From contig OY762926.1 in the NCBI GenBank assembly GCA_963666735.1, forward strand, positions 320,001 through 384,000: a stretch of DNA of 64,000 nt, given 5' to 3'. This stretch comes from Gemmatimonadota bacterium. Lineage in GTDB: Bacteria > Gemmatimonadota > Gemmatimonadetes > Palauibacterales > Palauibacteraceae. The notes below the pieces were generated by a model. It was given only the letters and a program-made list of their open reading frames with translations. It searched no databases and was not told the origin of the DNA. The position numbers and the translations under genes are program-made. This document shows positions 1 to 64,000 of the stretch, in pieces (the stretch's first letter is position 1; every line of letters starts with the position of its first letter).

Positions 1-395
1 GCGAAGCCCATTGGCTGGTTGAACTCGCCCGGACCTCCGCCCGAGGAGCCGAACTCGCGCACGAAGCGCCCCGCCGCGTCGAACACGAGGACCCTCACAT
101 CCCCGGAACGCATCAGGGTCATCCCCCCGAAGCGCGTCGAACCGGAAGTTCCGTCGAACACGTAGAGGTTCCCTTCGGCGTCGAAGGCTACCCGGCTCAC
201 CTGGCCGAACATCTCCCAGGATTCTCCGTCCAGGACGCCGGCCCGGTAGACCTCCTCGAACTCCGCGTCGATCGGCCGGTCCCGGTCCGCGACTTCGATC
301 ACCTCCTGGGCCGGGAGGAAGGGCACGGCCAAGAGGGAGTTGGCAAGACAGACGATGATCGCCGGAGCGAGACGGCTCAGTCGAGTTTCTTTCAT
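1..395 (-). CDS. Secreted 6-bladed beta-propeller (NHL-like) protein; 5' part only, runs off the window
   Basis: Translated by hand (absent from the ORF track): MKETRLSRLAPAIIVCLANSLLAVPFLPAQEVIEV...VAFDAEGNLYVFD...VLVFDAAGRFVREFGSSGGGPGEFNQP. It has a signal peptide, an NHL-type GxGPGEF motif and a GAGGAG RBS upstream. Confidence 0.8.
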   Translation of the reverse strand, partial: MKETRLSRLAPAIIVCLANSLLAVPFLPAQEVIEVADRDRPIDAEFEEVYRAGVLDGESWEMFGQVSRVAFDAEGNLYVFDGTSGSTRFGGMTLMRSGDVRVLVFDAAGRFVREFGSSGGGPGEFNQPMGF

Positions 396-628
396 TCCGG
401 ATTCTCCTCACGGGTCGCGGGGCTGACGCGTCATGCGTGTGACAGCCCCAGTTTGCCGGTGGTTGCCCGCCGAGTCCCGGGTCTCCGGAGCCATCACGGG
501 CGTGTTGGCACAGCGCTCCGCAGGGACTTCCAACAACCACCCACGGACGGGAACCGCGGGCCGCAGTCATCCATGAAGACAATACGGCCATGCGTCGAAC
601 ATCGGCCAGCTCATAGCCGGCAACGGAG

Positions 629-3600
629 CTATCGGGGCGAGACCCCGGGAAGACCCTCCGGCTCGTCGTCCCACCACCAGAGCGGGGCGAGCGGCCGCTG
701 CCGCGGATAGACCTCGTCGAGCGTGTCGGCGTCGTATAGCCGGCCGTTGAACATCACCTGCTCGATCGCGTTCGTGTGGCGCAGGTCGTCCAGCGGGTTC
801 GCCGTCAGGATCACGAGGTCGGCGAGCTTGCCCGCCTCGATCGAGCCGAGATCCCGGTCGAGCCCGATCGCTTCGGCGCCGAAGATCGTCGCCATGCGCA
901 GCGCGTCGTGCTCGTCCATGTCGCCGGCGGCCATCGCCCACAGCTCCCAGTGGTAGCCGAGCCCCTGCAGCTGGCCGTGGCTCCCCACGCCCGCCTTGCC
1001 GCCCGCGTCGACGAGGTTCCTGACGAACTCTCCGTGCCGCGAGAACACGTGCTGGTCCTCGCGGAACCACTGCGGCCGGCGCAGCGTGCGCGAGTCCACT
1101 TCATCGTGCGGGACGAAGCGGCGCAGCTTGAGATCGTCGTGCGGGTTCTCGCGCGAGTAGAAGTAGTTCTCCGCCCACGGCCCCCCGTACGACACGAGCA
1201 GCGTCGGCGTGTACACCCGACCCGTCTCGGCGAAGAGCCGTACGTAGTCGCCGTACACCGGGAAGATGGGGATGGAGTGCTCGAGCCCCGGATATCCGTC
1301 CACGGTCTCCGTGAGGTTCTGCCGGAGGTTCAATGAACCCTCCGTCGTCGGCATGAGCCCGAGTTCGCGGGCGGCCATGATGATGTGCTGCCGCCCCTTA
1401 CGCGCGGCGGCCACGTACATCTTGATCGTCTTCGTATCGAAGTAGCCGGAGTAGCGGGAGAGGACATCCATCGCCTCCTCCTCCGTGTCGATCCCGTCCT
1501 GCCAGAAGACGCCCGGCCCCGTCGAGTAGACCCGCGGTCCGAGAACGCTCCCGGTGCGCACCATGTCCGCGTAGGAGAGAACCTCCGTGTTCCCGGTCTG
1601 CGGGTCCCGGGTCGTCGTCACTCCGTATGCGAGGTTGGCGAGGTACGGCCACACGTCCGTCCGGTGGAGCCGGTCGCGGGCTCGCAGGTGCGCGTGGGTG
1701 TCGACGTATCCCGGGACGACGGTACGACCGCCGATGTCGAAGACGACGGCATCTTCCGGAACGGCGACGGAACCGCTCGCGCCCACCGCCTCGATCCGGT
1801 TGTTCCGGACCACGATGTCCGCGTTCTCGATGACCTCGTCACCGTTCATCGTGATCGCGCGTCCGCCGCGCAGTACCGCGACGCCCGTCGGGATGTCGCG
1901 CGGCGCCTCGATGAGGATGCGATGCTCCACCGCCCGGTAGCCCTCGTCCTCGTCCTCCTCCTCCTCCTCGTCCTCCTCCTCGGTTTCTTCCTCCTCCTCC
2001 TCCCCGGCTTCGGCCGCCTCGACGCTGTCCTCGTACGCCTGCGCCGCGTCGAGATCGTAGGAGAAGTGGGCGTTGCCGAGCGAGAAGTGCACCGTGCGCC
2101 CGTCGCCGCTCCAAGCGGGGAACTCTCCGCCGATATCGGTGACGCGGCGCGCGGGGAAGGAGGCGTTGTCCGGGTTCGAGACGTTGATCGTCGGTGTCAC
2201 GCCGACGCGGGGCACCGTTACCGTATAGATCTCGCGCTGGACCTCCGCGAGCGCCTGGTCGCCGCGCGGCGCCATCTCGATGGTCGAGGGAGACAGGCCC
2301 TGGGTCGAACCCTGAGGCGTGGGTCCGCGCACCCTCACATGCTCCTTCTCGTCCGTCCCGTCCCATCGAATCGAGACCAGGGCGTCGGGGAAGCGGAAGA
2401 GGTGGATGCGGTCGTTTTCCTCCACGAAATGGGGATTCGCCCGTCCGTCCGTGGGCGCGATCAGCGTCGCCGGCCCGCCGCCGGAGCCGTCCGGGTCCGC
2501 AGACACCCAGATGATCTCGGTGCCCGGAGCGCCGCCCTCTCCCTGCGTCTCGTAGGCTCGGACGAGTCCCCTCACGGCGACGATCCGGTCACCCGGTCCC
2601 CAGGCGGGGGCATAATACGTCGCCGCGTCGCGCGCGAGCCGCACCGGATCCCCGCCGCCGTCCGCGCGCGCCTTGTACAGGTGCCCCTCGGTCCCGTCCC
2701 ACGTCGAGTACGCGATCCACTCGCCGTCCGGCGACCAGGTCGCGAAGTGCTCCGACACGTCCGCGTCCGTGAGGCGCTCGGGGTTCGAACCGTCGGCGCC
2801 CGACACCCAGAGCCGGTCCAGCGCCGTGAAGGCGAGCCGGTCGCCGGAGGGGGAGGGCGCCGCGTCGCGGATCTGGCGCACGGTGAAGGTCGGCGTGTCC
2901 TCGATCGGATAGTCGAAGTCGACCCTTGGCCCCAGCGCGAGGTCGAACCGGACGCGGAAGGGAATCTCCTCCGCGTCCCCCCCCTCGACCGGCAGCTTCC
3001 AGATCTTTCCGCCGTAGGAGGCGACGAGGTGCCGGGAGTCCGGCGTGAACGACATGCCGGGGAGCACGTCCAGCGTGGCGCGCGATTCCTGGTCGTCGTG
3101 CTGGACGGGATAGGCGAGCCAGCGCTCGTCGCCGCTCCCGAGGTCCCGGATCATGAGCCCCGTATGCTCTTCGTGACGGGTCCCGAACACGAGCCAGCGG
3201 CCATCGGGGGAGAGCACGGGCCGGATCGCCGAGCCGTAGCGGGACGACCGCGTATAGCGTTCTCCCGATTCCCGGTCGTACGCCTCGAGCTGGTACTGCG
3301 GAAACTGCGCGTTGTAGGTCCAGTCGCCGGTGCGCCGCGCATACCAGATGTAGCGGCCGTCGGGCGAGACCGCGGCCCCGAGCATCTTCAGGTTGTCGGG
3401 CTCCGATACGAGTTCGATCCCGCTCCCGCCATCCACGTGGAACATCTTGAGCTTCGGCAGTCCGCCCCCGCGGAAGCCGCCCATGGACGCGACGACGTAG
3501 TCCCCGTCCGGCAGCCATTCGGGCGATTCGGCGCGGTTGGCGGAGCCCCGTGAAATCTGCGTCGTGTCGGAGCCATCGAGGGAGCGGATCCAGATGTTCT

Positions 3601-3991
3601 GCCCGCCGTCGTAGTCGGACGTGTAGACGATCCGTGCGCCATCGGGGGAGAAGCGGGGCTGGGCGTCGAAGGCCATCCCCGAAGTGAGCTGGGTCGCCTC
3701 CCCGCCGCCCATGGGGATCGTGAAGAGGTCCCCGAGGTAGTCGAAGACGATCGTCTCGCCGTCCGGGCTCACGTCGAGAGAAATCCAGCTCCCCTCCGTC
3801 ATGTCCATGGGGACAAGGCGATCGACGGGAAGCGGCAGATCCTTGTTCTCGGGCTCCCCGTCTCCGTTCGAGCCCTCCTGAGCGGCCGTACCGCCAGCGA
3901 TCCCGAGCAGGAGTCCGAGGCAGAGCGACGCCGCGGGAATCGCATGTGTCGAAGGTACGGGAAACGAACGCTGTTTCATGGGTAGACGCAT
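629..3991 (-). CDS. Secreted amidohydrolase-family protein with N-terminal PD40/TolB-like beta-propeller repeats
   Basis: Signal peptide, repeated SPDG motifs, then an amidohydrolase domain (PGYVDTHAH, GSHGQLQG, GSIEAGKLADLVIL). Start uncertain (3991 or 3979). Confidence 0.88.
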   Translation of the reverse strand: MRLPMKQRSFPVPSTHAIPAASLCLGLLLGIAGGTAAQEGSNGDGEPENKDLPLPVDRLVPMDMTEGSWISLDVSPDGETIVFDYLGDLFTIPMGGGEATQLTSGMAFDAQPRFSPDGARIVYTSDYDGGQNIWIRSLDGSDTTQISRGSANRAESPEWLPDGDYVVASMGGFRGGGLPKLKMFHVDGGSGIELVSEPDNLKMLGAAVSPDGRYIWYARRTGDWTYNAQFPQYQLEAYDRESGERYTRSSRYGSAIRPVLSPDGRWLVFGTRHEEHTGLMIRDLGSGDERWLAYPVQHDDQESRATLDVLPGMSFTPDSRHLVASYGGKIWKLPVEGGDAEEIPFRVRFDLALGPRVDFDYPIEDTPTFTVRQIRDAAPSPSGDRLAFTALDRLWVSGADGSNPERLTDADVSEHFATWSPDGEWIAYSTWDGTEGHLYKARADGGGDPVRLARDAATYYAPAWGPGDRIVAVRGLVRAYETQGEGGAPGTEIIWVSADPDGSGGGPATLIAPTDGRANPHFVEENDRIHLFRFPDALVSIRWDGTDEKEHVRVRGPTPQGSTQGLSPSTIEMAPRGDQALAEVQREIYTVTVPRVGVTPTINVSNPDNASFPARRVTDIGGEFPAWSGDGRTVHFSLGNAHFSYDLDAAQAYEDSVEAAEAGEEEEEETEEEDEEEEEDEDEGYRAVEHRILIEAPRDIPTGVAVLRGGRAITMNGDEVIENADIVVRNNRIEAVGASGSVAVPEDAVVFDIGGRTVVPGYVDTHAHLRARDRLHRTDVWPYLANLAYGVTTTRDPQTGNTEVLSYADMVRTGSVLGPRVYSTGPGVFWQDGIDTEEEAMDVLSRYSGYFDTKTIKMYVAAARKGRQHIIMAARELGLMPTTEGSLNLRQNLTETVDGYPGLEHSIPIFPVYGDYVRLFAETGRVYTPTLLVSYGGPWAENYFYSRENPHDDLKLRRFVPHDEVDSRTLRRPQWFREDQHVFSRHGEFVRNLVDAGGKAGVGSHGQLQGLGYHWELWAMAAGDMDEHDALRMATIFGAEAIGLDRDLGSIEAGKLADLVILTANPLDDLRHTNAIEQVMFNGRLYDADTLDEVYPRQRPLAPLWWWDDEPEGLPGVSPR

Positions 3992-4033
3992 CGGATGTCC
4001 CGCGGGTTCGGGTGGTACTGCGTGAGGCACGGT

Positions 4034-4069
4034 GTTGCATTCTGTGTCGCATTCTGCGTTCCATTCTGC
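4034..4069. repeat. Three tandem 12-bp direct repeats in a divergent intergenic region
   Basis: GTTGCATTCTGT / GTCGCATTCTGC / GTTCCATTCTGC. Confidence 0.75.
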
Positions 4070-4204
4070 CACGGAACGGTCCCTCCGTCACGACCGCCGC
4101 CGCTTCGGTGTGCCGCAACCTACACGTTGGTGCATCGCCGGGCGCGGAGGCGCGGAAGGGGTTGCGGTTTGCGCCAGGTGGGCGGGCGGCACAGTCTCCC
4201 GGCC

Positions 4205-4795
4205 ATGGTACGTGACACCGCCAATCCATCGGCATCTGCGCCACCGCCGCTCTCCGTGCTCGCCATCGCGGGCAGTTGCCGCCGGCGGTCGTTCAACCGG
4301 GCGCTCCTGCGATCCGCCATCGCGCGGGCGCCGGAAGGTGTCGAGACCCGGGATTTCGATCCCTCCCGGCTGCCGTTCTACGACGGGGACGTGGAGGCTG
4401 CGGGCGATCCCGGCGAGGTCGCGGAATTCAAGGCGGCCGTGCACGCCGCGGACCTGGTGCTGCTCGCGACGCCCGAGTACAACGGAGGTCTGCCGGCCGT
4501 GCTCAAGAACGCCGTGGACTGGGGATCGCGACCACCCCGCCCGCAGGCGTGGGACGCGAAGCCCGTCGCGATCATGGGGGCGACGCCCGGCCGGCTGGGG
4601 ACCGCGCTGGCGCAGCGCTCCCTGCGCGAGTCGCTCGTGGGGCTTAACGCCCACGTGATGCCGCAGCCGCGGATTCTGCTCTCGGGGGCGGGCGCCGTGT
4701 TCGATGAGGATCTCGAGTTGGCGGACGAAACGATCGCCAAGCGTCTCGACAGATTCATGGTCGCCGCCGCAGAATGGGCGCACCGGTTCCGATAG
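4205..4795 (+). CDS. NADPH-dependent FMN reductase (SsuE/ChrR-like)
   Basis: GSCRRRSFN FMN-binding loop and TPEYNGGLPAVLKNAVDW motif. Confidence 0.92.
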   Translation: MVRDTANPSASAPPPLSVLAIAGSCRRRSFNRALLRSAIARAPEGVETRDFDPSRLPFYDGDVEAAGDPGEVAEFKAAVHAADLVLLATPEYNGGLPAVLKNAVDWGSRPPRPQAWDAKPVAIMGATPGRLGTALAQRSLRESLVGLNAHVMPQPRILLSGAGAVFDEDLELADETIAKRLDRFMVAAAEWAHRFR

Positions 4796-4823
4796 ACCTC
4801 TAGGAAGACGGGAGCAAGGGTCC

Positions 4824-5354
4824 TTGTCCGACGCCAATGGTGCGCGCGTCATCTTCGAGAAGCTGGCGGACGGTGTCCGCGTGCCGACACGTGCGACGGA
4901 ACAGTCGGCCGGCTACGACATCCGGGCGCACCTGACGTGCGGCCCCGTACAGGTCCACCGAAGCGCGAACGGCGAGACCATCCCGGTGGACGCAACCCGC
5001 GGCGAGGCGGGTCGGCCGGGGATCATGCTCGAACCCGGCGATCGCGCGCTCGTGCCCACGGGTTTCCGCGCTCGCCTGCCGGACGGTTACGAAGCCCAGA
5101 TTCGGATGCGGTCGTCCCTCGCCTGGAAGCGGGGGCTCACCGTGCCCAACGCGCCCGGCACCGTGGACGCCGACTATCCGGACGAGTGGTTCGTCCTCGT
5201 CCTCAACTCGGCGCCGCACCCCATACGGATCGAACACGGCGAACGGATCGCGCAGGTCGTCCTCCACAAGTACCAGGTCGCGCGCTGGGAGGAGGGGCCG
5301 GTCTCGGTCTCGACGGATCGCGCCGGCGGGCTCGGCAGCACCGGCGAACGATAA
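4824..5354 (+). CDS. dut: dUTP diphosphatase
   Basis: dUTPase motifs SAGYDI, RSSLA, GTVDADY, GERIAQ and RAGGLGSTG. TTG start at 4824 inferred from an upstream GGAG. Confidence 0.93.
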   Translation: MSDANGARVIFEKLADGVRVPTRATEQSAGYDIRAHLTCGPVQVHRSANGETIPVDATRGEAGRPGIMLEPGDRALVPTGFRARLPDGYEAQIRMRSSLAWKRGLTVPNAPGTVDADYPDEWFVLVLNSAPHPIRIEHGERIAQVVLHKYQVARWEEGPVSVSTDRAGGLGSTGER

Positions 5355-5380
5355 CCGGCAAACGGTAAGGAGAAGACACG

Positions 5381-5476
5381 ATGCCCGAACTGCAGGAATG
5401 GCTGCTCGCCATCCCCGTCCTGATCACGCTGCTCGTCATCTTCCTCGTCGAAGTCACAGGCTCGTCCAGGCGCTGA
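5381..5476 (+). CDS. Small 31-aa single-pass membrane protein
   Basis: AAGGAG RBS then ATG; MPELQEWLLAIPVLITLLVIFLVEVTGSSRR*, one hydrophobic helix, host-like GC-ending codons. Confidence 0.6.
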   Translation: MPELQEWLLAIPVLITLLVIFLVEVTGSSRR

Positions 5477-5535
5477 GCGTCCGCGTCGGCGACGAAGCTG
5501 CCGCGAAACCACCGGAACGGCTCCGGATTACCGGA

Positions 5536-6195
5536 TTACCGGAAGGGCTCCGGGTGCGGGCGCTCGACCGGTTCCGTTTCCTCCATCCGGTCGACCTCGA
5601 TCGTGTCCGCGTGCGGGCAGGCGACCGAGCGCGACACCGCCCCCTCGACGATGAGGTGACCCCCGGTCGTCGCGTCTCCCAGGTCGCCGGCAAGCGTGTA
5701 GAAGTACCCGTCCCGGTCCTCGAACGTCACGCAGCCGTTCTCCTGTCCCGCGATCTCGCCCGTGCGCTGAATCCGGCCGTCCTCATCCGTGACGTGGAAC
5801 GGATCGGAGAGCCCTGTGGGTGCGAAGTTGCCGTTGAAGATGATGAAGACGACCGCGCGGTCCCACGTCGCGCCCGCCGGTACGCTCACGGTGGCTCCGA
5901 TTTCCCCGAACTCGCCCTGATCTCCGGTCCCGAGTTCCTCGAAGCCCGTGCCGATGGCTCCCAGGCCGACGACGACCCTCGCCTGCAGGGGGATGTTCTC
6001 GGTGTAGAGGCTGACCTCGGTGCCCGGCGGCCCGATGCGCGGCTCCATCATCTGGATCTGGCGCAGCGAGTCGGGCGTGGCCGGGTTCGGATGCGCCTGG
6101 GCGAATACGGCGCCGGGAGCGCAGAGCAGGATCGCCAGCCCGCCGGCGGCTGAGACGGCGCGGGCGGCAACGGGTCGCTTCGGGAAACGATTCAT
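5536..6195 (-). CDS. Secreted hypothetical protein
   Basis: 219-aa ORF with GGAGG RBS, signal peptide ending VFA-Q and a C-terminal Cys pair. Confidence 0.7.
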   Translation of the reverse strand: MNRFPKRPVAARAVSAAGGLAILLCAPGAVFAQAHPNPATPDSLRQIQMMEPRIGPPGTEVSLYTENIPLQARVVVGLGAIGTGFEELGTGDQGEFGEIGATVSVPAGATWDRAVVFIIFNGNFAPTGLSDPFHVTDEDGRIQRTGEIAGQENGCVTFEDRDGYFYTLAGDLGDATTGGHLIVEGAVSRSVACPHADTIEVDRMEETEPVERPHPEPFR

Positions 6196-6313
6196 GACGG
6201 CCTCCGGGCAGAATCCTCAAGTCCATGCTGCGCCCCCAGCCGCCTCACCCGCAAGCCGAGGCGCTCTCCTGCCCCGCGTGAAGCCGAGGCGTTAGCTTTT
6301 CGTTCCACGGCGC

Positions 6314-6398
6314 GCCGGGGTGGCGAAACTGGTAGACGCATCGGACTTAAAATCCGAAGGGGTCCATCCCCGTGTGGGTTCGAATCCCACCCCCGGCA
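6314..6398 (+). tRNA. tRNA-Leu (anticodon TAA)
   Basis: Acceptor stem GCCGGGG/CCCCGGC, D-arm with GGTAGAC, anticodon arm TCGGA-CTTAAAA-TCCGA, long variable arm, T-loop GGTTCGAATCC; CCA not encoded. Confidence 0.96.
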
Positions 6399-6426
6399 CT
6401 TTGGCCCGCCAAAGGTTCACCAAAGA

Positions 6427-6465
6427 ACAGGGGGTGCGGAGGTCATGACCCTCCGCACCCCCTGT
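6427..6465. terminator. Hairpin terminator between the convergent tRNA and TonB receptor genes
   Basis: Perfect 16-bp stem ACAGGGGGTGCGGAGG / CCTCCGCACCCCCTGT with a 7-nt loop; T-rich tail on the minus strand. Confidence 0.8.
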
Positions 6466-6517
6466 CTGCGGCCGGCCGGCCGGCGCGGCCGCGGCCGTCA
6501 GCCTGATCGCCGACCGG

Positions 6518-9448
6518 CTAGAACGGGCTGAAGTCCCAGCGCATCCGCGCGAGCACCACGCGGCCGATCGCCGGCGCCCCTACCATGCTCTGGTAGGCCT
6601 TGTCGAAGACGTTGGACACGTCCACCTGGAACCAGAGGTCCTCGTACCCGGGGATACGGAAGCCGAAATTCGCGTCCAGCGTGGTGATAGCGTCGAGATC
6701 ACCCACCCACGGGCCGGAGTTGAACGGAAAGCCGTTCTGCGCCCGGAACCGGAGGCCCCCGTTGACTCCTGAATCGTCGTTCCGGTACGTGAGCGACGCG
6801 GTCCCGCGCACCGTCGGCGAATTCAGCGACACCTCGCTCAGGAGTTCGCCTGCGGACTCGAAGGTGTTTCGGTTGATGAAGGAGAGGGATGTGGCCATCT
6901 CCAGTTGATCGCTGAGGAGGAAGCCGGCCCCCAATTCGCCCCCTATCACGTCGAACCCCCCGGCATCCTGGTATCCGGCCACCATCGCCGCGGCGGTGCC
7001 GCCGGCGCTTGTCGGGGTCACGGCCCCCAGCGGAATCTTCGCCGCCTCGGTCGCGATAAGCTGCGCCGTCCCCAAAGCTGCCGCCTCGTTCGGGAACACC
7101 ACGCCGACCAGCTGTTGGAACACTCCCGACAGATATGTCCCCAATTGCGGGCCGTTGAGGAAGACGTGCGGCGAGATCAGCCGGAGAGGCGCGATGTAGC
7201 TGTCGTAGCGCGTGAACCACGCGTTGGCCCCGACGGAAACGTTGTCTCCGAATACTCCCTTGTACCCGAACTCGAACGTGTTGCTGACCGTCGGCCCCAG
7301 CGCCTCGATGTCCTGGAGATTCGCGAGGTCGACGGCCTCGCAGAACGGGGGCGCCACGCAGCCCGGCGGCGGCGCGCCACCGCCGGCGACCTCCGTATCG
7401 AGCAGTAGCGCCAGGATGCCCACCTGGTCCCCCGATGGGACGGGGATCAGAGGCGCCAGCGGAGCCAGCTGCGGATAGGCGACGCCGAGAAGATTCACCG
7501 CCGTGGCCCACAACTGCGCCGTGGTCGTTGGCAGGAACTCACGGGGGCTGCCTCCCAGCAGCACGTTGAACGGCGACATGTGCATGGGGGTCCCGTTCTC
7601 CCGCATGTACGTGTAACCGTTGCCGCCCGAGCCGGTGGCCCGCAGGTCGTAGAAGAACGGCGTGCCCGTGATGGGGACCGTGCCTCCCGAGATGTCCAGG
7701 AACTGGTTCGTGGACGTGGGCGTCGAGAACGCCCGGTTGAAGGTCAGCCGGAACGAGTTCGAAGCGTCCGGCTTGAAGACCAGCGCGGCGCGCGGCGAGA
7801 AGACCGGATCCGTCAGGCTGCTGTTGTAGTCGTACCGAAAGGCACCCGTGAGATCGAGTTTCGGGCTCACCGCCCACTCCCACTGGAGGTAGCCGCCGAT
7901 CTCCGTCGTCTGGTCGTCGTTCTCGAACTGTCCGTTGATGGTCCCCTTGCTGTCCGGGTTCGTCCCGAGGTAGTCGACCCCGTAGATGAGCCGGTGCGCG
8001 GAGCCGAGCCGAGACTGGTGCTGGAGCTGTCCCACGAACAGGGAGGAGTTGTCGAAGATCGGGCGGCCCGAGCGGAGGAGGAAGGCCTCGTCGTTCGTGT
8101 TGTAGTTATAGAACGCCTGCGCGAACAGATCCTTGTGCCGGAGACGCGCCTGCCCGTAGGTGACGCCCCAGTTGGTGACGTTGGATGCACCAAGCCCGGT
8201 GAGTTCCGTCGCCTGGGCGGCGACGTTGCGCCCCGCCGCCAGAACGAGCGATGTCCCCGGCGACGGCTCGAAGTCCATGCGCGCGTCCACTCCCCAGTTC
8301 CTGTGCCCGTCGTCGCGCCCCATCGCCACGTTCCGGGCGGACTGCGCCAGCACGCTCTGATCCGCCGGATTCGTCAGGTCGAGCCCCGAGGCGAACGGCT
8401 GGCACGCGGGGGAGGCCGGATCGAATCCGGCTCCGATGCAGGCTTGTCCCGCGGCCGCCGCCCGCGCCTCGACCAGGTCGTTGAAGACGTACTCGGTCGC
8501 ATCGAAGTACTGGCCCGAGATCTTGAAGCCGAACTTGTCGCTCGGAGCCACCGCGATGCGCCCGTCGAACTGGAACAGCCCCGCGTCTCCACCCTGGATG
8601 GGACCGCTGCCGAGCCCCGCATCGTCGCCCTGCTGACGGAGGCCGCCGCCCACCGAGAAGCTGGCTCCCGGCGAGCGAATCGGCGACTTCGTGATGTAGT
8701 GGACAACGCCGCCCGCCGCGTTCGGTCCGTAGAGGGCCGATCCCGGGCCCAGCACGGTCTCGACGTGATCCGTGTCGAGGTCCGACACCGGGTTCAGGTA
8801 GAAGATGTTCACGCGGAGCGACGGCACGCGCGCGATCCGGTTGTCCGTCATGAACAGCGTGCGGCTGGAGAAGATGTTGTTGAATCCGCGCAATACGGCG
8901 GTGCGGCCGCGGATTCCCGTCCGAGCCACATCCACCCCGGGCTGGTGCTCCACGTGCTCGATCGGAGACGTCACCTGGCGTTCCTCGAGATCGCGCGTCG
9001 AGACGACCTCGACCGCCGCCGGCGCCTCCAGCACCTTCTCGTGCGTGCGGGAGGCGGTGACGGTCAGCGGGTTGAGTTCGAACGACTGTTGCGTCATGGT
9101 CGCCGACACGAACGTCAGCGCGTCGGCCGGAACGGACCGCGCCTCCGCGATCACCCTCTCCCAGCCGGGGGAGGTGAAGCGGACCGAAAACGTCCCGGCC
9201 GGCACGCCGGTGATCTCGTACTCCCCCCCAGGCCCCGTTATTGCCCCCGCCACGACCGCGCCGCCCTCGCCCAGCACTTCGACCCGCACGGCGGCCAGCG
9301 TCGCACCCGTCGCCTCGTCCGTCACCAACCCGGCGATCCGGCCCTGGGCCCACGCGGCGCCCGGGAGTGCCCCGAACGCGATGATCGCCGCCGGAAGAAG
9401 GGTTCCCCACCTGATCTTGTGACCGAAACGAACTCCGAATCCCGTCAT
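6518..9448 (-). CDS. TonB-dependent receptor with N-terminal carboxypeptidase-regulatory-like domain
   Basis: Signal peptide, plug motif GPGSALYGPNAAGGVVHYITK, barrel motifs (FSPRAALVF, NVFDKAY), C-terminal Phe; GGGAGG RBS before the ATG at 9448. Confidence 0.92.
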   Translation of the reverse strand: MTGFGVRFGHKIRWGTLLPAAIIAFGALPGAAWAQGRIAGLVTDEATGATLAAVRVEVLGEGGAVVAGAITGPGGEYEITGVPAGTFSVRFTSPGWERVIAEARSVPADALTFVSATMTQQSFELNPLTVTASRTHEKVLEAPAAVEVVSTRDLEERQVTSPIEHVEHQPGVDVARTGIRGRTAVLRGFNNIFSSRTLFMTDNRIARVPSLRVNIFYLNPVSDLDTDHVETVLGPGSALYGPNAAGGVVHYITKSPIRSPGASFSVGGGLRQQGDDAGLGSGPIQGGDAGLFQFDGRIAVAPSDKFGFKISGQYFDATEYVFNDLVEARAAAAGQACIGAGFDPASPACQPFASGLDLTNPADQSVLAQSARNVAMGRDDGHRNWGVDARMDFEPSPGTSLVLAAGRNVAAQATELTGLGASNVTNWGVTYGQARLRHKDLFAQAFYNYNTNDEAFLLRSGRPIFDNSSLFVGQLQHQSRLGSAHRLIYGVDYLGTNPDSKGTINGQFENDDQTTEIGGYLQWEWAVSPKLDLTGAFRYDYNSSLTDPVFSPRAALVFKPDASNSFRLTFNRAFSTPTSTNQFLDISGGTVPITGTPFFYDLRATGSGGNGYTYMRENGTPMHMSPFNVLLGGSPREFLPTTTAQLWATAVNLLGVAYPQLAPLAPLIPVPSGDQVGILALLLDTEVAGGGAPPPGCVAPPFCEAVDLANLQDIEALGPTVSNTFEFGYKGVFGDNVSVGANAWFTRYDSYIAPLRLISPHVFLNGPQLGTYLSGVFQQLVGVVFPNEAAALGTAQLIATEAAKIPLGAVTPTSAGGTAAAMVAGYQDAGGFDVIGGELGAGFLLSDQLEMATSLSFINRNTFESAGELLSEVSLNSPTVRGTASLTYRNDDSGVNGGLRFRAQNGFPFNSGPWVGDLDAITTLDANFGFRIPGYEDLWFQVDVSNVFDKAYQSMVGAPAIGRVVLARMRWDFSPF

Positions 9449-9578
9449 CGCGAACGCCTCCCGCGTCTCGGTTGAACCTGCCGGCATCCCTCGGTTACAC
9501 GTTAAGCCGAACCCCGGTTTCTGTCAGCTTGGACTCGGGCGCGCACGGGCCGCCCACCGCCTCGGAGCACCCGGCTCC

Positions 9579-11621
9579 TCAGCGCACCCGGCCGAAGCGA
9601 ACGTCGCGCGTGCGACCGTTGGCGACATAGAAGCCGATGACCTGACCGTTGCGGTCCCGCTCGAAGGCGAACGACAGGCCGCCGCCCGAGAACTGATCCT
9701 CTTCTCCGGGTTCGAGTTCCGCCCGGTCGAGCCGGCGCTGGTGCAGGACGAGGGCTCCGTCCTCCACCGCGAAGGCGTAGAAGGTCTCCAGTTCCTCGCT
9801 GAAGAAGCGGCCGGCGAAGTCGGCCAGCTCCGCGGGCTCTGGCTCCCATGCCTCGGCCTCGTCGCCCTCGAGGCGCGTCGCGTGGTTGTCCCCGTTCTGG
9901 TGCAGCGTGAGTCCTTCGACGTCCCCCTCGGCATCCCGCAGGAAGGTGACGGAAGCCTCGACCGCGAGCAGGCGGAAGGTCGAGTCGGACGTGGGGACGA
10001 TCTCGAGCCGCTGCTGGCCCGTGGCCTGCGTGTAGAAAGTGTCGTCTTCCCGCGTGAAGGCGAGGATGAAGTTCGGCGCCGCGTCGAGCGCGTACCGGCC
10101 GGCGAACTCGTCGAAGGCCTCGGGGTCGAAATCTTCCGGATCGAACTCCTCGTCTCCTCCCGCGGCGGCGTCTTCCTCCGCCTCCATCGCGTCCTTGAAG
10201 AAGGCCGCGGCGAGTTCGTACGCGACGCCGCTGTTGAACTGCGCGTGGTTGCTCTGCGTGGTGAGACCGGCGTTGATCTCGGGGAAATAGACGAACATCG
10301 AGCGGTGCGCGACATCGGCCCCCCCGTGGCTCACCCGCTTGAGCCCACGCTGCTCGTCGACCGAGAGCCCGTACCCGTACCCCGTCTCCTCCCCGTCGTT
10401 GAGCACGAAGGAGGTCGTCATCTCATCGATGCTTTCGCGCGTGCCGACGCGCGGGTTCGCGTAGTTCTCGGCCCACGTCTGCAGGTCGCCGATGGTGCTG
10501 TAGATCGCGCCCGCCCCGACCGCGCCGCCGAGGTCGCCGATCTGCCGGTATCCATCCGGGCCCGGCGTGTAGCCCTCGGACATGTTCGGGACGATGTGTC
10601 GCGTGGAGGGCCGCACCATGGTCCCGTCCATCCCCAGCGGCCCGAACACGTTCTCCCGCATGAAGACGGGGAAATCCTGCCCGGAGGTCCGCTCGACGAT
10701 CACCGCCGCGAGGCCGTACGCCGTGTTGTTGTAGTTCCACTCGGCGCCGGGCTCGTTCTGGAGGGCCGGCTGCCGCTGAACGATGTCGATGAGTTCCGAG
10801 CGGTCGATCCAGTCGCCGTGGTCGAGGCGGCGGCCCGTCATCCGCAGCAGGTTCAGAAACTCGCGCAGTCCCGACGTGTGCGTGACCAGGTGCTTCACCC
10901 GAATGGTGTGCTCGAACTCCGGAAGTTCGGGGATGTGCTCACGGATGTCGTCGTCGAGCGAGAGGAGTCCGCGCTCCGCCTGCAGCATGATCGCGAAGGC
11001 GGTGAACTGCTTCGAGGTCGAACCGATGTTCGTCCGCGTGTCCTCCTCGAAGGGGAGGCCGTAGGCGAGGTTCGCCATCCCGTAGGTCTTCGAAAAGAGC
11101 GTGCGGCCGTCGCGCCACACGCGGACCGCGCCCCCCGGAGAATGCGATCCGTCGAAGCGGGACATGACCTGGTCCGCCAGTTCCTCCGGGTCCGTCGCGA
11201 CCGGTTCGCGCCGCAACAACGTGATCTCGTAGCGCCCGCCGGCTTCCGCATCGTCTCCGCCGACGAACAGCTCCAGGGTGTGGACGCCCGCGCCGGCCGT
11301 CCGCCCGCCGAAGCGTTGGACGCCGCGCCCCAGCCCGCCGAAGCGTCCGGCCTGCGTCCCCTCCGGGTCGAGGACGCGCGCGGTCACGTCGACGGAAATC
11401 TGGTTCACCTCGCCGAGGACGAAGTCGTTCTCGTCCGTCTCGATCGTGTAGCGCGCCGTATCGCCCGCGGCCAGCGTGCCCGCCAGCGTCCGGCCGACCT
11501 CGAGTTCCGTGCTCTGAGCCGCGATCCCTCCGGCCGAGAGAAGGGCGAGAAGTCCGGTGCGGAGCGCGGAACCAACGGAACCAAGCGGGGGACGAGGGCG
11601 GCGACGGAAACGCGTGTTCAT
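9579..11621 (-). CDS. Secreted serine hydrolase (beta-lactamase/AmpC-like family) with extra N- and C-terminal domains
   Basis: SxxK (STSK), YNN and HGG motifs; signal peptide; GGAG RBS before MNTRF. Confidence 0.88.
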   Translation of the reverse strand: MNTRFRRRPRPPLGSVGSALRTGLLALLSAGGIAAQSTELEVGRTLAGTLAAGDTARYTIETDENDFVLGEVNQISVDVTARVLDPEGTQAGRFGGLGRGVQRFGGRTAGAGVHTLELFVGGDDAEAGGRYEITLLRREPVATDPEELADQVMSRFDGSHSPGGAVRVWRDGRTLFSKTYGMANLAYGLPFEEDTRTNIGSTSKQFTAFAIMLQAERGLLSLDDDIREHIPELPEFEHTIRVKHLVTHTSGLREFLNLLRMTGRRLDHGDWIDRSELIDIVQRQPALQNEPGAEWNYNNTAYGLAAVIVERTSGQDFPVFMRENVFGPLGMDGTMVRPSTRHIVPNMSEGYTPGPDGYRQIGDLGGAVGAGAIYSTIGDLQTWAENYANPRVGTRESIDEMTTSFVLNDGEETGYGYGLSVDEQRGLKRVSHGGADVAHRSMFVYFPEINAGLTTQSNHAQFNSGVAYELAAAFFKDAMEAEEDAAAGGDEEFDPEDFDPEAFDEFAGRYALDAAPNFILAFTREDDTFYTQATGQQRLEIVPTSDSTFRLLAVEASVTFLRDAEGDVEGLTLHQNGDNHATRLEGDEAEAWEPEPAELADFAGRFFSEELETFYAFAVEDGALVLHQRRLDRAELEPGEEDQFSGGGLSFAFERDRNGQVIGFYVANGRTRDVRFGRVR

Positions 11622-11704
11622 GTGGGTAACTCCGGGGACGGGTTCGATGGAGCGCGCGACAGACGGTAAGGAAGCCGGACTCGATCGGGCAACCGCTCGA
11701 CAAG

Positions 11705-11775
11705 GCCAATACCGGGCCAATACCGGGCCAGTATCGAGCCAATACCGGGTCGATACGGCCGGCTGCCAATACCGG
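11705..11775. repeat. Tandem 11-bp repeats (consensus GCCAATACCGG), six copies
   Basis: Exact copies at 11705, 11716, 11738 and 11765; degenerate copies at 11727 and 11749. Confidence 0.85.
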
Positions 11776-11850
11776 TTTCGACGTCCGCGGACGTACAATC
11801 AGACGGCGTTCGCGGCTCGACCCAGTTCCGCCCCAATTGCGAAGGATCCG

Positions 11851-12018
11851 ATGAAAGTGATGCTCATCGACGAGACCGCCGGTTCCGGCGGAGACATGCT
11901 GCCGTGGATGTTCCGCAAGCTCGAGGTGGAACAGTGGCCGGCCGAGGTGATCGCGGGCGTCGACCCGCAACTGGAGAAGGCGATCGAGGTCGTGCTGGAA
12001 CAACTCGGGGGGGGTTGA
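11851..12018 (+). pseudogene. Remnant of a tricorn-like S41 peptidase C-terminus with an internal deletion
   Basis: KVMLIDETAGSGGDMLPWMFRKL (catalytic-Ser region) is fused directly to EVEQWPAEVIAGVDPQLEKAIEVVLEQL. The intervening GxRTWGG...GVxPD segment and the whole N-terminus are missing. Confidence 0.75.
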
Positions 12019-12024
12019 TCGCGA

Positions 12025-13098
12025 TCAACCTTCGTCCGCGATCGTGAACAGCCTGAGGCTCCCCGGGTACATCTGCCAGGCCGTATCGTCCAGCACGCGG
12101 CTGCTCCACGCCTCCTCGTGGAGCGGATCGCGCCACAGCACCGTGGTCCGCCCCCCCTCTTCGTAGGGCAGGAACAGGCCGTCCACCGGATCGATCGCCG
12201 GAACGAGCCACACTCCCCGCTCTCCGGCCCGCATGTCCTTGAACCCGGGCGCCCTGACGCCGGGGCGCCCCTCGACGATCCGCGCCATCTCGGCCCGCGT
12301 GCTCTCGACCAGCCACCGGGGTACCGGGATGCGGGAGATGCGGACGATCCTGGGCGGCTCGTACTCCAGCTCGATTCGCCACAGGATCGTCTCCATCGCG
12401 TCGAGGAGGACGACCTCGCCCTTCCGCCCGCCCGACACCACCAGATTAAGGGTGCCTATTCGGCTCCTCCAGGACGCCTCGTACGCCAGTTCCGCGGGAA
12501 TCGGAACCTCGCTCGGGATGTTCAGGGGCCGGTCCCCGGCCGCGTACGCCGTGAGCAGGAAGCCCGGTTCAACGCTCGGTCCGACCGGACCGAGGACATG
12601 GTCGACACCGAATCCGGCCGCGGTCGAGATCACCGGAAGCCGCACGGTCCGCGGCTCGCCCTCTCCGGGAGGGAACCGCACCAGCGCTCCACGGCCGAGG
12701 TCGCCCACCCACAACGCGCCGTCCGGTGCGAACTCGACGCGCATCGGGGATTGAAGAACGTCGGGATCCCCCGGTCCCGAGGGCCCGCCCAGGGTCGCGA
12801 TGTGCTCCCCCTCGGAGCGGAACAATTGGACCCGCCCCGCCACGCGGTCCGCGATCGCGACCGTGTCCCCGAACAGATCGAACCCTCGAGCCGTCTCCAG
12901 GAAGAGGTCGTCCGAGAGGACGCCGCCGGGCGGCAGTTCCCGCACCAGCTCCCTCACCACGACGCTCCTGCTAGAACCGGCATCGGGTCGGCCGCCGGCG
13001 CCACCCTCGCCGCATGCCCACGTCGCCCACGCCGCCGCGACGAGGCCAAGCCGGTGACGGAGGAGAGATGCACCTGCTCCCCGGGTGTCGCTCAACAT
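12025..13098 (-). CDS. Lipoprotein with 6-bladed beta-propeller/NHL-like fold (cassette A)
   Basis: Lipobox-like TWAC; blades IADRVAGRVQLF, GGPSGPGDP, EFAPDGALWVGD; start overlaps the stop of the upstream Cys-rich gene. Confidence 0.8.
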   Translation of the reverse strand: MLSDTRGAGASLLRHRLGLVAAAWATWACGEGGAGGRPDAGSSRSVVVRELVRELPPGGVLSDDLFLETARGFDLFGDTVAIADRVAGRVQLFRSEGEHIATLGGPSGPGDPDVLQSPMRVEFAPDGALWVGDLGRGALVRFPPGEGEPRTVRLPVISTAAGFGVDHVLGPVGPSVEPGFLLTAYAAGDRPLNIPSEVPIPAELAYEASWRSRIGTLNLVVSGGRKGEVVLLDAMETILWRIELEYEPPRIVRISRIPVPRWLVESTRAEMARIVEGRPGVRAPGFKDMRAGERGVWLVPAIDPVDGLFLPYEEGGRTTVLWRDPLHEEAWSSRVLDDTAWQMYPGSLRLFTIADEG

Positions 13099-13559
13099 TC
13101 GTTCAACGTAGTACAGGGATCGGGAGCGGGACCATAAATCGTAATCGCCGAACTGCAGCCGCCGACGGTCGTAAATTCCTCGATTCGACCATCGGCCATC
13201 TCATAAGCGCAGGCACAGACCTCGCAGCTCAAGATGCCAAGGGTGTACGGCACCGGGACATCCATACAGATCCCGCCCACGCGGACGCCACTATCGGGGT
13301 TATTGGGGCCGCCCGAGAGATATGGGGGACAGCCGCCCTGAGCGGCCGCCGCTCCGAGGTCGGCCTCCTCCGCGTGGGCATGTCCGAGCGGCGCGAAGGG
13401 AGCAAGCGCGGACGTGATGGAGAGGAGGAGGGCGGTCGCCACGACTCGGCGGAGCCGCTCCGCACGCGAAGTGCGTGGCGAGATCGCCGAGACTGCAAGA
13501 ACCCCTCTGAGCGCTGCCGAGTGGAACACGACGAAGGAAAACGGCGTGAAGCGGAGCAT
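13092..13559 (-). CDS. Small secreted Cys-rich protein (cassette A)
   Basis: GGGAGG RBS; hydrophobic segment ending AHA; mature part has 8 Cys and ends in Cys; conserved in the duplicate copy. Confidence 0.75.
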   Translation of the reverse strand: MLRFTPFSFVVFHSAALRGVLAVSAISPRTSRAERLRRVVATALLLSITSALAPFAPLGHAHAEEADLGAAAAQGGCPPYLSGGPNNPDSGVRVGGICMDVPVPYTLGILSCEVCACAYEMADGRIEEFTTVGGCSSAITIYGPAPDPCTTLNEC

Positions 13560-13615
13560 GCTTGCCTCCCGGGTCTGAAGTGTGCGTTGCCCGGGACTCG
13601 CTCCAAAATGGCTAC

Positions 13616-13728
13616 CACATCACTCGCCGTTTCGCAACCTGTCGAGTCGTGGTGTGGTGCCACCCCGACCTGGTATCGCCCGAGCGTCATGCCCTCCGGT
13701 CCGCCGGTGTCGGCGCTAACGCTAGCCG
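13616..13728 (-). promoter_or_regulatory. 113-bp element upstream of cassette A, containing a probable promoter
   Basis: Near-identical to 15273-15385; the minus-strand core TTGCGAAACGGCGARTGATGTG also occurs at 17053-17074. Confidence 0.5.
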
Positions 13729-13890
13729 AACTGCCAGATCTGTCATCGGGAGGGATCCGTGCGGCCGATGTCCCTCCTCACCTATCGCGACACGCGCCGC
13801 TGGGCGTCGCGCATGATGGAGCTGGTCTCGAAGCGGCTCATGCCCCCGTACCACCTCGACACGGGCGTCGGAATCCAAGACATCAACGAT
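13729..13890 (+). pseudogene. Fragment of a c-type cytochrome gene paralogous to 30828-32435
   Basis: NCQICHREGSVRPMSLLTYRDTRRWASRMMELVSKRLMPPYHLDTGVGIQDIND aligns with ACVRCHRDNGVAPMPLVAHEDVQPYAS...MPPWYVEKDIGIQHFKDD. There is an in-frame stop just upstream and no start or signal peptide. Confidence 0.75.
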
Positions 13891-14093
13891 CACACTCCAT
13901 CGTGGACGCGCGTTTCCCGATACGCAACGGGCCGTATGCGGGGGGGCGGGTGTGCTGCGGCTGAGGCGGCCTTCGGGCGTTGGAGGGACGGAACCGGTCG
14001 GCTTATCCCGTCGCCGGTGGATACCGGACATCAGCCTTGCGGGCGGACCCGGCCCTCATGGAGCTGCGGGGCGGGCGGTCCGGTCGATTGCGT

Positions 14094-15170
14094 TCAGCGT
14101 TCGTCCGTGACCGTGAACCGCATGAGACTTCCCGGGAACATTAGCCAAGCCGTGTCGTCGTCCAAGATGCGGCTGCTCCACGCCTCCTGGCGCTGCGGGT
14201 CGCGCCACAGCACAGTGGCCCGGCCATCCTCCTCGTAGGGCAGGAATACCCCGTCCACCGGATCAATCGCCGGGACGAGCCACACCCCCCGCTCTCCGGC
14301 CCGCATGTCCTTGAACCCCGGCGCGCTGACACCGGGGCGGCCCGTGACGCGCCGCTCCATATCGGCGCGCGTGCTCTCGACCAGCCAATCGGGTACTGCG
14401 ATGCGGGAGATGCGAACGATCCTGGGCGGATCGTACTCCAGCTCGATTCGCCACAAGATCGTCCGCATCCCGTCGAGGAGGATCACCTCGCCCTCCCGTT
14501 CGACCGACATCACGACATGCAGGGGGCTTATTCGGACTACCGGTCCAAACGCCAACTCCTCGGGAAGCGGAACTTCGTTCGGGATGTTCAGGGGCCCGTC
14601 CGGCAACCCGTACGCCGCAAGCAGAAACCCCGGCTGTGCGCTGAGCCCGATGGCGCCGAGGACATGGTCGACCCCGAATCCAACGGCCGTCGCCATCGCC
14701 GCTCCCGGAAGCCGCGCCGTCTGCGGCTCGCCGCCTTCAGAAGGAAACCGCACGAGCGCTGCCCGCCCGGGATCGCCTACCCATAACGCGCCGTCCGGTG
14801 CAAACTCGACGCGCATCGGGGACTCAAGGATCTCGGGATCCCCCGGCCCCGGAGGGCCGCCCAGGGTCGCGATATGCTCCCCCGACGAGCGGAACAACTG
14901 GACCCGCCCCGCCAAGCGGTCCGCGATCGCGACCGTGTCCCCGAACAGATCGAACCCGTCAGCCGTCTCCAGGAAGAGGTCGTCCGAAAGGACGCCGCCG
15001 GGCGGCAGTTCCCGCACCAGCTCCCTCACCGCGACCTGCCTGCTCGAATCAACATCAAGCGGGCTGTCGGCGGCGCCGTCGCCGCACGCCCAGGTCGTCA
15101 ACGCCGCCATCCCGACGAGGCTAAGCTGTCGGCGGAGGACAGGCGCGCCTGTTCCCCGGATGTCACTCAA
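14094..15170 (-). CDS. Lipoprotein beta-propeller, divergent paralogue (cassette B)
   Basis: 358-aa ORF aligning end-to-end with the 12025-13098 product; TWAC lipobox; TTG start overlapping the upstream TGA. Confidence 0.8.
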   Translation of the reverse strand: MSDIRGTGAPVLRRQLSLVGMAALTTWACGDGAADSPLDVDSSRQVAVRELVRELPPGGVLSDDLFLETADGFDLFGDTVAIADRLAGRVQLFRSSGEHIATLGGPPGPGDPEILESPMRVEFAPDGALWVGDPGRAALVRFPSEGGEPQTARLPGAAMATAVGFGVDHVLGAIGLSAQPGFLLAAYGLPDGPLNIPNEVPLPEELAFGPVVRISPLHVVMSVEREGEVILLDGMRTILWRIELEYDPPRIVRISRIAVPDWLVESTRADMERRVTGRPGVSAPGFKDMRAGERGVWLVPAIDPVDGVFLPYEEDGRATVLWRDPQRQEAWSSRILDDDTAWLMFPGSLMRFTVTDER

Positions 15171-15268
15171 CAGGCGTTCTTCCCAGTGCAGGGACCGGGA
15201 GCGGGACCCTGAATCCTAATCGTCGAACTGCAACCGCTGCTCGTCGAAAAATACTCCGTTGTGCCGGA
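15167..15268 (-). pseudogene. C-terminal remnant of the Cys-rich protein gene (cassette B)
   Basis: SGTTEYFSTSSGCSSTIRIQGPAPGPCTGKNAC* aligns with DGRIEEFTTVGGCSSAITIYGPAPDPCTTLNEC*; preceded by an in-frame TAA, no start codon. Confidence 0.85.
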
Positions 15269-15272
15269 TTAA

Positions 15273-15385
15273 CACATCACTCGCCGTTTCGCAATCTGTC
15301 GAGTCGTGGCGTAGTGCCACCCCGACTTGGTATCGCCCGAGCGTCATGTCCTCCGGTCCGCCGGTGTCGGCGCTAACGCTAGCCG
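15273..15385 (-). repeat. Second copy of the 113-bp cassette-upstream element
   Basis: Matches 13616-13728 with a few substitutions. Confidence 0.92.
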
Positions 15386-15435
15386 GAAGTCGGCGGCTGG
15401 GGCCCTCCCGCGCCGCCATCGGGGTTTGATCGCGA

Positions 15436-16509
15436 TCAACCTTCGTCCGCGATCGTGAACAGCCTGAGGCTGGCCGGGTACATCTGCCAGGCCGTGTCGT
15501 CCAGCACGCGGCTGCCCCACGCCTCCTCGTGGAGCGGATCGCGCCACAGCACCGTGGTCCGGCCCCCCTCTTCGTAGGGCAGGAACAGGCCGTCCACCGG
15601 ATCGATCGCCGGAACGAGCCACACTCCCCGCTCTCCGGCCCGCATGTCCTTGAACCCGGGCGCCCTGACGCCGGGGCGCCCCTCGACGATCCGCGCCATC
15701 TCGGCCCGCGTGCTCTCGACCAGCCACCGGGGTACCGGGATGCGGGAGATGCGGACGATCCTGGGCGGCTCGTACTCCAGCTCGATTCGCCACAGGATCG
15801 TCTCCATCGCGTCGAGGAGGACGACCTCGCCCTTCCGCCCGCCCGACACCACCAGATTAAGGGTGCCTATTCGGCTCCTCCAGGACGCCTCGTACGCCAG
15901 TTCCGCGGGAATCGGAACCTCGCTCGGGATGTTCAGGGGCCGGTCCCCGGCCGCGTACGCCGTGAGCAGGAAGCCCGGTTCAACGCTCGGTCCGACCGGA
16001 CCGAGGACATGGTCGACACCGAATCCGGCCGCGGTCGAGATCACCGGAAGCCGCACGGTCCGCGGCTCGCCCTCTCCGGGAGGGAACCGCACCAGCGCTC
16101 CGCGGCCGAGGTCCCCCACCCACAACGCGCCGTCCGGTGCGAACTCGACGCGCATCGGGGATTGAAGAACGTCGGGATCCCCCGGTCCCGAGGGCCCGCC
16201 CAGGGTCGCGATATGCTCCCCCTCGGAGCGGAACAATTGGACCCGCCCCGCCACGCGGTCCGCGATCGCGACCGTGTCCCCGAACAGATCGAACCCTCGA
16301 GCCGTCTCCAGGAAGAGGTCGTCCGAGAGGACGCCGCCGGGCGGCAGTTCCCGCACCAGCTCCCTCACCACGACGCTCCTGCTAGAACCGGCATCGGGTC
16401 GGCCGCCGGCGCCACCCTCGCCGCATGCCCACGTCGCCCACGCCGCCGCGACGAGGCCAAGCCGGTGACGGAGGAGAGATGCACCTGCTCCCCGGGTGTC
16501 GCTCAACAT
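15436..16509 (-). CDS. Lipoprotein beta-propeller (cassette A')
   Basis: 357 aa; differs from the cassette A copy at two residues (AWSSR/AWGSR and YPGS/YPAS). Confidence 0.8.
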   Translation of the reverse strand: MLSDTRGAGASLLRHRLGLVAAAWATWACGEGGAGGRPDAGSSRSVVVRELVRELPPGGVLSDDLFLETARGFDLFGDTVAIADRVAGRVQLFRSEGEHIATLGGPSGPGDPDVLQSPMRVEFAPDGALWVGDLGRGALVRFPPGEGEPRTVRLPVISTAAGFGVDHVLGPVGPSVEPGFLLTAYAAGDRPLNIPSEVPIPAELAYEASWRSRIGTLNLVVSGGRKGEVVLLDAMETILWRIELEYEPPRIVRISRIPVPRWLVESTRAEMARIVEGRPGVRAPGFKDMRAGERGVWLVPAIDPVDGLFLPYEEGGRTTVLWRDPLHEEAWGSRVLDDTAWQMYPASLRLFTIADEG

Positions 16510-16970
16510 TCGTTCAACGTAGTACAGGGATCGGGAGCGGGACCATAAATCGTAATCGCCGAACTGCAGCCGCCGACGGTCGTAAATTCCTCGATTCGAC
16601 CATCGGCCATCTCATAAGCGCAGGCACAGACCTCGCAGCTCAAGATGCCAAGGGTGTACGGCACCGGGACATCCATACAGATCCCGCCCACGCGGACGCC
16701 ACTATCGGGGTTATTGGGGCCGCCCGAGAGATATGGGGGACAGCCGCCCTGAGCGGCCGCCGCTCCGAGGTCGGCCTCCTCCGCGTGGGCATGTCCGAGC
16801 GGCGCGAAGGGAGCAAGCGCGGACGTGATGGAGAGGAGGAGGGCGGTCGCCACGACTCGGCGGAGCCGCTCCGCACGCGAAGTGCGTGGCGAGATCGCCG
16901 AGACTGCAAGAACCCCTCTGAGCGCTGCCGAGTGGGACGCGACGAAGGAAAACGGCGTGAAGCGGAGCAT
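16503..16970 (-). CDS. Small secreted Cys-rich protein (cassette A')
   Basis: 155 aa; differs from the cassette A copy only in the leader (VF/AS). Confidence 0.75.
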   Translation of the reverse strand: MLRFTPFSFVASHSAALRGVLAVSAISPRTSRAERLRRVVATALLLSITSALAPFAPLGHAHAEEADLGAAAAQGGCPPYLSGGPNNPDSGVRVGGICMDVPVPYTLGILSCEVCACAYEMADGRIEEFTTVGGCSSAITIYGPAPDPCTTLNEC

Positions 16971-17000
16971 GCTTGCCTCCCGGGTCTGAGGTGTGCGTTG

Positions 17001-17039
17001 CCCGGGACTCGCTCCCGGGACTCGCTCCCGGGACTCGCT
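17001..17039. repeat. 13-bp unit CCCGGGACTCGCT repeated three times in the 5' leader of cassette A'
   Basis: Three exact copies here versus one copy at 13590-13602. Confidence 0.95.
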
Positions 17040-17094
17040 CCAAAATGGCTACCACATCATTCGCCGTTTCGCAATACCGGCGAGTCGGAGTGTG

Positions 17095-17275
17095 GGGAGG
17101 CTTCGGAACAGTCCTCACGATCCCAGATGACGATAAGGGTGCTGGTGCACCGGTGCGCGACCGGGGCGCTCTCGTCGCGGAGACTGTCCCGAAAGCTCAA
17201 GGAGCCCGAGGCGTGGATCCTTCCTGTTGCGCGACCGGGGCATCGCGCCCTTTGCGACCCAAATGTGCGGCACCC
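17095..17275 (+). mobile_element. Decayed IS1182-family-like transposase fragment
   Basis: RNSPHDP, then a frameshift, then MTIRVLVHRCATGALSSRRLSRKL...GHRALCD. This resembles the DUF772 region of IS1182 transposases (PYHPxMMxKVLxYxYxTGxxSSRxIxRK...HRTIxDF). Confidence 0.5.
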
Positions 17276-17466
17276 TTCGCGCCCCTGGCCGGTCGTCTAC
17301 CTGATCGTGCTACACCCAATCTGGTGCCCGCTCGAACGCCCCGCGGTCCGTGCTGTGCCGGCTAACGGCCAGACTGCTCCCCCCGCAGGCACCCCAGCGG
17401 CAGCTGGCGGGATCGACCGTGATCGTGACTGGCTCCACGTCCGGGCACCCGTCCCCCGCCGGGGGG

Positions 17467-18180
17467 TCAGGTGCAGGTGGAGGGATCGACCGCGATGGTG
17501 ACCGCCTCGGCGGTCAGCGAGTTACGGCTCATCCGCCAGTTGATGAGCGCGTTCGCGCCCAGCCGGCGCGTCTCGGCGATGACCTTCTCGAGCGCTTCCC
17601 GGAAAGTCCCGACCCCGGCGCCGGTGATCGTCGCCTGAACCTGGCCGTGTTCCTCTTCCTTGGGGCAGCGCTCGAGTTCCTGCCAGCTGGTCTCGCAGCG
17701 GACGAGACGCGAGTTCTGCATGTTGATCTGGTTGTCGTCGGCACCGAAGCAGGCCCATATGCGGTCGTCATCGCCGCCACCGCCACCGCCGCCGACGCCG
17801 GCGAGAGAGAACACCAGGTCCAGGCGGGTGATCTCCTCGGTGAGATTGGCCGTTGTGGCGGCTCCTCCCGTGCCCATGAACGCCGGCTGAACCGAGATCT
17901 CGACGCCGAGCGGCACGTAGCACAGCGTGTAGCCGCCGTCCAGCGCCGTCTGGCCCTCCATCTGCCCTTCCTCGCCGTCCTTCTCCCAACTGGCGACGAC
18001 GGTGGCGCTGGGCAGCCCCATCTGCGTGTCCGGGTCGGAGACGAGTCCCCACAGCGCGCCGGTCATGTCCGGCGAGTCCGGACACACCTCGTTGAGTTCC
18101 TGGGCGATGGCGGCGGACCCGTGAAGGCCAGCGCCGACGCAACCCACCGCCATCCCCGAAGCGAATCTTCTCAGCGTCAT
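17467..18180 (-). CDS. Secreted protein with a carboxypeptidase-regulatory-like domain
   Basis: GAGG RBS; signal peptide; GALWGLVSDPDT...SATVVASW...DGGYTLCYVP pattern. Confidence 0.7.
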   Translation of the reverse strand: MTLRRFASGMAVGCVGAGLHGSAAIAQELNEVCPDSPDMTGALWGLVSDPDTQMGLPSATVVASWEKDGEEGQMEGQTALDGGYTLCYVPLGVEISVQPAFMGTGGAATTANLTEEITRLDLVFSLAGVGGGGGGGDDDRIWACFGADDNQINMQNSRLVRCETSWQELERCPKEEEHGQVQATITGAGVGTFREALEKVIAETRRLGANALINWRMSRNSLTAEAVTIAVDPSTCT

Positions 18181-18232
18181 CGTCTTTCCTCTCCCGCGGC
18201 AGCTCTGAATCCGTTGCGCACTGAATTGCGCC

Positions 18233-19355
18233 TCAATTGCTCGTGTACTTCGTGAGTCCGCCCCCGGCGGCGGCCCGCGAGTTCGGTCCCTCCGCAGCAT
18301 AAACGTTCCCGTCCGCATCGACCGCAACACCCTCGCCGGCCTCGCCCTGCGGATCGTCGGATTCGTGCGGCGGGATGAAGGCCGTGACCCGGTCTTCCGA
18401 CGCGTGGCCGATCCGAACGCCCGTCAGCCAGTCCGAGTGCTGGTTGGGGTTCGACTCCGAGTCGATCGCATACACGTTGTCCCCGGCGTCGATGAAGAGC
18501 CCGCTCACGCGGCCGTACTGGTAGTGGGTGTCGAGCAGGTTCCCTTCCTGGTCGAAGATCTGGACGCGGTGGTTACCGCGATCCCGCGACGAAGAGGCGG
18601 CCCTGCGAGTCGAACTCCAGCGCGTGCGGCGTCCGGAATTCGCCCGGGCCGTCGCCGACCACGCCCCACTCCATGATGTACTCGCCGTCGGACGAGAACT
18701 TGATGATGCGGCCGGTCGAGCCCTCGGGCGGGTTCGCGTTCTGCCCGCTGTGGCCGTCCGAAACGAAGATCGATCCGTCGGGCGCCGTGATCACGTCGCA
18801 GGGTTCGTTGAAGAAGGTGCCGGGCTCGCTGCTGCGGACGCCCGCCTGCCCCAGCGTCATGAGCACCTCGCCCCCGGGCGAGAACTTCACGACGGTGTGC
18901 CCCTTGTCCTCCGTTCCCTGGGAATCGGTGATCCACACGTTGCCGTCATCGTCCACGTGGATCCCGTGCGGAAGCACGAAGAGGTCCGCCCCGAAGCTGG
19001 CCAGGATCTCGCCCGTCTCACGGTGGAACTTGAAGACGGGGTCGACGATGTTCTCGGCGCATCCGCCCGCGAGCGCGATCCCGCCGCAGCGGTCGTACGC
19101 CCAGATGTGCCCGTCGGTGGGATCGATGTCGATGCCCGCCGTGGAGCCCCACTCGCGGCCATCCGGAAGCTGGGCCCAATCCTTGATCACGTTGGGCGTG
19201 GGGTTCGGGAGACCCGCCGCCGCCGGATCCATGACCTCGGCCGAATCCACCATCTCCTCCACCGCGGCATCCTCCGCCCCGCAGGCCGCGATGCCAAGGA
19301 ACGCGGCCCCCAGTGCGGTGAGGTGCGCCAGTCCGGTTACGCGCAGGTTCTTCAT
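18233..19355 (-). pseudogene. NHL-repeat lipoprotein (peptidyl-alpha-hydroxyglycine lyase-like), split by a +1 frameshift
   Basis: NHL motifs PHGIHVDDDGNVWITD and GPGEFRTPHAL. Removing one base from the run at 18583-18585 restores LFVADRGNHRVQIFDQ and joins the 18233-18508 ORF. Confidence 0.85.
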
Positions 19356-19514
19356 GTTTCCTCCCAGCCGTTCAGTGTTGCGCAACCCGTACCCCGCCCC
19401 TGCGTCGCCCACATCCCGAAATGTGCCCCCGAACCGTCGATCTGGCCAGAGAATGGGCCGGGTCGCACTTTCGACCCGACGCACACGGAACGATCAACCC
19501 GGAGGCCGGCGCCG

Positions 19515-20402
19515 ATGGCGAACTTCCCGAAGAGACGCGAGCTTCGTCGCGCGAAGCGAAATTCCTGTCGCAGGAGCCGTGTCTTGAACGCCCTTCTCGC
19601 CCTGGGGGTGGGGACGGTGGCCGCCTGCGCGCCGAACGACGGCATCCCGCGAACGGCCTCGGGACATCCCGACTTCAACGGCATCTGGGCCGCGCTCGGA
19701 AACGCGTACTGGGACATCGAGCCGCACATGGCGCGTCCCGCGCTCGCCATGCGGGAAGGCCCCGTCGTGCCCGTCCCCGCCGACGAGGTCGTCGCGCTGG
19801 GCGCCGTGGGGTCCGTGCCGTCGGGGCAGGGCATCGTAGTCGGCGGGAGCATCCCCTACCTGCCGGAAGCCCTGGAGCGGCGTGACGAGAACCGCAGGCG
19901 CTGGCTCGAGCGCGACCCCGAGATCCGCTGCTACCTGCCCGGCGTCCCGCGCGCGAACTACATGCACCTCCCGTTCCAGATCTTCCAGAGCGAGTCAAAA
20001 TTCTTCATCGCCTACGAGTACGCCGGCGCCGTGCGCGACATCTATCTCGAGGATCCCGGTCCGCCACAGGTGGACTCCTGGATGGGCCAGTCGGTGGGGC
20101 GCTGGGAGGAGGACACCTTCGTCGTCACCGTGAACGGATTCAATGGCCAGACGTGGTTCGACCGGGCCGGGAACCACCACGGCTACCGGCTCACGGTCAC
20201 GGAACGGTGGACGATGCTCGGGCCCGGCCATCTCCTGTACGAGGCCACGATGGAGGACCCCGAGACGTTCTCGGAGCCGTGGACGATCCGTCTGCCGCTC
20301 TACCGGAACGTGGATCCCGACGCGCGGCTGGGGCAGTTCAAGTGCGTCCCCTTCGTGGAGGAGTTGATGTACGGACACCTCCGGAAGACCCCGATCCGGT
20401 AG
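19515..20402 (+). CDS. Conserved hypothetical lipoprotein (PRTxxGxPD family)
   Basis: GGAGG RBS; VAAC lipobox; IPRTASGHPDFNGIW, CYLPGVPR, WMGQSVGRWEEDT motifs. Confidence 0.75.
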   Translation: MANFPKRRELRRAKRNSCRRSRVLNALLALGVGTVAACAPNDGIPRTASGHPDFNGIWAALGNAYWDIEPHMARPALAMREGPVVPVPADEVVALGAVGSVPSGQGIVVGGSIPYLPEALERRDENRRRWLERDPEIRCYLPGVPRANYMHLPFQIFQSESKFFIAYEYAGAVRDIYLEDPGPPQVDSWMGQSVGRWEEDTFVVTVNGFNGQTWFDRAGNHHGYRLTVTERWTMLGPGHLLYEATMEDPETFSEPWTIRLPLYRNVDPDARLGQFKCVPFVEELMYGHLRKTPIR

Positions 20403-20421
20403 CCGGGGCCTGCCCGGACCG

Positions 20422-21519
20422 ATGAGATTCGCGAATCGTCGACGGCGCCCGCGAGGATTTTCCGCCGTCCTGCTGCTCGGAGCCGGACTCGGGGGCGGAT
20501 TCGGAGGTGTCTTTCTTGCGGCCTGCGGCGGGACCGGCGGCGTCCCCGCCGGAGACGGGGATGGGTGGATCGTCCCGCGGACTCCGGAGGGGCATCCCGA
20601 CCTGCAGGGCGACTGGACGAACGGGACCATGACGCCGCTGGAGCGCCCCGAGGGCGAGGCGCTCGTGCTGACGGCGGAAGAGGTCGCGGTCCGCGAGGGC
20701 CGGCGCCGGGAGCACATCGACGAACGAAACGCGCCGAGCGACCCGGACCGCGAAGCCCCGCCGGTCGGAGGCGACGGGTCCACGGGCGCGGCCGGGGGCG
20801 TGGGCGGCTACAACTACTTCTGGATCGACGCGGGCGACCGGGTCGCCGTGTTCGGCGGCGAGCCCCGAAGCTCTCTCCTCACATACCCGCAAGACGGTCG
20901 CATCCCGGAACTCACCGCGGAGGGCCAGCGGCGGCGATTGCGGGCCTACGGGCGGCTGGCGGGCGAGTACGACAACCCCGAGAACCGTCCCATCGGCGAG
21001 CGCTGCATCCTCTCCTTCGGTTCCAACGCCGGCCCGCCGATGCTGCCGAACTACTTCTACAACAACAACTACACGATCGTGCAGACGCCCGATCACGTCA
21101 TGATCCTGACCGAGATGGTGCACGATGTCCGCATCATCCGGCTGGGCGAGCCGAAGCCGGCCGCCGACGGGGTGCATCCATGGTTCGGCGATTCGTGGGG
21201 CCGGTGGGCGGGCGACACGCTGGTCGTGCGGACGACGAACCTGAACCCGGACCAGATGGCGGCATACGTCTACCTGTTCGGCCCCGGCTCCGGGAACATG
21301 ACCGTGACCGAGCGCTTCACGCGCGCCGGCGAACACACGATCCACTACGAGTTCACCGTTGAGGACCCCGACACCTTCACCGACAACTGGGGCGGGGAAG
21401 TGCCCTTCACACGACTCGACGGCGAGTTGTACGAGTACGCGTGCCACGAGGGCAACTACGCCCTCTCCAACGTCCTCAGCGGCGCCCGCGCCCAGGAGCG
21501 CCAGACGGCTGGCGGATAG
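20422..21519 (+). CDS. Conserved hypothetical lipoprotein (PRTxxGxPD family), paralogue
   Basis: LAAC lipobox; VPRTPEGHPDLQGDW, WFGDSWGRWAGDTLVV, YEYACHEGN motifs. Confidence 0.8.
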   Translation: MRFANRRRRPRGFSAVLLLGAGLGGGFGGVFLAACGGTGGVPAGDGDGWIVPRTPEGHPDLQGDWTNGTMTPLERPEGEALVLTAEEVAVREGRRREHIDERNAPSDPDREAPPVGGDGSTGAAGGVGGYNYFWIDAGDRVAVFGGEPRSSLLTYPQDGRIPELTAEGQRRRLRAYGRLAGEYDNPENRPIGERCILSFGSNAGPPMLPNYFYNNNYTIVQTPDHVMILTEMVHDVRIIRLGEPKPAADGVHPWFGDSWGRWAGDTLVVRTTNLNPDQMAAYVYLFGPGSGNMTVTERFTRAGEHTIHYEFTVEDPDTFTDNWGGEVPFTRLDGELYEYACHEGNYALSNVLSGARAQERQTAGG

Positions 21520-21602
21520 TTGGCGAATGTCGCGGATCGTGATTACTTTGTACCTACGGCGACGAACTACTCGAGCCGGCAACGGTGGCGGAGCGAAGCG
21601 GA

Positions 21603-21854
21603 ATGGAAACGCGGCTCATTCAGATCGGAAACTCCCGCGGGATCCGAATCCCGAAAGCCCTGGTCGAAGCGGCCGGGCTCGATACGCCGCTGCGGCTGAA
21701 GGTTGTGGATTCGGGTCTGCTCATCGAACGCGCGGGCAACCCCAGGGATGGTTGGGCGGAGGCGGCGAAAGAGCTTCGCGACCGTGGTGAGAGCGGACTC
21801 CTGGATGACCCGTCGCCAACGGCCTTCGATGCTTCCGGCTGGGAGTGGGAGTGA
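21603..21854 (+). CDS. mazE: AbrB/MazE-family antitoxin
   Basis: IGNSRGIRIPK swapped-hairpin motif; acidic C-terminus; GTGA overlap with the toxin gene. Confidence 0.9.
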   Translation: METRLIQIGNSRGIRIPKALVEAAGLDTPLRLKVVDSGLLIERAGNPRDGWAEAAKELRDRGESGLLDDPSPTAFDASGWEWE

Positions 21855-22177
21855 CGGAACCGCGACGCGGTGACGTGTATCTGGTTGCCCTCGACCCTAC
21901 CCTCGGCTCGGAAATCAAGAAGACCCGCCCATGCGTCATCGTCTCTCCCGATGACCTGAATCCGACGCTCGGCACCTATCTCGTGGCGCCGATGACCACG
22001 GGCGGCCGTGCCTATGCCTTTCGTATCGCTTGCCGGTTCCGGAACAGAGACGGCTTCGTCGTGGCCGATCAGTTGCGCACCGTCGGCCGCGTCCGCCTGA
22101 TCCGACGAATCGGCCGGTTATCTCACGACGCCATGACCGAGGCTCTCGACGTGCTTCAGCGCATGTTCGCCCCTTGA
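21851..22177 (+). CDS. mazF: PemK/MazF-family endoribonuclease toxin
   Basis: RGDVYLVALDPTLGSEIKKTRPCVIVS and DQLRTV motifs. Confidence 0.92.
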   Translation: MTEPRRGDVYLVALDPTLGSEIKKTRPCVIVSPDDLNPTLGTYLVAPMTTGGRAYAFRIACRFRNRDGFVVADQLRTVGRVRLIRRIGRLSHDAMTEALDVLQRMFAP

Positions 22178-22286
22178 ACCGGGCGCGGTCGCGCAAGATC
22201 GGGCGATCCTGTTATTCTGGATGGAATCGTGGAAGAGCCGGCGTCCCGGAGCCGGGTCGTGCACGTAAGAGACAGGGGTGAGATCG

Positions 22287-22805
22287 ATGCGGAAGCTGCC
22301 TCTTTATCTCCTGGCGGGCGGGGTCGCGCTGGCGGCGGCCGCGCCGCTGATCGCGCACCACGCCTTCGGCGCCGAGTTCGACCGGAACGCCCCCATCCGG
22401 CTCCAGGGCGCCGTCGTGCGGCTCGAGTGGGTGAACCCCCACACGTGGATTCACCTCGAGGTCGAGACCGATGACGGATCGGAGGTCTGGATGGTCGAGG
22501 GCGGGACGCCCAACACGCTCCTGCGCCGCGGCCTGCAGCGGGACTGCCTCGCCCCCGGCACCGAACTCATCGTGGACGGCTACCAGGCCAAGGACCACTC
22601 GCTCAAGCGCGCCAACGGACGCGACGTCACATTCACCGACGGCAGCAAGTTCTTCATGGGCTCGTCCGGCGCCGGCGCACCTCCCGGCGGCGCGCCGAGG
22701 CCGAACGATCCCGCCTACGAAGGCAACCCCTGCCAGCCTCCACCGGGTTGGGAAGGCGAGGTCGTGGAGGTCACGAGCCACAGCATCCTCGAGGAGCGCG
22801 ATTAG
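22287..22805 (+). CDS. Secreted DUF6152-like protein
   Basis: Signal peptide followed by HHAFGAEFD; EWVNPH and WMVEGGTPN motifs. Confidence 0.8.
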   Translation: MRKLPLYLLAGGVALAAAAPLIAHHAFGAEFDRNAPIRLQGAVVRLEWVNPHTWIHLEVETDDGSEVWMVEGGTPNTLLRRGLQRDCLAPGTELIVDGYQAKDHSLKRANGRDVTFTDGSKFFMGSSGAGAPPGGAPRPNDPAYEGNPCQPPPGWEGEVVEVTSHSILEERD

Positions 22806-22847
22806 CGCACGGATCCCGTCCGCGGGCGAGGGTCGTAGGGACGCGAT

Positions 22848-23348
22848 TCAGGCCGAGAAGCCGATCCAGCGCCCTGCCGCTGCGACCGTGAACCAGAGCC
22901 CCAGCGAGATCGCGGCGACGAGCCGTGTGCGCCAGTCCGCCCGTTCCGGGGCCGCGGCGACGATCCACTTCCGGCCTCCGAAGGTGAACGACAGCGCGAC
23001 CGGCAGTGAGATCATCTTCACCCAGAAAGACGTGTTGTAGTAGCACTTCACCGCTTCCGAGAGAAACAGCGGGATTCCGGTGAGGAACATCAGCGCCACC
23101 CCGGCCACGAGCCACGGATGCGCGTGCCGGACGACGCTGGCGATCGGCTGCCGCGTGAGCCCCGTCCCCCACAGCCGGAGGTCCGCGAGGAGCAGTGCCC
23201 CGCCGAGGAGTCCCAGCCCCAGGAGGTGGATGGCCTCGATGATCGGGAACGCCCAGATCGACTCGCGCACGACCGTGCCGAGCCCCGTGTTTTCCAGTCG
23301 CTCGAAGAAGGGGAGCCACGCTTCCGGCGCGAACTGACGTCCGCCCAT
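22848..23348 (-). CDS. DUF6644-like membrane protein
   Basis: WAFPIIEAIHLLG...DLRL...FWVKM...AGRWIGF; four hydrophobic segments. Confidence 0.78.
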   Translation of the reverse strand: MGGRQFAPEAWLPFFERLENTGLGTVVRESIWAFPIIEAIHLLGLGLLGGALLLADLRLWGTGLTRQPIASVVRHAHPWLVAGVALMFLTGIPLFLSEAVKCYYNTSFWVKMISLPVALSFTFGGRKWIVAAAPERADWRTRLVAAISLGLWFTVAAAGRWIGFSA

Positions 23349-23902
23349 CAGTCGCCCGCCACGGCGCAGCCCGCCGCCCAGTTGACCCAGCCCGGCTGTC
23401 CGGGGATGTCACAGTCGAACCAGTTGTAGGCGATGAGCCGGCCCGCCACGATGATGAGCGCCCACGCCGCGAGCGAGACGGCGCCCGCCGCCCGCGCCCG
23501 CCCCGGGAGGACGGGGAGGCGTTCCCACTCGACGACGCGGCGGTGGATCCCCCGGTGGAAGAGGAAAGCGTTGAGTCCGGCCGCCACGAACAGCAACACT
23601 TTCAATCGAAAGAAGATGTTGTGGTAGTAGCGGACCGGGTTGGAGTAGAAGATGAGAGACCCCGTGACGACCATGACGGTGAATCCGATCCGCGTCCACG
23701 GGAGGAGCCGGCCCGTAATCTCGGAGACGGGCACGCGACGCATCGTCCAGCCCAGCAGCCGGAGGTCGTTCATCATCACGGTGCCGAAGAAGAGGGCCAC
23801 GGCCAGGACGTGGGAGGATTCGATGAGCGGCCAGGCGAGCGTGGATTCCAGCAGAGCGACGCTCCAGGGGGTGCTCCCCAGCCACTCGAGGAATCGTTCC
23901 AT
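23348..23902 (-). CDS. DUF6644-like membrane protein, paralogue
   Basis: WPLIESSHVLA...DLRLLG...FRLKV...AGRLIAY. Confidence 0.78.
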   Translation of the reverse strand: MERFLEWLGSTPWSVALLESTLAWPLIESSHVLAVALFFGTVMMNDLRLLGWTMRRVPVSEITGRLLPWTRIGFTVMVVTGSLIFYSNPVRYYHNIFFRLKVLLFVAAGLNAFLFHRGIHRRVVEWERLPVLPGRARAAGAVSLAAWALIIVAGRLIAYNWFDCDIPGQPGWVNWAAGCAVAGD

Positions 23903-23914
23903 GGGCCGGCGGGG

Positions 23915-24394
23915 CTAGCGCCCGCCTCCGCCGTGCGGGTCGCTTGGTCGGAGGGTCTCAATCGCGTACCGGGCATGGCAGTCGCGGCACGCGTAGTAGA
24001 CCTCCGCGCCGGCGTCGAACACCGCGCCGGCGTTGCGGCGGTCCACCGCGTCCAGCGCCAGACGGCCCGTCTCGACCATCGTTCGCGAGTGGGCCATCCA
24101 GTCGTCGCGGTCGCGCGCCCGCCCGTCCATCATCAGCAGGTTGCCGGATTCGGCGAGGACGAAGGCGGCGTTGCGGAGCGACGTCCAGTCCTCCTCGGTC
24201 AGAGGCCGAAACTGATGCACGCCTTCTTCGTCGAGGACCTCTCCCACGCCGTCCCAGTAGGTCTCGGCGGCGGGTTCGAGCACGGAAATCATCAATTCCT
24301 GCACGTCCGCGACCGGGACCGGCCGCTCCGGCGCCTCCCCGGTACACCCGGCGGCGAACCAGAGGGCGAGGAGCGGCAGCTTGGAGTTCTTCAT
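23915..24394 (-). CDS. Lipoprotein with C-terminal CxxCH (cytochrome c'-like)
   Basis: AAGC lipobox; helical character; ACRDCH heme-attachment motif near the C-terminus. Confidence 0.75.
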   Translation of the reverse strand: MKNSKLPLLALWFAAGCTGEAPERPVPVADVQELMISVLEPAAETYWDGVGEVLDEEGVHQFRPLTEEDWTSLRNAAFVLAESGNLLMMDGRARDRDDWMAHSRTMVETGRLALDAVDRRNAGAVFDAGAEVYYACRDCHARYAIETLRPSDPHGGGGR

Positions 24395-24545
24395 GGCCGG
24401 GGAACCTATTCGCCCCGCTGCGGCGCGCGCTACGAACCCGGCGAGCGCCCGATGTCCGTTTTACGTTCGGAATGGTTGCGATTCCCCCGCGCACGAACCT
24501 ACGGTGCGCCACACGGGCCGTTCCCTCATTCCCGGAAGGTGGTTC

Positions 24546-25820
24546 ATGCGTACACGTTCATACGCCCTCGCGGCCGTCGCGCTTTCGCTCGGAATCCTCG
24601 CACCGGTGCTCGAGGCGCAGGAGCCCGGCGGCGAAGCGGAGGATCCGGTCGCGACTCTCGTCGGCCGGCTGACGCTCGGCGACTACAAGACGACGCTCAA
24701 GGGCTTGACGCAGTTCGGCGACCGGCGCCAGGGAACGCAGCGCAACCGGGACGCCGTCGACTGGATCGAAGCGCAACTGCAGGCGTTCGGCTGCACGAAC
24801 ACGGAGCGGGTTTTCTACACCTACCCGCCCCCGCCCCCGCCCGATGCGGCCCCCCGCGGCGCCCTGCCCCGCAGCGGCGCCCGCCAGCGTCCGCCGCCGA
24901 ACGCGGGAGATCTGACCACACCGACCGGGGGTCGCGTGGGGCGGCGCGGTCCGAGTTCGGGCGGGAGCACGATCTTCGGCTATCGCGGCCGGACGGGGGT
25001 CAATCGCGACCTCATGGCCCAGCCCGATGAGCGCATCCGCGAACTCAACCGCGAGGAGCCCGTCGACGGCGACCGGTCCCAGGTCTACTGCACGAAGGTG
25101 GGCACGACGCGCCCGGACGAGATGTACATCATCGGCGCCCACATGGATGGCCACGGCGTGAACGAAGCAGTGAACGACGACGGCTCCGGCACCGCCCTCG
25201 TCATGGAACTCGCCCGCATCTTCGGCGCGCCCGACGTCCAGACCGAGCGCTCGATCCGCTTCGTCCTGTGGAACAACGAAGAGACGGGCCTCAACGGGGC
25301 CCGCGCCTACATCGCCCAGCGCCAGGGAATGCAGGGAGTCGAGGACCCGCCCGGCTCCGGCCAATACCCCGAGCCGCGATGGCTCGGGATGATCCAGCAC
25401 GACATGATGCTGTGGGACCACGGCGCGCCGGGTCCCGATGGCCTCGTGAGCCGGGATCAACGGCCCGAGGCGGACGTGAACATCGAGTTCCAGTCCAACT
25501 CCGAGCGGGCGGGCGACTCGATGAGGCTCGCGTTTTTCTTCAAGGCCGCGAACGAAGACTACGCGACCGACTATCCGGCCGCGGTCGGTCCCCACATGAC
25601 GAACACGGATTCCACGCCGTTCATGGACATCGTGCCGGCGATCAGCCTGCGCGAGAACGAGCGGGGCGCGCAGGTCGGCGCGGGGTGGGACCCGAACTGG
25701 CACCAGCCGACGGACGTGTGGACGACCTACACCGACGACGACTTCCGGCTCGGCCTCAACGCCGCGCAGACGACCCTGGCCGCGATCGCCCAACTGACCG
25801 GCGCCGCCATCGACAACTGA
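24546..25820 (+). CDS. Secreted M28-family metallopeptidase
   Basis: GAHMD, NDDGSG, NNEETGLNG, QHDMM, NTDS and WHQPTD motifs. Confidence 0.88.
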   Translation: MRTRSYALAAVALSLGILAPVLEAQEPGGEAEDPVATLVGRLTLGDYKTTLKGLTQFGDRRQGTQRNRDAVDWIEAQLQAFGCTNTERVFYTYPPPPPPDAAPRGALPRSGARQRPPPNAGDLTTPTGGRVGRRGPSSGGSTIFGYRGRTGVNRDLMAQPDERIRELNREEPVDGDRSQVYCTKVGTTRPDEMYIIGAHMDGHGVNEAVNDDGSGTALVMELARIFGAPDVQTERSIRFVLWNNEETGLNGARAYIAQRQGMQGVEDPPGSGQYPEPRWLGMIQHDMMLWDHGAPGPDGLVSRDQRPEADVNIEFQSNSERAGDSMRLAFFFKAANEDYATDYPAAVGPHMTNTDSTPFMDIVPAISLRENERGAQVGAGWDPNWHQPTDVWTTYTDDDFRLGLNAAQTTLAAIAQLTGAAIDN

Positions 25821-25832
25821 CCGGCCCCGTCG

Positions 25833-26435
25833 CTACTTCCGGTAAGCTCTCGTGATCCGCACCGGGGGCGTGAGTTGTTGCGCCTCGTAGGGCGCCCGGT
25901 GGATCGCGAGCGCGACGTCCATGCCGTCCGCCACGCGCCCGAAGGCCGCGAATCCCTGGCCGTCGGGGTTCCGCATGCCGCCGAAGTCGAGCGACGGCTG
26001 GTCGCCGATGCAGATGAAGAAGCTCTGGGTTGCGGTGTCGGGGCCGCCGCGCGCCATCGAAACCGTCCCGTCCTCGTGCGGGATCCCCGTCTCGGAGGTG
26101 CGTTCCAGCGGGATGGGAGGGAAGGACTCGACCTCCGAATCCGGATTCCGCCCGCCCTGGACGACCGCGATCCGGATGGAGTCGCTGGGCTGATTGTCCG
26201 CGTGCACGGTCCGGAAGAACGTGCCGCCGTCGTAGAACCCGCCGTCGACATAGCGGAGGAAGTTGGCTGCGGTGACGGGAGCCCGATCGACGTCGACTTC
26301 GAGTTCGAACGTCCCCATCTCCGTCTCGATGATGACGCGCACAGGGTCTTCGGCCACGGACGCCGTGGACCGTAAGCCGGCAGCCGCGAGACTCAGCGGG
26401 ACGAAGACCGCGGCCATCAGATATCGAGTTCGCAC
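25833..26435 (-). CDS. Secreted cyclophilin-type peptidyl-prolyl isomerase
   Basis: APVTAANFLRYV, FFRTV, VQGG, GTVSMAR, FFIC and AAFGRV motifs; AAGGAGG RBS before the GTG. Confidence 0.92.
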   Translation of the reverse strand: MRTRYLMAAVFVPLSLAAAGLRSTASVAEDPVRVIIETEMGTFELEVDVDRAPVTAANFLRYVDGGFYDGGTFFRTVHADNQPSDSIRIAVVQGGRNPDSEVESFPPIPLERTSETGIPHEDGTVSMARGGPDTATQSFFICIGDQPSLDFGGMRNPDGQGFAAFGRVADGMDVALAIHRAPYEAQQLTPPVRITRAYRK

Positions 26436-26551
26436 GCTTGACCCTCCTTTTGCTGATCCGATCGGCACAACCTTACGTTTTCAGGCCAGCCTCGGGCGAC
26501 CCTGCCCTCGAACCGACTTCGCAGGCGTGTATCCAGCATGGGTGAAGAGAG

Positions 26552-27973
26552 ATGAGTGAAGAAAAGAGAGAACCCGGCCCCGCGTCACGCGCCGACCGCA
26601 ACCGCCGGAGCTTCGTCAAGTCGGTGGCCGCCGGCTCCGTGCTCGCCGCGGGTGCGCCCTCGCTCCTGGCCGGAGCCGAATCCGGCCGCCGGGGCGGTGC
26701 CGCCGTCCGCCACGCACTCCCGCGACGACCGGAACCCCGTCGGGCGGCGTCTTCCGACAACATCGGCTTGGCCGTGATCGGCGCGGGCGGGATGGGCATG
26801 GCGGACGTCCAGACCGCGCTCCGCATCCCGGGCGTGAACCTGGCGGCTGCCTGCGATGTGTTCGACGGACGCCTCGAGGCCGCCCGCGAGCGCCACGGGG
26901 ACATCTTCACGACCCGCGACTACCGCGAACTTCTCGTCCGTGACGATGTGGACGCGGTCATCGTCGGGACCCCCGACCACTGGCATCAGCCCATCTCCGT
27001 CGACGCGCTGCGCGCCGGGAAGGCCGTCTACTGCGAGAAGCCGATGGTCCACCGGATCGAGGAGGGGCACGACCTGATCCGGGCCGAGCGGGAGTCCGGG
27101 TCGGTCTTCCAGGTCGGAAGCCAGGGGATGAGTTCGCTCGGCAACGAGAAGGCGAAGGAGCTGTACGAGGAAGGGGCGATCGGGGAACTCAACTACGCCG
27201 AGGGCTTCTGGGCCCGCAACGACCCCATCGGGGCGTGGCAGTATCCGATTCCGGCGGAGGCCTCCGAGGAGACCGTCGACTGGAAGGGCTTTCTCGGCCC
27301 CGCCCCCGACCGGCCGTACGACCCGCTGCGGATCTTCCGCTGGCGCAACTATCGCGACTACGGGACTGGCGTGGCCGGCGATCTCTTCGTCCACCTCTTC
27401 TCCAGCCTCCATTTCGTCGTGAGTTCGCGGGGGCCCACGCGCATCCAGGCCGCGGGAGGGCTCCGCTACTGGAAGGACGGGCGCGAGGTGCCGGATGTGC
27501 TGCTCGGTGTGTTCGATTATCCGGAGACGGAGACGCACCCGGGCTTCAATCTCTCTTTGCGCGTTAACTTCGTGGACGGGACCTCGGGCAGCACCTTCTT
27601 GAGGCTGGTCGGAAGCGAGGGCGCGATGGACGTGACGTGGACCGAGGTCAGCCTGCGCAAGAACGTCGCCGTGGACCCGATGGACGCCTTCTCCCAGGAG
27701 AAGATGGCGGAAGCCGCGTCGTCGGCGGACGGGCTCCCGCCGAGGGTTCGGATGCTGCCCCCGGCCGAAGCGCGGTACGAGGTGGAGCGCGGGTATCGCG
27801 GGGCCCATGTCGATCACTTCCACAACTTCTTCCAGGCGGTGAGGGGCGGCCCGCCCGTGCGGGAGGACGCGACCTTCGGGCTCCGCGCGGCCGCTCCGGC
27901 GCTCGCCTGCAACCTCTCCTACTTCGAGGACCGCATCGTGCGCTGGGATCCCGACGCCATGAGGCTCGTCTGA
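26552..27973 (+). CDS. Tat-exported Gfo/Idh/MocA-family oxidoreductase
   Basis: NRRSFVK Tat motif; GAGGMG, TPDHWH and YCEKP motifs. Confidence 0.92.
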   Translation: MSEEKREPGPASRADRNRRSFVKSVAAGSVLAAGAPSLLAGAESGRRGGAAVRHALPRRPEPRRAASSDNIGLAVIGAGGMGMADVQTALRIPGVNLAAACDVFDGRLEAARERHGDIFTTRDYRELLVRDDVDAVIVGTPDHWHQPISVDALRAGKAVYCEKPMVHRIEEGHDLIRAERESGSVFQVGSQGMSSLGNEKAKELYEEGAIGELNYAEGFWARNDPIGAWQYPIPAEASEETVDWKGFLGPAPDRPYDPLRIFRWRNYRDYGTGVAGDLFVHLFSSLHFVVSSRGPTRIQAAGGLRYWKDGREVPDVLLGVFDYPETETHPGFNLSLRVNFVDGTSGSTFLRLVGSEGAMDVTWTEVSLRKNVAVDPMDAFSQEKMAEAASSADGLPPRVRMLPPAEARYEVERGYRGAHVDHFHNFFQAVRGGPPVREDATFGLRAAAPALACNLSYFEDRIVRWDPDAMRLV

Positions 27974-29367
27974 TGCGCGTCCCGCGACGGCTCCGGCTCC
28001 GCATGCGGCTCCCCCTCCGTCTGCAATTCCTGCCCGCGCTCGCGGCGGGGTTCGCCCTCGGCTGCGCCCCGGTCCCCGAGACTCCGCCGGATATGGGGGA
28101 GACGGACGCGGCCGAGACGCCGCCCAACACGCTGACGGAAGCCGAGCGCGAGGCTGGCTGGCGCCTCCTCTTCGACGGGGAGACGACGGCGGGCTGGCGC
28201 GGCTACAACCGGGCGGCTTTCCCCGACACCGGCTGGGCGGTGATCGATGGCGCCCTGGTCGTGGGCGCGACCGCCACCGACCCCGACGTGGCCATCGGCG
28301 GGGACATCGTGACGACCGAGACCTTCTCCGATTTCGATCTCAAGTTCGAGTTCATGCTCTCCGAGGTCGCGAACAGCGGCGTCCTCTACCGCGTGATCGA
28401 AGAGGAGGGCGCCGCGATCTGGTTCAACGCGCCCGAGTACCAGGTGCTCGACGACACGGCGTACATCGAGATGGGCACGATGGACATGCGCACGCACCTG
28501 ACCGGGGACAACTACGACCTCCACGCCTCGGGCGAGAAGACGCTGAGGGGGCCCGGCGAGTGGAACGAGGGCCGGATCCGGATCCAGAACAACCTCGTCG
28601 AGCACTGGCTGAACGGGACGAAGACGGTCGAGTACGAACTCGGCTCTCCCGAGTGGGAGGCGCTTGTCGCGGCGAGCAAGTTTGCTCCGTATCCCCGGTA
28701 TGGGCGGGCCGAGTCCGGACCGGTCGGCCTCCAGGACCACGGGCGGAACGTCTGGTACCGCAGCATCAAGATCCTTCCTCTGGAACCCGTCTCGCTCTTC
28801 AACGGCGAGAACCTCGACGGCTGGCGCGTGCACGGGACCGAGCGCTGGTACGTGGAGGAGGGGGAAGAGGGCGGGCAAGTCGTGTGCGAGAGCGGCCCTG
28901 ATGCGGAGTACGGTTATCTCGTCACCGAGGAGACGTATCGCGACTTCGACCTGACCGTCGACTTCAAGCAGGAGGCGGACGGAAACAGCGGCGTCTTCCT
29001 GCGTTCCAGCGTGGAGGGGACGACCGTCAGCGGCTGGCAGGCCGAGGTCGCGCCGCCGGGCCTGTTCACCGGCGGCATCTACGAGTCGTACGGCCGCGGC
29101 TGGCTCGTGCGGCCCGACCCGGAACTCGACGGCGCGCTCCGCATGGGCGAGTGGAACACGATGCGGATCCGCGCGGACGGCGACCGGGTCGCGACCTGGC
29201 TCAACGGCACGAGGATGGTGGACTTCGAGGACGAGGCGATCGGCGCGGCCGAGGGTTCGATCGCGCTCCAGATTCACGACGGCGGCGGCATCCGGGTCCG
29301 CTGGCGCAACCTGCGCATCGTGGATCTGGCGTCCTTCGTCGACTCAACTCGGGCGATGGATTCATGA
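27973..29367 (+). CDS. Lipoprotein with two DUF1080 (3-keto-disaccharide hydrolase-like) domains
   Basis: Two LFDG/LFNG...NSGV...GEWN...LQ-H units; TGATG overlap with the oxidoreductase gene. Confidence 0.88.
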   Translation: MRVPRRLRLRMRLPLRLQFLPALAAGFALGCAPVPETPPDMGETDAAETPPNTLTEAEREAGWRLLFDGETTAGWRGYNRAAFPDTGWAVIDGALVVGATATDPDVAIGGDIVTTETFSDFDLKFEFMLSEVANSGVLYRVIEEEGAAIWFNAPEYQVLDDTAYIEMGTMDMRTHLTGDNYDLHASGEKTLRGPGEWNEGRIRIQNNLVEHWLNGTKTVEYELGSPEWEALVAASKFAPYPRYGRAESGPVGLQDHGRNVWYRSIKILPLEPVSLFNGENLDGWRVHGTERWYVEEGEEGGQVVCESGPDAEYGYLVTEETYRDFDLTVDFKQEADGNSGVFLRSSVEGTTVSGWQAEVAPPGLFTGGIYESYGRGWLVRPDPELDGALRMGEWNTMRIRADGDRVATWLNGTRMVDFEDEAIGAAEGSIALQIHDGGGIRVRWRNLRIVDLASFVDSTRAMDS

Positions 29368-30755
29368 GATTTCGTTACGGTGTGTGGGTCGCGCTGCTGG
29401 CGGCTTGCGGCGGCGAAACCGGGATCGGGTCCGCGCCGCCGCCGAGCGGAGACCGTCCGCTCGAAGCCGACTTCGTGGACGTGTACCGGATCGGCGGGAT
29501 CGCGGCGGAGGGTTGGGACGCGTTCACGGAGATCGCGGACCTGGATTTCGACGGGGCCGGCCGGCTCTACATCCGCGACGAAACCGGGTCCTCCACCCGA
29601 ATCGTGGTCGTGGACGGAGTGGGCGATCCGGTGGCCGAGTTCGGGCGCATGGGCGACGGCCCGGGCGAGCTTCGCAATGTGACGCACATGATGGCCCGGC
29701 CCGAGGGAGGGGTCGTGATCGTCGACGCCGGCCACCGCGCCTATCTGCTGTTCGGCCCGGATGGATCGTTCGAGCGCGCGATCCGCTTCGAGACCCAGGG
29801 CGCTTCCGAGACCGCTCCCCCGGAGACCGTGCGCTCCGCTCGGGAGGGGGAAGCGCTGTTTCTGACCCGAGGCCCGGCCGCGCGCTTCGGCAGCGGGGAA
29901 ATGTCCGTCGAGACGGGTGACCGCACCATCTACCGCATGACGCTCGCCGGGGTGGAAGAGGCCGCCGCGGCGCCGTTCGCGGAAGGCTGGGAGGCGCGCC
30001 CGGCGCGGGAGGTCAGAATGGAGACTGCGGATCTATCGGACATGTTCGGCGCCCTTGTCGACGAGTTCACGCACTTCGTGCCCGGCCTCGTGTTCGATGT
30101 TCTCCCCGGCGGTGGAGTGGCGTACTCGGATTCCTCTGCCTACGCAGTCAAGATCCAGCCGGCCTCCGGCGCTCCGGCGCGCGTCGTGGGCCGCCCCCTC
30201 CGCCCCGAGCCCGTCACGGAGCCGCTGCGCGAGCGCGTCCGGGATCGAGTGCTGGAAGGTCTGGAAGCATCGGCTACGGGAGAGGTCAACGGCCAGTCGC
30301 CGGGCGATCTTCCGCCGGCCGCCCGCGCGCAGCTGGCGGCCATGATGGAGGAGATGCTGACGGGTATGCGCGACGCCGTGGCGAATGCGGGTTTCATGGC
30401 GGAAGTGCCCATCGTGCGGGACCTCCGGACGACCTGGGAAGGGGCGATCTGGGTCCAACGCTGGGGGAGCGATCCCCTGGCGCAGATCGATGCGCAGACC
30501 GCTGGCGCGGGCGAAGACCCGGAGGGGGAGGAGGCGGCCGGCTGGATCGATGTCCTCTCGCCCGGGGGCGAGTATGTAGGCACGCTGTCGCTGGAGGAGA
30601 CGCCCATGCCCGACGCGTTCGGGCCGGGCGGCCTCGCCGCCTTCGTCGAGATGGACGAATTCGATGTCCCGACGATCATCCTGAAGCGGCTGCCGGAGAC
30701 TATCCGCCTGGAACTGGGGTCGCGGGCTCCGGGCGATGCGGGCGGCGGGCGTTAG
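29364..30755 (+). CDS. Lipoprotein 6-bladed beta-propeller
   Basis: LAAC lipobox; FGRMGDGPGEL motif; similar to the gene at 1-395; ATGA overlap. Confidence 0.8.
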   Translation: MRFRYGVWVALLAACGGETGIGSAPPPSGDRPLEADFVDVYRIGGIAAEGWDAFTEIADLDFDGAGRLYIRDETGSSTRIVVVDGVGDPVAEFGRMGDGPGELRNVTHMMARPEGGVVIVDAGHRAYLLFGPDGSFERAIRFETQGASETAPPETVRSAREGEALFLTRGPAARFGSGEMSVETGDRTIYRMTLAGVEEAAAAPFAEGWEARPAREVRMETADLSDMFGALVDEFTHFVPGLVFDVLPGGGVAYSDSSAYAVKIQPASGAPARVVGRPLRPEPVTEPLRERVRDRVLEGLEASATGEVNGQSPGDLPPAARAQLAAMMEEMLTGMRDAVANAGFMAEVPIVRDLRTTWEGAIWVQRWGSDPLAQIDAQTAGAGEDPEGEEAAGWIDVLSPGGEYVGTLSLEETPMPDAFGPGGLAAFVEMDEFDVPTIILKRLPETIRLELGSRAPGDAGGGR

Positions 30756-30827
30756 CGGGGCGTTTGACCCGGCCTTCGCCCGTCGCGTACCCTTTTGCGA
30801 GAGAGCCCTCCCGCAAGGAGCCATGTG

Positions 30828-32435
30828 ATGCCGCACACGACGCGGGCCTTGTCTATCGTTCGGAGACCGTCCGTCCTGCCGGCCCTCGTGCTGCTCTCCG
30901 CCGGCGGCTTGGCGGCGCAGAACGGTGGGCCGGCCGCGACGGCGCGTCACGTCGCAACGGATGAGCGGGGCGCCGAGGCGGCCGATGTGACGTTCAGCCG
31001 GGACATCGCGCCGATCCTGCAGCGGGCCTGCGTCCGCTGCCACCGCGACAACGGCGTCGCCCCGATGCCGCTCGTCGCGCACGAAGACGTCCAGCCCTAC
31101 GCGAGCATGATTGCCCGCCGGACCCAGATTCGGGACCGGGCCGGCGCCATGCCGCCGTGGTACGTCGAGAAAGACATCGGGATCCAGCATTTCAAGGACG
31201 ACATGTCGCTCGACGAACGGGAGATCGAGGCGCTCGACGCGTGGCGACGCGCCGGCGCCCCCGAGGGCGACCCCGCCGACCTGCCTCCGCCGCTCGAGTT
31301 CAACGACGACGTGATGTGGGCCGCGGGCGAGCCGGACCTCATCGTCCGCCTGCCCGAGGTGGTCGTGAAGGGCGACGCTCCAGACTGGTGGGGGGACATC
31401 GAGAGCGTGCCCACGGGTCTCACCGAGGACCGCTACGTGAAGTCCGTCGAGATCCGCGAGGTGAACGACGTGCCCCAGCGCAGGGACGGGGAACACGGCG
31501 GGCGTCACACGGTGGGCGGACGTTTCGTCGTCCACCACATGATTTGGAGCACGCGCGTGCTCGAGGGCCAGGAGACGGGTCCCGGCTCGCGGCGCGCCTC
31601 CAGCGACACCGGCTGGCCGGTGCACGAAGTCGGCCGCGAACCCGACCTCTTCGACGACGACGCGGGCCGCCTGCTCAGAGCGGGCTCCTCGGTGGTGTCG
31701 AACTCCGTCCACCTCCACTCCAACGGCCGCGACACGCGCGCCCACCTCGAGATCGGCTTCCGCTTCCATCCGGAGGACTACGAGCCGAAATACCGGCGGA
31801 CCATCCTCGGCCTCGGCAACGGAAGCGACATCGACATCCGCCCGGGCGTGGCGGGGCAGGAACTTCACGCCTACAAGGTGCTGAACCAGCACACCAAGAT
31901 CGTCACCTTCGAGCCGCACCTGCACGCGCCCGGCATGCGCATGTGCCTCGAGGCGATCTGGGGCTTCAACGTCGAGACGCTGAACTGCGTCGGCTACGAT
32001 CACAACTGGGTCCGGGGCTACACTTACGCGCAGGACCACCAGCCGCTCCTCCCGAAGGGGACGGTCCTTCACATCATCGGTTACATGGACACCTCCGAGG
32101 CGAACCGGAACGTCCCGGACACCCGCAACTGGCAGGGTTCGGGGAACCGTTCCGTCGCGAACATGTTCATCGATCTCGGCATGCGCGTGGAGATGACGGA
32201 TGAACAGTTCGTGGAGGAGATGGCGATGCGCCGGCACCGGCTCGCGCTCGGCCCCAACGACCATGTCGTCGGATGCCCCCTATGCATGGTCATCCCCGCG
32301 AACGGCGACATGAGCTACTTCGCGGGCGCCGAGTGGACGCAGCCTGACACCGCTGCCGAGGCCGAGTCCTCCGGCGCCGGCGAATCGGGGTCCGGTGACG
32401 GCCGCGACCCCGGCGGCGACCGCCGGGAACGGTAA
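30828..32435 (+). CDS. Secreted c-type cytochrome fused to a copper type II monooxygenase-like (PHM/DBH-like) domain
   Basis: Signal peptide; CVRCH and MPPW; VVHHMI, HLH and PHLH His clusters; C-terminal CPLC. Confidence 0.65.
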   Translation: MPHTTRALSIVRRPSVLPALVLLSAGGLAAQNGGPAATARHVATDERGAEAADVTFSRDIAPILQRACVRCHRDNGVAPMPLVAHEDVQPYASMIARRTQIRDRAGAMPPWYVEKDIGIQHFKDDMSLDEREIEALDAWRRAGAPEGDPADLPPPLEFNDDVMWAAGEPDLIVRLPEVVVKGDAPDWWGDIESVPTGLTEDRYVKSVEIREVNDVPQRRDGEHGGRHTVGGRFVVHHMIWSTRVLEGQETGPGSRRASSDTGWPVHEVGREPDLFDDDAGRLLRAGSSVVSNSVHLHSNGRDTRAHLEIGFRFHPEDYEPKYRRTILGLGNGSDIDIRPGVAGQELHAYKVLNQHTKIVTFEPHLHAPGMRMCLEAIWGFNVETLNCVGYDHNWVRGYTYAQDHQPLLPKGTVLHIIGYMDTSEANRNVPDTRNWQGSGNRSVANMFIDLGMRVEMTDEQFVEEMAMRRHRLALGPNDHVVGCPLCMVIPANGDMSYFAGAEWTQPDTAAEAESSGAGESGSGDGRDPGGDRRER

Positions 32436-32437
32436 TC

Positions 32438-33448
32438 GTGGCCGAACCGGGCTCCATGCCCCGGGCCGCGCGGCCCGGGGCGCCGGCCGCGCCGCTTCTG
32501 GCGCTGGTCCTCGCCGTGTCCGCGCTTCCCGCGGACTCCGCCGCCCAGACCTACGCGCGGGGTCAGAACGTGGCCCCGGCGTTCGAGGGATGGGAACAGA
32601 ACGGGGACGGGTCGTTCAACTTCCTGTTCGGGTACATGAACCGGAACTGGATCGAGGAGCTGGACGTCCCCGTGGGCGAGCACAACATGTTCTCGCCGGG
32701 TCCCTCCGACCGGGGGCAGCCGACCCGCTTCCTCCCGCGCCGCAACCGCTTCGTGTTCAAGGTTCGCGTGCCCGCCGACTGGGGCGACCGGGAACTCGTG
32801 TGGACGCTGACGAGCCACGGGGTCACCGAGCACGCCTACGCATCGCTGCGTCCCGACTACATCGTGGACAACACGGTGATCATGTCGGAGACCGGCGCGC
32901 TCGGCGCGGGTTCGAGCAACGCCGAGATGCGGGCCAACGAGCCGCCGAAGATCACGCTCGAGGGTGAGCGCAGGCGGGAAACGATCGTCGGCCAGCCGGT
33001 GACGGTGAGCGTCATCGTGGAGGACGACAGCCTGCTGCGAGCGTTCCGCCAGGGGCCGCCCGATCCGCCGGAGACGGCGGAGGACTCCGCTCGGGTCGAC
33101 TCGATCGCGAACGCCTTCCCCAGCTTCAGCGGCCGCCAACTCCGGCCCCCGTCGCGAGTGACGGTGCAGAAGGTGAACGGCCTGTTCATGTCGTGGTTCG
33201 TCTATCGCGGCGAGGGGGAAGTGAGGTTCGATCCGCCGCAGGTGAAGGTGTGGGAGGACACGCGCACGGGCGCGAACTCGCCGTGGGCGCCGCTCTGGCG
33301 CCCCCCGGACCTGCCGGAAGATGGCCGCTGGACCGTGACGGTGATCTTCTCCCGGCCCGGCACCTACATCCTCCGCGGCCGCGCCGACGACGGCGGACTG
33401 TTCTCCGACGAGGAAATCACCGTGGTGGTCCGCCCCGCCGCCAGCTGA
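32438..33448 (+). CDS. Secreted conserved hypothetical protein with a PKD-like C-terminus
   Basis: Signal peptide; GQNVAPAFEGW...FGYMNRN; FSRPGTYILRGRADDG; starts 2 bp after the cytochrome gene. Confidence 0.75.
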   Translation: MAEPGSMPRAARPGAPAAPLLALVLAVSALPADSAAQTYARGQNVAPAFEGWEQNGDGSFNFLFGYMNRNWIEELDVPVGEHNMFSPGPSDRGQPTRFLPRRNRFVFKVRVPADWGDRELVWTLTSHGVTEHAYASLRPDYIVDNTVIMSETGALGAGSSNAEMRANEPPKITLEGERRRETIVGQPVTVSVIVEDDSLLRAFRQGPPDPPETAEDSARVDSIANAFPSFSGRQLRPPSRVTVQKVNGLFMSWFVYRGEGEVRFDPPQVKVWEDTRTGANSPWAPLWRPPDLPEDGRWTVTVIFSRPGTYILRGRADDGGLFSDEEITVVVRPAAS

Positions 33449-33666
33449 ATCTGCCGGACGGAAGCAAGCTGGGCGGAGCCGGGGCCGGGTCTTCCCGCCG
33501 CGGCTCTCCACCGCTTCCGCGAGGACCTTGATGCGCACGGAAGAATCCGTTCCCGATGGGAGGGAACCCATTCCCCGACGGGGGGTATCGGTGTGATCGA
33601 TGGATTCCGGTCTTGCGACGAATTGATCCGGGTCGGAAACCACCATAACCAAAGGAGTGTGCCTCG

Positions 33667-33891
33667 ATGATCAGCCTGCGAAGGACTCTTCAAGCCCTCC
33701 TCCTCGCCGCCTGCATGGCGGCCACCGGTATCGCGAGCAATGCGTCTGCGGCGATTAGCGGCGATTGCGACGACGACTGCCCTTGGGATAGCAGCGGCTA
33801 TCTGTCCAGTTGTAACGAGGACGATGTCGGCGGGATCTGGTGCGACTATTCGGACGGTCACTACTACTATAGTCTCGGAGGTAGTTGCTGA
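33667..33891 (+). CDS. Small secreted Cys-rich peptide (cassette C)
   Basis: AAAGGAG RBS; signal peptide (LAAC lipobox or ASA cleavage); acidic/aromatic mature part with 5 Cys, ending in Cys. Confidence 0.75.
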   Translation: MISLRRTLQALLLAACMAATGIASNASAAISGDCDDDCPWDSSGYLSSCNEDDVGGIWCDYSDGHYYYSLGGSC

Positions 33892-35000
33892 ACCGAGGCG
33901 AACCGGTCGGTTCGGTGACGATGCGCCCCTTGGGTCTCGTGCATCGTCCACGGCAGCATGTGCGGCGCGGCTTGGCGTTCGCCCAGTCTGATCGATCCCT
34001 CTCCGTTGCGGGCATCTGCGTGCTCCTGTCCTCGTGCTCTAGTGCGGAGCCGGAGCCGCTGGGGCGTGCGGTGACGCTTGAGCGCGTTCGAACGGTCGTG
34101 CGCCAGGACGCGACTGCGGAGACTGCCTGGCTCAGTCGACCCTCGGGATTGCACTATGACGCCGGCGGTGATCGGCTCTTCGCTTTGGACCGCGATGACC
34201 AGCGCGTGCTTGAATTCACTACCTCCGGGGAGTTCGTTGGCGCTTTCGGTCGGCACGGCGAGGGTCCGGGCGAATTACGCAATATCAGGGCGGTTGGGAT
34301 CGCGGCCGGCAATGTCGTTGTGCTGGACCAGGGGAACAGTAAACTTCTCGTCTTCGACCGCAAGACGCGCGAACCGATGACCGAAGTTCGGCTTACGGGA
34401 CGTGTTCCGATCAACATGGCGACGATCGGCGACACGCTCGTCGCCGTGATTCCCGGCCCCGGCGGAAACCTGTTCGAGCTGTTTTCTTCGGCCGGCCTCA
34501 GCTTGGGCGCGTTCGGCGATGGCGGCTTTCTTGGCGGGTATCCGGGCTATCTCATCGCGGACATTGGGAGCGGTCTGATTGTCGTCGTCAGGCCTGAGCT
34601 CCCCGAAGGTCGGATCTATCGGTTGGATGGATCACCGGTTGAGATCTTCGTGTTCTCGGAGTTGAGTCATGTGCTGGCGGAATGGCGCGACACCTTCGCC
34701 GAAAACGTCCGGCGCCGAATGGGTGCGCTTGCCTCGGCCGACGCCGGACGCATCTCTGCGGGGAAGCGGTACGTGACAAGCCTTGGTGCGGCAGGAGATG
34801 GTTTGTTCTTCGTCGTGGCCGTGCCGGAGAACCTTGACGTTACTCCCAAGGAGATGTGGATTCTCGACAATAGAGGCCGAGTCAAGCAGCGATACGCGTT
34901 CGACCGGCCGTGGGTCGGTGGCCTGACCGCCTCGTTTCCGCGCATTTTCGCGGCAGGGCAGGAAGACGAATACGGGATCCACGAATACCGGATCCCCTGA
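33885..35000 (+). CDS. Lipoprotein 6-bladed beta-propeller (cassette C)
   Basis: LSSC lipobox; FGRHGEGPGEL motif; TTG start overlaps the peptide stop (the true start may be slightly downstream). Confidence 0.8.
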   Translation: MLNRGEPVGSVTMRPLGLVHRPRQHVRRGLAFAQSDRSLSVAGICVLLSSCSSAEPEPLGRAVTLERVRTVVRQDATAETAWLSRPSGLHYDAGGDRLFALDRDDQRVLEFTTSGEFVGAFGRHGEGPGELRNIRAVGIAAGNVVVLDQGNSKLLVFDRKTREPMTEVRLTGRVPINMATIGDTLVAVIPGPGGNLFELFSSAGLSLGAFGDGGFLGGYPGYLIADIGSGLIVVVRPELPEGRIYRLDGSPVEIFVFSELSHVLAEWRDTFAENVRRRMGALASADAGRISAGKRYVTSLGAAGDGLFFVVAVPENLDVTPKEMWILDNRGRVKQRYAFDRPWVGGLTASFPRIFAAGQEDEYGIHEYRIP

Positions 35001-35047
35001 CTTCTTGTGGCGGAGCTTGCGCGGCGCGTACTGGCCTCGCGCCGCCG

Positions 35048-35290
35048 CTACTTCGAGCGCTGCCCGTACTCCACGGCTTCGAGCGCCTGGAACACGTGGA
35101 CGGCCGCGCAGACGATGAAGCACATGAGGTCGAGCGGCTCGCCGTCCGCAAGCCAGTGGGTTCCCGTGTAGGCGGCCATGGCGGCGTTGGCCAGCGAGAC
35201 GCCCGTCGCGCGGACTCGACTCTGCAGGAGTTGACCGAGACCGGGGATGAGAAGGCTCGCGAACCCCGCGGCGTGCGGCGTCAGCTTCAT
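35048..35290 (-). CDS. Small membrane protein
   Basis: MKLTPHAAGFASLLIPGLGQL...; ATGA overlap with the upstream MBL gene; hydrophobic. Confidence 0.65.
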   Translation of the reverse strand: MKLTPHAAGFASLLIPGLGQLLQSRVRATGVSLANAAMAAYTGTHWLADGEPLDLMCFIVCAAVHVFQALEAVEYGQRSK

Positions 35291-36231
35291 GTGGCTGCGG
35301 CTCGCTTGCGCCAGTAGCGGGCGAGGCCCCACCACGAGTCGCCCGCGCCGAACGCGTTGACGTAGGTGTCCACCGGCTCCGCCGGCATGCGCCCGCGCAG
35401 GTCTTCCTCCACCCACGCCGCGAACGTCCCGGCCCGCGCCGGGTCGGCCGGCGTATCCGGGTTCGTCGGGTCCTCGTCCCCCAGCGACTCGCGCACCGTG
35501 CGGGCCCAGCGGGCGAGTTCGTCGCGGAGCTCCGCGAAATGGGCGGCCGGGTCCTCGACCGCCCCGAAGTGGGTCGGGATGATGCGGTCGGGATCCCACT
35601 CCATGACCCGCGCCATGCTCGCGTTCCAGGCTTCGACATCGATGTCGGGCACCGGCGTGACCGGGATCACGCCCCCGGGCGGGATGCGGATGCCGCCCAC
35701 ATCGCCCACCCACGCCGTCCCCCCGTCCTCCTCGCAGTAGGCGACGTGGTGCTTCGCATGGCCGGGCGCGTAGGCGACGCGAAGCATGCGGTCGCCGAGC
35801 CGCACCGTGTCCCCTTCGTCCACTGCGGTGACGGACTCCGCGGGAACCGGAAGGAACTCTCCCCACAGCGTCTCCATCCGGTCGCCGTAAATGCGGCCGG
35901 CGGAGGCGAGAAGACGCTCGGGCCGGATCATGTGAATCGCCCCCACGGGGTGGACGTAAACCCGCGCTTCGGGCACCCGGCTCACGATCGTCCCGGCGGC
36001 TGTGGCGTGATCGAGGTGGATGTGCGTGAGCAGGACGGCGCGGACGTCGGCGAGGCCGAATCCGGCTTCCCCGAGCCCGGCCTCCAGCGCCGCGAGACAG
36101 GTCGTGGGCCCGGGGTCGACGAGCGCGACGCCCTCGCCGGTCTCCAGAACTCCGGTGCCGATGGCGAGGTCGAAGCCCTGGAACTTCAGGTCGACGATCG
36201 AGGTCCGTCGATCAAGAGTGTGAAGCGTCAT
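35287..36231 (-). CDS. MBL-fold metallo-hydrolase
   Basis: THIHLDH, PGHAKHH, VGD and PTHFG motifs. Confidence 0.93.
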   Translation of the reverse strand: MTLHTLDRRTSIVDLKFQGFDLAIGTGVLETGEGVALVDPGPTTCLAALEAGLGEAGFGLADVRAVLLTHIHLDHATAAGTIVSRVPEARVYVHPVGAIHMIRPERLLASAGRIYGDRMETLWGEFLPVPAESVTAVDEGDTVRLGDRMLRVAYAPGHAKHHVAYCEEDGGTAWVGDVGGIRIPPGGVIPVTPVPDIDVEAWNASMARVMEWDPDRIIPTHFGAVEDPAAHFAELRDELARWARTVRESLGDEDPTNPDTPADPARAGTFAAWVEEDLRGRMPAEPVDTYVNAFGAGDSWWGLARYWRKRAAAT

Positions 36232-37168
36232 CTATTCTCCCTGGGGGCGGGGAGGGGCGCAGTTCGATCCAGAGCCCGCCGGCGCTGCCGAGCACGATGT
36301 TGTCGGAGACGGACTCGGGTCCGCCGCGTACGGTGAGCGACACGACCGGCGCCGAGCCGGGGTCGGCCATCCAGAGGCGTGCGTCGACGACGTACACGGT
36401 CCCGCCCCGGATGCCGACGGCGCGGCCATACAGGTGCTCGGGGTGCCGCGACGGGCCGCAGTCGCGGGCCCCGAAGGCGAGCAGGAACCGCGTGAGGCGC
36501 TCCGGATCCTCCACCATGATCCAGACCGCCTGCAGACCCCGGGCTCCGTTCGCGTGCCCGGGCGCCCCGGGCAGGTTCGGCGGCTCTCGTGCACCCGGAT
36601 CGGAGTCGACGAGGAACACCGGATGCAGCGGATGGTCCGGCGGGAAGGACGCCGTTCGACCCGCGCCGGAACCGGCGGCCGCGAGATCCGGTTCGACGTC
36701 CCGGGCAACGGCGACGAGTTCATCCAGGCCGGTCGCAGCGGCCCCAGCGGCCCCAGCGGCCCCAGCGGCCACGCCGGCCCCATCCGCCCCGGAGAGAGCC
36801 AGGTACGCTCCACCCCCGCCGTCGGCGATCAGGTCGGCATAGCGCCGCACCTCGGTGATACCGGAGGCGTCCGGATCGGCCGAGCCCCCGACGGTCCTGA
36901 GCTCGAGCCGGGTCCCGTCGCCGAACCCGATCTCCGCCGTCTCCATTCCGTTCGCATCGCCTCGCCCGTCCTGGACGTGGAAGCCGAACTCGTCAGTGAG
37001 CCGGCTCGCCAGGGCCTCGAGGCCGCCGACGGCGACGGGTACGTGGTCGAGGCGCAGCGAGGAGCCCGGCGCCACGCACGCCGCCGGCGTGCCCTGGGCG
37101 AGGGCGTCCGCAGCCGTGCCGAGCAGTGCACAGGCGACGATCGCGATCATGCGTCGCTGGTATGTCAT
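36212..37168 (-). CDS. Secreted VOC/glyoxalase-like protein
   Basis: Signal peptide; LDHVPVAV, FGDGTRLEL and HANGARGL motifs; contains a 9-bp repeat encoding AAG; start uncertain. Confidence 0.7.
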   Translation of the reverse strand: MTYQRRMIAIVACALLGTAADALAQGTPAACVAPGSSLRLDHVPVAVGGLEALASRLTDEFGFHVQDGRGDANGMETAEIGFGDGTRLELRTVGGSADPDASGITEVRRYADLIADGGGGAYLALSGADGAGVAAGAAGAAGAAATGLDELVAVARDVEPDLAAAGSGAGRTASFPPDHPLHPVFLVDSDPGAREPPNLPGAPGHANGARGLQAVWIMVEDPERLTRFLLAFGARDCGPSRHPEHLYGRAVGIRGGTVYVVDARLWMADPGSAPVVSLTVRGGPESVSDNIVLGSAGGLWIELRPSPPPGRIDDASHS

Positions 37169-37214
37169 GCGGACAAGATGTCGCCGGGACGGCGAGGTCG
37201 ATAGTTTGCCCGCC

Positions 37215-37745
37215 ATGAAACGACCTGGACCCGACGAACACGCCGACGACTACTCCACCTACATCGACCGGGTGCCGACGGACCGACCCTTGGCGGATGT
37301 CCTCGGCGAAGCGCCCGACGCGCTGGAGGCGCTTCTCTCCGGCCTCCCCGGAGAACGCGAGACGTTCGCATACGAGCCGGGCAAGTGGACGTGCCGCGAA
37401 GTCCTGGGCCATGTCATCGACACCGAGCGGCTCTTCTCCTACCGCGCGCTCCACATCGCCCGCGCGGATTCAGCGGAGCTGCCGGGAATGGATCAGGATG
37501 AATGGGCGGCGGCCTCCAACGCGGCCGGTCGCCCCATCGCGGAACTGCTGCGGGAATTCCGGGGACTGCGCGCCGCGAACGCGGCCTTCTTCGCCTCGCT
37601 CGACGAAGACGCGCTCTCGCGCCGCGGCGTCGCGAGCGGCAGCGAGTGCACGGTGCGTGCGATCATCCACATTATCGCCGGCCACGAACTTCACCACCGG
37701 GACGTGCTCAGGGAACGATACCTGCCCGCCCCTCCCGCCAACTGA
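37215..37745 (+). CDS. DinB-family protein
   Basis: YEPGKWTCREVLGHVIDTER and AGHELHH motifs. Confidence 0.9.
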   Translation: MKRPGPDEHADDYSTYIDRVPTDRPLADVLGEAPDALEALLSGLPGERETFAYEPGKWTCREVLGHVIDTERLFSYRALHIARADSAELPGMDQDEWAAASNAAGRPIAELLREFRGLRAANAAFFASLDEDALSRRGVASGSECTVRAIIHIIAGHELHHRDVLRERYLPAPPAN

Positions 37746-37755
37746 GGAGATCGAG

Positions 37756-38079
37756 ATGACCGAGATCGCGCTCTTCTACCAGCGCCCGGGCTGAACGAGT
37801 TGCAAACGCACCCGTGCGGTGTTCGACGAGACCGGCGCGACGATCGCGGAGGAACGATCCGCCACGAAGGCTCCGCTGACGGATGACGACGTGCGGGCGC
37901 TCCTGGCGACCGCCGAGCGGGTGGTCGTCGCCAGAGGGAGGAGCCGGCGCGATCTGAGTCCCGGGGAAACCGAACTCGACGCGCTGAAGGGGCCCACGGG
38001 GAAGTACCGCGCGCCGATCGTGCTGGCGGGAGCCACGCTTCTGGTCGGCTTCAGCGCCGAGGCGCTCGCCGAACTCTGA
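37756..38079 (+). CDS. ArsC/Spx-like thioredoxin-fold protein, probable selenoprotein (UxxC)
   Basis: GAGGAG RBS; MTEIALFYQRPG-TGA-TSCKRTR continues in frame to GPTGKYRAPIVLAGATLLVGF; hairpin 3' of the TGA. Confidence 0.8.
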
Positions 38080-38440
38080 AGCCGAAGTCGCCGCGGATCG
38101 TGTGGCCGTCCTGCGCCATGGCTCGCCACATGACCTCGTAGTCGCCGTCCGCGAGCCCCTCGCCCACGTCCAGCACGACGACGCTTGGGTCGTCCTCTTT
38201 CGCGGTCGCCGGTTCCAGGTCGAGGGGTTCGCCTCCCTTCGGCAGGAGCCGGACCGACGTCCCGGCCATCTGCGGGGCCTGCGTGAACCACAGCGTGACC
38301 GTCTCGGGGCTGGCCGCCACCGTCTCATCCTTCTTCGGAGACGACTCCTTGAGAGCGAGGTGAGCGCAGACGTAGATGCCCGCCGTCGCCAGCACGGCGG
38401 TCGCTACGACGACGGCCCGGTTTCGGATCCACCTGGTCAT
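38051..38440 (-). CDS. copC: CopC-family copper-binding protein
   Basis: Signal peptide exposing an N-terminal His (A-HLALKESSP); C-terminal WRAMAQDGH. Confidence 0.88.
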   Translation of the reverse strand: MTRWIRNRAVVVATAVLATAGIYVCAHLALKESSPKKDETVAASPETVTLWFTQAPQMAGTSVRLLPKGGEPLDLEPATAKEDDPSVVVLDVGEGLADGDYEVMWRAMAQDGHTIRGDFGFRVRRAPRR

Positions 38441-38685
38441 TGAACTGCCCATCGAACTTCGCCCCGGTCCTGGTGCGGTCCTGTGTCGATCCGGGGTCGG
38501 ACGATGGCGCATCCATCGCCCGCCCACCGAATGCACCTTCCAAATGCTATCCGTTTAGCTGTGCGCGGCAACCGCCCCGGGCCGGAAAGGGTTGCCAGCT
38601 TGACTCGCCATGCCACCTGACTCAGCTTGATGCCCTGATCCGGAGTGCCCCGCGACGGCATTCCAAATACTCTGGCGGCATAGCC

Positions 38686-39042
38686 GTGAAGCCGATTTCT
38701 CCTCGAAAGCCTAAGGATCTTCGCCAGCGCGGTGTGCTGGCCATCGTCCTCCTTCAGGCCGTGGCGTTCGCCGTCCTGCCGGCGGCGGATGCGGTGCTTG
38801 AAGCCGGCGCATCGAGCACCGTCGCGCACTTCGAAGGGGAACACAGCGAGCACTGCGACAGCGGGCACAGCCACCTGCTGTGCCAGTTGTCTCGCACGGT
38901 GTCACTGGGGTTCCCCCCCCTGATACCGATCGATCTGCCGCTGGCATTCGAAGCCAGCCCCGACACTCCGGCCGCGTCCGCCTGGCATCGCCGCCCGATT
39001 CCGTCCGGCGGGAGCGGTCCCAGGGCCCCTCCTCGAGCCTGA
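38686..39042 (+). CDS. DUF2946/CruR-like leader protein with C-terminal RAPP motif
   Basis: Hydrophobic signal, His/Cys cluster HFEGEHSEHCDSGHSHLLCQL, Pro-rich tail ending GPRAPPRA*. Confidence 0.7.
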   Translation: MKPISPRKPKDLRQRGVLAIVLLQAVAFAVLPAADAVLEAGASSTVAHFEGEHSEHCDSGHSHLLCQLSRTVSLGFPPLIPIDLPLAFEASPDTPAASAWHRRPIPSGGSGPRAPPRA

Positions 39043-39201
39043 CCCGCTGCCGGGCAAGATCCGCCCCGGAAGCCCCCGACCGCCCCATGGGCGGCGGATC
39101 GCAAGTCTCCCGAAACACACGTTACCGACTGAAGCATTTCAGCGAGACACGCCGCGCTTCTCCAGCAGGAGCGGTCATCGGCGGGTCTCGAAAGGCTGTG
39201 C

Positions 39202-41418
39202 ATGGCGATAAGGCGTCTGGCCGGTCTCATCCCGGCCGTCCTGGCAATGGCTCTTGGAGCCGTCGGTTTGTCCGCGCAGGTTGAGCACGCGGGCGAGATC
39301 GAGGGTGTCGTGCGCGATGTCGATTCCAAAGAGCCTCTCGCCGGCGCCCTGGTCTCCGTCGCGGCGCCGGGTGTGAGGGCGGTCTCGCATGGCGATGGCA
39401 CGTTTCACATTCCGGTGCCGGGTTTGCGCGTGTACACGGTGCGGGTGGAACGCCTGGGCTACCGCACGGTCTCGCTGGAAGTGGATGCGTCGAGGGGCGA
39501 GATCGTGGACGTGGAGATGGAAGCCAATCCCATCTCCCTGCCGGATCTCGTGGTCACCGGGTCGGTTGTGGCGCGCGCGGTCAACGAAGTGTTGCGCCCA
39601 ACCAGCGTATTCGCGGGAGAAGACCTGCAACGCCGCCTGACCGGAACTCTGGCCGAAACGCTGTCCTCCGAGCCCGGCCTCGCGGTGACCAGCATGGGAC
39701 CGGGCTCGGCGCACCCGGTGATCCGGGGCCTGAGCGGAGACCGCATCCTGATGCTCGAGGACGGGGAACGGGTCGGGGACGAGTTTGCGAGCGGCCCGGA
39801 CCACGCGACCGCGCTCGACGCATCGTCGGCGCGCCGCGTCGAGGTCATCCGCGGACCGGGCGCGATCCTCTACGGCAGCAACGCGCTGGGGGGCGTCATC
39901 AACGTCGTCCGCGATGACGTACCCTCATCCGTGCCGCACCATCTTACGGGCGCGTTCACCCTTCAGGGAGAGAGCGTCAGCAACGCAGCCGGCGGAAGCC
40001 TCAATCTCACGGTTGGCCTCACGGACCACATTCCCGTGCGGCTGGAACTCTCGCGTCGCGGGAGCGGCGACCTGAAGACCCCGGTCGGACTCCTGGAGAA
40101 TACGAATACCGATACGCGGGAGATTTCCGGCGGAACCTCGTGGGTGGACGACTGGGGCCATGCCGGCGCGACCTTCCGGTACTACGGCAACGACTACGGC
40201 ATCCCCGGAGGATTCGTCGGAGGTCACGAGGCCGGGGTTCGCGTCGAGATGGAGCGGACCGCGACCAGACTGCGCAGCGTGCTGCGGCCACGAACGGTCT
40301 TCGAGAGCATCGAGATCGACGCGGGACACACCTGGTACGAGCACAGAGAGATCGAGCCTCCCGACATTCCGGGAACGCTCTTCGAGCGCCGGACGGCGAG
40401 CGGCGAGATCCTGGCCCGCCACGGCGGCTGGGGCCCCTTCTCCTCGGGAGCGGTGGGGACGCGGGGTTCCCGGGAAGACCTCGGATTCGGGGGCGCGCTC
40501 TTCACTCCGAACTCCACGCACACGTCCTTTGCCGTATTCGCGCTGGAAGAGGTCGACCTGAATCCGATACGCCTGGAAGCGGGCCTTCGCTACGACTGGG
40601 CACAGGTGCGGCCCGACCGCGAGGACCCCTCGTCCGATATCGGCCACATCCGGGCGAGGTCGTTTCGCGCGGCGTCGGGCTCCCTGGGGGCCTTGGCACA
40701 GCTGACGCGGAACTTCACGGTGGGCGCTACCATCGCCCGGGCCTTCCGCACCCCCAGCGTCAACGAGCTGTTCTCGGAGGGTCCCCATCTGGCAGCCTAT
40801 GCCTTCGAGGTGGGGAACCCGTCGCTCGATATGGAACGCGGGACCGGCCTCGACCTGTTCGTCCGGATCACCGGCGACCGGCTGAACGCCGAGGTGACGT
40901 GGTTCCGCAACGCCATTACCGACTACGTCTTCCCACTCGAAACCGGAGAGCTGAGCCGCGTGCGGCTGCCGATCTTCCAGTTCCAGGGCGAAGACGCGGT
41001 GCTCACCGGATTCGAGAGCGCGCTCGAGTGGGCGGCGGTCGGCGATCTGACCTTGGAGGCGGTGGCTTCGTACGTTCAGGGCCGGATCAGGGCAACCGAC
41101 GAGCCGCTGCCCCTGATCCCGCCGCTGCAGGGGCGTTTCGCCGTCGGCTACGCGCCTCGCGACTGGTTCGTCGAAGCCGAAACTCGAGTTGCGGCTCGTC
41201 AGGATCGGACGGGGGCCTTCGAAGGCCCGACCGATGGGTATGCCGTTTTCGATCTCTCCGCCGGCATGCGGATCACGGTCATGGGGCGGCTGAACGTGAT
41301 CACGGTGCGGGGAGAGAACCTTGGCAATGCGGTATACAGAAACCACCTGTCGCGCGTGAAGGAGATCATGCCCCAGGCGGGGCGATCCATCAGCGTGGCA
41401 TATCGCGTCGTTTTCTAG
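39202..41418 (+). CDS. TonB-dependent receptor, ZnuD-like metal transporter
   Basis: PVIRGLSGDRI, PDHA, RGPGAILYGSNALGGVINV, YEHREIE and EGPHLA motifs; C-terminal Phe. Confidence 0.88.
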   Translation: MAIRRLAGLIPAVLAMALGAVGLSAQVEHAGEIEGVVRDVDSKEPLAGALVSVAAPGVRAVSHGDGTFHIPVPGLRVYTVRVERLGYRTVSLEVDASRGEIVDVEMEANPISLPDLVVTGSVVARAVNEVLRPTSVFAGEDLQRRLTGTLAETLSSEPGLAVTSMGPGSAHPVIRGLSGDRILMLEDGERVGDEFASGPDHATALDASSARRVEVIRGPGAILYGSNALGGVINVVRDDVPSSVPHHLTGAFTLQGESVSNAAGGSLNLTVGLTDHIPVRLELSRRGSGDLKTPVGLLENTNTDTREISGGTSWVDDWGHAGATFRYYGNDYGIPGGFVGGHEAGVRVEMERTATRLRSVLRPRTVFESIEIDAGHTWYEHREIEPPDIPGTLFERRTASGEILARHGGWGPFSSGAVGTRGSREDLGFGGALFTPNSTHTSFAVFALEEVDLNPIRLEAGLRYDWAQVRPDREDPSSDIGHIRARSFRAASGSLGALAQLTRNFTVGATIARAFRTPSVNELFSEGPHLAAYAFEVGNPSLDMERGTGLDLFVRITGDRLNAEVTWFRNAITDYVFPLETGELSRVRLPIFQFQGEDAVLTGFESALEWAAVGDLTLEAVASYVQGRIRATDEPLPLIPPLQGRFAVGYAPRDWFVEAETRVAARQDRTGAFEGPTDGYAVFDLSAGMRITVMGRLNVITVRGENLGNAVYRNHLSRVKEIMPQAGRSISVAYRVVF

Positions 41419-41446
41419 AACACACAACACAACGAGGTGAGGAGCA

Positions 41447-41944
41447 ATGAGACACTTCCAGCCGAAACTCCCACTTGCCCTGCTGACCGCGGGACTCCTG
41501 GTGCTTTCCGCCTGCGGCGACAGCGCCACGGAACCGGACGATCACGATGATGACGACGATCACGCCGGAGAGGTCGAGGGCCTGACGTTGACCCTGAGCG
41601 GCCAGACCGTTGCGGCCTACGATGGAGACGATGGAGCCTGGACCGGAGAACTGGAGGTCGAGCCCGGCGAGGAAACGGCCCACATCTCCGTGCAGTTCGT
41701 GGACCACAACGGGCAGGCGGTGGCGCTCGACGACAACTACTACCTGGAAGTGGAGGTCGAGGATGAATCCGTCGCCGAATTCGAGCAGGACACGCCCGGT
41801 GAGTTCGGGGGACACCTGCACGGAGGGATGGAGGGAGATACCGAGATCACCTTCAGCCTGATGCACGGCGCGGTCGGATCGGGACACGCGGATTTCGTGA
41901 CTGCACCGTTGCACGTGCATGTGCACGAGCACGACGACGGCTAG
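41447..41944 (+). CDS. His/Asp-rich lipoprotein, putative metal chaperone
   Basis: LSAC lipobox; DDHDDDDDH, HLH, GHADF and HVHVHEH. Confidence 0.8.
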   Translation: MRHFQPKLPLALLTAGLLVLSACGDSATEPDDHDDDDDHAGEVEGLTLTLSGQTVAAYDGDDGAWTGELEVEPGEETAHISVQFVDHNGQAVALDDNYYLEVEVEDESVAEFEQDTPGEFGGHLHGGMEGDTEITFSLMHGAVGSGHADFVTAPLHVHVHEHDDG

Positions 41945-41970
41945 CGTCTCAGCCCGTCTCATGAGTCCCG

Positions 41971-42006
41971 CAAGCCCTCCCCGGAGCGATTTCCGGGGAG
42001 GGTTTG
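41971..42006 (+). terminator. Hairpin terminator
   Basis: CAAGCCCTCCCCGGA...TCCGGGGAGGGTTTG stem downstream of the operon. Confidence 0.7.
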
Positions 42007-42140
42007 TCCGTTGTCGCGAGCAAGGTTTACGCGCGGTCCCCGTCGCTTGACCGCCGGATTGGGCGAGGCTCATGTTCAGCGCCCGTGTGCCGCCGCCCGT
42101 CCGCGGCCGCGTCGACTGTCTACCGTGAACCGAGGTCTCG

Positions 42141-44156
42141 ATGAGAACAGCACGCGCCACAGCCCCCGCGCCGCCGTCCGTGTTCCGCCGTTTTCCACTC
42201 CTGCTCGTGCTCGGCTTCGCCGTTGCGGGCTGCGCGGAAGGCGGCGAGAGCGTAGCCGACCATGCCGACTGGAAGCACATCGCCGGCAACGACATGGGGC
42301 AGCGCTACTCGTCCCTCGACCAGATCGATCCGGAGAACTTCGAGAGCATCGAGGTGGCCTGGGTCTGGGAGGGATCCGACTACCCGGCCGTGAACGCCCG
42401 CGCCACGCCGATCTACGTGGACGGGATGCTGATCTCGGTGGCGGGCGAGAAGCGGCACACCTACGCGATCGACGCGGGCACGGGGGAGAGGGTCTGGGAG
42501 TACGTCGAGCCCGAGACCTTCCGCTGGGAGTACTCGATGCGGAAGAACCACGGGAAGGGCGTCGCGTACGGCGAGATCGACGGTCGCGCGGTCGTCTACA
42601 TGGCGAGTCCCGCCTTCTTCCTGCACGCGCTGTGGGCCGACACGGGCGAACACGTGGAGGGCTTCGGCGGTCCCGTCGGCGTCCCGGGCTTCCCGGAGTC
42701 GGGGGTCGTCGACCTGCTCGCGGGGCTCGGGCACGAGTTCGACCCGTACCACGGCATTCCGCTCGAGACCGGCTACATCACGAGTTCGTCCCCTCCGATC
42801 GTCGTAAACGGCGTGATCGTGATCGGGAACTCCGCCGAGCAGGGCTACAACCAGTCGCGGCGCGAGAACGTGCCGGGCGACATCCTCGGCTACGACGCGC
42901 GCACGGGCGACTTCATGTGGAAGTTCAACGTCCTCCCGGGACCCGGCGAGTTCGGCCACGAGACGTGGGAGAACGACGCCTGGGAGTGGACGGGCGACAT
43001 CTCGTCGTGGGCGCCGCTCTCCGCGGACGAGGAGCGGGGCATCGTCTACATCCCGACCAACGGGGCCACGATGGACTTTTGGGGCGGTTTCCGGCCGGGA
43101 GACAACCTGTTCTCGACGAGCCTGATCGCGCTCGATGTGCAGACGGGAGAGCGGGTTTGGCACTATCAGCTCGTGCACCACGACATATGGAACTACGACA
43201 CGCCGCAGATCCCCGTGCTGATGGACGTGACGGTGGATGGCGAGGATGTGCCGGCGGTCGTGCAGGTCACGAAGCAGGCCTTCGCGTACGCCTTCAACCG
43301 GGAGACGGGCGAGCCGATCTGGCCGATCGAGGAGCGGCCGGTGCCGGAGGGGCTCATGCCGGGCGAGGCGCTTTCGCCGACGCAGCCGTTCCCGACCAGG
43401 CCGGCGCCGTACGACATGCAGGGGCTGACGCACGACGACCTGATCGACTTCACGCCGGAGTTGCGGGAAGCCGCGATCGAAGCCCTCGACGACTACGTGA
43501 TCGGCCCGCTGTTCACGCCCCCGCTTCACCGGGACAACGACCTCGGCAAGGTGGCGTCGATGTGGTGTCCGGGAGATGTGGGAGGGACGAACATCGACGG
43601 GACGCCGGCGGCGGACCCGGAGACGGGGATCCTGTACGTGACGTCGCAGAAGGGGTGCGGGTCGCGGATCATGGTGCCGGGGGAGGAGCGCGACGCGCGG
43701 GAGCCGGCGCAGACGGGGACGACGATCACGAAGTTCGCGGTCGGGGGGTTCGCGGGCGTCCGGCGGGTGCAGGGTCTTCCGCTCTTCAAGCCGCCGTACA
43801 GCCGGATCACGGCGATCGACATGAACACGGGCGAGCACCTGTGGTGGATTCCGGTGGGCGACACGCCGAACAGCGTGCTCGAGCACGACGCGCTCCAGGG
43901 CATGGACGTCCCGAACACGGGCACGGGGCGGCAGGCGGCGCAGATCGTCACGAGCACCCTGCTCATGTACACGGGGGAGGGGAGCGACGGGACCTCCTAC
44001 CTGTTCGCCGTGGACAAGGCGACGGGCGAACGGCTGGGGCAGGTCGAGCTTCCGGCGCAGCCGCGGTACGGGATGATGACGTACATGCACGAAGGCAGGC
44101 AGCATGTGGTGATCCAGGCTCCCAACACGCTGATGGCGCTGCGTCTCGCCGACTGA
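42141..44156 (+). CDS. PQQ-dependent dehydrogenase-like (quinoprotein glucose dehydrogenase family) lipoprotein
   Basis: RYSSLDQI, ATPIYVDG, WHYQLVHHDIWNYD and KPPYSRITAIDMNTG motifs. Confidence 0.88.
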   Translation: MRTARATAPAPPSVFRRFPLLLVLGFAVAGCAEGGESVADHADWKHIAGNDMGQRYSSLDQIDPENFESIEVAWVWEGSDYPAVNARATPIYVDGMLISVAGEKRHTYAIDAGTGERVWEYVEPETFRWEYSMRKNHGKGVAYGEIDGRAVVYMASPAFFLHALWADTGEHVEGFGGPVGVPGFPESGVVDLLAGLGHEFDPYHGIPLETGYITSSSPPIVVNGVIVIGNSAEQGYNQSRRENVPGDILGYDARTGDFMWKFNVLPGPGEFGHETWENDAWEWTGDISSWAPLSADEERGIVYIPTNGATMDFWGGFRPGDNLFSTSLIALDVQTGERVWHYQLVHHDIWNYDTPQIPVLMDVTVDGEDVPAVVQVTKQAFAYAFNRETGEPIWPIEERPVPEGLMPGEALSPTQPFPTRPAPYDMQGLTHDDLIDFTPELREAAIEALDDYVIGPLFTPPLHRDNDLGKVASMWCPGDVGGTNIDGTPAADPETGILYVTSQKGCGSRIMVPGEERDAREPAQTGTTITKFAVGGFAGVRRVQGLPLFKPPYSRITAIDMNTGEHLWWIPVGDTPNSVLEHDALQGMDVPNTGTGRQAAQIVTSTLLMYTGEGSDGTSYLFAVDKATGERLGQVELPAQPRYGMMTYMHEGRQHVVIQAPNTLMALRLAD

Positions 44157-44214
44157 TCGCGGGCCTCCGGCGGCCCGGGTTGGCGCCCATGGCGGCGCCT
44201 CGCGACATTTTGGC

Positions 44215-45984
44215 ATGAGTTATCGCTTCTTCGCGGGAGTCCGGCCTTCCAGGGTCTGGCTTGCCGCCGCCCTGCTCGTCGTGCCGGCTTCGCGGCTGTG
44301 GATCGCAGCGCCCGCCGCGGCCCAGGCGATCAGCGGCACCGTGCGCGAGACCGGCGGCGGCCGACCCATCGCGGGCGGCTTCATCAGCCTGCTGAACAGC
44401 GAGGGCGAGGGCCTGGAGGCCGACTTCACGGCGGCCGACGGGCTCTTCTCGCTCAGGGCCCCCGGCCCGGGCCGGTACCGGATACGGGTGGAGCGTATCG
44501 GGTACGCCAACTGGGTCACGGAGCCCTACGAGGTGACGGCCGGGCAGTCGCTCACGATCACGGTGGAGGTCCCGCCGGAACCCGTCCGGCTCGGCGACCT
44601 GCGCGTCGAAGTCAGCGGATCCTGCCTGGACGATCCGAGCGAAGGGGCCGCCCTCGCCACGGTGTGGGAGGAGGCGCGCAAGGCGCTCGAGACCGCGGTG
44701 TGGGCCGAGGGCCGCGGTGAACTCACGTTTACCCTCCGGGAGTACCAGCGTACGCTCGATCCGCGCCATCTCACGACCCTGGAGGTAGAGAGCCGCACGC
44801 GGCGGCACGTTCGACTGCCCCCGTTCCGCAGCCTGCCGGCCCGCCAGCTCACGACATCGGGCTACGCACTCGTGGACGCGGACTCGGCCATGTTCTACGC
44901 GCCGGACGCGACGGTGCTGCTGTCGTCGGAGTTCCGGGACACCCAGTGCTTCGGCCTGGAGCGCGCCGAGGTCGACGACGAACCGATGCTCGGCATCACG
45001 TTCCGCCCGCGGCGAGGGCGCGACGTGATCGACATCGAGGGCACGCTCTGGCTCGCCGAGGAGAGCGCGGAACTGCGCCGCGTGCAGATCCGGTACCGCA
45101 ACGTCCCGCTGCCCAGAAACGCGCAGCGTCGGCACATTGGCGCGGATCTTACGTTCGACCGCCTGCCGGACGGCCCGTTCTATGTCCGCGACTGGTGGGT
45201 GCGGTTCCCGATCGGGAGCCGGTCCTCACGCTTCAGGGCGGGTCTGTCCGGCCGTCGGGATCCGGTACTCGTGGCGTACCGCCAGGCGGGCGGCACGGTG
45301 ACGGACGCCTTTGCGGGCGGCGTGTCCTTCGAGGTGGGCGAGGGTGCGGTCACGGGCGTTCTGCGAGACAGCGCGGGCGGCGAGCCGCTCGCGGGCGCGG
45401 AAATTGTCGTCCGCGACTGGGACGACGCGGCGGCCTTGCTGCCCCGGCCTCGGGCCGCGGATGTCCCCTTCAGCGCGGTCACGGACGAGGCGGGGGGGTT
45501 CCAGGTGGCGGGACTGCCCGATGGCGTCTACGCGCTGGGCGTGGACCACCCGAAGCTTCAGGCTGCGGGAGTGCGGGTCAACGAGACCCGCGTGGTCGTC
45601 GAGGATCGGACGAGCGAGCCGCTGGAGCTGTGGACGCCGTCCGCCGACGCCCTCTTCGCGCGCGTCTGCCCCCGGTCGTCGCCCTACGGGAGCAGGGGCG
45701 CCGTGGTCGGGTTCGCGCGCGATGCCGGCACGGGGCTACCGCTGCCGGACATCGAGGTCGAGGCCGTGTGGCGGGTGCAGCGGCTTCAGGGCACGGTGCG
45801 AAACGCCGTCACGTCCGAACGGTCGGAGTACGCCGCCGGCGCGTCCGACGAGCGCGGCCGGTTCACGATCTGCGGCGTCCCGCTCGGCGAGCCGGTCCTG
45901 CTGCGGCCGCGGGGCGTCGACGAGGCCGTGGAGCTCGAGCTGATCACGCGCATCGCGTGGCGCGACGTGTTCGTCGAGCCGTAA
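44215..45984 (+). CDS. Secreted protein with multiple carboxypeptidase-regulatory-like domains
   Basis: Signal peptide; three GxVRD/E...TD/SD-xxG-xF units. Confidence 0.75.
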   Translation: MSYRFFAGVRPSRVWLAAALLVVPASRLWIAAPAAAQAISGTVRETGGGRPIAGGFISLLNSEGEGLEADFTAADGLFSLRAPGPGRYRIRVERIGYANWVTEPYEVTAGQSLTITVEVPPEPVRLGDLRVEVSGSCLDDPSEGAALATVWEEARKALETAVWAEGRGELTFTLREYQRTLDPRHLTTLEVESRTRRHVRLPPFRSLPARQLTTSGYALVDADSAMFYAPDATVLLSSEFRDTQCFGLERAEVDDEPMLGITFRPRRGRDVIDIEGTLWLAEESAELRRVQIRYRNVPLPRNAQRRHIGADLTFDRLPDGPFYVRDWWVRFPIGSRSSRFRAGLSGRRDPVLVAYRQAGGTVTDAFAGGVSFEVGEGAVTGVLRDSAGGEPLAGAEIVVRDWDDAAALLPRPRAADVPFSAVTDEAGGFQVAGLPDGVYALGVDHPKLQAAGVRVNETRVVVEDRTSEPLELWTPSADALFARVCPRSSPYGSRGAVVGFARDAGTGLPLPDIEVEAVWRVQRLQGTVRNAVTSERSEYAAGASDERGRFTICGVPLGEPVLLRPRGVDEAVELELITRIAWRDVFVEP

Positions 45985-46020
45985 CGGTCCGCCGCTCCTG
46001 TCCGGCCGCCCCTCCGGCGG

Positions 46021-47337
46021 TCAGTCGGTCGACGGGCGGCGCGACTTCAGGTAGTCGAGGAGCAGGTTCGACATCGCGCGCATCCCGATCGAAATCGAGG
46101 CGTCGTCGGCGCGGAAGTCCGGCGTGTGGTGGCCCCCGGAGCCCAGTTCGGGATTCACGGAACCCAGCCGGTAGAAGAAGCCGGGCACCTCGTTCGCGAA
46201 GTAGGCGAAGTCCTCTCCGCCCATCGTGGGTTCGATGACGAGGAGGTTTTCGTCGCCCACGATCTTCGCCAGCGTCGGGGCCATCTGCGCGGTCAGTGCG
46301 CGGTCGTTGATCGTCGCCGGCGTGCCGCGGTCGTAGTCGAGGACGTAGCTGCCGCCGCCGGCCCGCGTGATCCCGTCGAGAATCTCGTCCATGCGCCGTT
46401 CGACGGCGTCGCGCACGTCGGGGTTGTAGGTCCGGACCGTGCCCTCGAGCCACATCTCCTGAGGGATGATGTTGAAGCGCTCGCCGCCCCGCATGACGCC
46501 GACCGTGATCACGCTGGGCTCGAGCGGAGAAAGGTTGCGCGACCGGATGGTCTGGAAGGCGGTCACCGCCTGCGAGGCCATTACGACGGGATCGATGCTC
46601 GTATGAGGCTGGGCACCGTGCGCCTGCCGGCCGATGATCCGGATCTTGAAGTGGTCGACCGCCGCCAGCGCGGGCCCCGGCGTATAGCCGAGCGTCCCGA
46701 CGTCCATCGAAGAGAAGGTGTGGAGTCCGAAAATGGCGGAGGGGACGACGCCGTCCAGCGCGCCTTCACGGACCATGAGTTCGGCGCCGCCTTCCTCGCC
46801 CGGGGGTGGTCCTTCTTCGGCTGGCTGGAAGATGAACTTGATCGTGCCGGGGATCCGGTCGCGCATCGAGGCGAGGACCGAGGCCACGCCGAGCTGCACG
46901 GCGGTATGCACGTCGTGGCCGCACGCGTGCATCACGCCGACTTCCTGGCCGCCGTACTCGGTGCGGACGGTGGAGGCGAAGGAATATCCGGTGTTCTCGG
47001 TCACGGGGAGCGCGTCCATGTCCGCCCGAACCGCGACCACGTCACCGGGCAGGCCCCCCTTCAGGATCCCGATGACTCCGGTGTGCGCGACCCCTTCGAT
47101 GACTTCGTCGAAGCCCAGTTCACGCAGATGGGCCGCGACCATGGCCGCGGTCTCGAACTCGCGGTTGCCGAGTTCGGGGAACTGGTGGATCCGGTGGCGC
47201 ATCTCGACGATCCGGTCGAGCACGCCGTCGACCGCCGCGTCCACGGCGGGATCCTGACCCGCCAGCGGAGTCGCGAGCGTTCCGGCAAGCGTTCCGGCGA
47301 GGAGCGCGAGGGCAAACGGAGTTCGGGGAGTACGCAT
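46021..47337 (-). CDS. Secreted M20D-family amidohydrolase
   Basis: RADMDALP, MHACGHD, FQPAEEG and GGEDF motifs. Confidence 0.93.
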   Translation of the reverse strand: MRTPRTPFALALLAGTLAGTLATPLAGQDPAVDAAVDGVLDRIVEMRHRIHQFPELGNREFETAAMVAAHLRELGFDEVIEGVAHTGVIGILKGGLPGDVVAVRADMDALPVTENTGYSFASTVRTEYGGQEVGVMHACGHDVHTAVQLGVASVLASMRDRIPGTIKFIFQPAEEGPPPGEEGGAELMVREGALDGVVPSAIFGLHTFSSMDVGTLGYTPGPALAAVDHFKIRIIGRQAHGAQPHTSIDPVVMASQAVTAFQTIRSRNLSPLEPSVITVGVMRGGERFNIIPQEMWLEGTVRTYNPDVRDAVERRMDEILDGITRAGGGSYVLDYDRGTPATINDRALTAQMAPTLAKIVGDENLLVIEPTMGGEDFAYFANEVPGFFYRLGSVNPELGSGGHHTPDFRADDASISIGMRAMSNLLLDYLKSRRPSTD

Positions 47338-47506
47338 GCTTCTTCCTGGTCGCGGATTCACACGAAGGACCGTTGCGGCGACGGTCTCGACTGGGGCAGG
47401 GAAGGTGGGCCGGCGGGGCCCGCGCGGGCAACGGTGAGAGACCGGCGGCGAAGGCCGGCGACTGCGGCTGGCGGCGGCGGGCGGTGGAGGCGAGACTTCG
47501 ACTCGT

Positions 47507-47534
47507 TGCGTCCTTTCGCCGTCTCGTTCGTCTA
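47507..47534 (+). promoter_or_regulatory. Candidate ECF-sigma promoter
   Basis: TGCGTC-N16-CGTCTA about 60 bp upstream of the arsI-like/sigma operon; CGTC is a common ECF -10 core. Confidence 0.45.
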
Positions 47535-47593
47535 ACGGGATGAGAAGACGAAGTAGAGGACGACAACGAGCCACGAAACCGGAGAATCGAACC

Positions 47594-48055
47594 ATGCGAC
47601 TGCAACTCGCCCTCAACGTCAGGGATATCGACGAGGCGGTGGACTACTACGCGAAGTTCTTCGGCGCGACCCCGCACAAGCGCCGTCCCGGCTACGCCAA
47701 CTTCGCGATCGACGAGCCGCCCCTGAAACTCGTCCTGTTCGAGAACCCGGACGCGTCGGAGCGCATCAACCACCTGGGTGTGGAGGTGTTCGACGATGCA
47801 TCGGTGCGGAGCGCCGGGGCGAGGCTGGAGGCGGCGGACATCCTGACGGCGGTGGAGGAAGAGACGGTGTGCTGTCACGCGGCCCAGACGAAGGTGTGGT
47901 CTCACGAGCCGCAGGGTCTCCGCTGGGAGTGGTACGTGGTCACGGACGACGCTCCGGGCGAAGGGGCCCCGGGTGAGGAAGCGCCGGCCGCCTCGTGCCT
48001 GCCCGGCACCGGGTGCGAGGCCGACGCCGAAACCGAGGCCTGCTGTGCCGGTTGA
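47594..48055 (+). CDS. ArsI/CadI-family VOC metalloenzyme
   Basis: MRLQLALNV...PGYANFAIDEPPLKLVLFEN...NHLGVEV...CCHAAQTKVW...WEWY; Cys-rich tail. Confidence 0.9.
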   Translation: MRLQLALNVRDIDEAVDYYAKFFGATPHKRRPGYANFAIDEPPLKLVLFENPDASERINHLGVEVFDDASVRSAGARLEAADILTAVEEETVCCHAAQTKVWSHEPQGLRWEWYVVTDDAPGEGAPGEEAPAASCLPGTGCEADAETEACCAG

Positions 48056-48653
48056 GTCGGGTGCCGCACACGCCGTGCCCGCGTGGTCCGACTTTCAAAG
48101 TCGCCTGGGGCGCTACGTTGCCGGGCGCGTGGATCCTGCCTGGGCGGACGATGTCACGGGCGACATCCTCGTTCGGCTGCTCGAGCGCCAGGGCGACCTC
48201 GCGCGAGCGCGGGATCCGCTCGCCTGGGCCTATCGGGTCGCCACGAACGTCATCACCGATCACTACCGGCGCCGGGCCGCCGAATCGCGAACACTGACCC
48301 GGGTGGGACAGGAGGCCGGCGGACGTGAGCGGACCCCGGACTCGGAGGACCACGAAGCCGTGCGGCGGGACCTGGAAGCGTGTCTGCTTCCGTTCGCCCG
48401 CGAGCTGCCGCCGAAGTACTCGGAGGCGTTGATCCTCACCACCTTTGGCGGACTCACGCAGGTGGAAGCCGCACGCCGACTCGGACTCGGCACGTCGGGG
48501 ATGAAGTCGCGGGTGCAGCGGGCGCGCGCGCTGCTGAAGCGGCGGCTGCTGGAGTGCTGCGATTTCGAGATGGACCGTCGTGGGGGCGTGATCGACATGC
48601 GACCCCGGCGGGCGCGCTCCACGGACGCCCCGCAACCTGCAGCGCGTGCGTGA
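48045..48653 (+). CDS. ECF RNA polymerase sigma factor, SigZ-like
   Basis: WAYRVATNVITDHYR and KSRVQRAR...LLECC motifs; start uncertain. Confidence 0.85.
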   Translation: MPVESGAAHAVPAWSDFQSRLGRYVAGRVDPAWADDVTGDILVRLLERQGDLARARDPLAWAYRVATNVITDHYRRRAAESRTLTRVGQEAGGRERTPDSEDHEAVRRDLEACLLPFARELPPKYSEALILTTFGGLTQVEAARRLGLGTSGMKSRVQRARALLKRRLLECCDFEMDRRGGVIDMRPRRARSTDAPQPAARA

Positions 48654-49918
48654 GAGTCGCGGTGGTCGGCGGCGGCATCATCGGGCTGTGTGCCGCCCAC
48701 TATCTGGAACGTCGCGGAGCCGAGGTCGTCCTCCTCGAGCGAGGCGAGGTCGGCGGCGGGTGCTCGAAGGGAAACGGCGGTTGGGTCTGTCCGTCGATCT
48801 CCCGCCCGCTGCCGGCGCCGGGGCTGACGCTCACTTCGCTGCGTTGGATGCTCCGCTCCGACAGCCCGCTCTACATCAAGCCGTCGGCCATGCCCGGGCT
48901 CATGGGCTGGCTGTGGGCCTTTCGTCGTCACTGTAATGCCGGGAGCTACGGGGCGGGGGTTGCCGCGCTCGCGGCCCTGAACGCGGCGACGGACCGGTTG
49001 TACCGCGGACTCGCGGATGAGGGCGTGGAGTTCGAACACGCCGAGCGCGGGACCATTCTCGCCTACGATGACGAGGGCGAACGCCGGCAGGCCGCGGAAT
49101 TGCTCACCAGGCTGGGCGAGGAGCGGGTCGGGCCGGTCGACTTGCTCGACCGCGAGGCTCTCAGGAAGGCGGAGCCGGACCTGGGCGGGAATTTGATCGG
49201 CTTGCGGATGCGCGGGGATACGCATGTGCGCCCCGAGTCGCTCTGTGCCGGGATTGCCGCGAGCGTGGAGGCCCGCGGCGTCGAGATCAGGACGGGAGTG
49301 CGTGTCGTCGGCTTCACGCGGGCCGGCCGTCGGCTCCGGGCCATGGTCGCCCGGAACCACGGAACCGGGGGAGCGGACGTCGGGAGGGCGGAGGAGATCG
49401 GTGCGGATGTCGTCGTGCTCGCCGCGGGGGCCGAGACGGCCGCCCTTGTGGCGACCCTTGGGCGGAAGCTCCCCGTGCAGGCGGGGAAGGGCTACAGCAT
49501 CACTGTCAGGAACGCGCGGGTCCGGCTCTCACAGCCTTTGCACGTGACGCCGGCAAGGATCGGCTTCACGCCATTTCGCGGGGCCGTGCGCACGATCGGG
49601 ACCATGGAGTTCTCCGGCATCAACCTGCGCCTCGACCGGCGCCGCGTCGCCATCCTGGAGCGGGCCGCGCGCCGCTTTCTGCCCGGCGCGCTCGATGGGG
49701 CCGAGCGCGTCGACTGGGTGGGCATGCGGCCGGTGACGCCGGACGGCCTGCCCGCGATCGGATGGCTGCCGGGTCTCCCCAACGTGTGCGTGGCCACGGG
49801 CCACCAGATGCTCGGCGTCACGCTGGCCCCCTCGACCGGCCATGCGCTCGCCCAACTCGTCCTCGATGGACGCTCGGAACTCGATCTCGCGCCCTTCGAT
49901 CCCGCGCGCTTCACGTGA
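48650..49918 (+). CDS. FAD-dependent oxidoreductase (D-amino acid dehydrogenase-like)
   Basis: GGGIIG, SKGNGG, GKGYS, GMRPVTPDGLP and TGH motifs; GTGA overlap with the sigma gene. Confidence 0.88.
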   Translation: MRVAVVGGGIIGLCAAHYLERRGAEVVLLERGEVGGGCSKGNGGWVCPSISRPLPAPGLTLTSLRWMLRSDSPLYIKPSAMPGLMGWLWAFRRHCNAGSYGAGVAALAALNAATDRLYRGLADEGVEFEHAERGTILAYDDEGERRQAAELLTRLGEERVGPVDLLDREALRKAEPDLGGNLIGLRMRGDTHVRPESLCAGIAASVEARGVEIRTGVRVVGFTRAGRRLRAMVARNHGTGGADVGRAEEIGADVVVLAAGAETAALVATLGRKLPVQAGKGYSITVRNARVRLSQPLHVTPARIGFTPFRGAVRTIGTMEFSGINLRLDRRRVAILERAARRFLPGALDGAERVDWVGMRPVTPDGLPAIGWLPGLPNVCVATGHQMLGVTLAPSTGHALAQLVLDGRSELDLAPFDPARFT

Positions 49919-50032
49919 TGTCGCCGGCCTCGAACCCCGCGTGACCGTGCCGATCCGCGATCCGGGTTGACCGTTCGGGTCGCGCCACGGACACTGTGGG
50001 CACGCGAATTCCCCGTACCGAAGGCCAGCCGA

Positions 50033-50710
50033 GTGAGCAAATTTGATGATCTGCGCGCCCACCTGCGGGCGATCCGCACGCTCACCAGGGGGGTGACGCA
50101 CGGTCTTCCGGTCCTTGAGGCCGCCGAGGATCCCTACGACCTCTTCGGCGACTGGTTCCGGGATGCCGAGGCGTCGGGGCTGCTTCTGCCGGAGTCGATG
50201 GCGCTCGCCACGGCGGCCGGCGAGGGGCGGCCCTCGGTGCGGATGGTCCTCCTGAAGGGATTCGATCCCGGCGGCTTCCGTTTCTACACCAACTACGGCA
50301 GTCGCAAGGCCACGGAACTGGATGACAATCCGCAGGCTTCGCTCTGTTTCCACTGGTCGGTGCTGGAGCGGCAGGTGCGCATTGAAGGGCGTGTCGAGCG
50401 CCTCTCCGCGGAGGACTCGGCGGCGTACTTCGCGACGCGCGACCGGGGGAGCCGGATCGGTGCCTGGGCTTCCGCCCAGAGCCGCCCGATCGCCGGCCGC
50501 GCCGGGCTCGAAGCTCAGGTGGCGGAGGCGGAGGCCCGGTTCGAAGGGAGGGACGTGCCGCTACCCGGCTTCTGGGGCGGATACGTCCTCGTGCCCGACC
50601 GGATCGAGTTCTGGCAGGGCCGGGCGAACCGGCTGCACGACCGTCTCGAATACACGCCGCGCCACACACCCCACGACGGAAGCTGGAAGATCGCCCGCCT
50701 CCAACCGTAG
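50033..50710 (+). CDS. pdxH: Pyridoxamine 5'-phosphate oxidase
   Basis: RMVLLK, YTNYGSRK, RQVRIEG and EFWQGRANRLHDR motifs. Confidence 0.95.
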   Translation: MSKFDDLRAHLRAIRTLTRGVTHGLPVLEAAEDPYDLFGDWFRDAEASGLLLPESMALATAAGEGRPSVRMVLLKGFDPGGFRFYTNYGSRKATELDDNPQASLCFHWSVLERQVRIEGRVERLSAEDSAAYFATRDRGSRIGAWASAQSRPIAGRAGLEAQVAEAEARFEGRDVPLPGFWGGYVLVPDRIEFWQGRANRLHDRLEYTPRHTPHDGSWKIARLQP

Positions 50711-50760
50711 TGATCCTCTCCAGCCGCGGGTCAGCGGCCTGGGGAGCACCGGTCGGGCCG

Positions 50761-52110
50761 CTACCCCAGGAGGCCGAGTCCGGCGAGCACGACGAGCCCC
50801 ACGGCGACCGGCACGAGGAAGCGCATGACCGGACCCCAGGCCGCGGTGACCCTGAAGCGCCCCGCCCCCTGGTTCGTCTCGGCGCGGTACCGTTCGAAGC
50901 CCCAGGCGAAGGCGACATAGAGGGAGATCGCGAGCCCGCCCACCGTGAGAAAGAGGTTCCCGGACACATAGTCGGCGAGTTCGAACAGACCGCGGCCTCC
51001 AAGCTGTACCGCGGCCCAGGGCCCGCCGCCGAGCGCGAGCGGGACTCCCGAGAGGAGGATGGCCCCGAGCACGGTCCAGAGCGATCGCCGGCGGCTCCAG
51101 CCCAGCGAGTCCATGGCGCTCGACGTGAGGGCTTCGAGCAGCGCGAGACACGAGGTGAGTCCCGCGATGAACACGAAGAAGAAGAAGAACGCCGCGGCCG
51201 CCTCGCCCGCCGGCAGGCGGCCGAAGAGACCCGCCATCGTGATGAAGAGGAGGCCCGCCCCCTGGTCGGGCTCCATGCCGAAGGCGAAGAGGGCGGGGAA
51301 CATGACGAACCCCGCGAGGACGGCGGCGAGCGTGTCGCAGGCCACGATGGAGGCGGCGCTCCCGGGGATGTCGCTGTGGCGCGGGTGCAGGTGGCTCCCG
51401 AACACGAACGCGCCCATCATCCCGACCCCGATGGAATAGAAGGCCTGGCCGAGCGCCGCGAGCCACGTCTCCGGACCGATGGCCGAGAAGTCGGGCGCGA
51501 GATACCAGCGGACGCCCTCCCACGCCCCGTCGAACCGGAGCGAGACGATCCCGAGTCCGATGAGGAAGAAGAAGAGGATGGGAATCAGGAGTCGCGCCGT
51601 ACGCTCGATCCCCCGCCGCAACCCTCGGGTGATGATGAGTCCCGCCAGCAGCATCACGGGGATCGTATGGGCGAGCACCTCTCCCGGGCGCGCGGTGAAG
51701 GCCGCGAACGACTCCGCCGCGGCCTGTACGCTTCCGGTGTCGTAACCCCCTCGGAAGGCACGGACGAAGTAGGCCGCGATCCAGCCCATGATGAGCTGGT
51801 AGTAGGACATGATGAGGAACGCGGCTCCCACGCCGAGCCAGGCGATCGCGCGGAACGGGCTTCGTCCCGCGAGCTTTCGCATCGCGGCCGGCGGCGTCGC
51901 CTGCGCGCGGCGCCCGAGGCTGATCTCGGCGGTGAACAGCGGAATCCCGATCAGGACCGCGAGCAGCACGTAGATGAGAAGGAACGCGCCTCCCCCGTTC
52001 TCGCCCGCCAGGTACGGAAACCTCCAGATGTTGCCGAGCCCCACCGAGAACCCGGTGGTGGCGAGAATGAAGCCCAGGGGGCTGCCCCAGCGTTCGCGCG
52101 GCGTACTCAT
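50761..52110 (-). CDS. Sodium-dependent transporter (neurotransmitter:sodium symporter family)
   Basis: VGLGNIWRFPY...NGGGAF and GQAFYS motifs. Confidence 0.93.
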   Translation of the reverse strand: MSTPRERWGSPLGFILATTGFSVGLGNIWRFPYLAGENGGGAFLLIYVLLAVLIGIPLFTAEISLGRRAQATPPAAMRKLAGRSPFRAIAWLGVGAAFLIMSYYQLIMGWIAAYFVRAFRGGYDTGSVQAAAESFAAFTARPGEVLAHTIPVMLLAGLIITRGLRRGIERTARLLIPILFFFLIGLGIVSLRFDGAWEGVRWYLAPDFSAIGPETWLAALGQAFYSIGVGMMGAFVFGSHLHPRHSDIPGSAASIVACDTLAAVLAGFVMFPALFAFGMEPDQGAGLLFITMAGLFGRLPAGEAAAAFFFFFVFIAGLTSCLALLEALTSSAMDSLGWSRRRSLWTVLGAILLSGVPLALGGGPWAAVQLGGRGLFELADYVSGNLFLTVGGLAISLYVAFAWGFERYRAETNQGAGRFRVTAAWGPVMRFLVPVAVGLVVLAGLGLLG

Positions 52111-52165
52111 GTTCGAACAGTTGCCGGGGGACGCGGTTCCGTCCAGAGTAGGGCACCCGAGGGAG

Positions 52166-53824
52166 GTGTCGGATGCCCGATACGGGCCGTTCGTGAAATA
52201 CGATCTGCAGACGCTCCGCGGCGACCTCTTCGGAGGCGCCACGTCGGCGGTGGTCGCGCTCCCGGTGTCGCTCGCCTTCGGCGTCGCGTCGGGCCTCGGC
52301 GCCGTTGCCGGACTCTACGGCGCGATCGCCGTCGGCTTCTTCGCGGCCGTCTTCGGCGGCAACCGGTTCCAGATGTCCGGCCCCACCCCTTCCATGACCG
52401 TCGCCATGGCGGTCGTCGTGACCACGCATGCGTCCACGCTGAGCGAGGCCTTCACCGTGGTGGTGCTGGCGGGACTGATGCAGATCGCATTGGGTCTGTT
52501 GAAGACCGGCCGCTTCGTCGTCTACACACCGCACGCCGTCATCTCGGGGTTCATGTCCGGGATCGGCGTCATCGTCATGCTGATCCAGACGCTGCCGTTC
52601 CTTGGCGCCGCCCCCGCGGAGGGCGGTCCCATCGGCGCCATGCGGGCGCTGCCGGCGGCCGTGGCCAACATGAACGTGAGCGCGTTCGCCATCGGCGCGG
52701 TCACGCTCGCGGCCGGCATCCTCTGGCCTCGGCGGTGGTCACGCCTGCTGCCGGGTCCCCTTGTCGCCCTCCTCGTCGGAACGACGCTCGGCCTGTTCTG
52801 GCTGACCGACGTCCCCATCATCGGCGCCATCCCGACCGGCCTGCCGGAAATCCAGTTCGGTCTGCCATCCTTCGGTTTCTTGGCCCAGGCCTTTCATGCG
52901 GCACTCATCCTCGCCCTCCTCGGCTCGGTCGACAGCCTGCTTACGTCGCTCGTGGCCGACTCGCTGACCGGCACGCAGCACGACTCGAACCGCGAACTCG
53001 TCGGCCAGGGCATCGGCAATGTCGTCTCCGGCCTGTTCGGAGGGTTGCCGGGCGCGGGCGCGACGATGGGCACGGTCGTAAACATCCGCGCCGGCGGCCT
53101 CACGCGGATGTCCGGGGCTCTGCGCGCGATCTTCCTGCTGGGGGTTCTGCTGGGCCTGGGGCCGTTCCTGGAACCGATTCCGCACGCCGTGCTGGCCGGC
53201 ATCCTGATCAAGGTCGGGTGGGACATCATCGACTGGCCCCTTCTCGTCCGCATCCACCGCATCCGCCGCGACCAACTCTTCGTCATGGTGCTGACGCTCG
53301 GCCTGACCGTGTTCGTCGACCTCGTGACCGCCGTCGCGATCGGTCTCATCGTCGCGGGGATGGCTCACGCGCGGCAGTTGGAGACCCTCGAACTCGACAA
53401 CGTCCTCTCCGTACCGCTGCTGGATCGCACGTTCTTCGCCGGACTCGAGACCGCGGACGAGATGATGGCGGACGGAATGGGGGAATATTCGGCCAGGGTC
53501 GGCCTCGTGCAGCTTCGCGGCGCCTTCACGGTCGCCTCATCCCACAAGCTCGTTGGGGTCATCGGGAAGGACATCAGGGACCATGAGGTCGTCATTTTCG
53601 ATTTCTCCAGAGCGACGTACCTCGACGACAGCGCCGCGGTCCTCATCGGGCAGCTCCTGGCAGCGGCGGCGCAAGCGAATACCGACGTCGTCGTCGCGGA
53701 GGTTTCGGGCGCCGTAGCCAAGGTGTTCGAAGCCCTCGACATCCTGTCCGCCGTACCGGAGGACCAGGTCGTCGATACGACGGAAGAAGCGCGGGGCGTC
53801 GCCCTCGGCGTCCTGAATCGCTGA
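52166..53824 (+). CDS. SulP/SLC26-family anion transporter with STAS domain
   Basis: GDLFGG...ALPVSLAFGVASG, SGPT, NRELVGQG and DFSRATYLDDS motifs; start 52166 or 52193. Confidence 0.92.
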   Translation: MSDARYGPFVKYDLQTLRGDLFGGATSAVVALPVSLAFGVASGLGAVAGLYGAIAVGFFAAVFGGNRFQMSGPTPSMTVAMAVVVTTHASTLSEAFTVVVLAGLMQIALGLLKTGRFVVYTPHAVISGFMSGIGVIVMLIQTLPFLGAAPAEGGPIGAMRALPAAVANMNVSAFAIGAVTLAAGILWPRRWSRLLPGPLVALLVGTTLGLFWLTDVPIIGAIPTGLPEIQFGLPSFGFLAQAFHAALILALLGSVDSLLTSLVADSLTGTQHDSNRELVGQGIGNVVSGLFGGLPGAGATMGTVVNIRAGGLTRMSGALRAIFLLGVLLGLGPFLEPIPHAVLAGILIKVGWDIIDWPLLVRIHRIRRDQLFVMVLTLGLTVFVDLVTAVAIGLIVAGMAHARQLETLELDNVLSVPLLDRTFFAGLETADEMMADGMGEYSARVGLVQLRGAFTVASSHKLVGVIGKDIRDHEVVIFDFSRATYLDDSAAVLIGQLLAAAAQANTDVVVAEVSGAVAKVFEALDILSAVPEDQVVDTTEEARGVALGVLNR

Positions 53825-54066
53825 GCGAAGATCTCCCTGCGGGCAGGAGGCGGCTTGCGCAAGACATGTGGCGGGACTTCAACGTGGCTTGCGGGCGCAC
53901 TCGGCGGGCACACTCATCAGGGACATCCCGGCCGGTCTCCCCGGGGGGGCGGGGCACGCCGGTTTGTCTGGCGACATCCCTCGCTGCGTCGCTAGCTTCT
54001 CTGCCGTCGGGGACTCCGGGTGTTCCCTTACGCGATGAGAAACGCGACCAATCCGAAGGGGGATCC

Positions 54067-57000
54067 ATGGTGCCCAAGAAGCCCTGCCTGCCAACGCTCA
54101 GTGCCCCGGCCGCGTTACTTCTCGGACTGGTCATTTCGGGCTGCTCGGAGAGGGACCTAGACTCGCTGGGACCCGCACCTTCTCCCAGCAGTGGAGAGGT
54201 CTACCTCGACGGTTTCTCCCCCGGCCTGGAGTACCACGCCTTCGGCGGCTCCAAGGTCGATGCGCTGGACATCGATGAGACCGGCGGCCGCGCCGGTACC
54301 CCCAGCCTGAAGTTCACGATTCCGCTGCCGAACGATCCCGCCGGCGGCTACGCGGGCGGCGTATTCGTCGGCAGGCCGCCCCGCGATCTTTCCGTCTTCA
54401 CCGCGCTCACTTTCTGGACCCGGGCGAGGCAGGCGGCCACGCTCAACACCGTGGGCTTCGGCAACGACAACAGCGGCAATTCCAGATTCCCCGCCGAAGC
54501 GGGAGATGTGACCGTGTCGACGACGTGGAGCAAGGTCATCCTCCCCATCCCGGACCCCTCGAAACTGAGCGGCGAAGGCGGTCTGTTCTACCTCGCCGAG
54601 GGGGCGGAAAACAACCAGGGCAACGAGATCTGGTTCGATGAGGTCCGGTTCGAGGACATCCGGACCATCGCCAACCCGAGGCCGGCCATCGCCAGCGCGG
54701 ACATCGCGGGCGAACCCGGCGGCACGGCTCAGGTGATGGGAACGCAGATCACCTACGACGTGGCCGGCGAGGACCGGGTGATGAAGGCGAGCCCGGCCTA
54801 CTTCAGCTTCGGTTCCTCGGATCCGGGCGTGGTCACGGTCGACGCCGACGGAAAAATGACGTTCATCGGGCTGGGCACGGCGACCGTGACCGCCTCCCTC
54901 GGTTCGGTGCGGGCCGCCGGGACCGTCACGGTGAACGTGGGCGCCGCACCCGATGGCGGCCCGCCGGCTCCGGCGCGGCCCGCCGAGAATGTGATTTCGC
55001 TCTTCAGCGACGTGTACGACGACGTCACGGTGGACACCTGGTCGGCCGAGTGGGATCAGGCGGACTTCGAGGATGTGCAGCTTGCCGGCGACAACGCCAA
55101 GAAGTACTCGAACCTCGCGTTCGCCGGGATCGAGTTCACTTCGGCGCCGGTCGACGCTTCCGACATGAGCCATTTCCACTTCGATCTGTGGACTGGCGAT
55201 GAGACGGCGCCGCCGGCCGCGTTCAGGGTGAAACTCGTGGACTTCGGAGCCGACGGCTCGTTCGGCGGTGACGACGACAGCGAGCACGAGATCACGCTGA
55301 CCGCGGAATCGGGTCTCGCATCGCGAACATGGGTGAGTTTCGATGTGCCGTTGACGGACTTTGCGGGCTTGAGGGCCAGATCCAGCCTGGCGCAGCTCAT
55401 CATCTCGGGCGATCCGAACACGATCTATCTCGACAACATCTACTTCTGGGGCGAGGGCGCGCCTCCGCCCCCGCCTCCACCGCCGCCGGGCGCGATGGCG
55501 CCGGAGGAGCCGGCTCCGGCTCCCGAGCGTTCCGCGGATGACGTGATCTCCTTGTTCAGCGACGCCTACGAGGACGTGACGGTGGACACCTGGTCGGCGG
55601 AGTGGGACCAGGCGGATGTCGAGGACATCCAGGTGGCGGGCGACAACGTGAAGAAGTACTCGAACCTCGTGTTCGCGGGGATCGAGTTCACGTCGGCGCC
55701 GGTCGACGCCTCGGCGATGACGCACTTCCACCTGGATGTGTGGACGCCGGACCCGACGGCGGATCCGGCCGCCCTCAGGGTGAAGCTGGTCGACTTCGGC
55801 CCGAACGGGGTGCACGACGGCGGCGGAGACGACAGCGAACACGAGCTGTCGCTCACGGCAGCCTCGACGACGCCGTTGGCGACGGGGATGTGGCTGAGCT
55901 ACGACCTCGCGTTCGAGGAGATGTCGGGCCTCGCGGCGCGGGCGAGTCTCGCTCAGCTGATCATCTCGGGCGACCCGAACACGATCTTCGTCGACAACGT
56001 CTACTTCTGGGGCGAGAGCGCCCCGGCCCCGTCCGAGCCGCCGGTGGCGGCGCCGACGCCGAGCGTCGCGGCGGGCGACGTGATTTCGTTGTTCAGCGAC
56101 GCCTACGAGGACGTGACGGTGGACACCTGGTCGGCGGAGTGGGACCAGGCGGATGTCGAGGACATCCAGGTGGCGGGCGACAACGTGAAGAAGTACTCGA
56201 GCCTCGCGTTCGCGGGGATCGAGTTTACGTCGGCGCCGGTCGACGCCTCGGCGATGACGCACTTCCACCTGGACGTGTGGACGCCGGACCCGACGGCGGA
56301 TCCGGCCGCGTTCAGGGTGAAGCTGGTCGACTTCGGCCCGAACGGGGTGCACGACGGCGGCGGAGACGACAGCGAACACGAACTGTCGCTCACGGCAGCC
56401 TCGACGCCGCCGTTGGCGACGGGGATGTGGCTGAGCTACGACCTCGCGTTCGAGGAGATGTCGGGCCTCGCGGCGCGGGCGAGTCTGGCTCAGCTGATCA
56501 TCTCGGGCGACCCGAACACGATCTTCGTCGACAACGTCTACTTCTGGGGCGAGCGCGCCCCGGCCCCGTCCGAGCCGCCGGTGGCGGCGCCGACGCCGAG
56601 CGTCGCGGCGGGCGACGTGATTTCGTTGTTCAGCGACGCCTACGAGGACGTGGCTGTGGACACCTGGTCGGCGGATTGGGACCAGGGAGACGTCGCGGAT
56701 GTCGAGGTCGACGGGAATGCGGCGAAAATGTACTCGAACGTCGCCTTCGTGGGTGTGGAGTTCACATCGGCGCCGGTCGATGCCTCCGAGATGACCCACT
56801 TCCATATCGACCTCTGGACGGCGGACGAGACGGCCGATCCGGCGGCGTTCCGGGTCAAGCTGGTCGACTTCGGGGCCAACGGCGTGCATGACGGCGGGGG
56901 CGATGACAGCGAGCACGAGCTGTCGCTCACTGCGACCTCCGACCCGCCGCTGGCGACGGGGGTTTGGCTGAGCTACGACATCCCGCTGGCCGACTTCTCC

Positions 57001-57096
57001 GGTCTCGCCGAGACGGGCCATCTGGCGCAGCTGATCTTCTCGGGCGATCTGGGGGCCTTCTGGATCGACAACGTCTACTTCCGTCGCGACCAATGA
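54067..57096 (+). CDS. Large lipoprotein with an Ig-like domain and four repeated carbohydrate-binding-like domains
   Basis: ISGC lipobox; Ig-like SSDPGVVTVDADG; four VISLFSD...THFHxDxWT...VKLVDFG...DNxYF repeats with Pro-rich linkers; adjacent to a GH16 gene. Confidence 0.8.
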   Translation: MVPKKPCLPTLSAPAALLLGLVISGCSERDLDSLGPAPSPSSGEVYLDGFSPGLEYHAFGGSKVDALDIDETGGRAGTPSLKFTIPLPNDPAGGYAGGVFVGRPPRDLSVFTALTFWTRARQAATLNTVGFGNDNSGNSRFPAEAGDVTVSTTWSKVILPIPDPSKLSGEGGLFYLAEGAENNQGNEIWFDEVRFEDIRTIANPRPAIASADIAGEPGGTAQVMGTQITYDVAGEDRVMKASPAYFSFGSSDPGVVTVDADGKMTFIGLGTATVTASLGSVRAAGTVTVNVGAAPDGGPPAPARPAENVISLFSDVYDDVTVDTWSAEWDQADFEDVQLAGDNAKKYSNLAFAGIEFTSAPVDASDMSHFHFDLWTGDETAPPAAFRVKLVDFGADGSFGGDDDSEHEITLTAESGLASRTWVSFDVPLTDFAGLRARSSLAQLIISGDPNTIYLDNIYFWGEGAPPPPPPPPPGAMAPEEPAPAPERSADDVISLFSDAYEDVTVDTWSAEWDQADVEDIQVAGDNVKKYSNLVFAGIEFTSAPVDASAMTHFHLDVWTPDPTADPAALRVKLVDFGPNGVHDGGGDDSEHELSLTAASTTPLATGMWLSYDLAFEEMSGLAARASLAQLIISGDPNTIFVDNVYFWGESAPAPSEPPVAAPTPSVAAGDVISLFSDAYEDVTVDTWSAEWDQADVEDIQVAGDNVKKYSSLAFAGIEFTSAPVDASAMTHFHLDVWTPDPTADPAAFRVKLVDFGPNGVHDGGGDDSEHELSLTAASTPPLATGMWLSYDLAFEEMSGLAARASLAQLIISGDPNTIFVDNVYFWGERAPAPSEPPVAAPTPSVAAGDVISLFSDAYEDVAVDTWSADWDQGDVADVEVDGNAAKMYSNVAFVGVEFTSAPVDASEMTHFHIDLWTADETADPAAFRVKLVDFGANGVHDGGGDDSEHELSLTATSDPPLATGVWLSYDIPLADFSGLAETGHLAQLIFSGDLGAFWIDNVYFRRDQ
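54961..57084 (+). repeat. Four intragenic tandem repeats, 537-bp period for units 2-4
   Basis: Units 2 and 3 are nearly identical at DNA level; shadow ORFs recur at 55566, 56103 and 56640. Confidence 0.93.
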
Positions 57097-57947
57097 GCGG
57101 CGTGTGCGCGGTGACTCGGTTCGGATCCATCGCGAGAGCCTGTTCCGGAATGGGGCCGCTGGCGGCCCTGGTCGTCATCTCGGCGGGGTGCGGCGGCGAG
57201 GAGGAGCCCACGGCCCCGAGCCCGGCGCAGCTGATTTGGGAGGATGAATTCGATGGGCCGGCCGGCCAGTTGCCGGACCCGTCGCGCTGGGCGTTCGACA
57301 TCGGCACCGATTGGGGAAACCGGCAACTCGAGTTCGACACGGACCGTCCCGAAAACGTCTCCCTCGATGGGAACGGGAACCTGGCCATCACCGCTCGTCG
57401 CGAGGCTTTCAGCGGCAGTCAGTTCACGTCGGGCCGGATCAAGACCCAGCGGCTCTTCGAACAGGCCTATGGGCGTTTCGAGGCCCGCATCGACCTCCCC
57501 GCGGGCCGGGGCATCTGGCCCGCCTTCTGGCTGTTGGGCGCCGACATCGACACGGTCGGCTGGCCGGAGTGTGGCGAGATCGACGTGATGGAGTTCCGGG
57601 GGCAGGAACCGTCGGTCGTCCATGGCAGCCTGCACGGGCCGGGCTACTCGGCCGGCAACGCCGTGACGGCGCGCTACGCGCTGAACAACGACCGCTTCGA
57701 CACGGGCTTTCACACCTTCGCCGTCGAGTGGACCGAAGACCGGATCGAGTGGTTCGTGGACGGAGAGCGCTACCAGTCGGTCGGGCGTGACGACGTGCCG
57801 GGGCGCTGGGCCTACGACCACCCCTTCTTCATCATCCTGAATGTGGCGGTGGGCGGCGGCTTCGTCGGCCCGCCGGGCGAAGGCACGACCTTCCCGCAGA
57901 CGATGCTCGTCGACTGGGTGCGCGTCTACGGAATCGACGACTCGTGA
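57093..57947 (+). CDS. Glycoside hydrolase family 16 (laminarinase-type) lipoprotein
   Basis: GIWPAFW, WPECGEIDVME catalytic ExDxxE, LNVAVGG; SAGC lipobox. Confidence 0.95.
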   Translation: MSGVCAVTRFGSIARACSGMGPLAALVVISAGCGGEEEPTAPSPAQLIWEDEFDGPAGQLPDPSRWAFDIGTDWGNRQLEFDTDRPENVSLDGNGNLAITARREAFSGSQFTSGRIKTQRLFEQAYGRFEARIDLPAGRGIWPAFWLLGADIDTVGWPECGEIDVMEFRGQEPSVVHGSLHGPGYSAGNAVTARYALNNDRFDTGFHTFAVEWTEDRIEWFVDGERYQSVGRDDVPGRWAYDHPFFIILNVAVGGGFVGPPGEGTTFPQTMLVDWVRVYGIDDS

Positions 57948-60007
57948 CCCACCGCACGGCCCCCGGCGACCGGATCTCCTTTCCGCACAAGATCGTCTAC
58001 GGGGTCGGCGGATTCGTAAACAACCTCCTTGCGCAGGGAATCGGCGGGATGACCGTCGTGCTCACGCTGGCCCTCGGCATGGATTTCCGGCTCGTGGGCC
58101 TGCTCGGCATGCTGCCGAGGTTCTTTGACGCGATCACGGACCCGCTCGTCGGTTTCGTCTCCGACCGGACGCGCTCCCGGTGGGGTCGGCGCCGACCGTT
58201 CCTGTTCGTTGGAGCGATCCTCTCCGGCGTCATCTTCGCGCTCCTGTGGCAGATGCCCGCGCCGACCCAGTTTCGGATCAAGCTGGTCGATTATGGCGCC
58301 GACGGGGTGTACAGCGGCGATGTCACCGGCGAGCCGGTCAGCATATTCGAAGCCGTTGGAGAATCGCTGCGCGACATCGTGACCATCGAAGTCACGGACG
58401 ATGTCGAGGACGAGGTCGCAATTCTTCCCCCGACGCTCGTCACCGGTGGCTGGGTCGGAATCGACGTGCCGCTCTCCGATTTCGACGAGCTCACCACGCG
58501 CGGGCACCTGTCCCAGATCCTGATTTCGGGCGACCTCACCGAAGTGTACGTCGACAACGTCTATCTCTATCGGACGGACGACACGGCGAGAGTGACGGTC
58601 TCGGGCGAGGACCGGGAAGGCCGCACGGCGCCGGACGTGCCCGCGCCCGTCCCCGCGTACCCGGCCGACAATGTGATCTCGTTCTTCAGCAACGAGTATG
58701 ACGATGTGCAGGTGGACTTCTGGTCCACGGACTGGGACGAGGCCGACGTGAGGGACGCCGGGGCCGCCGGCGACGACGTCAAGCACTACACCAACCTGAG
58801 GTTCGCCGGCATCGACTTCGGCCGGCAGCCGGTGGACGCCGGCGCCATGACGCATATCCATATGGATATCTGGACGCCGGAGACCACCGGCGAGGGCCGC
58901 AGTCAGGCGTACTATTTTTGGTACTTTCTGGTCGGGTCGCTGATCTTTTTCCTTGCTTACACCATCTTCGCCACGCCCTGGGTGGCGCTGGGGTACGAAC
59001 TCACGCCCGATTTCCATGAGCGCACGCGCCTCATGGGCGTGCAGAACTTCGTCGGGAACATCGCCTTCGTGATCGCTCCGTGGTTCCTCGTCGTAATGAC
59101 GAATCCGGCGTGGTTCCGGAACCAGATGGCCGGGGCCAGATTCCTGGCGCTCGGGATCTGCGTGACCGTCATCGCACTCGGGGTGCTGCCGGCGCTCTTC
59201 CTCCGCGAGCGGATCCCCGCGACGGCGGGGAACGAAGAGCGGAGCAGTGGACGCGAAGCCGTGGGCGAGTTCTTCGGAGGCCTCTGGCAGACGGTTCGAA
59301 CCGGCCCCTTCCTTCTGCTCTGCGTCGCGACCTTCCTGATCTTCAACAGCTTCATCATGATCTCGGCATTCCAGTTCTGGGTGTTCGTGTACTACGTCTC
59401 CGGCGGCAGCGTGGCGGACGGAGCGTCGCTAGCCGGACTTGTGGGCACGCTCGGCATCGTCGCCGGATTCGCGGTGATCGCGATCGTGACCTGGCTGGGT
59501 ACGAAGATCGGTAAGCGGAACGCCTTCTTCATCTCCACCGGGATCTCGATGTTCGGCTATGCGCTGAAATGGTTCTGCTACCACCCCGAATATCCCATGC
59601 TCACCCTGCTTCCGGCTCCCTTTCTGGCCTTCGGGCTGGGCGGCCTGTTCACACTGATGGGATCGATGATCGCGGACGTGGTGGACCTCGATGAGCTGAA
59701 CACGGGCGAGCGGCGCGAGGGGATGTTCGGGTCGGTGTACTGGTGGGTCGTAAAGGTGGGACAGAGCATCGCGCTGGGAGCGGGAGGCTTCCTGCTCGCC
59801 TCGACGGGACTCGATATCGACCTCGGCGCGAACCAGGCCGCGCGGACCATCACTCTACTGCGGGCGTACGACGCCTTCATACCCTTGATCGCTTCCGCGA
59901 TCGCGATCTTCGCGATCTACAAGTACCCGGTCACGGAGAGTACCGCCCTCAAGGTGCGGGCGCAGCTGGAGGAGCGGAGAGGGGCTGGCGCGGCAGCCGC
60001 CACCTGA
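57944..60007 (+). CDS. MFS glycoside-pentoside-hexuronide transporter with an inserted soluble domain
   Basis: DAITDP, SDRTRSRWGRRRPF, ALGYELTPDFHERT and ADVVD...GERREG motifs; about 210-aa insert after TM3. Confidence 0.9.
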   Translation: MTHRTAPGDRISFPHKIVYGVGGFVNNLLAQGIGGMTVVLTLALGMDFRLVGLLGMLPRFFDAITDPLVGFVSDRTRSRWGRRRPFLFVGAILSGVIFALLWQMPAPTQFRIKLVDYGADGVYSGDVTGEPVSIFEAVGESLRDIVTIEVTDDVEDEVAILPPTLVTGGWVGIDVPLSDFDELTTRGHLSQILISGDLTEVYVDNVYLYRTDDTARVTVSGEDREGRTAPDVPAPVPAYPADNVISFFSNEYDDVQVDFWSTDWDEADVRDAGAAGDDVKHYTNLRFAGIDFGRQPVDAGAMTHIHMDIWTPETTGEGRSQAYYFWYFLVGSLIFFLAYTIFATPWVALGYELTPDFHERTRLMGVQNFVGNIAFVIAPWFLVVMTNPAWFRNQMAGARFLALGICVTVIALGVLPALFLRERIPATAGNEERSSGREAVGEFFGGLWQTVRTGPFLLLCVATFLIFNSFIMISAFQFWVFVYYVSGGSVADGASLAGLVGTLGIVAGFAVIAIVTWLGTKIGKRNAFFISTGISMFGYALKWFCYHPEYPMLTLLPAPFLAFGLGGLFTLMGSMIADVVDLDELNTGERREGMFGSVYWWVVKVGQSIALGAGGFLLASTGLDIDLGANQAARTITLLRAYDAFIPLIASAIAIFAIYKYPVTESTALKVRAQLEERRGAGAAAAT

Positions 60008-60036
60008 CCGAACCGCCACCTGGCCGTCAGGAGCCG

Positions 60037-61878
60037 TCAGGAGGCTTCCGCTCGCCCTGCCCCGGGGCGAGAGCCCATGGTGAGTCCATAGCCGACGGGG
60101 AACCGCGTCTCGTCCGGTTCGCCCCGGGCAACATCGTTCGCGGGCCATGTGTGGGCGAGGCGGCCCTGGAACTCGTGGTCGCCGAACAGCACTTCGGCGA
60201 CGCCGGCTCCCTCCGAGCCCGGCAGCCAGGCAGCCACGAACGCGTCCGCCGCCTCCAGTTCCTCCGTGACGACCAGCGGCCGCCCGGAAACGAGGACGGC
60301 CACCACCCGGATACCTCGGGCTCTCAGCGACCGAATGGTAGCGAGGTCCTCGGGGTGCAGCCGCGATAGCCGCAGGGTGTCGCCGTAGGGGCGAAGACGG
60401 GCGGGGCCCGGGGCGGGGGGCTGGACCTCGTCCGCGCCCGGAGCTTCCGGAGGAGGCGCAGTCCAATCTCGGATGTCGCCCGGACCCTCGGCGTAGGGTT
60501 CTTCTCCGATCACGACGATGGCCACTTCAAAGTGTCCGTCGTCCTCCGCCCCATCGTTCTCGCCCAACCGTTGCGCGCGCGGTGCGATCTGCCTGATGCC
60601 CTCCCAGACGGACGCGCCCCCCTCGATCCGGCCGTTCCCCCGCACGCCCTGCCATTCCACCGTGAAGCCCCCGCACAACGCCCCTCGATCATGCGCGTTG
60701 CGCCCCGCGACGAGTATCCGGGCGTCGCGGTGGAGCGGGAGGACACTCTCTTCATTCTTCAGCAAAACCAGCGACTTTCGTACGGCCTCTCTCGCCACCT
60801 CGCGGTGGCCCGCGGACCCGAAGCTGGCGTGGTTCGACCACTTTCGGGCGGCCGGACGCGGTTGGTCGAAGAGTCCGCAAGCCTCCTTTACGGCGAGGAT
60901 CCGCCCCGCCGCATCATCGATGCGCGCTTCGTCCACGGCACCCGCCTCCACCTGTCTCACGACTTCCGAGATGAACCGCGGCCATTGTTCCGGAACCATG
61001 AAGAGGTCGATCCCCGCGCTGACCGACCTGCGGACGGCCTCACCGAAATCGTCCGAGATCGCGAAGATGCCGTTCCAGTCCGACACGACGAACCCGGAGA
61101 AGCCCAGCTCGCCCTTGAGCACATCCGTGATGAGATACCGGTGCTCGTGACACAGGACCCCCTTCCAGCTGCTGAGCGAGACCATGACGGCGAGAGCGCC
61201 GACTTCCAGTGCCGGGACATACGGAGACAGGTGCGTTCTCCGCAGCTCCGCCTCCTCCGCCAGGGTCTGCCCCTGATCCACGCCGTCCATCGTGCCGCCG
61301 TCTCCGGCCCAGTGCTTCGGACAGGCGAGGACCCCGTCATCGCCGAAACCCGCCTGCAGACCCCGGACGATCCGCGGAGCGTATTCCGCGACGAGATCCG
61401 GCACTTCGGAGAAGCTCTCGTAGCTTCGGCCCCAGCGGCAGTCACCGGCGACGGCCAGCGTGGGCGCCAGATTCCAGTCCAGCCCGGTCGCCAGCACCTC
61501 CCGGGCGGTCACGCGGGCGATGCGTTCCACGAGTGCCGGGTCGTGAGCCGCGCCCAGGCCGATATTGTGTGGGAAGACGGTGGCGCCGAGGACATTGTTG
61601 TGCCCGTGGACGGCGTCCACCGCGTAGATGAGAGGGATGCCGGGCTGTCCGTCCCACCCCTCCGTCGAGGCGGCCCAGTAGGCGTCGTTCGTTGCGACCC
61701 AGTCCGCGGGGCGGTTGCGGCCGGGGAGTGAGCCCGCGCCGCTGAGGACCGAACCCACACCGAAGCGGCGGACCTGCTCAGGCGAGATGTGCAGCCTCTC
61801 GGCCTGCACCATCTGCGCGGCCTTGCGCGGAAGGCTGAGCCGCGAGAGAAGGCGCGCGACACGCGTCGATGGCTTCAC
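60037..61878 (-). CDS. Glycoside hydrolase family 3 beta-glucosidase
   Basis: DAVHGH, RWGRSYE, KHWAGDGGT, VSDW nucleophile, GEEPYAEG and AWLPGSEG motifs; start uncertain. Confidence 0.93.
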   Translation of the reverse strand: MKPSTRVARLLSRLSLPRKAAQMVQAERLHISPEQVRRFGVGSVLSGAGSLPGRNRPADWVATNDAYWAASTEGWDGQPGIPLIYAVDAVHGHNNVLGATVFPHNIGLGAAHDPALVERIARVTAREVLATGLDWNLAPTLAVAGDCRWGRSYESFSEVPDLVAEYAPRIVRGLQAGFGDDGVLACPKHWAGDGGTMDGVDQGQTLAEEAELRRTHLSPYVPALEVGALAVMVSLSSWKGVLCHEHRYLITDVLKGELGFSGFVVSDWNGIFAISDDFGEAVRRSVSAGIDLFMVPEQWPRFISEVVRQVEAGAVDEARIDDAAGRILAVKEACGLFDQPRPAARKWSNHASFGSAGHREVAREAVRKSLVLLKNEESVLPLHRDARILVAGRNAHDRGALCGGFTVEWQGVRGNGRIEGGASVWEGIRQIAPRAQRLGENDGAEDDGHFEVAIVVIGEEPYAEGPGDIRDWTAPPPEAPGADEVQPPAPGPARLRPYGDTLRLSRLHPEDLATIRSLRARGIRVVAVLVSGRPLVVTEELEAADAFVAAWLPGSEGAGVAEVLFGDHEFQGRLAHTWPANDVARGEPDETRFPVGYGLTMGSRPGAGRAEAS

Positions 61879-61919
61879 CTGCGGGGGTCGGAACGATGCC
61901 TGGCGGTTGGGCCGGCCAC

Positions 61920-64000
61920 TCACATGGCGATGTGGACGTACGTCCGGATCTCCCACTCGCTCCCGTCATCGCCCGAGCGTCCCGGCTCGCAGGTGGCGAA
62001 GCCGTTGGCGTCGACCGACGGGGCGGCGCAGTAACGGGGTGAATTCATGTCCAGCGACCGCCATCCGGCCCGGATTCCGAACCGTGTCCCCGGCATGTCG
62101 AACCAGCCCGGCCGGCCCAGGGAGTAGGAAAGGTCGGCCATCAACTGAAGCGGGAACGTGTGGTTGAAGTCGCGGTGATAGTCGTAGGGTCCCCAGTCGT
62201 TCACCCTCGCGAACGTTTCCAGCTTGAGCGGCCCGCTGATCGCCCGCAGTTGGATCCCATGCCGGCGGATGAGACGCTGGCTGTCTCCGTTCGGCTCGCC
62301 GGTCCCCGTGTAGATGTTGGCGATGAAGCCGGAACTGCCGGTCCGCTTGGAGACGAGGCGGGCGTTCACCTCCCACACGTCCCGCGCGGGCGGGGCGCCC
62401 GGGAAGGCGAAGATGGATCGTCCATCGGCCAGGATCCCGATCCCCGCGTCCTGCGTTGTGCCGAAGCTCTTGTAAGTGAATCCGACGGTGGCCGCGAAGG
62501 CCGCATCCTCGCGTATGTCGCTGTCCCACGAGTGCATCCACGTCGCGGGCGTGGGGTCGTAGGTGAGGAGGAACTCCAGCGCTCTCGTCTCCCGGTTCCA
62601 TCCGCGGACGGCGAACGGGTCGTCGACGACGTTGCGCGGACGCGCCGGCGCCGGGGCGTCCGCCGGAACCGGTCCCACGATCGGCCTCTGCCACAGGAAA
62701 TTGGGCGCGATCTGCCAGTTGCCCGCGTTCAGGGCCACGCCCGTGAGGACGTTGTACTGGTTTCCCATCCCGCTGTCGCGCAGCCACCAGCCGGTGAAGG
62801 TCTGCGTCGCGGTGGGCCCGCCCTCCGCGACCAGGCCCATCGCGGCCCCCTGGACGTACCAGTTCCAGCGGCCCCTGGTGAGAGTGAGCTTGGCCTTGGC
62901 GCCGAACGCATCCCTCGCCTCGATCTGGTCTCCGAGCACCTCGTAGCTTCCAGGGTCGCCGCGCACGATCTGGAACGCCTGCCCCTCCTTGGTGGATCCG
63001 GACCAGATGCCGCCCACCTCGATCACGGCGTCGCCGCGAGTGGCGGCAACGTGCACGGTCGCCTTGCGGGTCGGGGGCAGCGGCACGGCGAACGAACTCG
63101 CCACGGCCCCCTGTTCGGCGAGGTCCTCCTGATAGACGACCGTCGTCTGGAACGGCCCCACGTTCTTCGTCAGCTTGCCGAGGACCGCCGGATTCGCGCC
63201 CCACCAGAGTTCGGGACCGAACGCCACGGACAGACCGTCGAACAGTCTCTTGCCCTCGATCTCCACTCCCAGCGGCGCCATGCCGTTGTAGATGTCGATA
63301 TTCGGACCGTAGTTGGCCTCGCGGTACAGTCCGAAGAAGTCTCCCTCGTAGCCCCAGTGATAGTGGCCGGTGCGATAGAAGCCGTTGAGGCGGAACCATG
63401 AATCGTCCCACGACAGATTCGCCTGGTAGACCTTCAGCCGTTCGAGGTCGCCGAGAACGAACTGTTCGCCGTCGGCCTCCACGGTGCGGGGCCGCCCGCG
63501 GTTCTCGTAGAAGATCTCGTCGATGGGGTTGTTCGGGACCGCCCCGAGCACGTTGACGATGACTTCGCCCTCAATGCCTCCGGCCGGCCGCGCCGTGATG
63601 CCGCCGTAGAACGACTGCAGCTGGTCGAAGCCCCGGAACGATGGCCGCCCACGCGAGACGGTTGGGGCATCCTCCGGAGTGCTGATGACCGAACCGCCGG
63701 TGCTGAACGTCTCGAACTCCGCCCGCAGACTACTCACCTGGAAGCGATCGAGGATCGAGGAACTGAACGCCGCCCGGTCGCCGCGCGCCTGAAGCTCGGC
63801 CGTCTCGGGCATGATCGACGCAAAATGCCGCCCGATCGTCTCCATCGTCGTCCCCGGCCCGTAGGGATCGAGTTCGTAGACGTCGCGGAGGGCATAGTAC
63901 GCGGCGCGCGGGAACAGTTCGTACAGGCCCTCGTGGTCCGTCGGTCCCTTCGCGACGATACCCCACCACTCCTCGTTCATGTTGTTCTGGCCGGGCACGT
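61920..64000 (-). CDS. C-terminal part of a large glycosidase-like protein (probable GH2-type TIM barrel end plus beta-rich domain); 5' end lies outside the window
   Basis: NNMNEEWWGI...PRAAYYAL resembles the end of a clan GH-A barrel, followed by about 600 aa of amphipathic, aromatic beta-strands; context is a beta-glucan locus. Confidence 0.6.
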   Translation of the reverse strand, partial: VPGQNNMNEEWWGIVAKGPTDHEGLYELFPRAAYYALRDVYELDPYGPGTTMETIGRHFASIMPETAELQARGDRAAFSSSILDRFQVSSLRAEFETFSTGGSVISTPEDAPTVSRGRPSFRGFDQLQSFYGGITARPAGGIEGEVIVNVLGAVPNNPIDEIFYENRGRPRTVEADGEQFVLGDLERLKVYQANLSWDDSWFRLNGFYRTGHYHWGYEGDFFGLYREANYGPNIDIYNGMAPLGVEIEGKRLFDGLSVAFGPELWWGANPAVLGKLTKNVGPFQTTVVYQEDLAEQGAVASSFAVPLPPTRKATVHVAATRGDAVIEVGGIWSGSTKEGQAFQIVRGDPGSYEVLGDQIEARDAFGAKAKLTLTRGRWNWYVQGAAMGLVAEGGPTATQTFTGWWLRDSGMGNQYNVLTGVALNAGNWQIAPNFLWQRPIVGPVPADAPAPARPRNVVDDPFAVRGWNRETRALEFLLTYDPTPATWMHSWDSDIREDAAFAATVGFTYKSFGTTQDAGIGILADGRSIFAFPGAPPARDVWEVNARLVSKRTGSSGFIANIYTGTGEPNGDSQRLIRRHGIQLRAISGPLKLETFARVNDWGPYDYHRDFNHTFPLQLMADLSYSLGRPGWFDMPGTRFGIRAGWRSLDMNSPRYCAAPSVDANGFATCEPGRSGDDGSEWEIRTYVHIAM

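What the first reader, a model, noticed from the sequence alone, without database searches (positions are those of the whole stretch)
12015..17074. Tandem array of Cys-rich secreted protein plus lipoprotein beta-propeller cassettes: candidate undescribed ligand/receptor or toxin/immunity system
Seen in sequence: three minus-strand units (A 12025-13728, B 14094-15385, A' 15436-17074) share one layout. Each has a common upstream element, then a small exported protein gene (8 Cys in the mature part, ending in Cys; only a remnant in B), then a ~357-aa lipoprotein propeller whose start overlaps the peptide stop. A and B propellers are very similar in the first blades but diverge centrally (AYEASWRSRIGTLNLVV vs AFGPVVRISPLHVVM), and their peptide tails diverge too. 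Inference: tight coupling, joint diversification and tandem accumulation are typical of cognate pairs such as effector/immunity or peptide/receptor. A loose analogy is the small Cys-rich NVEALA proteins found next to propeller lipoproteins in Bacteroidota, but no homology is claimed.
Basis: partly seen in the sequence, partly recalled or inferred. Interest (0 to 1): 0.88.

Follow-up and report, generated by a model that had tools for sequence, protein, structure and literature searches.

The report
Cysteine peptides paired with propeller lipoproteins
This marine bacterium carries dozens of small two-gene units, each making a secreted cysteine-rich mini-protein and a propeller-shaped lipoprotein predicted to bind it, most likely an undescribed set of antibacterial peptides with matching antidotes, though no killing has been shown.

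Summary
The anatomy is real. The array is two near-identical cassettes (A, A': 10 differences in 1535 nt) plus propeller B, whose peptide gene is deleted to a 33-residue tail. It is one case of a genome-wide pattern in Ca. Palauibacter (Gemmatimonadota): 24 of 28 small exported ORFs with five or more Cys lie within 700 bp of a same-strand six-bladed propeller gene (random sets 0.5). The peptides use many unrelated scaffolds; one passes the NCBIfam cut-off for 'bacteriocin fulvocin C-related protein'. The window's peptide family occurs in 22 of 301 Gemmatimonadota genomes, nearly always directly before a propeller. A complex model scores 0.79 (best control 0.00; one run of three failed) and places the peptide on the propeller's most variable surface. 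In 3 of 15 scorable loci the peptide is lost and the propeller kept; none shows the reverse. Best reading (0.45): polymorphic peptide toxin plus immunity lipoprotein; rivals are chaperone/display and signal/receptor. No toxicity, expression or cognate specificity is shown, and the peptides are mostly acidic. My ten paper searches found no description; this scan noted the same pairing earlier in other genomes.

The parts
17046..17074 (-). Promoter-like site of A' (TTGCGA, 17 nt, TAGCCA), read by eye
   Evidence: same spacing in all three units; the consensus scanner reported 0 sites here, so unproven
17001..17041 (-). Three copies of a 13-bp leader repeat between promoter-like site and start codon (one copy in A)
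   Evidence: 1 to at least 36 counted units in leaders of orthologous cassettes
16503..16970 (-). Peptide precursor A', 155 aa: signal peptide ending AHA, short acidic pro-segment, 79-aa core with 8 Cys; mature part identical to A
15436..16509 (-). Six-bladed NHL-like propeller, probable lipoprotein, A' (2 residues differ from A)
15270..15385 (-). Upstream element of B, 94.8% identical to that of A; contains promoter-like TTGCGA (15294-15289), 17 nt, TAATCC (15271-15266)
15167..15268 (-). Remnant of B's peptide gene: last 33 codons (3 Cys), no start codon or signal peptide; deletion begins right after the promoter-like site
   Evidence: junction spanned in 4 runs
14094..15170 (-). Orphan propeller B, 358 aa, intact; allele type that sits behind an intact peptide in G002, G007, G016, G035, G043
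13724..14120 (.). Spacer made of the downstream flank (13884-14120) and a piece of the upstream flanking cytochrome-c-like gene (13724-13893) of the cassette's site in other genomes; trace of relocation
13609..13728 (-). Upstream element of A with promoter-like TTGCGA (13637-13632), 17 nt, TAGCCA (13614-13609)
13092..13559 (-). Peptide precursor A, 155 aa; core predicted as a small beta-sheet with a long hairpin (strands 18-30, 39-49, 54-61 of the 83-aa model), net charge -7
   Evidence: no Pfam or NCBIfam hit
12025..13098 (-). Six-bladed NHL-like propeller, probable lipoprotein, A (357 aa, Cys29); predicted to bind the peptide on one face
11854..12006 (+). Collapsed remnant of a tricorn/S41 protease gene that is intact at this site in G008
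33667..33891 (+). Second, unrelated exported Cys-rich peptide (74 aa, 5 Cys in the core) of the same system
33885..35000 (+). Its propeller lipoprotein ORF; DUF5128 34.3 bits, over the cut-off of 22.9

Best explanation
Each cassette is a mobile, translationally coupled toxin-immunity pair for competition between bacteria. The small gene makes a Sec-type precursor; after signal removal (and perhaps removal of the short acidic pro-segment) the core folds into a disulfide-locked beta-sheet and leaves the cell by general pathways, since no exporter or protease is dedicated to it. The membrane-anchored propeller of the same cassette grips one face of the sheet and so neutralises the peptide in the envelope. 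Interface residues on both sides drift faster than the rest, giving allele-specific protection; strains keep orphan propellers such as B as shields against neighbours' alleles. For this peptide family the likeliest killing mode is membrane damage by the variable beta-hairpin. Shown: gene anatomy, linkage, mobility, propeller fold. Predicted: binding and interface. Inferred: export, disulfides, toxicity, immunity, pore formation.
For: Linkage: 24 of 28 small exported ORFs with 5+ Cys within 700 bp of a same-strand propeller, random gene sets mean 0.52, max 4; 27 of 30 fetched family loci; 8 of 8 loci in 7 genomes of other orders. Binding model: score 0.79, best of 3 controls 0.00; the mark was reached by 116 of 157 solved and 2 of 215 mismatched pairs; runs agree in at least 0% of contacts, partner pLDDT at least 48. 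A and B differ at 19 of 39 interface against 54 of 275 other positions (Fisher p 2e-4; loops only 18 of 36 against 33 of 134, p 0.007); pooled dN/dS 0.64 against 0.28. Loss asymmetry in the 8-Cys subfamily: 11 loci both intact, 3 peptide lost or stopped with propeller intact (B, G014, G013), 1 both broken (G017), 0 reverse. One partner in this genome scores 35.7 bits (cut-off 35) for NF033852 'bacteriocin fulvocin C-related protein'; 5 of 10 distinct loci of that family in the phylum have a propeller directly downstream, 7 of 10 within 1.5 kb. Two nearest paralogous propellers are followed by a weak YknW-like membrane protein (far under cut-off; its role in peptide resistance is recalled). Patchy presence at several different sites. 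Precedent for lipoprotein immunity to secreted toxins: BcdI (PMC11169675), BcpI (PMC11901371).
Against: No killing, protection or expression data. The A core has net charge -7 and most detected peptides are acidic (my filter excluded Arg-rich ORFs, so this is biased), unlike typical cationic antimicrobial peptides. dN/dS stays under 1. One of three complex runs scored 0.00 and the peptide's own fold is uncertain. The 3:0 asymmetry is small and the loci are kin. Some loci have several peptides per propeller (four peptides, one propeller in G041; a trailing peptide in G033; two peptides at three loci of this genome), which fits a handling protein at least as well. The window's own peptide matches no bacteriocin or pore-former family, and its hairpin is shorter than in the 2-Cys relatives. 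The fulvocin hit is a different peptide and barely over the cut-off. Bacteroidetocins, a disulfide peptide toxin class, have no immunity protein (PMC6671954). About two thirds of the 95 propellers have no detected peptide.
Confidence: 0.45

Rival explanations
1. The propeller is a dedicated chaperone, carrier or surface anchor. It holds the sticky beta-hairpin peptide in the periplasm and displays or releases it as an adhesin, fibre subunit or host-directed effector. The pair works together rather than in opposition.
For: Several peptides per propeller at some loci; DsbA-like and TlpA-like genes next to 2 cassettes and PDZ proteins between peptide and propeller at others; translational coupling; the model pairs peptide strand 54-57 with propeller segments 215-218 and 280-284; acidic peptides.
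Against: Intact propellers persist without a peptide (B, G014, G013; second propellers at C1:3513902 and in L110) and no intact peptide with a broken propeller was found in the 8-Cys subfamily. A general chaperone would not need a separate propeller clade per peptide family or a fast-changing interface.
Confidence: 0.24
2. Peptides are diffusible signals or identity tags and the propellers their envelope receptors (kin or niche recognition); orphans such as B eavesdrop.
For: Allele-specific interface, about 30 distinct peptides in one genome, acidic stable peptides, orphan propellers.
Against: The propeller has no signalling domain, and in the 20 regions annotated no sensor kinase, anti-sigma factor or TonB-dependent receptor recurs next to the cassettes. 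One partner is bacteriocin-related.
Confidence: 0.15
3. The propeller is an enzyme that matures the peptide (like PAL, Vgb lyase or SGL-type propellers), or the two form a catalytic heterodimer like methylamine dehydrogenase (propeller plus small disulfide-rich chain).
For: Structural neighbours include PAL (Z 18.5, rmsd 3.4, 260 aligned) and lactonases; multi-precursor loci resemble RiPP clusters.
Against: Across 28 peptide-linked propellers only the NHL blade motif and structural Asp/Gly/Trp are shared, with no His or metal-ligand set. The binding face is the most variable part. The mature A peptide has no Trp for a TTQ/CTQ cofactor and no MauG- or radical-SAM-type gene was seen beside the cassettes.
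Confidence: 0.08
4. Peptides are acidic Cys-rich metal chelators and the propeller recaptures the loaded form.
For: Acidic, Cys-rich cores, some with odd Cys numbers.
Against: A metal-binding job does not call for dozens of unrelated scaffolds or a changing interface; relatives of the window's peptide keep only 2 Cys; no metal transporter recurs nearby.
Confidence: 0.06

Closest known systems
PF17170 DUF5128 / PF15869 TolB-like six-bladed propellers, and the Bacteroidota NVEALA (PF14055) neighbourhoods (the latter recalled and from earlier scan notes, not from a paper)
   Same: Paralogous propellers of this genome hit DUF5128, some over the cut-off; small exported Cys-rich gene in front of a propeller lipoprotein.
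   Different: Propellers A and B themselves have no Pfam hit; the peptides have no NVEALA match; no function is published in the library searched (0 papers for each term).
Fulvocin C of Myxococcus fulvus and NCBIfam NF033852
   Same: Disulfide-rich bacteriocin; one partner peptide in this genome belongs to the NCBIfam family and precedes a propeller.
   Different: The window's peptide is unrelated in sequence. The fulvocin C gene context in Myxococcus could not be checked.
BfCDCL/BcdI and BcpT/BcpI of Bacteroidales (PMC11169675, PMC11901371)
   Same: Secreted antibacterial toxin with an adjacent lipoprotein that protects the producer; carried on mobile DNA.
   Different: Those toxins are large proteins; 'propeller' occurs 0 times in either text; they are not a many-scaffold peptide repertoire.
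Bacteroidetocins (class IIf bacteriocins, PMC6671954)
   Same: Small disulfide-bonded peptide toxins of a Gram-negative phylum, with thiol oxidoreductase genes nearby.
   Different: 15-residue double-glycine leader, dedicated ABC/peptidase exporter and no immunity protein; here a Sec-type signal, no exporter, and a propeller partner.
Aerolysin/ETX-MTX2 insertion hairpins and hairpin pore-forming peptides (resemblance recalled)
   Same: The 2-Cys relatives carry an alternating Gly/Ser/Thr and Val/Ile/Leu hairpin of about 18-45 residues; nearest named Atlas cluster is 'Toxin ETX/toxin MTX2' at 0.76.
   Different: A score of 0.76 is in the chance range; no HMM or fold match; no receptor-binding or cap domains.
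Methylamine dehydrogenase MauA/MauB (recalled)
   Same: Propeller plus small disulfide-rich beta chain exported together.
   Different: Seven-bladed there, six-bladed here; no Trp in the mature peptide; no mauG.

Membership tests
NHL-like six-bladed beta-propeller | Six four-stranded blades, NHL-type motif | tested here: met
   AF2 pLDDT 85, pTM 0.84; top matches NHL domains, Z 20.6, rmsd 3.5-4.0, 262-265 aligned
PF17170 DUF5128 | Score over Pfam gathering cut-off | tested here: inconclusive
   A and B: no hit; paralogues linked by my iterated profile pass the cut-off, e.g. window 33885-35000 at 34.3 bits
Bacterial lipoprotein | Signal peptide II with lipobox Cys | tested here: inconclusive
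   Cys29 kept in 19 of 20 aligned N-termini after a basic and hydrophobic stretch; T-W-A-C is non-canonical; no predictor available
NVEALA (PF14055) | NVEALA motif / Pfam match | tested here: not met
   No Pfam hit for the window's peptide or the other peptides scanned
Fulvocin C-related (NF033852) | Score over curated cut-off | tested here: not met
   Window peptide: no hit. Met by a different partner peptide of this genome, 35.7 against 35
Bacteriocin plus immunity lipoprotein | Adjacent, coupled genes for a secreted peptide and an envelope protein | tested here: met
Bacteriocin plus immunity lipoprotein | Direct binding of the two products | tested here: inconclusive
   Model supports binding, 0.79 against 0.00, 2 of 3 runs; not a measurement; non-cognate pair not run
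Bacteriocin plus immunity lipoprotein | Peptide kills, partner protects | not testable with these tools
   Needs bench work
Class II / IIf bacteriocins | Double-glycine leader and dedicated C39 peptidase-ABC exporter | tested here: not met
   Sec-type signal ending AHA; a GG precedes the first Cys in some members only; no such exporter seen beside the array or recurring in the 20 regions annotated
Aerolysin/ETX-MTX2 beta-pore formers | Sequence or fold match to the pore-forming module | tested here: inconclusive
   No HMM hit; best fold Z 5.1, unrelated; Atlas lead 0.76 only
PAL / SGL-type propeller enzymes | Conserved His or Glu/Asn/Asp metal ligands in the tunnel | tested here: not met
   No His conserved in distant homologues; only E68, D84, D126, D133, R213 nearly invariant in the subfamily and no full set across 28 linked propellers. 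Judged from alignments, not by superposition
Methylamine / quinohemoprotein amine dehydrogenase | Trp-derived quinone cofactor in the small chain and its maturase | tested here: not met
   No Trp in the mature A peptide; no maturase gene seen nearby

The most novel reading that the evidence does not exclude
The DUF5128-like propellers, about 95 per genome here, are a general-purpose binding scaffold for a polymorphic repertoire of Sec-exported disulfide mini-proteins: one immunity or receptor fold re-tuned against dozens of unrelated peptide folds. The window's family would then be a minimal single-hairpin beta-pore former, far smaller than aerolysin-type toxins, capped by its propeller. This would assign a function to a large family of unknown propellers and expose a hidden peptide arsenal in marine Gemmatimonadota.
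Probability: 0.25. Interest if true: 0.9.

Novelty: new variant of a known kind. Interest (0 to 1): 0.72.

Why it matters
Six-bladed DUF5128-like propeller lipoproteins are heavily expanded in this genome (95 profile hits) and have no function in the literature searched. A rule that says 'the small exported Cys-rich gene in front is the ligand' makes the family testable with two short genes in a laboratory strain. It also gives a mining handle for disulfide-stabilised peptides that Pfam misses: about 30 in one genome, with one family-level hit among those scanned. If the toxin-immunity reading holds, it adds a new class of antibacterial peptides from uncultured marine bacteria. If the carrier or receptor reading holds, it is a new kind of envelope recognition system.

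Tried and rejected
Pfam and NCBIfam: nothing for the window's peptide; only sub-threshold hits for propeller A. Fold searches with the peptide model (pLDDT 70, pTM 0.54): no Foldseek match at E 0.001, best Z 5.1 among unrelated cystatin-like and propeller-blade sheets; this shows neither a new fold nor a known one. PDB sequence search with the 2-Cys profile: best E 0.13. Atlas: no usable hit for an 8-Cys homologue; 0.83 unnamed Actinomycetota clusters and 0.76 ETX/MTX2 for a 2-Cys homologue, leads only. Sequencing runs: no RNA holder listed. Metagenome scan with the 8-Cys alignment: 74 pattern matches, none confirmed. The gene context of fulvocin C relatives outside Gemmatimonadota stays unknown. 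Promoter and terminator scan: 0 and 0. Positive selection: not shown, dN/dS under 1. Mirror-tree signal (Spearman 0.89 for interface, 0.74 for the rest, 45 non-independent pairs) is not counted as co-evolution because the genes are linked. Peptide-linked propellers are not one clade (22 label changes against 23.6 shuffled). A strict second look upstream of 30 unlinked propellers found no peptide (the filter may be too strict). Tat export: twin Arg is invariant in the 8-Cys alignment but is KR or RR without the Phe-Leu motif in relatives, so read as a Sec n-region. Assembly artefact rejected. Paper searches found no description; the library lacks most subscription papers, and no supplements were read.


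Full report
OBSERVATION. The window is G000:C1:320001-384000 of a single-contig 3.98-Mb genome; close homologues are labelled Candidatus Palauibacter, Gemmatimonadota. The three units are as described. A and A' differ at 10 of 1535 nt from peptide start to propeller stop and their mature peptides are identical. B's propeller is 73-74% identical to A and intact, but its peptide gene is deleted from just behind a promoter-like site to the last 33 codons. Contigs of 4 runs from 2 studies span both B junctions without differences and show about double depth (four-fold in one run) on the peptide, so the array is real. It is one peptide in two copies plus an orphan propeller.

HISTORY OF THE LOCUS. 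The flanking genes are syntenic in many Palauibacter genomes, usually with about 3.2 kb between them; in G008 this holds a tricorn/S41 protease, which is collapsed to a remnant at 11854-12006 here. Among the matches listed a cassette stands at this site only in G008 (one, intact) and G017 (one, broken). Other genomes carry it at other sites: between a cytochrome-c-like and a PQQ dehydrogenase gene (G013, G014, G046, G047), and at further sites in G002, G035, G043, G007 and G047. The spacer between B and A consists of the downstream flank and a piece of the upstream flank of the cytochrome/PQQ site. I infer that B arrived from there and A was duplicated; this is inference from sequence traces.

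THE PATTERN IS GENOME-WIDE. An iterated profile finds 95 propeller-like ORFs in this genome (a few are fragments or ordinary NHL proteins). A heuristic for small exported Cys-rich ORFs finds one directly upstream of 17 of 95 propellers and 4 of 1883 other long ORFs. Turned round, 24 of 28 such ORFs with five or more Cys lie within 700 bp of a same-strand propeller; random gene sets give 0.52 on average and 4 at most in 300 draws. With manual additions I labelled 28 of 86 aligned propellers as peptide-linked. The peptides belong to many unrelated scaffolds. Related peptides sit before related propellers: the three 5-Cys peptides, the two 'CW-C' peptides, the 2-Cys hairpin family and the 6-8-Cys hairpin family each map to their own propeller clade, while the linked label as a whole is scattered over the tree (22 changes, shuffled mean 23.6). 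In the 20 regions annotated the cassettes are mostly bare two-gene inserts between unrelated genes, several near IS elements; extras are a DsbA-like and a TlpA-like gene, PDZ proteins and YknW-like membrane proteins. A second pair lies in this same window at 33667-35000.

THE WINDOW'S PEPTIDE FAMILY. The 8-Cys profile matches 24 of 36 genomes of the genus; 30 of the 48 matches came with loci, and 27 of those 30 have a propeller directly downstream, two of them being this window's own. The wider profile matches 22 of 301 genomes drawn from the phylum, in 3 of 12 families; all 8 loci from the 7 genomes outside the order have the propeller downstream. Members have 8, 6 or only 2 Cys around a common core: first Cys, a Tyr-Ile-Ser motif, a strand, a variable hairpin, a second strand ending in Tyr, a turn, a third strand and a closing Cys. 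AlphaFold gives a small antiparallel sheet at modest confidence (pLDDT 70, pTM 0.54) with no convincing structural match. In 13 2-Cys members measured the hairpin is about 18-45 residues of alternating small and hydrophobic residues (13 of 22 were measured before the script stopped). From memory this resembles the insertion loop of aerolysin-type pore formers; the only tool echo is an Atlas cluster named ETX/MTX2 at 0.76, which is in the chance range.

THE PROPELLER AND THE COMPLEX. The propeller is confidently modelled (pLDDT 85, pTM 0.84) and matches NHL domains best (Z 20.6). No His or metal-ligand set is conserved, which argues against an enzyme. The complex of mature peptide A with propeller A scores 0.79 against a best control of 0.00; this mark was reached by 116 of 157 solved and 2 of 215 mismatched pairs in the tool's calibration, which holds only roughly with my own alignments. 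Runs scored 0.79, 0.00 and 0.79, agree in at least 0% of contacts, and the partner's pLDDT is at least 48. The model supports binding and does not show it; close cousins can also pass, and no swapped pair was run. A and B differ at 19 of 39 interface and 54 of 275 other positions (p 2e-4), or 18 of 36 and 33 of 134 among non-strand positions (p 0.007); column entropy in 28 close homologues is 1.46 against 0.68. Pooled dN/dS is 0.64 against 0.28 on the propeller and 0.65 against 0.41 on the peptide. Caveats: the same alignment fed the model, sequences are kin, and values under 1 show relaxed or mixed selection, not positive selection.

MECHANISM. I rank toxin plus immunity first (0.45). For: the loss asymmetry in the 8-Cys subfamily (of 15 scorable loci 11 both intact, 3 peptide lost or stopped with intact propeller, 1 both broken, 0 reverse; G034 left out as a contig end); the fast-changing interface; patchy, mobile occurrence; and the fact that one partner in this genome passes the cut-off for 'bacteriocin fulvocin C-related protein' (35.7 against 35), a family found in 8 of 201 genomes of the phylum with a propeller directly downstream at 5 of 10 distinct loci and within 1.5 kb at 7 of 10. 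Against: acidic peptides (A core -7; detection filter biased towards this), loci with up to four peptides for one propeller, no toxin family match for this peptide, and no functional or expression data. The chaperone/display reading (0.24) explains multi-peptide loci but not orphan propellers. The signal/receptor reading (0.15) lacks a transducer. Enzyme (0.08) and metal-scavenging (0.06) readings fit poorly.

COMPARISON WITH WHAT IS KNOWN. It works like a bacteriocin with a lipoprotein immunity factor, as BcdI protects against BfCDCL pores (PMC11169675: passages seen) and BcpI against BcpT (PMC11901371: passages seen); 'propeller' does not occur in either main text. Bacteroidetocins are disulfide peptides with a GG leader, their own exporter and no immunity protein (PMC6671954: passages seen). 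Fulvocin C is named as a myxobacterial bacteriocin in PMC8708641 (two passages seen). The Palauibacterales description (PMC10469786: listing, start of abstract and a term search seen) has 0 occurrences of propeller, cysteine, bacteriocin, RiPP or NHL in its main text; supplements were not read. NVEALA and DUF5128 each gave 0 papers. The NVEALA-propeller neighbourhood in Bacteroidota, the MADH architecture, YknW's role and aerolysin hairpin patterns are recalled, not from a call. The window's peptide is a member of none of these families.

EARLIER SCAN NOTES. The same kind of pairing was noted in other genomes of Gemmatimonadota, Bacteroidota, Saccharicenans and KSB1; none matched this peptide by sequence or this genome by place. 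These are unchecked AI notes and I count them as leads only.

VERDICT. Real, undescribed in the library searched, mechanism open. New variant of a known kind if it is toxin plus immunity; interest 0.72 because it makes a large family of unknown propellers directly testable.

Noticed in passing
window 17001-17041 and about 13591-13603; L132 (G046) leader: A 13-bp unit between promoter-like site and start codon varies from 1 copy (A) and 3 (A') to at least 36 counted units in G046; it also precedes two other cassettes of this genome (C1:2571681, 2889831). Possible slippage-based tuning of expression or tandem operator.
   Followed up: partly
window 11854-12006 (+): A tricorn/S41 protease gene is reduced to two fused C-terminal pieces; an intact copy stands at this site in G008.
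   Followed up: yes
window 33667-35000 (+): Second peptide-propeller pair with an unrelated 5-Cys acidic peptide; paralogues at C1:515870 and 2744498. The odd Cys number may leave a free thiol.
   Followed up: partly
L028:4465-5097 (-): Fulvocin C-related precursor (NF033852) directly upstream of a propeller, near IS elements.
   Followed up: partly
L137 (G041:C1:1913000-1923000): Four diverged Cys-rich peptide genes in tandem behind gyrB, followed by one propeller; the gyrB site carries 2-Cys cassettes in several Palauibacter genomes, including this one.
   Followed up: partly
P0007, P0010 in alignment A3: Mosaic propellers: B-type ends with an A-type central segment, or an A-type front with a B-type back, suggesting recombination that swaps the binding face.
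   Followed up: no
G000:C1 2500266-2500724, 2888960-2889409, 1474541-1475383: Exported PDZ-like proteins directly before the propeller in one propeller clade; at two of the three a peptide gene lies further upstream.
   Followed up: no
L035:5349-5921, L037:2758-3393: YknW/Yip1-like membrane proteins follow the two propellers closest to the window's subfamily (weak NCBIfam hits, under cut-off).
   Followed up: no
window 21585-22177 (+): Adjacent ORFs that look like an AbrB/MazE antitoxin and a PemK/MazF toxin (by eye, not scanned).
   Followed up: no
window 17467-18330 (-): Conserved exported 287-aa protein with a Gly run, several Cys and a weak C-terminal YbjQ-like match (E 0.017); syntenic flank of the array.
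   Followed up: no
G000:C1 1882554-1883051 (+): Lipoprotein-like ORF with 13-14 Cys and long proline runs, 88 kb from any same-strand propeller.
   Followed up: no

Follow-up and report, generated by a model that had tools for sequence, protein, structure and literature searches.

A GPH-family symporter gene of a Gemmatimonadota bacterium encodes a circularly permuted CBM-like domain in a predicted periplasmic loop

Gene organization of the locus

The window, i.e., the whole 64,000-nucleotide stretch of DNA of a marine Gemmatimonadota bacterium analysed here, contains a group of neighbouring genes with the following features:

54064..57096, plus strand: upstream lipoprotein with an N-terminal region, an Ig-like (Big_2-like) stretch and four tandem CBM-like repeats (open reading frame listed from 53866)
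54982..55455, plus strand: natural repeat R1
55534..56016, plus strand: natural repeat R2
56071..56553, plus strand: natural repeat R3, the one modelled
56608..57090, plus strand: natural repeat R4
56964..57947, plus strand: GH16 beta-glucanase, laminarinase-type (Pfam PF00722, E 7e-27; NCBIfam beta-glucanase models below their cut-offs)
57944..60007, plus strand: GPH/MFS_2 sugar:cation symporter gene with an inserted domain, 687 residues, open frame
57944, plus strand: GTG start of the transporter gene, overlapping the TGA stop of the GH16 gene (GTGA)
60037..61956, minus strand: GH3 beta-glucosidase (Pfam GH3 N- and C-terminal domains)
61920..64000, minus strand: C-terminal ~690 residues of a 1061-residue secreted protein whose gene continues beyond the window (as far as ~65105 in window numbering), with a signal peptide and a GH2_C-like TIM barrel

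The lipoprotein likely starts at Met67, followed by the lipobox ISGC as read by eye, and the true start of the GH16 gene lies probably downstream of its listed TTG. The GH3 enzyme has its best NCBIfam match, below the cut-off, to exo-beta-1,3/1,6-glucosidase, and inspection of its sequence by eye revealed no evident signal peptide. The 1061-residue secreted protein also has a long region that belongs to no family, and is conserved in syntenic loci. The lipoprotein–GH16–MFS–GH3 cluster is syntenic in all six other genomes fetched, and the GH-like protein has matches in five of these six loci. The cluster is probably one for beta-1,3-glucan (laminarin-type) utilization. In the region 53500–60300, no promoter-like site was detected, and the nine terminator-like sites all fall within coding sequence and are uninformative.

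Membrane core and position of the insert

The transporter is divided by a domain between TM3 and TM4, as follows:

57944..58258, plus strand: cytoplasmic N-terminus, TM1–TM3 and cytoplasmic loop 2-3 with RSRWGRRRP (residues 1–105; aligns to MelB residues 3–95)
58259..58891, plus strand: net 211-residue insert in periplasmic loop 3-4, a predicted circularly permuted CBM-like beta-sandwich (residues 106–316)
58259..58570, plus strand: C-terminal (second) half of the repeat domain, profile columns 78–158 (residues 106–209; predicted strands 110–116, 154–160, 171–176, 189–196 and 201–209)
58319..58396, plus strand: insert-specific enlargement of the GGGDDSEHE loop (residues 126–151; variable, pLDDT <50, mean pairwise identity 0.32)
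58571..58663, plus strand: linker from the original C-terminus to the original N-terminus (residues 210–240; mean pairwise identity 0.37)
58664..58882, plus strand: N-terminal (first) half of the repeat domain, profile columns 1–76 (residues 241–313; predicted strands 244–248, 266–274, 277–291 and 304–310)
58892..60004, plus strand: TM4–TM12 and cytoplasmic C-terminus (residues 317–687)

The transporter passes the family threshold of Pfam MFS_2 (PF13347) with 198.4 bits (cut-off 27; E 2e-58), and scores 156.3 bits against NCBIfam TIGR00792 (gph; cut-off 231.35), a match that is broken in two by the insert. Both matches cover residues ~11–105 and ~320–680, which join at profile positions ~92–101, and the alignment to MelB (4m64) is likewise split, spanning residues 11–102 and resuming at residue 329. 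The N-terminus MTHRTAP is kept among homologues. Residues D62, D66, G81, R82, R83 and P85 are invariant in 144 sequences, and the TM2 aspartates and the basic motif of loop 2-3 align with DAINDP and RSRWGK of MelB, whose aspartates play a role in cation binding. In the predicted model, residues 1–105 contain helices 13–36/38–44, 48–75 and 84–101, and the transmembrane helices lie before residue 105 and after residue 320, forming a twelve-helix MFS fold that resembles MelB and MFSD2A. The best Foldseek matches of the core model are MFSD2A (8d2t, TM-score by target 0.83) and MelB (7l16, 0.71). The twelve-helix core, the loop 2-3 motif and the TM2 aspartates are common to this protein, MelB/GPH transporters (TC 2.A.2) and MFSD2A. 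Pfam detects no GH family on the chain, which is thus not of the MFS–GH17 fusion type. By homology, the gene encodes a GPH-family sugar:cation symporter with predicted transport activity.

The proline closing TM3 and the ATPWVA motif of TM4 are separated by 237 residues, as compared with 26 in the insert-free relatives P0271 and P0130, and the net insert therefore amounts to 211 residues. Loop 3-4 of MelB and of the insert-free orthologues measures a few residues, whereas here it holds a 211-residue domain with a predicted fold, tied to the membrane helices by connectors of only ~4 and ~8 residues. The cytoplasmic segments, in our own delimitation, contain 23 lysines and arginines (5 of them in loop 2-3) versus 2 in the short outward loops, and the whole loop 105–320 is strongly acidic (43 D+E versus 13 K+R). 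On the basis of this charge distribution and of the MelB homology, the loop bearing the insert is predicted to face the periplasm.

Circular permutation of the inserted domain

Our sequence comparison confirmed that the insert contains the complete 160-residue lipoprotein repeat once, in rotated order, with a similarity far beyond chance. BLASTP of the insert against the upstream 1076-residue reading frame gave three alignments (E 8e-47, 9e-47 and 8e-43; 37–43% identity), each of which starts midway through repeat n, crosses the Pro/Ala linker and ends midway through repeat n+1. The HMM of the four window repeats matches the transporter as 77–97, 99–160 and then 1–77, and the same rotated order was found in the five other insert-bearing genomes examined (6 of 6 genes with that of the window). 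In hmmalign, the C-half occupies columns 78–158 and the N-half columns 1–76, with zero overlap. The models place the nine strands of the insert in the order 5–9 followed by 1–4, with the bridge pattern of the natural repeat. Each element of the parent domain is present once and in rotated order, as in a circular permutation. The linker of the insert is collinear with the Pro/Ala inter-repeat linker and differs in length between homologues. Tandem Repeats Finder reported no repeat in 53800–60100, where the diverged copies recur every 537 nt, beyond the 500-nt limit of the program; the repeats were analysed with protein-level tools instead.

These results agree with a preliminary description of the sequence, which had placed about 210 extra residues after TM3 at 58259–58888, close to the net 211 obtained from the spacing comparison. 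It had also assigned loop 3-4 to the outer side, as the charges and the MelB homology do, and had read the insert as a second half followed by a first half across a repeat junction, an order recovered by BLASTP, by the HMM and by the non-overlapping hmmalign halves.

Predicted fold of the repeat and the insert

The AlphaFold2 model of natural repeat R3 (pLDDT 92.1, pTM 0.88) is a beta-sandwich like those of solved CBMs. VIA matched the natural repeat to CBM8 (7t7z; Z 13.5, rmsd 2.9, 141 aligned), CBM11 (1v0a; Z 12.8, rmsd 3.1, 137 aligned) and CBM30 (2c24; Z 12.6, rmsd 3.3, 146 aligned), and also to CBM29, within a Z range of 13.5 to 11.1. The laminarin-binding CBM X584 (8qx6) ranked 12th (Z 11.1, rmsd 3.1, 131 aligned, 12% identity), below several CBM families. 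The ten best Foldseek matches of the natural repeat have E values of 7e-7 to 7e-6 (CBM11, CBM30 and CBM8). For the full-length transporter, AlphaFold2 gave a pLDDT of 82.8 and a pTM of 0.78, with values of 72–94 in the strands of the insert. The earlier suggestion that the two halves reassemble into one beta-sandwich-type domain held in these models, as judged from secondary structure, pLDDT and profile alignment.

Neither Pfam nor NCBIfam contains a family for the repeats or the insert, which by sequence is a member of no characterised CBM family. Searches of the repeat against PDB sequences with phmmer and profiles returned only chance-level matches, with 8qx6 absent at E values up to 10, and Atlas yielded only leads, to CBM_11 and CBM_4_9. 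As no characterised CBM family was matched by sequence, we infer glycan binding from the fold and the gene context. A three-chain complex prediction with the insert as the partner (residues 1–105, 106–318 and 319–687) scored 0.00 in two runs without controls, and is uninformative either way.

Conservation and selection

The insert occurs in at least 117 protein clusters and in 33 genome records, all of them Gemmatimonadota. It is kept in all 117 aligned homologues (62–97% identical), in which 20 positions within it are invariant, and in every one of the 33 Gemmatimonadota records that matched over the full length. The mean pairwise identity is 63–87% in the folded parts of the insert and 74–79% in the TM core, as compared with 32–37% in the linker and the extra loop. 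Between the window and locus L041, dN/dS is 0.134 for the folded insert, 0.071 for the core and 0.376 for the linker and loop; over 14 close pairs, the insert has values of 0.06–0.62. Consistent with the preliminary view of a diverged yet maintained segment, these sequence measures indicate that the insert is old and kept under purifying selection. Contigs from runs of two studies, with 0 and 2 differences, cover 57900–59347 and thereby both junctions, although the window itself may derive from one of these runs. Homologues with and without the insert, for which the preliminary description had suggested a search, were found as the insert-bearing clusters and an insert-free orthologue, and the junctions, whose read support it had named as a test, are bridged by these contigs.

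Of 60 columns conserved at 90% or more in the natural repeats, 46 have the same majority residue in the inserts, including W20, Y42, K83, D86, E100, E102, W118, Q139, D152 and N153. Only 26 of the 60 are kept strictly (at least 90%). Only 44% of the 27 inserts have the majority residue His101 of the E-H-E motif and 56% have Trp24, and E51 to D and T53 to G are consistent changes relative to the repeats. Because conserved columns are shifted or not kept, some members of the family may have a changed ligand site or none.

In the RNA-library run X20, two short contigs with 90–96% likeness fall inside the insert (58451–58590 and 58680–58839). They represent the sequence of a relative, for which DNA carry-over is possible, and are not counted as expression.

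Origin and distribution of the insert

In the domain tree, a single branch separates all 27 inserts from all 33 natural repeats (from 7 genomes); its support is 0.43 and the midpoint root falls inside the insert clade, so that neither direction nor date is claimed. Given this separation, the upstream lipoprotein appears to be a relative of the donor rather than the donor. The tree indicates an ancient capture and not a recent copying of the repeats that now lie upstream. The preliminary description had proposed capture of a segment spanning two repeats; the out-of-phase permutation is in line with this, but the lipoprotein now upstream qualifies only as a relative of the source.

An insert-free orthologue (G136) occupies the same gene cluster in another family. 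Since this orthologue and relatives from other phyla are found in the same kind of cluster, the domain appears not to be needed for transport as such. The distribution is patchy, with a match in none of three congeners versus 6 of 16 genomes of another family. Four loci with matches of ~2.9 kb (L076, L097, L108 and L118) had the appearance of larger inserts; L076 and L108 were translated, and each proved to be an insert-free transporter and an out-of-frame neighbouring repeat protein, joined by tblastn.

Permutation by tandem-domain duplication is a textbook route in which an out-of-phase window of one period gives a complete permuted domain. In an ancestor within Gemmatimonadota, such a fragment may have been taken out of phase from a tandem CBM-like array, bounded by the loops that follow strand 4 in two consecutive repeats. 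It would have been inserted in frame directly behind the proline closing TM3, and could fold as a permuted beta-sandwich because any one-period window of the array contains every element of the domain. The former inter-repeat linker would now connect the old C- and N-termini, and the new termini would be adjacent in a former surface loop, which is the requirement for sitting in a short transporter loop. As compared with the textbook case, the precursor array type, the permuted product and the uninterrupted target gene all survive in syntenic loci, and the permuted unit has become a domain insertion.

Other domains at the same loop

In 82 clusters, of which some bear the names Cloacimonadota or Marinimicrobia, loop 3-4 holds a different domain of ~170 residues (P0132-type). 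Atlas relates it, as a lead only, to CBM30, Exop_C and CIA30 clusters (0.82–0.84). The hhalign probability between this insert and the Gemmatimonadota repeat is 0.04, and the two domains are therefore treated as unrelated. In addition, one metagenomic protein (P0128) carries at this loop a WD40 propeller, typically a protein-interaction fold. A tentative reading, which we consider possible rather than likely, is that loop 3-4 in this GPH branch serves in general as a socket that accepts periplasmic receptor domains, two or more unrelated ones having become fixed there independently, and that these proteins form an undescribed class of binding-domain-assisted MFS carriers. If so, they would correspond, on the side of secondary transport, to the SBP-dependent ABC and TRAP systems and allow high-affinity oligosaccharide scavenging without ATP, and the Gemmatimonadota genomes would preserve a permutation by tandem duplication together with its kind of array, its product and the empty target site.

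Proposed function and alternative explanations

We favour, with a probability of roughly 0.6, a symporter whose ancient permuted CBM-like insert would bind laminari-oligosaccharides as a tethered periplasmic receptor, with binding, substrate and kinetic benefit all putative. A substrate-capture domain had also been proposed in the preliminary description. The domain would sit on the N-terminal six-helix bundle at its periplasmic side, presumably bind laminari-oligosaccharides in the periplasm, and either raise their local concentration at the outward-facing cavity or hand them over; the GH3 enzyme would then cleave the imported oligosaccharides.

Alternatively, the insert may no longer bind free sugar and may instead anchor the transporter to a periplasmic partner (the repeat lipoprotein, a glycosidase or a cell-envelope glycan), coupling hydrolysis and uptake. 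The conserved folded parts in which several near-invariant repeat residues have shifted would suit such docking, as would the WD40 propeller of P0128 and the GH17 fusion of the same transporter subfamily in Flavobacteriia, which its authors, in the part of their paper available, read as hydrolysis–uptake coupling (PMC6246565). However, most signature residues of the repeat, aromatic and acidic ones included, keep their majority identity (46 of 60 columns), and no result of this analysis indicates a partner, which makes docking unlikely. The domain could also be a lid over the outward-facing cavity, through which a periplasmic glycan regulates access or turnover, or signal substrate availability. 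The very short connectors (~4 and ~8 residues) would hold it tight on the N-bundle, and the whole-chain pTM of 0.78 suggests a defined rather than a floppy position; yet a regulatory partner or signalling domain is absent from gene and cluster, and a gate is hard to separate from substrate hand-over without a structure. We regard this role as quite unlikely.

That the domain is a harmless in-frame passenger which simply persists would fit the insert-free orthologues in the same kind of cluster, but this reading is disfavoured as very improbable by the dN/dS of the folded parts (0.06–0.62 in the 14 pairs and 0.134 against L041, with a faster linker), by the 20 invariant positions in 117 homologues and retention in 33 of 33 records, and by the independent fixation of another domain in loop 3-4 of 82 clusters from other lineages. 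An assembly artefact or a broken gene, for which no point speaks, is refuted for practical purposes: the frame is open, contigs of two studies bridge both junctions and the architecture recurs in many independent assemblies.

Comparison with known systems

The literature search found no published description of this architecture. A laminarin-locus MFS–GH17 fusion, FbGH17b, is known from Formosa sp. (Unfried et al. 2018, PMC6246565), and the transporter relative P0153 (43% identical) has the GH17 architecture. As described in the available part of that report, FbGH17b carries a C-terminal catalytic domain, whereas here a non-catalytic, permuted binding-type domain lies inside a periplasmic loop. 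Cf-SGBP of Christiangramia forsetii consists of two Ig-like modules and four laminarin-binding CBM repeats (Zuhlke et al. 2023 preprint, 10.1101/2023.09.07.556657; PDB 8qx6). The accessible portion of the paper describes no transporter-borne CBM, and its text does not contain the term MFS (10.1101/2023.09.07.556657). As far as that portion describes it, the upstream lipoprotein shares the plan of Cf-SGBP, i.e., a lipoprotein signal, an Ig-like stretch, four beta-sandwich repeats and a laminarin-type locus. By comparison, a sequence relation between Cf-SGBP and the upstream repeats is undetectable, and other CBM families score equally well or better structurally.

Laminarin is among the largest marine carbon fluxes, and the sponge- and coral-associated Gemmatimonadota are not yet cultivable. 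The usual view of MFS secondary carriers is that they encounter their substrates without help; dedicated binding proteins characterise ABC, TRAP and TTT systems. Another route of high-affinity uptake, here for laminarin, would be revealed by a conserved bacterial MFS symporter that has a glycan-binding-type domain of its own in the periplasm. For protein evolution, the array, the permutant, the loop insertion and the uninterrupted orthologue would make an unusually complete natural case, and for engineering, the transporter may provide a natural template to graft binding domains into transporter loops.

In the ATP-driven ABC importers GlnPQ and OpuA, classical SBP folds are fused terminally to the membrane subunit. 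The proposed logic of a tethered extracytoplasmic binding domain is the same, whereas here the carrier is a secondary MFS protein and the CBM-type domain lies within a loop. The eukaryotic MFS proteins PepT1/2, SV2 and OATP have extracytoplasmic domains in loops 7-8 and 9-10, which are not glycan-binding. A folded domain in an outward MFS loop is common to them and the present transporter, but the loops and folds differ. SV2A and OATP1B1 are among the Foldseek matches of the transporter core.

The transporter carries a circularly permuted repeat in loop 3-4

The gene encoding the transporter is laid out as follows.

57944-60007, + strand: transporter gene, open ORF of 687 residues

Homologues conserve its N-terminus, MTHRTAP. 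It begins with a GTG that shares bases with the TGA stop codon of the GH16 gene ahead of it (GTGA, window 57944-57947), an overlap suggesting translational coupling in an operon that spans the lipoprotein to the transporter. The protein is matched by Pfam MFS_2 (E 2e-58) and likewise by the NCBIfam GPH, MelB and glucuronide-transporter models, and every one of these family matches is split into residues ~11-105 and ~320-680, which join at profile positions ~92-101. The alignment with MelB (4m64) covers residues 11-102 (MelB 3-95) and resumes at residue 329 (MelB 110 onward). The proline closing TM3 and the ATPWVA motif of TM4 are separated by 237 residues, as compared with 26 in two insert-free relatives; the net insert is therefore 211 residues long (about 58259-58891). 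The preliminary description of about 210 extra residues after TM3, and with it the observation of a transporter with an inserted domain, is thus confirmed.

The insert derives from a repeat of the type found in the upstream lipoprotein.

53866-57096: upstream repeat-lipoprotein ORF, likely start Met67, with a lipobox (ISGC, identified by eye) after Met67

From this probable start, the lipoprotein contains four 160-residue repeats (R1-R4) with Pro/Ala linkers between them, at a period of 179 residues. Compared with this ORF by BLASTP, the insert yields three alignments (E 8e-47, 9e-47 and 8e-43; 37-43% identity), each running from the middle of one repeat through the linker to the middle of the next. 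Along the transporter, an HMM built from the four repeats matches first with its positions 77-97, next with 99-160 and last with 1-77, and the same rotated order is observed in all five other insert-bearing genomes fetched. Against a profile made from 33 natural repeats, the leading half of the insert (second half of the repeat) in 27 homologues occupied columns 78-158 and the trailing half columns 1-76 with zero overlap, so that the insert comprises exactly one domain-equivalent, with one profile column uncovered. The proposed arrangement, second half followed by first half, is borne out by all three comparisons. Both the start and the end of the insert fall within the WTPDPTADPAAFRV loop of the repeat, and the ~30 residues beyond the 179-residue period stem chiefly from the GGGDDSEHE loop, which the insert alone extends by 26 residues (126-151). 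The boundaries read LWQMP/APTQFRIK and DIWTPE/TGEGRSQAYYFWYF, and the insert-free orthologue reads LWMMP-TGKSEM-FYFWYF; these sequences suggest that the fragment was inserted directly after the proline. Within the lipoprotein, R2 and R3 (window 55534-56553) are 97% identical, while R1 and R4 are each 73% identical to R3, suggesting a recent internal duplication or gene conversion in the array.

Fold and topology

The model of the natural repeat R3 (33 sequences; pLDDT 92.1, pTM 0.88) contains nine strands and resembles solved beta-sandwich carbohydrate-binding modules, on which the VIA and Foldseek results agree. At the sequence level, no family was found for the repeat in Pfam, NCBIfam or PDB-represented proteins.

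Structural neighbours of the R3 model (structure: VIA Z; rmsd; number aligned)
CBM8 (7t7z): 13.5; 2.9; 141
CBM11 (1v0a): 12.8; 3.1; 137
CBM30 (2c24): 12.6; 3.3; 146
Agarase GH50 module (5z6p): 11.7; 2.5; 128
'Novel laminarin-binding CBM X584' (8qx6): 11.1; 3.1; 131

In the full-length transporter model (144 sequences; pLDDT 82.8, pTM 0.78), the core matches MFSD2A and MelB. The insert forms strands at residues 110-116, 154-160, 171-176, 189-196 and 201-209, and then at 244-248, 266-274, 277-291 and 304-310. In secondary structure these correspond to repeat strands 5-9 followed by 1-4, single-residue bridges included. The strand blocks have pLDDT values of 72-94, and only residues 126-150 fall below 50. 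Judged by strand pattern and pLDDT, the two halves are predicted to refold as one beta-sandwich.

GPH transporters have an N-in topology, and Gemmatimonadota are diderm. The cytoplasmic segments, which we delimited from the model helices, contain 23 Lys and Arg residues versus 2 in the short outward loops, and this charge distribution places loop 3-4 on the outward side, in agreement with the MelB alignment, the family topology and the earlier assignment. The loop itself is strongly acidic (43 Asp and Glu, 13 Lys and Arg). Since loop 3-4 faces outward in a diderm, the inserted domain should lie in the periplasm, joined to TM3 by ~4 residues and to TM4 by ~8.

Distribution and origin of the insert

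Homologues both with and without the insert exist, as a search proposed in the preliminary description revealed. In a species-level scan (one genome per species, best 80 loci considered), full-length matches of ~2.0-2.25 kb occur at 33 loci, all titled Gemmatimonadota (Longimicrobiales, Candidatus Palauibacter and similar). Shorter matches (~1.43 kb, 56-66% identity) belong to Gammaproteobacteria, Deltaproteobacteria, Gemmatimonas, Krumholzibacteria, Fibrobacteraceae and others. In the phylum sample, 8 of 151 genomes match at E ≤1e-30, including the window's own; six of the other seven belong to one family (f6), where 6 of 16 genomes have the insert-bearing gene (65-78% identity), and the seventh (G136) belongs to family f4. 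No transporter match was found in the three congeners or the six sampled genomes of the window's family. The insert-bearing gene is also present in some Palauibacter records, and its overall distribution is patchy.

The G136 cluster is the same as that of the window (repeat lipoprotein, GH16, MFS, and GH3 and GH-like protein on the minus strand), with a transporter devoid of the insert, in which the match to query residues 3-105 is followed directly by that to 318-681, the loop reading PTGKSEM. Synteny from lipoprotein to GH3 is retained in all six fetched genomes, and the GH-like protein is matched at five of the six loci. When 27 re-ordered inserts were placed in one tree with 33 natural repeats, a single branch (length 0.27, support 0.43) separated the two sets, so the capture looks old and like a single event. 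The capture from tandem repeats proposed earlier is supported, as the insert spans a repeat junction; the present upstream lipoprotein is related to the donor without being it. Overall, the anatomy and evolutionary origin of the inserted domain are supported. Two insert-free relatives from other lineages, L108 (titled Bacteroidota) and L076, have neighbours encoding this repeat in a different frame of the locus, indicating that the pairing of repeat family and transporter subfamily reaches beyond Gemmatimonadota.

Gene cluster and likely substrate

The GH16, the GH3, whose best match is an exo-beta-1,3/1,6-glucosidase, and the CBM-repeat lipoprotein together point to beta-1,3-glucan, in line with the GH16_3 laminarinases reported in marine Gemmatimonadota (excerpt of PMC11316326). 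The lipoprotein resembles in plan the laminarin SGBP of C. forsetii (excerpt of 10.1101/2023.09.07.556657). The last member of the cluster extends beyond the window.

61920-64000, continuing to about 65105 (L121:21-3206), - strand: secreted GH-like protein

What appeared in the window as a 692-aa family-less ORF forms the C-terminal portion of a longer secreted protein (1061 aa) with a signal peptide and a GH2_C-like TIM barrel (PF02836, E 2.7e-10). Its other ~690 residues have no Pfam or NCBIfam match; it may be a glucanase with a novel C-terminal region.

Maintenance and proposed function of the insert

We favor, at a probability of roughly 0.6, a tethered periplasmic glycan-binding domain that would concentrate laminari-oligosaccharides or present them to the symporter. 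That the insert is an assembly artefact is hardly credible: the stretch 58100-59100 occurs near word-for-word (share at least 0.94) in six runs of two studies and at 0.70 in a third, and contigs of runs X1 and X5 span 57900-59347 across both junctions with 0 and 2 differences, although X1 may be the source sample. A neutral passenger is very improbable. A word-index search with the transporter returned at least 120 clusters at 60-100% identity, nearly all of 674-759 aa with 95-100% query coverage (three shorter ones look like fragments), and all 117 aligned clusters keep the insert, with 20 invariant positions inside that segment. Pairwise identity among 27 spread homologues averages 0.63-0.87 in the folded insert parts and 0.74-0.79 in the TM core, versus 0.37 for the linker and 0.32 for the extra loop. 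Nei-Gojobori dN/dS against homologue L041 is 0.134 for the folded insert, 0.071 for the core and 0.376 for linker plus loop; across 14 close pairs, the insert value ranges from 0.06 to 0.62. The suggestion that the insert is maintained therefore stands.

A docking domain is an unlikely reading, and a gate or sensor is less likely still. Natural repeats have 60 columns with conservation of 90% or more, of which the inserts keep 26 at that level and 46 with the same majority residue; H101 is the majority residue in only 44% of inserts and W24 in only 56%, and E51D and T53G are consistent changes. As a side observation, a polyA 'transcriptomic' metagenome run (X20) contains two short contigs within the insert (58451-58590 and 58680-58839; 90-96% likeness), faintly suggesting transcription of the gene in a related strain, with DNA carry-over possible.

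Related transporters with accessory domains

Full-text searches of openly available papers yielded no account of a bacterial GPH/MFS loop that harbours a CBM or another folded domain, and the main text of a 2026 review of bacterial glycoside transporters (PMC13543919) lacks the terms fused, fusion, CBM, additional domain, GH17 and laminari. The transporter relative P0153 (789 aa) is an MFS_2 protein with a C-terminal GH17 domain, the same transporter-enzyme fusion type as the MFS-GH17 described in Formosa, for which the authors proposed hydrolysis-uptake coupling (excerpt of PMC6246565). The Gemmatimonadota protein can be grouped with such transporters that bear an accessory carbohydrate module.

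Other domains occupy the same loop 3-4. The metagenomic relatives P0132 (654 aa) and P0131 (840 aa) have a different, unassigned domain of ~170 aa there, in one copy or two, for which no relation to the Gemmatimonadota repeat was found by hhalign (probability 0.04). Conservation of the P0132-type insert extends over 82 clusters (39-100% identity, 531-664 aa); those with a named source are from Cloacimonadota and Marinimicrobia. P0128, a single metagenomic protein of 842 aa, contains a WD40 propeller at this position.
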